Origin: an uncultured virus (IMG/VR IMGVR_UViG_3300020160_000566)
Taxonomy: Duplodnaviria > Heunggongvirae > Uroviricota > Caudoviricetes > Crassvirales
Length of the DNA: 20,000 bases
IMG/VR virus record: IMGVR_UViG_3300020160_000566
Strand: one strand, 5' to 3'
The position numbers were made by a program, and so were the translations under genes. The notes beneath the pieces were generated by a model. That model was not told the origin of the DNA. It ran no database searches and saw only the letters and a program-made list of their open reading frames with translations. Positions 1-20,000 of the stretch are shown one piece after another (the stretch's first letter is position 1; every line of letters begins with the position of its first letter).

Positions 1-349
1 TCACAGGGAACTCTGCGATAAGTTGGTCAAATTCTAAGTTGTCCTTGATGAAGTTAAAGATTTGAGCGTTTGTGATAGATGTACCATCCATGTCGATATC
101 AATCGCTTCACCAGTGCAATGTTGACTAGATGCGCTGCCCCCTACGGCCTTGTTCAAAGCAGCAGAGCGGTAGCCTGATGAGATGTGAATAGGAACACCA
201 AAGTGCTCACGGATTGGTTGGAACACGTTCTCAGCTAACTTCTTGAAGTTCTCCAAGTGCTCAGGTGTAGGCATATTAGAAATGCCTTTACGTTTTGCAG
301 TTTCGCTACGTGTTACTTCTGCTAGTGCTAAATTTTTACTCAGTTGCAT
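1..349 (-). CDS. Endolysin, peptidase M15A-like Zn-dependent peptidase (3' end runs off the window)
   Basis: Not in the ORF track. Manual translation from ATG at 349 gives MQLSKNLALAEVTRSETAKRKGISNMPTPEHLENFKKLAENVFQPIREHFGVPIHISSGYRSAALNKAVGGSASSQHCTGEAIDID..., with the SGYRS...N..VGG...SQH..G.AxD motif typical of M15A phage endolysins. It follows several membrane-protein genes. Confidence 0.9.
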   Translation of the reverse strand, partial: MQLSKNLALAEVTRSETAKRKGISNMPTPEHLENFKKLAENVFQPIREHFGVPIHISSGYRSAALNKAVGGSASSQHCTGEAIDIDMDGTSITNAQIFNFIKDNLEFDQLIAEFPV

Positions 350-590
350 CTTTATCTTTATTTTTAAGTTTCATAATACGTCCGGCAGTTGTGATGCCAA
401 ACGCTCCCAAAGTTAGTAACATAAATCCATCAAAGATAAATTCTTTAATGACAAGTTCGTTACCAATTACACCGGTGATTACATCTGTCAATAAGACAAA
501 CACCATTGCGAAAAACGAGATGACACCAACAAAGGCCTGCTCGTTAATTTGATTATCGTCTGAGATTAACTCTCTGAAAAACTTTTTCAT
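336..590 (-). CDS. Small two-TM membrane protein, putative holin
   Basis: 84 aa with two hydrophobic helices (AFVGVISFFAMVFVLL; FIFDGFMLLTLGAFGI) and a charged C-tail; directly upstream of and overlapping the endolysin start. Confidence 0.65.
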   Translation of the reverse strand: MKKFFRELISDDNQINEQAFVGVISFFAMVFVLLTDVITGVIGNELVIKEFIFDGFMLLTLGAFGITTAGRIMKLKNKDKDATE

Positions 591-1141
591 AGTTTAAAAA
601 TATTTAGTTTAGGTCTTTTTGGTTTTACTACATCGTAGTGCCAACCAACAGGCGGTTCTTTTTGTTTATTATCATCAGGGCAGTCTTCTGTTCTCTTGTA
701 GAACATTATGTCACCCGTATAGTCATCCTTTCTTACAACGTAGTCAGATAAGTCCACAGCTACTATCTCATTGTTTATGTATGAGTAGTAAATCCAAGCT
801 CCCTCAATGGCTCTCTTCTGAAGCCACTGACGTATGGTGTCAAGCTTATCTTCACGTACAATCTGTAGGTCAATCACGTTTCTGTACTGAACAACCTGTT
901 GGCTGTAGAACATAAGCACTGTATCCCTAACTGATATAATAGAGTCCTTTGTCTTTACATCGGACTTAAATCTTGCAATCCTAGCCTTTTGATTTTCAAA
1001 TATTGAGTTTATTGTATCAGCCTGTGCCTTTGTTAGTATGACAACAGAGTCACCATCAATTACCGTCTGAAGTGGGTAACGTGATTGGCTGAAACTCAAA
1101 CTGCTTACCAGTAGACTGACTACGAACAATATCTTTCTCAT
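587..1141 (-). CDS. Secreted/periplasmic protein in the lysis cassette (possible spanin partner)
   Basis: Signal peptide MRKILFVVSLLVSSLSFS|Q (cleavage before Gln, common in Bacteroidota), followed by a helical region; overlaps the upstream gene by 86 nt. Confidence 0.6.
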   Translation of the reverse strand: MRKILFVVSLLVSSLSFSQSRYPLQTVIDGDSVVILTKAQADTINSIFENQKARIARFKSDVKTKDSIISVRDTVLMFYSQQVVQYRNVIDLQIVREDKLDTIRQWLQKRAIEGAWIYYSYINNEIVAVDLSDYVVRKDDYTGDIMFYKRTEDCPDDNKQKEPPVGWHYDVVKPKRPKLNIFKL

Positions 1142-1415
1142 TATCTAGTTCTTTTTTAATATCTTTTACAACCGACTTGGTACTGTCTAGGTCTCCTATG
1201 ACCTCAGATACCATGTCTTGTAAGTTCTCTTTATCAGCTTTTAATTCGTTTACACTATTAGTAAGTTTCTTATTAGCTGTTGTAAGCTTCTTGTTCTCAC
1301 CGGTTAGCTGTATGTTATCTTCTACGACAACAACGTGACCATGTCCGCTTGAGAATACTTGCGTTACCACAAGTATAATAAATAGAGAGCCTACAATAAT
1401 GAGCTTACGTTTCAT
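1056..1415 (-). CDS. N-terminally anchored coiled-coil protein, i-spanin (Rz)-like
   Basis: Basic N-terminus, one TM helix, then a heptad-rich stretch (LTGENKKLTTANKKLTNSVNELKADKENLQDMV); lysis-cassette context. Confidence 0.55.
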   Translation of the reverse strand: MKRKLIIVGSLFIILVVTQVFSSGHGHVVVVEDNIQLTGENKKLTTANKKLTNSVNELKADKENLQDMVSEVIGDLDSTKSVVKDIKKELDNEKDIVRSQSTGKQFEFQPITLPTSDGN

Positions 1416-1654
1416 TTCTTACTTAAGAACATCAGAACTATCTCCTTGAGACTTTTGGAGCTCTCAGTGCTCTCTGTGAGCTTGCTGTCAAGTTTCTCAC
1501 GATACTCACCCTCTAGCTCATTTACCTTTGCCTTAAGATCATCCTCGCTCTGCATTAGGCGATTAAGGAACATCCAACACAGGTAGCCAAGTGCTAATAC
1601 TGCGAATCCTAGGACACCATACTGCGTTAATACTTCAAATGGACCGAATGACAT
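1412..1654 (-). CDS. Single-TM plus coiled-coil protein, BhlA/UviB-like holin candidate
   Basis: LTQYGVLGFAVLALGYLCWMFL helix followed by a charged coiled-coil tail; ATGA overlap with the next gene. Confidence 0.55.
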   Translation of the reverse strand: MSFGPFEVLTQYGVLGFAVLALGYLCWMFLNRLMQSEDDLKAKVNELEGEYREKLDSKLTESTESSKSLKEIVLMFLSKK

Positions 1655-1788
1655 TACTTATTATCTAAATGTCTTTTGATGAATAACCATGCCACATAGC
1701 CTAATGCCAATACAACGAGCCCTAGTGGTCCGTACTCAGATAGCTGTGAGAATACACCGAAGTCAGGTGTTGTTGATACTGTATCCAT
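1654..1788 (-). CDS. 44-aa single-TM protein, paralogue of the N-terminus of the 80-aa holin-like gene
   Basis: Not in the track. MDTVSTTPDFGVFSQLSEYGPLGLVVLALGYVAWLFIKRHLDNK*; TAATG stop/start overlaps on both sides fill the gap exactly. Confidence 0.8.
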   Translation of the reverse strand: MDTVSTTPDFGVFSQLSEYGPLGLVVLALGYVAWLFIKRHLDNK

Positions 1789-2042
1789 TATCTATTAATT
1801 ATTAGTTGCTTTACTGCGTCTGATAACTCAGCTACACTTCTAGCTAAGTTTTTTATTTCCAATTGGGTTTGTTCTTGAATGGCCTGATATTTGAGACGAG
1901 ATTCTTGCTCGACAAGCTCAATCTTTCCCTTGAGCTTGCCGGCATCTTCAGTGTTCTTACGTACATCAGAGTGAACCATCTTTAAAAAATATCCTATAAT
2001 AGCTATGGCCGTAACCATACCAAATTGAATCAACTCTTGCAT
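1788..2042 (-). CDS. Single-TM coiled-coil membrane protein (lysis-associated hypothetical)
   Basis: N-terminal hydrophobic helix (LIQFGMVTAIAIIGYFL) plus a long amphipathic helix; tightly coupled in the operon. Confidence 0.65.
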   Translation of the reverse strand: MQELIQFGMVTAIAIIGYFLKMVHSDVRKNTEDAGKLKGKIELVEQESRLKYQAIQEQTQLEIKNLARSVAELSDAVKQLIINR

Positions 2043-2045
2043 TTA

Positions 2046-2378
2046 TTATACATTTTGCTGCCAAGCCGGCGGAAGTGTAACAGTTACAGGATTAATCTGT
2101 AGGTTAATGTTCTCTTGAAGTGAAGCATTCATTTGCTCTACATCCAACTCTTCTTCTAACCAACCAACAACTTGTTCTTTTGTTAATTGATCGTATGGAG
2201 TGAACGTTTCAGGATCAGGCATACCAACGCTAGTTGCGCCATATGTCTCTGCGAAATATTCTTTCTCCTCATGCAATTCTCTTGCTTGATATCTCCAATG
2301 CACAATGATGACTACATCGTCCATGTTTTCTTCATGAACTCTGCACTCCATTGCTGAGATTACCCAATCAGTTGTCAT
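2046..2378 (-). CDS. Small acidic tail-fibre-associated hypothetical protein
   Basis: W.I..MEC...VVIIVHWRY...F.PYDQLT.EQV.GW pattern typical of small genes downstream of fibre genes in aquatic phages. Confidence 0.65.
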   Translation of the reverse strand: MTTDWVISAMECRVHEENMDDVVIIVHWRYQARELHEEKEYFAETYGATSVGMPDPETFTPYDQLTKEQVVGWLEEELDVEQMNASLQENINLQINPVTVTLPPAWQQNV

Positions 2379-2505
2379 CTTCTTCTGGTTTTAATGCTTG
2401 AAGTGCTGCGATGATTGCAGACACATCTTGTAGGTTAAACGCTCCTTTTGTAGTTGCTACGTTTACTGCATCTACTAATACTTGGTAAGCTTGTTCTTTT
2501 GTCAT
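2368..2505 (-). CDS. 45-aa hypothetical protein
   Basis: Not in the track. MTKEQAYQVLVDAVNVATTKGAFNLQDVSAIIAALQALKPEEDDN*; AT-rich leader and a TAnnTTTG element 15 nt upstream. Confidence 0.75.
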   Translation of the reverse strand: MTKEQAYQVLVDAVNVATTKGAFNLQDVSAIIAALQALKPEEDDN

Positions 2506-2519
2506 AATTAAAGTTTTTA

Positions 2520-2527
2520 CAAATATA
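2520..2527 (-). promoter_or_regulatory. Bacteroidota-type -7 promoter element (TATATTTG)
   Basis: Matches TAnnTTTG just upstream of the ATG at 2505. Confidence 0.6.
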
Positions 2528-2533
2528 TGAAAA

Positions 2534-5500
2534 TTAATGCAATGGTACCCAACTGCTTCCGTTGTATACTGTTACTTTATTGTTAGTTGTGTCATACACA
2601 ATTAATCCTGTAGCAGGCGACCCTATACTGTTCATTTCTGAATTTGTCATTCTCGGAGGCAAGAAACCTTGCCTTCTTGATGACAAGTCCATTATAGATG
2701 ATGTATCAGGAGCAGTTGTTCCAACGCCTACACTACCGTTAGCAGCTATACGCATCATTTCAGATCCACCAATATTTATGGCAAATGGATTAGCAAATGA
2801 AAGATCTAAAGAAGACACTCCTGTAGAGTTTGAACTTAAAGATAAAGTCTGAGGAGCTCCAAATGATTGGCTATGTACAAGCTTCATCGTAGTAGGCACG
2901 AATGATGTACCTACAACATGAAGTTTAACATCAGGACTAGTAGTACCTATACCAACATCGCCCGACCCCATTACAGCTACTCTAGTTGATCCAGAAGTAG
3001 TTAAGTAAACAGAACTAGATCCTGCAACAGTTAATATATTAGAGCTATCTCTTCTTATAAAATTAGAAGTGTTACCGAAATACAAGTAATTATTCTCAGG
3101 CAATCTAATATCCCCAACAACATCTAGCTTATAAGCAGGAGTAGTAGTACCAATACCAACGTTGCCTGCGCTCGTGATGCGCATGCGCTCGGCATCAGCT
3201 GTTATGTCATACCAAACTAAACTCCTTGCAGAATTTATATAATTAGCCCAAATACCATTGCCTGCTGATTCTAAATATATTGATGCAATATTTGAATTTG
3301 AAACCTTTAATACTTTTTCTGTACCACTTATGAGCCCGTCGGTATAAGTTGTTCCAATTCCGACATTCCCATTTGCTGCAATACGCATTCTTTCAGTGTC
3401 ATTAGTGTAGAACTCCATTGGATATGCTCCACTACTGTAAATAACAGTTGAGTATGCAGTTCCACCGAATGATCCACCTGTAACATTATTTCTACCAAAA
3501 TAAGATGTACCACCTGCGTTTTGAGCTAAGTAAGCAGCTCCATTAGTATTAGTTGATGAGGTTAACTTAATACCACCTACTGCTCCACCTGTTGTATTTA
3601 CATGTAATGTAGAATCAGGATTAGTAGTACCAATACCAACAAGCCCTGAATTCTTAATAACAGCTTGATCGCTATTAGCCATTCTAAAGTAAATATCATT
3701 ACCTGAAGGCCTGTTGATATATAAGTGGTTGTCGTTTGGTGAACTTAATAAGTTATAAGAACCTGTATTTAAAGTACCATTTAATGATAATCCTGTATAA
3801 TTAGATCCAAAACCTGCAGACCCCATTAAAGCAGCACCTGACCCATCTCCGACTACTGTAAGTTTAGCAGCAGGACTTGAAGTACCAATACCTACAAAAC
3901 CTGCTGAAGTAATGCGAACTTGCTCAGTATAGCTATTTCCACCATTTCTCTGACCAATAACAAAATCTCCACCAACTGAAGCTGTGCTATTGTTAAATCC
4001 AATATACCCAATAGCATTACTTCCATTTAAAGAAACAAATCTTAAACTTGAAAATCCTCCGCCTCCTGTATTTTGAATTAAAATATTTGCGCCTCCATCA
4101 GGTTGAATTAATGAAACTGAAGATGCAACATAAGAGGTTGTATTGCTTTCAGCTATATGTAATTTTTGTCCAGGACTAGCAGTACCAATACCTACGTTAT
4201 TATTTGAGCTAATAAAAAATTGAGTTGTTCCAGTAAGAGAGTAACCATTTCTAGATATGAAAAAACTATCATTTGATCCAGTTCCTATTTCAAACCATGC
4301 TCCACTTGATACACCTCCACTACGGCCCATTCTTAAAGCAGCCGCGTTTGCAATAGAATTCCAAACAATATGAGGATTAGCTATCATAATGCCTGTTGCC
4401 CCGCCAGCTCCAATTGTAACAAATGGCGTAGATCCATCTCCCCATAGTGTAGTGTTAGTCACAACAAACTTATCCCATCCACTTGTCCCCCCTGTAAAAA
4501 CTTCTAGCTTTCCATTTGGTGCAGTTGTACCAATACCTACGTTGCCATTTTCTGTAATTGTCATTCTAACTGCGGCATCGACAGCATAGTTATGAGTTAC
4601 AAAATTTAACCTTTGACTATAATTTCCACCAACTGTAGTAGACTCAATAGACATACCTGCAATAAACTGATTTGCAAAAGTATTGTTAGCATAACCAATA
4701 TAACGGGTACCTGCATTTGTGTAATTTCCTAAACGTATATTGCCGTTAACATCTAAAACTTCATATGGATTAGTAGTACCTATACCTACGTTGCCGCCGC
4801 TAGTGATACGCATACGTTCTGCCCCTGCAGTTAAATCATACCAAACTAAACTTCTTGCTGTGTTTAAATAATTAGCAATAGATCCTCCTGCTGACTCAAG
4901 ATATATTGATGAGATATTACTACTAGATATCTTTAAAATTGTCTCAGTACCACTTATAGCATTGGCTACACTAGTAGTTCCTATACCAACGTTGCCTGCG
5001 CTCGTGATACGCATACGCTCAGAAGAGTTAGCAAAAAACTTTACAGGACCACCTGTTGCAAAAACACTTGCACTATTATCTGACCCATCTCCAAAAAATA
5101 ATGCTGTATTTCTTGAATTTATATTACCATCTACTGTTAATTTATCACCCGGAGTAGTTGTACCGATACCAACGTTGCCAGCAGCAGTAATGCGCATGCG
5201 CTCGGAGCTATTAGTATTAAATAATATGCTTTCGGCTCCCTTAGATGCTAAACTTAAAGCTACACTAGGATTAGTACCCCCCATTTGTATACCACCATAC
5301 CACAACTCAACTGATTGTGAAAGATTTTCAGCATAAAACCCAGCAAAAGTCGTTACATCGTTATTAGGGCTGACTACTACAAATCGTTTAGACGGACTAG
5401 TAGTGCCTATACCTAATCTACCACTCGCATCTAACGTCATAGCTTGTGTAAAGCTGATAGCGTTACCTGCCGTTCCTGAAGGAGCGGTAAACCAAGCGTG

Positions 5501-8500
5501 TATTCCAGCATCACTTGCGTTTATTTCATATCGTGCAGCAAAACTTGAATTAACATATTTCCAACCTGTTTGATAGAAAGCATTAGAGTTTACATATCCT
5601 GTATTACTATATCCTCCTAAACTTGTTGAGCCAACTTGAAATGCAGTTACAGTATTCCACGCACTCGGTGTTACTCCTAATCCTAAATTGCCACTAACCT
5701 CTTGTAGTGCGCTATTCCCAATTGCACTTGAGCTTGTAAATTTAGGAACGTAGTTCGTAGTTCCCGTTCCAGTAACCGGATTGGTTATAACTGACTGATA
5801 CTGAGGTATGTTTAGAATACCTGTAGAGCTGTTATATGTAGCCGCACCACTTGTGCCTGTTGTTGTCAAGCTGATAGCAGCTCTTGCTCTAGCGTCAGTG
5901 AAGTATAGATTAGTATCCTCAATGATGTCACTAGTGTACAATGTCTTTGAGCCAATACCTAAGATATGGCCAAACTCATCGAGCATGATGTTTTGAACGA
6001 CAGTGCCTATTGAGTTAAATGTACCCAATGGAGTCTCAAAATCACCAAGCTCACCTAATGATGTAGCTAGACATCTAAACGCCTCAAATGACCCCCCATC
6101 CTCAATTGATCTGTTCATTAAGTCTTGAGCACCCTGAACGTCTAACCCTTGGCCTATGCCGTGAGATATTGTGATGTTGCCTGATGATGTAATAGGGCCG
6201 TCCTCAGAGACGATTCTAGGGCCTGCAGTTACGCCAATGCTTGTAACTGTACCAACACTCCATGATCTGTCAGCAGAGAGGTCGTATGACGTACCATTTA
6301 TTGTTAACTGACGGCTTGTCGGAACATATCCGCTTAATGCTGATGAGTAGTTTGGTATATTTAAAGTACTGCCAATAAGCGTAGCCGCTCCACTTGATCC
6401 TGTAGTGGTAAGTGTAATTGCGTTCTGCTTATTGTTGAATGTATTCCAGTCAGTTGAACTTAAGAACCCGTTTGTTGACGCTCCTGCTTGACTAATTGAA
6501 AAAGTCTTTGTAGCACCATTAAAGCTCAAAGGAGCCGTAGTGTTTAACTGAGTGTATGCTAAATTACTTCCGTTAAAAAACACAAAGTCATTTGTAGTGG
6601 CAGCACCCGCAATTAAATTTGCTGTAACAGTACCTGTATTCTGCTGAGTAAGTACAATGCTTGTTGCGGCAACGCCATAGTTTACAGCAGCAGACACTAT
6701 TGAGCGGTTGTAGGCAGTTGTCCAGTTAGACTGATTGGCTGTTGTTGGTATTGAATAACCTGATTGAAGACCTAACGCAAACGTACCTGATCCTGTTATT
6801 GGAGAACCTGCAACTGTTAACCCTGTAGGCACAGTCATCGCAATGTTAGTTACAGTACCAACGCTCCAAGATCTATCTGCACTTAAGTCATATGCAGTAC
6901 CGTTAATAGTTAACTGCCTAGTAGTCGGAACAGGCGTATAACCTAATGCTGTATCAATACTCTTATTCTTCCAAAGCTGTGTAGCTGTCTCATAGAATAA
7001 GCCCTGATTGTTTAAAGGATTGTTGATGTAAACATTATGAAGCTCATCAAGCTCCCATCCGTTCATAATCTTCACATATATCTTACCGTGATTAGCATGA
7101 GCGTACTCAACGTAACCCATTACGACAATGTGTCCTGTAGACCCATTTGGCTTGACATTTGTCAGGCCACCCGGAATGGTAGGACTTAAATACAATACGT
7201 TGCCATCTACCCACGTCTCACCTTGCAATGACCCGGTTGTATTGATATCCTCAAGGTGACCAACAGTAATAATAAACCCTTCTTGGTTTGTAGCAATAGT
7301 CTCTGTAACCAAACCAATGGTGTCAGCACTATTAGCATCGCTGTCAGCCTGAGCGTATGCTACAGCTAATCGTTGGCCTTGAGCACCACTTACCCTAACA
7401 GCAGCATACCCTGCCTTTGTAAGCGTTGTATTTGGACTGACCTTGTTGACCACTCTAGCCACCAAGTCAACACCGTTCTTTAGTATAACGCTACCGCCTT
7501 TTAATGTGGTTTCACTAGATCCAATTGTGTTGTTCCACCTAGTTGTACCTACAACAGCAGTGCCCGTAGGTGATACGTCAAGTGTCAACTGACCTGCAGT
7601 CAACCCAAACTCACCTAAGTTTACATTTTGTGTAGCACCAATATAAGGAACATAACCACCCAATGCTGTTGAGTAGTTAGGTATATTTAGCACACCTGTA
7701 GTATTGTCATATGTTGACAAACCACCTGTGCCTAATGTTGTCAAGCTTATTGACTGACGAGCACGTAAATTTGTAAAATAAAGATTGGTTACTCCCTCAG
7801 GAATGTTGTCACTTGTCAAGCTAACAGCACCGGTCTGTCCATTGACAGATGTAACCGAGTCAGTGTTGTCAACCTGTTGCCATGCCGTGCCATCGAATAT
7901 AGCCCAGTCGCCTACGTTCCAGTCAGTGATGCCGTCAAGGTTAGTACTACCTGCCACGTTGACAATGTAGTAGTAACCACGAGTACCAACACCGCTAGTT
8001 AAGGCAGGTGTATTTGTCAAAGCGTTCCATGTACCTTGGTAGATTGAACTACCTATCAACCCATTGATTTGATTCTGCAACTTACCGAATGCAGTAAGAA
8101 TGCTGTCAGAGGCATTTATAGAGCCTCCAGTGACATTTACGCCTGTTAAGACCTTAGCGGTCACCGAGGCGTTATTAAGTGTCACAGAAGCCGTCCCTGG
8201 CCCCGATCCTGTAGCCTCACCACTTAGCGCAGTGATATAGTTGCCTGCAGGTTGCTTACTATTGAAAGTATTCCAATCAGTAAAGCTTAAGAAGCCACTA
8301 GTGCTAATGTTTGCCTGTGGTATTGTGATATTAGGTGTAGTACCACCTGATGAGCTCAACGGAGCTGATGCAGTGACTGCTGTCACAGTTCCAACATTCC
8401 AAGTCCTATTAGCGCTTAGATCATATGTTGTGCCATTGATTGTTAGCGTCCTGCTATTTGGTACATAACCACTCAAAGCTGTTGAGTAGTTAGGAATGTT

Positions 8501-8653
8501 TAGGACATTATTTATAAAAGTAGAAGGCCCTGAAGAGCCTAATGTTGTAAGTGCGATTTTATTTTGAAATATGGACTTTACATTTCCATACTTATCAGTT
8601 ACAACAAGCTCTCTATTATTAGAGCCAAGACCATACTTATTTATTTTCTCCAT
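2534..8653 (-). CDS. Long tail fibre / receptor-binding protein with tandem G(N/x)VGIGTT repeats
   Basis: 2039 aa, rich in G/T/S/N. The N-half has repeated modules (LTINGTxYDLSAxRxWxVGTVT x3, GFLSxTDWNTFNxKQ x2). The C-half has about 13 xRIxxxGNVGIGTTxP units and ends in GFLPPRMT...PATGLIVYDTT...YNGSSW. Confidence 0.85.
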   Translation of the reverse strand: MEKINKYGLGSNNRELVVTDKYGNVKSIFQNKIALTTLGSSGPSTFINNVLNIPNYSTALSGYVPNSRTLTINGTTYDLSANRTWNVGTVTAVTASAPLSSSGGTTPNITIPQANISTSGFLSFTDWNTFNSKQPAGNYITALSGEATGSGPGTASVTLNNASVTAKVLTGVNVTGGSINASDSILTAFGKLQNQINGLIGSSIYQGTWNALTNTPALTSGVGTRGYYYIVNVAGSTNLDGITDWNVGDWAIFDGTAWQQVDNTDSVTSVNGQTGAVSLTSDNIPEGVTNLYFTNLRARQSISLTTLGTGGLSTYDNTTGVLNIPNYSTALGGYVPYIGATQNVNLGEFGLTAGQLTLDVSPTGTAVVGTTRWNNTIGSSETTLKGGSVILKNGVDLVARVVNKVSPNTTLTKAGYAAVRVSGAQGQRLAVAYAQADSDANSADTIGLVTETIATNQEGFIITVGHLEDINTTGSLQGETWVDGNVLYLSPTIPGGLTNVKPNGSTGHIVVMGYVEYAHANHGKIYVKIMNGWELDELHNVYINNPLNNQGLFYETATQLWKNKSIDTALGYTPVPTTRQLTINGTAYDLSADRSWSVGTVTNIAMTVPTGLTVAGSPITGSGTFALGLQSGYSIPTTANQSNWTTAYNRSIVSAAVNYGVAATSIVLTQQNTGTVTANLIAGAATTNDFVFFNGSNLAYTQLNTTAPLSFNGATKTFSISQAGASTNGFLSSTDWNTFNNKQNAITLTTTGSSGAATLIGSTLNIPNYSSALSGYVPTSRQLTINGTSYDLSADRSWSVGTVTSIGVTAGPRIVSEDGPITSSGNITISHGIGQGLDVQGAQDLMNRSIEDGGSFEAFRCLATSLGELGDFETPLGTFNSIGTVVQNIMLDEFGHILGIGSKTLYTSDIIEDTNLYFTDARARAAISLTTTGTSGAATYNSSTGILNIPQYQSVITNPVTGTGTTNYVPKFTSSSAIGNSALQEVSGNLGLGVTPSAWNTVTAFQVGSTSLGGYSNTGYVNSNAFYQTGWKYVNSSFAARYEINASDAGIHAWFTAPSGTAGNAISFTQAMTLDASGRLGIGTTSPSKRFVVVSPNNDVTTFAGFYAENLSQSVELWYGGIQMGGTNPSVALSLASKGAESILFNTNSSERMRITAAGNVGIGTTTPGDKLTVDGNINSRNTALFFGDGSDNSASVFATGGPVKFFANSSERMRITSAGNVGIGTTSVANAISGTETILKISSSNISSIYLESAGGSIANYLNTARSLVWYDLTAGAERMRITSGGNVGIGTTNPYEVLDVNGNIRLGNYTNAGTRYIGYANNTFANQFIAGMSIESTTVGGNYSQRLNFVTHNYAVDAAVRMTITENGNVGIGTTAPNGKLEVFTGGTSGWDKFVVTNTTLWGDGSTPFVTIGAGGATGIMIANPHIVWNSIANAAALRMGRSGGVSSGAWFEIGTGSNDSFFISRNGYSLTGTTQFFISSNNNVGIGTASPGQKLHIAESNTTSYVASSVSLIQPDGGANILIQNTGGGGFSSLRFVSLNGSNAIGYIGFNNSTASVGGDFVIGQRNGGNSYTEQVRITSAGFVGIGTSSPAAKLTVVGDGSGAALMGSAGFGSNYTGLSLNGTLNTGSYNLLSSPNDNHLYINRPSGNDIYFRMANSDQAVIKNSGLVGIGTTNPDSTLHVNTTGGAVGGIKLTSSTNTNGAAYLAQNAGGTSYFGRNNVTGGSFGGTAYSTVIYSSGAYPMEFYTNDTERMRIAANGNVGIGTTYTDGLISGTEKVLKVSNSNIASIYLESAGNGIWANYINSARSLVWYDITADAERMRITSAGNVGIGTTTPAYKLDVVGDIRLPENNYLYFGNTSNFIRRDSSNILTVAGSSSVYLTTSGSTRVAVMGSGDVGIGTTSPDVKLHVVGTSFVPTTMKLVHSQSFGAPQTLSLSSNSTGVSSLDLSFANPFAINIGGSEMMRIAANGSVGVGTTAPDTSSIMDLSSRRQGFLPPRMTNSEMNSIGSPATGLIVYDTTNNKVTVYNGSSWVPLH
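3153..5205 (-). repeat. Dispersed ~38-bp DNA repeats encoding ERMRITSAGNVGI linkers
   Basis: 3153-3190 and 4983-5020 are identical at 36/38 nt; further diverged copies at about 4782-4819 and 5166-5205. Confidence 0.8.
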
Positions 8654-8938
8654 TTACTCTATATTAAGAGTATAAAAAGTATTAGCTACAGATGATCTAG
8701 CCAATATTTTATCTCCTTGTGCTAGTTCGTATTTTAAATTATCAGTTACAACATCTCCTGCGTCAAGTATTAGCGTATACAAATCTACTGTTCTGTCTTC
8801 TTTTGCGACATACAAAAAAACTTCTAACGTGTAGCTAATGTCATTTGTAAATCGCATACTCAAGACATCATTACCTATCTTATCAACACAAGTAAAGATA
8901 CTTGCTGTTACAGTAGTTACCGATCCGCTTTTAGTCAT
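8654..8938 (-). CDS. Small hypothetical protein upstream of the tail fibre (likely structural/assembly)
   Basis: 94 aa with beta-strand-like patterning; abuts the fibre start and has a TAATG overlap with the upstream gene. Confidence 0.65.
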   Translation of the reverse strand: MTKSGSVTTVTASIFTCVDKIGNDVLSMRFTNDISYTLEVFLYVAKEDRTVDLYTLILDAGDVVTDNLKYELAQGDKILARSSVANTFYTLNIE

Positions 8939-9294
8939 TACTCTTCAATTTGCACCATTGGCTCGTAAGGAAACTCCTCCGTAGTAGCGTGTCCAGCAAA
9001 TGCGTGTTTTGGGTTCTTTGGTTCTACTAAGTTTGCCCCAAAGTCGTATGTCTCGGAACTCATAACGTCATAGTGGTAGCCATCAGCGTAAACGGGCGGG
9101 GTTACGATTTCCATTCCATCCATTACGGGAGGGACGATCATAATTTTTCCTATATTGACTACAGCTTGCACACCTTCGCCATAAGCCAAATACACATTGC
9201 CATCAATGCCTTCTGTCTCAACAAATATTCCTTTTGACTTTAAATCGTCAAGGCCTTGTTGTTCGTTCTCATAATTAAGCTTAAAAATGTTCAT
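8938..9294 (-). CDS. Hypothetical protein; apparent chimera of a replacement 5' half and the original 3' half
   Basis: 118 aa; residues 1-50 are 30/50 identical and gap-free with the remnant ORF at 10002-10154; start overlaps the endonuclease stop (ATGA). Confidence 0.8.
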   Translation of the reverse strand: MNIFKLNYENEQQGLDDLKSKGIFVETEGIDGNVYLAYGEGVQAVVNIGKIMIVPPVMDGMEIVTPPVYADGYHYDVMSSETYDFGANLVEPKNPKHAFAGHATTEEFPYEPMVQIEE

Positions 9295-10004
9295 ATCCTT
9301 ATAAAATTTAATCCTTTACTTTTTCCATTAGCAATAGGTCTCTCATGATTACTATTACCATTTACTGTTCTATAACTAGCATTAAATATTTCAGGGGTCT
9401 CCCACATATAGCATTCAATACCTGTTGTAAGCTCTCGAACCTTCATGGATGATTCTCTCCAAGCTTCTTTTTGTCTTTGCCTAGTTATTTCACTTATTTG
9501 TATTCCTCTTTCTTTTCTTGTTTCTGATATTTTTCTTTTAGTTTCTTCAGAATGCTTTCTGCCTGTTAAATATTCAATTAATCTTCTTTTTTGATCATCA
9601 GACATTTTCCAACCCTTATGAGATTCAGACATTTTCTTTAATGATTCAGGCGTATGCTTGCAACCTTTTCTAGGTGAAGGCCTACCCTTCATTATTTCTG
9701 AATGTCTTTTTCTATTTTCCTCCGATGGCTTATATCCAAATGCTCCTTCTCCGCCTAAAGTTATGTTACATAGATTATCAATTCCTATTGAATCAATTAA
9801 AAATTTTTCCATCTCTTTAGCTTCTTCTAGTGATATGTCTTTTGCAACAATATCAACTAATAATCCATACTTATTATAAACACGAGTCCAATATGGATTT
9901 CGTTTAGTTCTACGATATGGCCTTTTAGGATCTGTTGCTATCCCAACGTAATAAATATCACGTGTGCTTGGTTTCATATGTATGTAAACGAATGCCATTT
10001 TCTA
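9145..10004 (-). mobile_element. Putative homing cassette: stop codon + endonuclease gene + replacement 5' half of the target gene (~860 bp, boundaries approximate)
   Basis: Removing about 9145-10004 joins remnant codons 1-50 in frame to codons 51-118 of the downstream gene, giving one intact ORF. Confidence 0.72.
9291..9998 (-). CDS. Free-standing homing endonuclease, GIY-YIG-type nuclease domain plus NUMOD3 DNA-binding repeats
   Basis: N-terminal FVYIH...IYYVG...R...AKEMEKFLI...LCNITLGGEG (GIY-YIG variant with conserved R, E, N), then NUMOD3-like motifs GCKHTPESLKKMSESHKG and GRKHSEETKRKISE; more AT-rich than its flanks. Confidence 0.88.
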   Translation of the reverse strand: MAFVYIHMKPSTRDIYYVGIATDPKRPYRRTKRNPYWTRVYNKYGLLVDIVAKDISLEEAKEMEKFLIDSIGIDNLCNITLGGEGAFGYKPSEENRKRHSEIMKGRPSPRKGCKHTPESLKKMSESHKGWKMSDDQKRRLIEYLTGRKHSEETKRKISETRKERGIQISEITRQRQKEAWRESSMKVRELTTGIECYMWETPEIFNASYRTVNGNSNHERPIANGKSKGLNFIRI

Positions 10005-10154
10005 CAACCCAAGTTCGACAACTGCAGCCACTCCGTTTCCGTATGCTTCGTGTTTTTCTCCGTCAATGCCGTCAACCTCTACAAGTATGCCTTTGGCTTT
10101 AAGGTCTGCGAGTGCGGTGTCCTTGTTTTCGTATGTCAGTTTATATATGTTCAT
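10002..10154 (-). pseudogene. Truncated 50-aa 5' remnant of the gene interrupted by the endonuclease
   Basis: Not in the track. MNIYKLTYENKDTALADLKAKGILVEVDGIDGEKHEAYGNGVAAVVELGL*; TAATG overlap with the upstream gene; homologous to the N-terminus of 8938-9294. Confidence 0.85.
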
Positions 10155-11959
10155 TAGATAGTTGTTAGGGTGGCTAATTCGTCATTTGTTAGGCGGGTCT
10201 GCCAAAGGGCTGCGGCGTTAAAGTTTTGGTCTGATTGGTAAGCATTATAATAGTTACCAAAATCAATTTTATTCATTCCGCTTGGGACTGCTGAATACGC
10301 AGTTGTTGAACCAACCAAAGCCCCGTTTAAATAAAAAGCATAGTCATTGGCTTTCCAAGCTACAGCGACTTTGTGGCGGCCATTTGTAAGTGTTGAAGAA
10401 GAATTACTCCATCCCGTAAATGAAGGAGTATTCCAAATTGCGGCTTCTAACGTATTGTTAGTTACATACAAATAAACGGAATTATTAAAAGCAGCACTTC
10501 CCGTATTGTTTAACGAAAGTAGAATAGTGAAATTTGCGTCAAAGTTTACATAAGCATCAACAAACAAAGTCCCCTCCGTTTGACCGATAAGCGAACTAAT
10601 ACCCGTCTTTGATATTACGTCAGCGTTGCGTGTTACACTTGCAGAGGTTGTTGGTATGTAGGATGTTTGATAATTTCCGAGTTCAATTTGAGCGCCCCAT
10701 ATAAGAAGGTCTTTGCCAGTTCCAGAATAGATTGGAAAATTGTTGTTAAGTAAAGCACCAGTAAATTGTGGTCTGTCACTTGTACCAATTATAGGGAAAT
10801 AATTAGCAGTACCGCTTGTCATAGTTCCAGTAACTGAACAACGATACCACCCATTGCCAACATTTTCTATTGATGCACTAATTGTTGCAGCGCCATTTGT
10901 TTTTGTATCTGTTACTGTTCCAGTTTGCAAATCAAATATAGCAGTATATGCATGAACATCACTGCTATTTGTTACACCTAAAACTAAATATCTTAATGTG
11001 TTTTGTTTGGCATAAGTTGAAAAAGCTCTTGATATAGCAAGGTCTCCGCTAAACGATTGATATATGATGTGTCTTGATAAATTTGAATCATCCGTAATTG
11101 TGTCAGCATCAAATATTCCACTTGGGGATGTTGATATATTACCAATTGAAGTTGCGTTTTCTTTTGCCCACCCCGCGTTATCAAAAGACGAACTATAAGT
11201 AAGTAGGTTTGTCCTTTGCGGTTCTACTAACAAACTTGGACAAGTACCGTTTGAGTAGTCAAGACGTGGTATGTTAAGTCTTGTTTCCGTTTTTTGGTAG
11301 GGTAGTGCGGTTGAGCCTTCGACTGCTTGAGCGCCCCAAATTAATAGTCCATTTGAGCCACTTGCAGTTGCATTTGTTGAATTGTTTGCGTCTGCTAATT
11401 GAGTAACATTGTAACCCGTAGAGCCATTTACTACTTTAGTTACGGAGCAACGATACCAACCATTTCCATAATTTTCAATAGTTGCAGTACAACCCGAAGT
11501 AATAGTTCCTATTGTACCATTTGAAACATTAAACCAAGCACCTACATTTCCGTCTATATGGTGGAGAATAACCCAATTAAACCCGTCTGATTTTACAAAA
11601 CAAGTATTTGTGTAAGCTATCCCCACAGTTGTAGGAAAAGCTCTTTCAACCCATTTGGATATTCCCGTAGATATAGGAGTTATTTTATCTGCGTCTTGAA
11701 TACCACTTGGCGAAATTGAATTATTTGCAGTTATTGTTGTTCCGCTTTTACTCCAATAAGCATTGTCAAACTGCTCTGAATACCCTACAAGGTTATAAGG
11801 CACTAACTCAACCAACCCCGCAGAGTTAACTCTTGTTGCTGTTGTTGCTCTTGTTACGGACATATCGCCCGAACCATCGGACGGAATAACGGAGTAAAGT
11901 TTGCCCTCAGAATACGCATTTGGCGTAACGCAAAGACTAGCCTGTGATAATAGACTCAT
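10154..11959 (-). CDS. Head-spike-fibre-like protein with two carbohydrate-binding-like repeats and a C-terminal LamG/ConA-like domain
   Basis: Motifs TRATTATRVNSAGLVE, PRLDY...LLVEPQRTNLL, SYIPTTSASVTRNAD; duplicated unit NL..YS..FDNA.W...SPSG..DAD.I...IEN.GNGWYRCSVT...LLIWGAQ; C-terminal HKVAVAW...FYLNG...LTNDELATLT. Confidence 0.72.
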   Translation of the reverse strand: MSLLSQASLCVTPNAYSEGKLYSVIPSDGSGDMSVTRATTATRVNSAGLVELVPYNLVGYSEQFDNAYWSKSGTTITANNSISPSGIQDADKITPISTGISKWVERAFPTTVGIAYTNTCFVKSDGFNWVILHHIDGNVGAWFNVSNGTIGTITSGCTATIENYGNGWYRCSVTKVVNGSTGYNVTQLADANNSTNATASGSNGLLIWGAQAVEGSTALPYQKTETRLNIPRLDYSNGTCPSLLVEPQRTNLLTYSSSFDNAGWAKENATSIGNISTSPSGIFDADTITDDSNLSRHIIYQSFSGDLAISRAFSTYAKQNTLRYLVLGVTNSSDVHAYTAIFDLQTGTVTDTKTNGAATISASIENVGNGWYRCSVTGTMTSGTANYFPIIGTSDRPQFTGALLNNNFPIYSGTGKDLLIWGAQIELGNYQTSYIPTTSASVTRNADVISKTGISSLIGQTEGTLFVDAYVNFDANFTILLSLNNTGSAAFNNSVYLYVTNNTLEAAIWNTPSFTGWSNSSSTLTNGRHKVAVAWKANDYAFYLNGALVGSTTAYSAVPSGMNKIDFGNYYNAYQSDQNFNAAALWQTRLTNDELATLTTI

Positions 11960-12111
11960 GATAAGCTATTTAGAAATGATATTAAACAGTTTTGTGCCTC
12001 AAATGTACCGCCATCAGCTTGAACTCTGTTGATGAACAACATTGTGATATAGTTAGGCTGACCCATAAAGTCATTCCCTATGGCGTTTGATATGGAGATC
12101 TGAATGTTCAT
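11956..12111 (-). CDS. 51-aa hypothetical protein with an RVxxDGGxFEAxxCL motif
   Basis: Not in the track. MNIQISISNAIGNDFMGQPNYITMLFINRVQADGGTFEAQNCLISFLNSLS*; starts 1 nt after the upstream stop and has an ATGA overlap downstream. Confidence 0.8.
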   Translation of the reverse strand: MNIQISISNAIGNDFMGQPNYITMLFINRVQADGGTFEAQNCLISFLNSLS

Positions 12112-12112
12112 A

Positions 12113-12586
12113 CTACCAAAGAGCTACAATGTTTGACGCTGTAGTACTTGTTGAAAATACTTTTGATACTTGAACAGGAAGGAATGTACCTCCTAGAACA
12201 TTATAGAATATAATGTCATCTCCTGCGTGTGTTTGAACACGTAGATTACCTCCTGAGCCAATATATAACACACAAGCCTCACTTTTTTGGTTTTGGCTAT
12301 ACAGCTTGTACGTCTTTGAAGTACCTGTGAAAATGTTAGCATTTAGCAATAATCTAGTACTGTCAACAACTTTAGTAACAGTAGCAGCTAACCCATCTGT
12401 AATATTGTAAACAACATCTCCAATAGAAACATTTAATGCCTGAAAATTAACATCAGTATCCTCAAGTTCATTAGCAACAACATTGTTATTTACGCCTTGA
12501 ACAATTAATGCCGGTGAGGGTATATTAGCGTTGTCAGACTTGATTACGTCTAATGCTCTTGATACCTGTAGTTTTTGATATGCCAT
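12113..12586 (-). CDS. Head-spike base protein-like (RcGTA Rcc01079-like) with an internal inserted domain
   Basis: C-terminal LYIGSGGNLRV...GDDIIFYNV..GTFLPVQVSKVFSTSTTASNIVALW matches the spike-base pattern as I recall it; lies upstream of the spike-fibre-like gene. Confidence 0.7.
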   Translation of the reverse strand: MAYQKLQVSRALDVIKSDNANIPSPALIVQGVNNNVVANELEDTDVNFQALNVSIGDVVYNITDGLAATVTKVVDSTRLLLNANIFTGTSKTYKLYSQNQKSEACVLYIGSGGNLRVQTHAGDDIIFYNVLGGTFLPVQVSKVFSTSTTASNIVALW

Positions 12587-12605
12587 GTCTTTTTAATTTA
12601 TAAGA

Positions 12606-12613
12606 CAAAGATA
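12606..12613 (-). promoter_or_regulatory. Bacteroidota-type -7 element (TATCTTTG)
   Basis: TAnnTTTG 20 nt upstream of the ATG at 12586, just after a terminator. Confidence 0.65.
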
Positions 12614-12630
12614 GGCAATATTTTAAAACG

Positions 12631-12652
12631 AAAAAGCCACCTTAAGGTGGCT
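12631..12652 (-). terminator. Rho-independent terminator
   Basis: Minus strand AGCCACC-TTAA-GGTGGCT followed by TTTT, downstream of the stop at 12674. Confidence 0.85.
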
Positions 12653-12673
12653 CTAATTTCCGTAGTAGGTTAT

Positions 12674-13144
12674 TTATTCGTAAACTTGAATAGAAAGTCT
12701 AGCTCCACTTAGATATCCATCTGCAGCAGCTCCTGTTGCAGGGTTCTTTGTAACAATGTCAATTCTATCAAGATCCCAATTTAATGTTAGACCGGCAACA
12801 CCAACTGGGCTAGCTGGATTTGATCCTTGTAAAGTAAGAGTAGCTATTGTTTTAGCAGTAAATGTTCCAGCAGGAAATAAAAATGTATAGCTACCTACAT
12901 TATTTCTATTTATAGTTGTTGGATCAAAATCAGTAACAATGTCAGTTGCTACTGGAGGATTTGTTCCTGACTGATCAAGAACAACAATATACATTTGAGG
13001 AGCTAATGAAACTCCTGCAGTATCAATGATATCTTGCATTGTATACGGTTGACTCTCATTGTTGATTAACGCTGAGCGACGCTCTACAGTCTGATATGTA
13101 GATGCTAAGCCAATAAACTTAGTGCCTGATGGGATAATTGCCAT
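12674..13144 (-). CDS. Hypothetical protein, probably virion structural/decoration
   Basis: 156 aa, T/G/A-rich with beta-like C-half; has its own promoter and terminator. Confidence 0.65.
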   Translation of the reverse strand: MAIIPSGTKFIGLASTYQTVERRSALINNESQPYTMQDIIDTAGVSLAPQMYIVVLDQSGTNPPVATDIVTDFDPTTINRNNVGSYTFLFPAGTFTAKTIATLTLQGSNPASPVGVAGLTLNWDLDRIDIVTKNPATGAAADGYLSGARLSIQVYE

Positions 13145-13159
13145 GATTTATTTTTTTTA

Positions 13160-13167
13160 CAAATATA
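13160..13167 (-). promoter_or_regulatory. Bacteroidota-type -7 element (TATATTTG)
   Basis: TAnnTTTG 16 nt upstream of the ATG at 13144. Confidence 0.62.
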
Positions 13168-13171
13168 CGTG

Positions 13172-13339
13172 TTATTTTTGATAAGGAAACATCCTGTTAA
13201 GGGCATCCTTACGCTTGTTGCAACCGCAATCCTTGCCCGAAGCCTTAGCGACTGTGTCAACGACCTTCTTGATGCCTGTCGCTGTAGTGATCTTCTCAAC
13301 TGTGTCGCCTAGTCCGCGGCTTCTACTTGTTAGCTTCAT
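13172..13339 (-). CDS. 55-aa small basic phage protein (GLGD...TGIK...DCGC...RK..LN..FPY)
   Basis: Not in the track. MKLTSRSRGLGDTVEKITTATGIKKVVDTVAKASGKDCGCNKRKDALNRMFPYQK*; TAATG coupling upstream; pattern familiar from aquatic phages. Confidence 0.85.
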   Translation of the reverse strand: MKLTSRSRGLGDTVEKITTATGIKKVVDTVAKASGKDCGCNKRKDALNRMFPYQK

Positions 13340-13434
13340 TACTTCTTAGCAGTTTTCTTCATTGTTGTATACACCTTAGGGGCCTGCTTAGCAGTTTTTG
13401 CTCCCATCTTTGTACCGCAGCTTGACTTTTTCAT
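13339..13434 (-). CDS. 31-aa lysine-rich peptide
   Basis: Not in the track. MKKSSCGTKMGAKTAKQAPKVYTTMKKTAKK*; fills the gap exactly between neighbours. Confidence 0.65.
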   Translation of the reverse strand: MKKSSCGTKMGAKTAKQAPKVYTTMKKTAKK

Positions 13435-13436
13435 AT

Positions 13437-13781
13437 TTATCTTTTTTTAACGTTACTTACTCTATTTCCCATCCCTACTATTGACTTCTCAGCCTTCTTG
13501 GCCGCAAGCTTGGATGGGCTCATCTCTGATTTTGTGACAGGCGTCTTAGCAGACACTCTCTTGGACGGTCGGCAGTACTCGTTGCTTCCACCACCACCAC
13601 AGGCCTTACCTGTGCGTGTGTCAACCCACTTCTCCTTCTCCCATCTCTTAAGACTAGCTCCCTTCTCAGTCTTCTTTACGTTTCCTGATGCCTTACGGCA
13701 CTTAGCAATAGCCTGCGAAGCTCGAGCTGAGGGGAACACATCATAAGATGCCTTTACTTTCTTGTAGCAAGCGTCTTTCAT
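13437..13781 (-). CDS. Small basic Cys-containing phage protein
   Basis: 114 aa, K/R-rich, with DACY.KVK..Y.VFPSA.AS...LKRW.KEKWVD...CG...YCRPSKRVS.KTP pattern; TAATG coupling. Confidence 0.78.
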   Translation of the reverse strand: MKDACYKKVKASYDVFPSARASQAIAKCRKASGNVKKTEKGASLKRWEKEKWVDTRTGKACGGGGSNEYCRPSKRVSAKTPVTKSEMSPSKLAAKKAEKSIVGMGNRVSNVKKR

Positions 13782-14071
13782 TAGTACTTGCCTCTCTTAC
13801 TTGATGGTGATGACTTGGTTGAGCCTCCGGGACCTGCCCAAAGCTTCTTACACGCCCAATATCTTGGCGTGAGTTTGTCATTGGCAGTGTCACAGCTGTG
13901 GCGAGCCTTGAATGATTTGCGTGCTGCAGCGCTATAATTATGGCCGTAGCCCTTAGCACCAAAATGCAGTAGCTTCTCAGTGCCTCCTGAGCACGCCTTC
14001 ACCATCATCTTCTTACCTGCGCGGTCAGAAGGACGTGGGGAGTTGCATTTCATCTTGCTTTTGTCAGCCAT
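13781..14071 (-). CDS. Small basic phage protein (RKSFKARHxC...RYWAC motif)
   Basis: 96 aa with HFGAKGY...ARKSFKARHSC...TPRYWACKKLW; pattern widespread in aquatic viruses, function unknown. Confidence 0.78.
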   Translation of the reverse strand: MADKSKMKCNSPRPSDRAGKKMMVKACSGGTEKLLHFGAKGYGHNYSAAARKSFKARHSCDTANDKLTPRYWACKKLWAGPGGSTKSSPSSKRGKY

Positions 14072-14074
14072 ATC

Positions 14075-14332
14075 TTAGTTTCTTGATCGTCTGTAACCGC
14101 CGGGCATCTTCATACCCACTGAACTGCCGAGCTGTGCGAGGCCGCGCTCCGCGTAAGCCGCTGCAATATTGCGCTTTTTGCGTCCCACGTCGTTTTTGAC
14201 GGCATATTTCGCATCCAAAAGCTTCATTGCCTGCGCATTTTTCACATTTAGCGCATCTAATGTAGCCTTTAGGTTCTCTGTCTTCTCAGAAGTAGGCACT
14301 TTTTTGGTTTCTTCTTTTTTATCTTCGGCCAT
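14075..14332 (-). CDS. Hypothetical protein
   Basis: 85 aa; first gene after a TAnnTTTG element, 3 nt before the next gene. Confidence 0.65.
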   Translation of the reverse strand: MAEDKKEETKKVPTSEKTENLKATLDALNVKNAQAMKLLDAKYAVKNDVGRKKRNIAAAYAERGLAQLGSSVGMKMPGGYRRSRN

Positions 14333-14351
14333 TAGTTGTAATTTTACACAA

Positions 14352-14359
14352 CAAATTTA
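14352..14359 (-). promoter_or_regulatory. Bacteroidota-type -7 element (TAAATTTG)
   Basis: TAnnTTTG 20 nt upstream of the ATG at 14332. Confidence 0.6.
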
Positions 14360-14374
14360 ATAAAATTTAATAAC

Positions 14375-14818
14375 ATGGATGACTACCTAAAGTATTGGAA
14401 GGTAATACGCCAATATGTCAAGATAAAGTATGGTCTAAACCAAGCGGATCTTGATATGATATTGTTTCTCTACTCAGAGGCGTACTTCAATAAGGATAAG
14501 TTTGATGAGTTTACCCGTCTAGTTGGATGGGACTCGAAGCGCTTCAAGCGAATGCTCAAAGAGGGGTGGCTTGAGTCGTTCCGCAAGACTGACCCAAAAA
14601 CAAATAGGAGAGCCCTGTATAAGCTCTCCTTTAAAGCGAAGCATCTTGTGACGCTGATCTATAAATACCTAAGTGGTGAGCAGCTCATCGCTGAGTCTTA
14701 CGTCAACAACCCACTAATGCTCAGAAAAAACAAGCGATACCGCGATGCTGTGATGAGAGGTGCCGTGCTAAAGCTCAACGACTCTATACGACAACAACAA
14801 CATCTCGCTCGTGAATGA
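14375..14818 (+). CDS. Winged-helix (MarR-like) DNA-binding protein
   Basis: YGLNQADLDMILFLY...RFKRMLKEGWLESFR...RALYKLSFKAKHLV resembles the MarR-type helix/HTH/wing layout; the only credible plus-strand gene in the late region. Confidence 0.6.
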   Translation: MDDYLKYWKVIRQYVKIKYGLNQADLDMILFLYSEAYFNKDKFDEFTRLVGWDSKRFKRMLKEGWLESFRKTDPKTNRRALYKLSFKAKHLVTLIYKYLSGEQLIAESYVNNPLMLRKNKRYRDAVMRGAVLKLNDSIRQQQHLARE

Positions 14819-15041
14819 TGGTGTACGGCTTGTCCTTGATCACCATCGTGTAGGAGTGCCCCTTGTCGTAGTAAATCTCGTCACCTGACTTGATAGCCGC
14901 CACCTCAGTGCCCGCCACCACGACCTTGCCAATCTTGTAGCGAAAGTCATTGGCGTCATGTGCGCTCAATAGGAGGCCTGACTCAGTCTTGACCTCCTTT
15001 TCAATTGTCTCAATTATGATATTCTTCCCGATTGCGATCAT
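14784..15041 (-). CDS. groES: Co-chaperonin GroES (Cpn10)
   Basis: Mobile loop EVKTESGLLLS, GKVVVAG..V..IKSGDEIYY, Y.IIHERDVVVV; coupled to groEL by an ATGA overlap. Confidence 0.88.
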   Translation of the reverse strand: MIAIGKNIIIETIEKEVKTESGLLLSAHDANDFRYKIGKVVVAGTEVAAIKSGDEIYYDKGHSYTMVIKDKPYTIIHERDVVVVV

Positions 15042-16657
15042 TGTGCTTGGTATGTTCGCGCCATTGTGATAATGGCGTCAGTTGATAAAATTGTCGTAGC
15101 CACACTCACAGCGTTCTGTAGCGCGCTTCTTGTCACCTTGAACGGGTCAATGACACCCATCTGCAATAGGTCACCGTAGCTATTTGTCTTCAAGTTGTAC
15201 CCATACCCATCAGCGAAATGGCCATCACCAAACTGATAGATGTCCTCAAACTTAAGGCCGGCATTCTCAAGAATTTGCTTCACAGGTGTCATCAACGCCC
15301 TGCTCATGATCTCAAACGCAATATGAAGCTCAGCACTGTCAGCCTGCATGCCATTGAACGCAATAGACTCTTCAAGTAGTGCCTTGCCACCACCCGGTAG
15401 CACACCCTCCTCCAAGGCAGAGCGAACTGCACACACAGCATCATCGACCCTGTCGTACAACTCCTTCTGCTCAATGTCAGTAGTACCACCTACGAAGATG
15501 ACACCAACGCCCCCTGTGAGTGATGCAATGCGCGACAGAATAAAGTCCTTCTCATGCTTCTTTGTCGCCTCACCATGCGCAGCCCATAGCTGCTCCACAC
15601 GCTGAGCCAATGCCTCCTCGTCAGTGCGCAACGGTGAGTTGATGATCACAGTGTTCTGCGAGTCCACAATAATTTTGGCAGCATGACCAAGGTCAGCATA
15701 CGTCATCAGACTCAAGTCATCACCTGTCTTCTCACTAAAATACTTGGCACCCACCGCTAGGGCAATGTCACCCATCAGCTCATGCTTCTTGTATCCAAAG
15801 TTAGGCGGCTCAATAGCACACAACTTGAGGTTGCTTTTGGCTACGTTCGCTGCTAATGTGTTGACCACTTGTGGCGCACATGGCGCAATGATTAATAGGC
15901 GTTTGCCATCTTTAATAATTGGCCTGAGAATATTCTCCAACTGCAAAATATTATGGATCTCAGCGTCACACACCAAGACCATCGCATCCTCGAACACACA
16001 CTCATCACGCTTGTGGTCGTTGATGAAGTACGGTGAGTAATACCCACGCTGTACCTTGAAGCCATGAGTGCTCTCAGCATATGTCTCATTAGTCTGCGAC
16101 TTCTCAACGGTCACAATACCGTTCGTGCCAATCTCATTATAAACTCGTGATATGATTCCACCAATGTGCTTGTCATTGTTCGCAGATATTGTCGCCACGT
16201 CATTGAGCATCTTCTTGGTGACCTTCTTCTTCTTCTTCTTTAAACTCTCCACGACCTCATCAGATATCTCCACCATGTGGCGTAGCACTTGTATGCGGTT
16301 CAAGTCAGCCGTAATGAGATCATCACCCGCCTTGACCAAGGCCTCCGTCAGCACAATGGCAGTAGTCGTGCCATCACCCGCGTTCGTAGCAGTCTTGTCA
16401 GCAGCCTCCTTCATCATCCTCACAGCCAAGTTCTCAACCGGATCAATCAAGTCAACAGACTTCGCGACAGTCACACCATCCTTCGTTACTGTAATACCAC
16501 TCGTATGATTCGCTGACTCGATCAGCACAGTGTTGCCCCTTGGGCCTAAAGTGCTCTTGACAGCACCTGCGATTTTTGTGATTCCACTAATGAGCCTCGC
16601 TCGCCCATCATCCCCGAAACGTATGTCCTTCGGAGAGTAACCTAAGTTCTCAGTCAT
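15038..16657 (-). CDS. groEL: Chaperonin GroEL (Cpn60), phage-encoded
   Basis: AVKSTLGPRG, ITVTKDGVTVAK, AGDGTTTA, ATISANND, EEGVLPGGG, GVIDPFKVTRSALQNAVSVA motifs. Confidence 0.97.
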   Translation of the reverse strand: MTENLGYSPKDIRFGDDGRARLISGITKIAGAVKSTLGPRGNTVLIESANHTSGITVTKDGVTVAKSVDLIDPVENLAVRMMKEAADKTATNAGDGTTTAIVLTEALVKAGDDLITADLNRIQVLRHMVEISDEVVESLKKKKKKVTKKMLNDVATISANNDKHIGGIISRVYNEIGTNGIVTVEKSQTNETYAESTHGFKVQRGYYSPYFINDHKRDECVFEDAMVLVCDAEIHNILQLENILRPIIKDGKRLLIIAPCAPQVVNTLAANVAKSNLKLCAIEPPNFGYKKHELMGDIALAVGAKYFSEKTGDDLSLMTYADLGHAAKIIVDSQNTVIINSPLRTDEEALAQRVEQLWAAHGEATKKHEKDFILSRIASLTGGVGVIFVGGTTDIEQKELYDRVDDAVCAVRSALEEGVLPGGGKALLEESIAFNGMQADSAELHIAFEIMSRALMTPVKQILENAGLKFEDIYQFGDGHFADGYGYNLKTNSYGDLLQMGVIDPFKVTRSALQNAVSVATTILSTDAIITMARTYQAQ

Positions 16658-16674
16658 ATAAAATTTAATTTAAG

Positions 16675-16710
16675 TGTCACAAATTTAAACAATAATTGTG
16701 ACATAAACAA
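16675..16710 (-). promoter_or_regulatory. groEL promoter (TTG-N20-TAAATTTG) overlapped by the inverted repeat TGTCACAA-N13-TTGTGACA
   Basis: -7 element at 16680-16687, TTG at 16708-16710; repeat arms at 16675-16682 and 16696-16703. Confidence 0.6.
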
Positions 16711-16734
16711 AAAAAGCCACCCCGAAGGATGGCT
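16709..16734 (-). terminator. Rho-independent terminator with a UUCG tetraloop
   Basis: Minus strand AGCCATCC-TTCG-GGGTGGCT followed by TTTTTT, after the stop at 16755. Confidence 0.88.
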
Positions 16735-16754
16735 CTCTCAATAGCTTGGCAATA

Positions 16755-17045
16755 CTACTGAACAGTAATACCCGATACCGCAAATGGTAAATTGGTAACT
16801 TGATACGCTACATTCGTCCATGATGTCTGCAATGCATTTACAAGGGCGTTTTGGATAGCATCACGCATACTCTCATCTCCCGCAGGAGCAGTAGCGTGTG
16901 TAATCACAACAACGTCAGTTGCTGTACTTGCTTTGTAATGAATGTGAAGAGTAGTTGTTGACTCTTGCTCAATCAATACAATTCCTGTTGCAGATACCAA
17001 TTGACGCTGCTCGTTTGTTACAGGGATACTTAAAAACTTTTCCAT
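16755..17045 (-). CDS. Hypothetical protein (monocistronic, possibly virion-associated)
   Basis: 96 aa flanked by a promoter element and a strong terminator. Confidence 0.7.
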   Translation of the reverse strand: MEKFLSIPVTNEQRQLVSATGIVLIEQESTTTLHIHYKASTATDVVVITHATAPAGDESMRDAIQNALVNALQTSWTNVAYQVTNLPFAVSGITVQ

Positions 17046-17077
17046 CTTCTAAAAAATTAATGGGTTAAACAATACCA

Positions 17078-17085
17078 CAAAGATA
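17078..17085 (-). promoter_or_regulatory. Bacteroidota-type -7 element (TATCTTTG)
   Basis: TAnnTTTG 33 nt upstream of the ATG at 17045. Confidence 0.6.
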
Positions 17086-17095
17086 CCAAAAATAT

Positions 17096-17180
17096 AATGG
17101 GGCATCGCTTTCAACTGACACCCCATTTTATACCGACTAAAGTAGAACTCAAATTTACAAACTATTTTTCATTAGACCAA
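17096..17180 (-). other. Promoter-like element followed by an 11-bp hairpin with no ORF (terminator or short sRNA)
   Basis: TTG(17178-80)-N20-TAAATTTG(17150-57), then AATGGGGTGTC-AGTTGAAAGC-GATGCCCCATT (17096-17127) followed by ATATTTTT. Confidence 0.4.
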
Positions 17181-17223
17181 ACACAAAAGTACCTTTTGGT
17201 AGCATGTCAGAATTAGGGTTCCC

Positions 17224-17240
17224 TATATATATATATATAT
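17224..17240. repeat. (TA)8 microsatellite in a very AT-rich non-coding tract
   Basis: TATATATATATATATAT, preceded by the TAGGG-TT-CCCTA mini-palindrome. Confidence 0.9.
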
Positions 17241-17314
17241 TTTATTACCTCCTTTTATTATTTTTTTTAATTCTATTTTATATTTAAAATCGACATTATC
17301 GACAAAATATTAAT

Positions 17315-17327
17315 AATCAATAAGTTA
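17315..17327 (+). promoter_or_regulatory. IHF-consensus site
   Basis: AATCAATAAGTTA is a perfect match to WATCAANNNNTTR, with an AT-rich tract upstream. Confidence 0.45.
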
Positions 17328-17486
17328 AATAACATTCTAATAGCATTTTTATGTCAATAATCTATCATAATAGTAGTAGTAAGAGTAAAAACCATACTTT
17401 TTAGAGTAGTAAAAAAAGACCCATTTTTAGAGGGTAGGTCAAAGAATTTATTCAAAGTGCATTACTCGTGCATTCATTTTTAGGGC

Positions 17487-17514
17487 AAAAAGAAGGGGGA
17501 TCACTCCCCCATCT
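17487..17514 (-). terminator. Rho-independent terminator
   Basis: Minus strand GGGGGA-GTGA-TCCCCC followed by TTCTTTTT, after the stop at 17532. Confidence 0.8.
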
Positions 17515-17531
17515 CAACCTTTCTAGTCTAA

Positions 17532-17729
17532 TTAAGACTCGTAACCGAGCATTTTCTCACGCATAGAAGCACGTACATCTGCCTCTACCATCATCTCAAT
17601 CTTCTGCTCACGCTTCATCATCTTCTTCATCTCTGCAGCGTGCTGAATGCCCGTCATGCCATTTGGCCTCTCGTTAATCAATCGCCCGTTCTTCATAGTT
17701 AACCCGGACATGTCTGTGTACTTTTTCAT
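17532..17729 (-). CDS. 65-aa Met/Lys-rich hypothetical protein (first gene of the minus-strand arm)
   Basis: Likely true start is ATG 17729 (MKKYTDMSGLTMKNGRLINERPNG...), just downstream of a TATCTTTG element; the track's longer N-terminus runs through repeats. Confidence 0.75.
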   Translation of the reverse strand: MKKYTDMSGLTMKNGRLINERPNGMTGIQHAAEMKKMMKREQKIEMMVEADVRASMREKMLGYES

Positions 17730-17740
17730 AGCTTTTCTTA

Positions 17741-17748
17741 CAAAGATA
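17741..17748 (-). promoter_or_regulatory. Bacteroidota-type -7 element (TATCTTTG)
   Basis: Context TGCCTATCTTTGT is identical to that of the 12606 site. Confidence 0.65.
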
Positions 17749-17874
17749 GGCATTTCAGATATATGGAGGCTTAGGGTTATATATAGGTCTGACGAGGTCG
17801 ACCCCCATCGCGGAAACGGCTTTTTTTTAAGGGGTGGGGGGGTGCATTTCGACCGCCTTTGCCCGATTTTTTTG

Positions 17875-18154
17875 GCTTTTTGTACATAGTACAATAAGTA
17901 GTTATGGTACAAAGTACAATAAGTCCTGCCCGCCTGCACGCACGCCTGCACGCACGTACGCGCGCACACGTGAGCGCACGCATACGCACGCGCACACAAT
18001 ATTGAATTAGTTATTGTAAAAAGTACAATAAGTCATCTCATCATTTAGTTATTGTATAAAGTACAATAAGTGAGCTCAATTAGTTATGGTACAAAGTACA
18101 ATAAGTAGTCGTTTTGGATTCAAAAAATGAGTTATGGTACAAAGTACAATAAGT
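17875..18154. repeat. Six 25-bp direct repeats with internal dyad symmetry (consensus AGTTATKGTAHAAAGTACAATAAGT)
   Basis: Copies at 17875 (degenerate), 17900, 18009, 18047, 18082 and 18130; gaps of 0, 84, 13, 10 and 23 nt; three copies are identical. Confidence 0.92.
17925..17998. repeat. GC-rich alternating purine-pyrimidine tract
   Basis: ...GCACGCACGTACGCGCGCACACGTGAGCGCACGCATACGCACGCGCACACA between repeat copies 2 and 3. Confidence 0.85.
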
Positions 18155-18315
18155 GCCCTTTCTTATGTCAAGCACCCCAAATTGTCCCCAATATCAAAAA
18201 ATTTGCACCCCTTTACAAAATTTTTTTTCGCTCTGAAACCCTTGTAAACACTAAGGTATAGAGAAAATCTATAGGGGTTATAGATAAAATCGATGAAAGT
18301 TTTTTACTTTTTTAC

Positions 18316-18345
18316 TTGCAGGTAAAAAATAATGCACTAATTTAG
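18316..18345 (+). promoter_or_regulatory. Early promoter, Bacteroidota housekeeping type (TTG-N19-TAATTTAG)
   Basis: TTG at 18316-18318 and a near-consensus -7 element at 18338-18345, with a T-tract upstream and an A/C-rich leader to ATG 18388. Confidence 0.6.
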
Positions 18346-18387
18346 CACCATCAAACAACGATAAACGCACACACAAATAACAATAAC

Positions 18388-18612
18388 ATGAATACTAACA
18401 TACGTACGGAAGTACACAATACAAAGGACGGAAGCATATTAACATTTACAGATAGCCGTAATGTTAAGCATAACCAAAAAGATACGACCAATGGCGCGAA
18501 GCGCGTACGTATTGAGTCCTATAAAGATATGGCATTGAACGCAGTTGTGCGCGTAATGGCAAAGAGTGACCGCGCGGAGGCGCAACGTAATGCGAGACGC
18601 GCGAAGCGCTAA
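18388..18612 (+). CDS. Small basic early hypothetical protein
   Basis: 74 aa; first ORF after the plus-strand promoter, with an A-rich leader. Confidence 0.65.
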   Translation: MNTNIRTEVHNTKDGSILTFTDSRNVKHNQKDTTNGAKRVRIESYKDMALNAVVRVMAKSDRAEAQRNARRAKR

Positions 18613-18617
18613 GGCTT

Positions 18618-18772
18618 ACCTACTTATTGAATGCGCATTTGTGCGCACGTGGTGACCACACGTACTAACTTTAGAAGCAGTTAGCCGACAACGTCGGAAC
18701 GGAATAAGGCAAAGAAAAGATAGGTGCATACATACGTATGAACGTGTGTAGGTGTGCGCTAATTGTGGCGCA
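18618..18772 (+). ncRNA. Candidate structured non-coding element (multi-hairpin junction)
   Basis: Six adjacent hairpins plus two enclosing stems in a ~220-nt intergenic gap (see findings). Confidence 0.4.
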
Positions 18773-18832
18773 TTGCTTAGACCCATTGCGGAGCTTAAAC
18801 CTATTTTTATTTATTCATTAATTATTTTTATT

Positions 18833-19234
18833 ATGAAATCAACAAAATTATCAATTGAATTCGTGCAAGGCGCGAACAAATTAAACGTTTCGAACGTGGA
18901 AATTAATTCTATCAACATTGGACAAATTGCCGAAACATTGGCGGGCAAAATTTTGACGGCGCGCTCAAATATGAAACGTTACGGCATGAGCATCAAAGGC
19001 TTTTCTTTTAACCGAAAGTTTGACGTGGTATTAAACATTGACGGATGCGAATCTGTGAACGTTTCCGACCTATTCGCGGGCTTATTCGATGCAAAAATAA
19101 CTTTGCAGGCAAATGAGAATTCGTATAGACGTTTTGCGCATATATTGCACGACATGACGTTTTGCGCCATGACATCGGCAAAAAGTGACGTATTAGAATT
19201 GGGTGAAATTAACGTACAAAAATTACTTGCATAG
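18833..19234 (+). CDS. Early hypothetical protein (133 aa)
   Basis: Likely true start is ATG 18833 (MKSTKLSIEF...), after the AT-rich leader TTAATTATTTTTATT; the track's GTG start lies inside the hairpin region. Confidence 0.72.
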   Translation: MKSTKLSIEFVQGANKLNVSNVEINSINIGQIAETLAGKILTARSNMKRYGMSIKGFSFNRKFDVVLNIDGCESVNVSDLFAGLFDAKITLQANENSYRRFAHILHDMTFCAMTSAKSDVLELGEINVQKLLA

Positions 19235-19236
19235 TT

Positions 19237-19326
19237 ATGACAACAGGCGAATTCATCTACCTATCTATGTTATTGAACATAGTGCTATTCATTAAGTATT
19301 TACAATATAGACCAAAGAACAAATGA
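19237..19326 (+). CDS. 29-aa single-TM mini-protein
   Basis: Not in the track. MTTGEFIYLSMLLNIVLFIKYLQYRPKNK*; starts 2 nt after the upstream stop and has an ATGA overlap downstream. Confidence 0.6.
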   Translation: MTTGEFIYLSMLLNIVLFIKYLQYRPKNK

Positions 19327-19487
19327 GAACAAATATAATTTTATTGCTTGCCATTGTGGCAACATTGGCATTGGCATTAAGCTCATGCAAGAGTACAAAG
19401 TACCATACCTGTGATGCGTACAAAGTGCAGTACAAACCATTGAAAGCTGAGAAGCACAAACACCACCTTTGCGATGCTTACAATTAG
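19323..19487 (+). CDS. 54-aa lipoprotein with two HxCDAY motifs
   Basis: Not in the track. MRTNIILLLAIVATLALALSS|CKSTKYHTCDAYKVQYKPLKAEKHKHHLCDAYN*; lipobox LSSC. Confidence 0.75.
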   Translation: MRTNIILLLAIVATLALALSSCKSTKYHTCDAYKVQYKPLKAEKHKHHLCDAYN

Positions 19488-19647
19488 TGCAGTGTACGGC
19501 GCATTTGAAACTTGGATAAGTGACGGAAATGCTGTGGAATCAAACGGCTATTGGTCAACGCAAGATGCGCAATGGCGCAACAAGATTGAGGGCAAACAAG
19601 AACTTTTTAAATACTTTCTTAAACAATTTTATTATGAGTATATCTGA
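19474..19647 (+). CDS. 57-aa hypothetical protein
   Basis: Not in the track. MLTISAVYGAFETWISDGNAVESNGYWSTQDAQWRNKIEGKQELFKYFLKQFYYEYI*; 14-nt overlaps with both neighbours. Confidence 0.65.
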   Translation: MLTISAVYGAFETWISDGNAVESNGYWSTQDAQWRNKIEGKQELFKYFLKQFYYEYI

Positions 19648-19822
19648 GGCATTGGTACATCAGGGCTATGACCCTACGTACATTCACGATATTATTGACG
19701 ACATGAGAGACCGCGTGGCTATATTATGCGAGTGGCCTGATGACGTGCTACTTGACTATGGGCTAGACCCAAACTATATTTTCCAACTATTAAATATCAA
19801 GCAATGCAATTACCCGAGCTAA
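19634..19822 (+). CDS. 62-aa acidic hypothetical protein
   Basis: Likely start is ATG 19634 (MSISEALVHQGYDP...), after an AT-rich leader; Asp-rich. Confidence 0.65.
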   Translation: MSISEALVHQGYDPTYIHDIIDDMRDRVAILCEWPDDVLLDYGLDPNYIFQLLNIKQCNYPS

Positions 19823-20000
19823 GAATCAAGGTCGAGCGCAAAGATGGCGACGGCCAAGTGTACCAAGTAAAGACAAGCAATGATGCGGCGACATTCTTTC
19901 GCACAATATTCAATGCGGACACCATGCTATGGACTGAGGAGAGTGCAATGATCTGTTTGAACCGAGCCAATGAGGTCATCGGCTATTTCAAAGTGAGCAG
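19804..20000 (+). CDS. radC: RadC-like JAB-domain protein (partial, runs off the window)
   Basis: MQLPELRIKVERK...VKTSNDAATFFRTIFNADTMLWTEESAMICLNRANEVIGYFKVS matches the E.....LNRAN.V.G...VS pattern of short Bacteroidota RadC proteins; the HNHPSG motif would lie beyond the window. Confidence 0.75.
   Translation, partial: MQLPELRIKVERKDGDGQVYQVKTSNDAATFFRTIFNADTMLWTEESAMICLNRANEVIGYFKVS

Follow-up and report, generated by a model that had tools for sequence, protein, structure and literature searches.

A homing-endonuclease cassette in a phage tail-module gene that probably carries a replacement for the gene start it displaces

How can a homing endonuclease gene settle inside a conserved protein-coding gene and leave that gene whole? 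To our knowledge, such genes are thought to survive in essential coding sequences only by means of introns or inteins or, rarely, as part of split functional genes. The locus described here raises this question because a predicted endonuclease gene is flanked on both sides by a version of the same 50 codons. We consider it likely that this is a mobile homing-endonuclease cassette inserted in a conserved gene of the tail-fibre module (g118), that the present g118 is a hybrid of foreign codons 1-50 and native codons 51-118, and that it arose by the history proposed below. In what follows, the window is the whole 20,000-nt stretch of DNA that was analysed, L-numbers designate related loci that were compared with it and P-numbers designate homologous proteins from the databases. 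All sequences are metagenomic and are known here from sequence alone. The features of the locus, all of them on the minus strand, are the following:

10154..11959 (-), gene of the 601-aa tail protein on the upstream side, g601 (match to PHROG 5939 'tail protein', E 1.8e-67)
10002..10154 (-), remnant: native g118 codons 1-50 plus a TAG stop; an intact ORF whose ATG overlaps the TAA stop of g601
9145..10004 (-), putative mobile cassette of 860 nt: stop and spacer, endonuclease gene and replacement codons 1-50; its edges abut in empty alleles
9999..10004 (-), left junction: TAG AAA right before the nuclease ATG and in frame with the remnant, as read from the sequence
9291..9998 (-), predicted 235-aa free-standing homing endonuclease gene, with a GIY-YIG-like N-terminal part and NUMOD3 repeats (family matches)
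9145..9294 (-), replacement 'K-type' g118 codons 1-50; its ATG overlaps the TGA stop of the nuclease gene (ATGA)
8938..9144 (-), native 3' part of g118, codons 51-118 plus stop; contiguous with the remnant in empty alleles
8938..9294 (-), intact hybrid 118-aa gene, g118 (PHROG 36706, E 6.5e-14, full length)
2534..8938 (-), downstream neighbours: an ORF of 94 aa and a gene for a tail fibre of 2039 aa (PHROGs 18345 and 9942, both tail fibre)

The layout that the original prediction had read from the DNA, with a 50-codon ORF at 10002..10154 followed by TAG-AAA, a 235-aa ORF and a 118-aa ORF, was confirmed. The stop of the remnant sits 3 nt ahead of the nuclease ATG and in the same frame. Alignment to empty relatives places an insert of exactly 860 nt exactly between native codons 50 and 51 of g118, made up of the nuclease ORF (708 nt) and 150 nt of g118 codons, with only 2 nt outside the ORFs and the stop and spacer. 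A promoter and terminator scan of 8500..10500 gave fewer sites than in shuffled sequences. The g118 protein itself belongs to a family of unknown function with 669 homologues of 64-207 aa, and Pfam and NCBIfam searches with it returned nothing. Its AF2 model (pLDDT 74.6) gave no PDB match at E ≤ 0.001, and the BFVD matches were only to uncharacterised phage proteins. We discarded codon 50 as a domain boundary, as the model places a beta-strand at 42-54 across the junction; the foreign and native halves are assumed to be compatible, with their junction inside this predicted strand.

The nuclease protein matches Pfam NUMOD3 in two stretches (E 4.8e-8, 33.2 bits for a cut-off of 20.4), which indicates a NUMOD-type DNA-binding region, and PHROG 314 'homing endonuclease' (E 2.6e-23). 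Residues 36-168 match TIGR01453 'group I intron endonuclease' with E 1.2e-12 and 48.4 bits, under the cut-off of 56.05. The Pfam GIY-YIG family gave no match at E ≤ 0.1 and a PDB sequence search none at E ≤ 10; on our reading the N-terminal part looks GIY-YIG motif-like, a putative catalytic domain that stays below the curated GIY-YIG thresholds. The ORF is intact in the eight copies of the window's type (type A) that were examined, its dN/dS is 0.05-0.33, and these genes are mosaic, the window and L001 being ~75% identical in the 5' part and 92.7% in the 3' part.

The remnant and the replacement half align without gaps, and the counts given for them in the original prediction were reproduced: 30 of 50 residues are identical, 20 of those 30 with different codons. 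Their nucleotide identity is 86/150, dN is 0.37 for the replacement half and the synonymous sites between the copies are saturated. The remnant shares 74-94% of its amino acids with the N-halves of empty alleles versus 60% with the window's own replacement half. Its synonymous distance to native alleles of other phages is also low (dS ~0.2), with dN/dS of ~0.2 against the nearest natives. The codon preference that had been proposed is backed by NAC:NAT counts of 10:1 in the remnant, 3:8 in the replacement half, 11:3 in the 3' half and 4:32 in the nuclease gene (remnant versus replacement half, Fisher p=0.0075); GC3 is 0.46, 0.32, 0.50 and 0.19, respectively, and ~0.27 in neighbouring genes. 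Calling the replacement half 'recoded', however, was an overstatement: it belongs to an old allele class that is divergent at the protein level, has at least three deep sub-lineages and is under purifying selection, with dN/dS of 0.06-0.17 across dS>1 among K-type halves. Deliberate recoding was rejected on the same ground, as different codons at 20 of 29 shared non-Met residues is about what saturation predicts (~18 by our own estimate). The longest exact run shared by remnant and replacement is of at most 8 nt in six of six occupied loci, compared with 59 nt between the window remnant and native L016. Such short runs support the idea that the element may resist loss by recombination; a neutral insertion and the loss of the cleavage site would also be expected from this arrangement.

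If the remnant and the 3' half had been the original gene, into which a cassette of ~860 bp was inserted at about codon 50, empty alleles should exist. In fact, among the 85 distinct related loci compared (10 K-type and 75 native-type), 65 have one uninterrupted g118 directly after g601, and in empty relatives such as L017, L014 and others the last aligned base of the remnant adjoins the first base of codon 51: window 10151..10005 corresponds to L017 3610..3756 and window 9144 onwards to L017 3757 onwards. Overall, the proposal is largely supported. A short and a long ORF side by side in nuclease-free loci, which had been named as evidence to the contrary, were found in 0 of the 65 empty loci. 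The region downstream of the locus (2534..8938) is 92-95% identical in nucleotides to L004, which is empty, and to L017, which has a different nuclease in intergenic position.

The whole arrangement of remnant, nuclease and K-type start recurs in six other distinct loci (L001, L002, L003, L033, L037 and L118); L032 is truncated on its upstream side. An endonuclease gene lies directly upstream of g118 in 10 of 10 K-type loci (nine with the window's type, one with another type) versus 6 of 75 native-type loci. The exception in type, L035, indicates that the linkage between K-type start and nuclease is not strictly one to one. The remnants belong to different native subtypes, and remnant-length proteins in the databases end at the same residues (P0122, P0128 and P0130 at ...ELGL, P0132 at ...ELGWQ). 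Of 120 database homologues, 18 share 44-50 of 50 residues with the K-type start, and the C-halves of these 18 vary (48-61 of 64-68). Among viral contigs, an exact 29-mer of this start was present only in the three loci already known, and a degenerate K-type pattern retrieved three further loci from metagenome contigs, all with a nuclease upstream.

The cassette is covered by contigs of four runs from four other studies, a contig of X12 covering 8956-10118 and one of X9 crossing the left junction; the parts without this cover, 8700-8927 and 10182-10400, are uninformative. Contigs of run X3 contain both the occupied and the uninterrupted form in one sample. In one of them, of 149 nt, remnant-type sequence is connected with the 3' half through 36 letters, the length of codons 43-54 uninterrupted, with a shorter side of just 24 letters, under the advised 30. 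Isolate phage genomes gave no DNA match to 8000..11000; at the protein level only the Nonlabens phages P12024L/S matched, with 38-39% amino acid identity to g118. A collection of genomes contained one locus, on a 4,003-nt contig binned in a Crocinitomicaceae MAG and with match coordinates as those of L018, a weak hint to the host.

Sequence identity along the locus changes sharply at the edges of the cassette. Between the window and L002, the 3' end of g601 is 63.2% identical, the remnant 81.6%, the nuclease gene 98.3%, the replacement N-half 150/150 and the C-half 81.7%. Without an insertion near codon 50 the two halves of g118 were expected to give congruent trees, and those that we obtained (141 and 204 columns, 'quick' method) are incongruent, with the break at codon 50-52. 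In the N-half tree the 10 K-type rows form one clade (SH-aLRT 100, branch of 0.69 substitutions/site) and six remnants fall at no fewer than five places among the 75 native rows, whereas in the C-half tree the 10 K-type rows are scattered among native alleles. AU tests on the C-half rejected the monophyly of the 10 K-type rows (p=3.8e-5, delta lnL 195) and that of six window-type rows (p=0.028). As predicted, the loci with which the replacement half clusters all carry an endonuclease gene immediately upstream (10/10). K-type codons 1-50 travel with the nuclease in all 10 loci and the tract ends at codon 50-52, as in co-conversion of flanking DNA. The expectation that remnant and 3' half would group with the same empty allele held for L002, where both go with L010, but not for the window, where the two go with different native alleles: the remnant nests with natives L016/L052/L092 in the N-half tree and the 3' half groups with empty alleles L005/L006 in the C-half tree (SH-aLRT 97). 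The presence/absence polymorphism, together with near-identical cassettes in diverged backgrounds, may point indirectly to site-specific cutting of nuclease-free alleles, with biased inheritance, by the predicted nuclease.

Several loci suggest where the cassette could have come from. A nuclease gene is intergenic in L036, L035, L014, L017 and L070; that of the window lies inside g118. L036 has the same nuclease (82% amino acid identity) between g601 and g118, with a K-type start and no remnant, and is possibly a precursor form, although it could have lost a remnant instead of never having had one. The intergenic forms have TAA plus 1 nt plus ATG at the place that matches the TAG AAA of the window, and the 6 nt ahead of the window's nuclease ATG align with the stop and spacer upstream of intergenic nucleases. 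The stop codon at the left edge of the cassette looks like the stop and spacer that precede the nuclease in these forms. Left junctions are of at least three types, one in the window, L002 and L034, another in L001, L003, L033 and L037, and a third in L118 (TAA-T-ATG after a remnant of 34 codons). Microhomology was not demonstrable at the left junction, just 1-4 nt being shared with the presumed partners.

We propose the following history. The free-standing endonuclease would originally have resided between the upstream tail gene and g118, as in L036. From there the enzyme would cut a nuclease-free g118 ~150 nt downstream of its own gene, a position near codon 50 that we infer from just two things, the junctions and the place where the K-type tract ends. 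The DNA between the nuclease gene and the cut would always be copied together with the nuclease, and this could explain three traits of the K-type 5' half: its permanent link to the nuclease, its deep divergence and its sharp end at codon 50-52. On the left side, the break would lack a homologous partner, these phages sharing just ~60% identity in the upstream tail gene (57-68% in the last 300 nt of g601 between occupied loci; 35-48% amino acid identity of the whole protein to its homologues in related loci), and it would be sealed by illegitimate joining to donor DNA immediately ahead of the start of the nuclease gene. In T4, intron homing of this one-sided kind, with illegitimate repair at microhomologies, has been documented (PMC2988022). 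The recipient's own 5' half would survive such a repair as the remnant. Once formed, the cassette would have conserved g118 sequence on its left, the remnant, and on its right, the 3' half, and could move as a unit between diverged phages; the copy that it carries would keep the gene whole without splicing, would interrupt the native sequence at the insertion point and would be too unlike the remnant for the element to be recombined out.

A stronger version, to which we give tentative credence, somewhat short of even, is that these loci form a natural series from a free-standing nuclease to a gene-internal mobile element that needs neither intron nor intein. A 5' half resistant to cleavage would have co-evolved with the nuclease as a unit (over a synonymous distance above one substitution per site), one-sided repair would have put this unit in its target repeatedly (at least three junction types), and the remnant would now be the conserved left homology arm for homing between phages whose upstream host-range gene is too diverged.

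The order of events could also be the reverse, with the remnant-bearing form being the older, L036 and L035 derived from it through a deletion or through recombination with other nucleases in intergenic position, and a direct entry at codon 50 by some route other than one-sided repair from an intergenic donor. Seven type-A loci have a remnant and one (L036) lacks it, L035 shows that nuclease types are exchangeable in front of a K-type gene, and the mosaic structure of the nuclease genes also fits. We nevertheless regard this order as unlikely, because the 6 nt of the window and the TAA-T-ATG of L118 resemble a junction between g601 stop and nuclease start, as expected of an intergenic donor, three left junctions are easier to obtain by repeated illegitimate joins than from one ancient insertion, and the K-type 5' half must once have come from a complete K-type gene. 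As to the remnant, it might be retained as a translated small gene, which couples translation of the nuclease to that of the tail gene or provides a separate N-terminal fragment that has its own role. In fact, in six of six remnants read at the DNA level the frame is open, starting from an ATG that overlaps the stop of g601, and the 34-codon remnant of L118 is open too. Their dN/dS against the nearest natives (0.03-0.24) is like that between natives (median 0.145), and the 3-nt, in-frame distance to the nuclease ATG in the window would suit coupling. However, a low dN/dS is expected anyway because most of the differences predate the insertion, and the different native subtypes suggest repeated fresh capture. 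Moreover, the ends of the remnants differ (...ELGL, ...ELGWQ, ...VVEI and the 34-aa form), the database entries P0131 and P0133 look frameshifted or truncated, and the intergenic forms do without a remnant, so that we also find a retained function improbable.

Two further readings have very little chance of being right. One is a tandem duplication of the 5' half in place, with divergence within the lineage and a nuclease that landed between the copies later; two gap-free homologous copies flanking the nuclease would fit, but they are saturated at synonymous sites while the remnant is at dS ~0.2 from native alleles of other phages, the K-type copy is identical in L002 between flanks of 63-82% identity, and no empty locus is duplicated. 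The other, equally remote, takes the nuclease to lie in a group I intron or an intein, or the arrangement to be an assembly chimera. The best NCBIfam match is indeed named for group I introns. Nonetheless, the original remark that there is no room for an intron core was borne out: a search of Rfam with 8600..10400 found no family at E ≤ 1, and so no ribozyme core, 708 + 150 of the 860 nt are coding, and the endonuclease ORF begins and ends with codons of its own and is separated from the remnant by a TAG. A chimera does not account for the same architecture in independent contigs of several collections and runs.

The history that we propose would thus give homing endonucleases another route of survival in phage, in which the element brings a spare copy of the gene part that it displaces. 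The way in which intergenic 'intron-less homing' led to an intragenic cassette would be readable, step by step, from natural sequences, and testable at the bench, because there are empty alleles, intergenic forms, three junction variants and 98-100% identical cassettes in 63-82% identical backgrounds. Such cassettes give rise to short orphan ORFs and to chimeric genes, a source of confusion in the annotation of phages and in gene trees, and they mark exact recombination boundaries inside tail-module genes. If the natural series is true, the cassette would in addition be a driver of domain-level mosaicism in phage tail modules.

Replacement of a displaced gene end is familiar from integrating phages and islands, which carry a replacement end of their integration target (tRNA genes, or icd with phage 21 and e14). 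There too a mobile element brings a substitute for the displaced part of its target gene, but this depends on an integrase and an attachment site, it is the 3' end that is replaced and no endonuclease-driven gene conversion takes part. Free-standing phage endonucleases of the Seg/Mob type belong to the same broad family and share the presence/absence polymorphism and the copying of flanking DNA, to judge from the passages on them that were compared. Seg genes sit between genes, and the intergenic forms L036, L014 and L017 fit this type; those same passages contain no stable in-gene insertion rescued by a carried gene start. In Aeromonas phage Aeh1, mobE lies in nrdA, a case of 'genes in pieces' (PMC10448857; PMC3045599), and there, as in the window, a free-standing phage endonuclease gene interrupts a coding sequence whose function is kept without splicing. 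In that phage nrdA stays split and two peptides assemble, whereas in the window a full-length ORF lies downstream and makes the upstream piece redundant. In the 'fractured genes' from environmental sequences, the halves of a split intein are separated by a homing endonuclease gene (PMC2677866). They share with the window an endonuclease gene between two parts of one gene, but the excerpts of that study used here describe trans protein splicing of non-overlapping halves; in the window the two pieces overlap, both being codons 1-50, and the nuclease ORF, unlike an intein, is provided with a start and a stop codon.

The closest parallel is that of the mORFs of fungal mitochondria, which form hybrid genes in Allomyces macrogynus (atp6) and in Glomus sp. 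(atp6, atp9, cox2 and nad3), as summarised in the parts of PMC3630166 available to us; a search of the openly accessible literature found no phage case of a nuclease cassette with a replacement gene part. The Allomyces atp6 element had already been named in the original prediction, and it matches in principle with mirrored orientation. On the basis of those parts, the likeness extends to an endonuclease ORF inside a protein-coding gene without intron or intein, to a foreign, divergent duplicate of part of the target that completes the reading frame while the native part is left as a remnant, to different positions of foreign and native parts in trees, and to a similarly low DNA identity of the duplicates (63.5% for Glomus atp6, 57% in the window). 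The order described there is core, foreign C-terminus, mORF and native C*-terminus, and in the window it is native 5' remnant, nuclease, foreign 5' half and core; consequently, mORFs replace the 3' (C-terminal) part in mitochondria and the window's cassette the 5' part in a phage. Furthermore, mORFs are described in the same source as often in phase with the target gene, whereas the window's nuclease is not fused, a TAG standing between. Unlike the mORFs, as far as that source describes them, the system in the window comes with empty alleles, intergenic forms and several junction variants, all from natural populations. So far, this route has been known mainly from fungal mitochondria, since the Allomyces atp6 case, and the window now places it in a phage. 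Should the natural series be correct, carrying a spare piece of the target would be a third general solution, common to phages and mitochondria.

The interrupted 118-codon gene (g118) and its neighbours in the window are laid out as follows.

Features of the tail module around g118
Minus strand: g601, 601-aa tail protein gene (PHROG 5939), part of the phage tail module
Minus strand: 94-aa ORF, member of the tail module
Minus strand: 2039-aa tail fibre gene, member of the tail module
10002..10154, minus strand: 50-codon ORF (the remnant), directly after g601, its ATG overlapping the g601 stop
Between the 50-codon and 235-aa ORFs, minus strand: TAG-AAA
9291..9998, minus strand: 235-aa nuclease ORF
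8938..9294, minus strand: g118, 118-aa ORF, its start overlapping the nuclease stop as ATGA

The 235-aa protein is probably a GIY-YIG-like/NUMOD3 homing endonuclease: it has a Pfam NUMOD3 match above threshold and matches PHROG 314 'homing endonuclease'. Its catalytic domain falls short of a proven GIY-YIG domain and is called only GIY-YIG-like, because the score of its TIGR01453 match ('group I intron endonuclease', I-TevI-type family; E 1.2e-12) is under the curated cut-off and a PDB sequence search gave no match. The protein encoded by g118 is a member of PHROG 36706, a family of unknown function, and a large protein collection contains 669 homologues comparable in length. Its AF2 model (35-sequence alignment, pLDDT 74.6) shows a single helix in a small, beta-rich fold; Foldseek matched it to nothing in the PDB at E<=0.001 and, in BFVD, to uncharacterised phage proteins only. 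The window also encodes a full-length 539-aa GroEL-like chaperonin (15038-16657, minus strand; PHROG 5725, E 3e-135).

In blastn comparisons, the window remnant (10151..10005) and the window sequence running down from 9144 align to neighbouring bases in uninterrupted genes (for example, 3756 and 3757 in the related locus L017, or 4144 and 4145 in L014). Therefore, the insert is window 10004..9145, 860 nt between g118 codons 50 and 51, in agreement with the original prediction of an ~860-bp cassette at about codon 50. L002, a locus of the same architecture, was compared with the window segment by segment.

Nucleotide identity between the window and L002
Last 300 nt of g601: 63.2%
Remnant: 81.6%
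Nuclease: 98.3% (696/708)
Replacement codons 1-50: 150/150
3' half (codons 51-118): 81.7%

Judged from sequence, the cassette forms a separate, mobile unit. Its nuclease ORF is intact in 8 of the 8 copies read (dN/dS 0.05-0.33) and exists in a 235-aa form and in a 198-aa form without the 37-aa NUMOD3-bearing segment. The nuclease genes are also mosaic (window 9707-9572 region; L001, L003), the window and L001 copies being about 75% identical in nucleotides over the 5' 440 nt and 92.7% from 9572 into g118.

Relatives were fetched from viral contigs with g118, the nuclease and P0019 (a homologue with the divergent, K-type version of codons 1-50) as queries, and pattern scans were added. This gave 124 loci, 117 of them with near full-length g118 and 85 distinct after loci fetched more than once (identical 430-nt key) were reduced to one. 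L028 (partial), L029 (pattern match on the minus strand) and L120-L124 (distant, nuclease-only) were dropped ahead of the count; L106, where the match begins at the locus edge, is counted as 'upstream too short' and was omitted from the trees.

Arrangement upstream of g118 in the 85 distinct loci
Empty, g601 then a single g118 directly: 65 (includes L066, hand-checked)
Nuclease, remnant and g118: 6 (L001, L002, L003, L033, L037, L118; L034 is an identical copy of the L002 region)
Nuclease, locus cut off upstream: 1 (L032)
Nuclease in the g601/g118 gap, no remnant: 5 (L036, L035, L014, L017, L070; L015 is an identical copy of the L014 region)
Different, classical GIY-YIG gene in the gap: 3 (L011, L086, L112)
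Upstream too short to class: 5

The empty alleles that had been expected thus exist as the first of these classes. An endonuclease gene lies immediately upstream in 10 of 10 K-type loci (nine of the window type; L035 has the L014 type) and in only 6 of 75 native-type loci. L036 lacks a remnant: its window-type nuclease (235 aa, 82% identical in amino acids) stands between g601 and g118, which is K-type.

The gap is a hotspot for endonuclease genes, since relatives hold two kinds besides the window's, both of which occur beside native-type g118 without a remnant. One is a classical GIY-YIG protein of 193-194 aa (L011:786-1370, with TIGR01453 at E 1e-22; L086:1645-2226; L112:2411-2992). The other, of 198-229 aa (L014:3287-3970, L017:2886-3569, L070:2396-2992, L035:2303-2986), is 34-43% identical in amino acids to the window nuclease and has the N-terminal part in common with it (73-76% nt, L017 and L014), not the C-terminal part. 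Upstream, g601 is patchily mosaic among phages, with short blocks of 70-96% nucleotide identity and unalignable sequence elsewhere, and in some relatives it is present as a tandem pair of diverged copies (L004:46-3542, L017:6-2881, L024:548-3996). The sole match in the prokaryote genome collection, equal to L018 in length and match coordinates, was L125, a 4,003-nt contig binned in a Crocinitomicaceae MAG; together with a weak similarity of the window to Nonlabens phages it hints at Flavobacteriales hosts, although the contig may be mis-binned phage.

The two halves of g118 have different histories, as had been proposed. Both trees were built from codon-aligned DNA (IQ-TREE 'quick', SH-aLRT support; codons 3-48, 141 columns and 91 rows for the 5' half, 204 columns and 85 rows for the 3' half), and the K-type group had been fixed on the 5' half by the time the 3' tree was viewed. 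In the 5' tree, the window, L001, L002, L003, L032, L033, L035, L036, L037 and L118 form one K-type clade (n=10; support 100, branch 0.69 substitutions per site), and the six remnants fall at no fewer than five separate places among 75 native rows, that of the window with L016/L052/L092. The same ten rows are dispersed among native alleles in the 3' tree, the window with L005/L006 (97), L002/L032 with L010/L016, and L035/L036 with L042; holding them together was rejected by the AU test (p=3.8e-5, delta lnL 195), as was holding together the six window-type rows (p=0.028). The further expectation that remnant and 3' half would sit beside the same empty alleles was partly borne out: in L002 both are next to L010, and in the window they are next to different native alleles.

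The counts originally made on the two copies of codons 1-50 were exact, with 30 of 50 residues identical without gaps and 20 of those 30 encoded by different codons; at the nucleotide level 86/150 positions agree. GC3 is 0.46 in the remnant, 0.32 in the replacement half, 0.50 in the 3' half and 0.19 in the nuclease, the NAC:NAT codons being 10:1, 3:8, 11:3 and 4:32, respectively. The idea of a 'recoded' replacement half was not borne out: it differs from the window remnant by a dN of 0.37 with saturated synonymous sites, and no fewer than three deeply separated sub-lineages of K-type halves exist (window type, P0019/L036 type and L118 type), with dS>1 between them and dN/dS of 0.06-0.17. On this evidence the replacement half is an old and functional class of allele that accompanies a nuclease, and is not freshly recoded. 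From the closest native alleles, each remnant is separated by a dS of only 0.15-0.6 (dN/dS 0.03-0.24; native-to-native median 0.145). Against the window's replacement half, 44-50/50 residues are identical in 18 of the 120 database homologues listed, and in these 18 just 48-61 of 64-68 residues are identical in the 3' half; the other 102 match the remnant at 27-46 of 47-50 residues, nearer to it than the 18, and the replacement half at 23-37 of 47-50.

Within the 5' half, the DNA of native alleles (n=75) is most conserved at codons 33-41, where third positions are unusually constant (majority fractions 0.71-0.95), and it is here that K-type departs most from them (11/27 bases equal to the native consensus, hand count). 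This stretch, at about 10058-10032 in the window remnant, is a candidate nuclease recognition region, or may be under some other overlapping constraint.

Several left junctions were found. In remnant-free forms the nuclease ATG comes one base after the g601 stop (…TTA TAA G/T ATG GCA…), and the window and L002 have TAG AAA ATG GCA after the remnant, the 6 bases before the window ATG aligning with the L017 intergenic junction. A second junction (L001, L003, L033, L037) is 10 nt shorter, a GTG or ATG start overlapping the remnant end (…GWQ*), and a third, in L118, has TAA T ATG after a remnant that is 34 codons long and belongs to a short native subtype. Remnant-length database proteins end in …ELGL (P0122, P0128, P0130), …ELGWQ (P0132) or …VVEI (P0127, P0129), the last of which may be a fourth form. 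The remnants belong to different native subtypes, and the junctions share 1-4 bases, too few to show microhomology. Three other proteins (P0124, P0125, P0126, one named 'ribosomal protein L20' by its source) follow a native g118 start to about codon 52 and then become unrelated, out-of-frame sequence; either sequencing errors or additional disruptions of this site may account for them.

An assembly artefact is ruled out by the same architecture in independent contigs and runs. The stretch is present at least partly in 20 of 21 listed public runs, and contigs were compared from four runs of four other studies: X12 (1309 nt over 8956..10118, 33 differences) spans 3' half, cassette and remnant, X9 (975 nt over 9100..10059) crosses the left junction, and X4 (817 nt) and X3 (916 nt, zero differences) cover 9073..9889 and 9076..9991. 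The X3 sample also contains an uninterrupted allele: a separate 149-nt contig joins 10030 to 9133 through 36 other letters, the length of codons 43-54, in frame and native-type by hand translation, the shorter side of the joint being 24 letters, below the advised 30. In-place duplication would also give two copies of the 5' half, and is contradicted by the empty loci, the identity profile against L002 and the dN and dS data on the copies. An intron is ruled out, in keeping with the original reading, by the lack of any Rfam match at E<=1 and of room for a ribozyme core. In the g118 model a predicted strand, 42-54, spans the junction, so that codon 50 is no domain boundary. The observation is confirmed, and its interpretation as a cassette insertion is supported with a refined origin.

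We infer a free-standing nuclease that resides in the g601/g118 gap and would cleave nuclease-free g118 near codon 50. Because codons 1-50 lie between the nuclease gene and the cut, they would always be co-converted and become a separate, presumably uncleavable lineage. The remnant form would arise if illegitimate joining of the left end of the break took the place of resection to homology, which is plausible because g601 3' ends are just 57-68% identical among these phages and g118 is conserved. For T4, PMC2988022 documents one-sided homing in which illegitimate repair takes place at microhomologies. The hybrid g118 is full length and the native sequence is broken at the insertion point, and the remnant would supply the cassette with a conserved left arm. 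Loss of the nuclease by recombination between remnant and replacement should be rare, because their longest common exact run is at most 8 nt in 6/6 occupied loci; the window remnant and native L016 share one of 59 nt.

No description of such an element in a phage was found in the full-text literature searched, which included few subscription journals. Among described systems, the mitochondrial 'mORF' hybrid gene comes closest, so that the parallel drawn earlier with Allomyces atp6 is upheld in mirrored orientation. According to PMC3630166, these genes (Allomyces macrogynus atp6; Glomus atp6, atp9, cox2 and nad3) contain an endonuclease ORF that brings a foreign C-terminal segment, with the native C-terminus left behind downstream. 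The element described here follows the same principle; however, it is mirrored, with the 5' part replaced and the remnant upstream, it resides in a phage, and its nuclease is not fused in phase.
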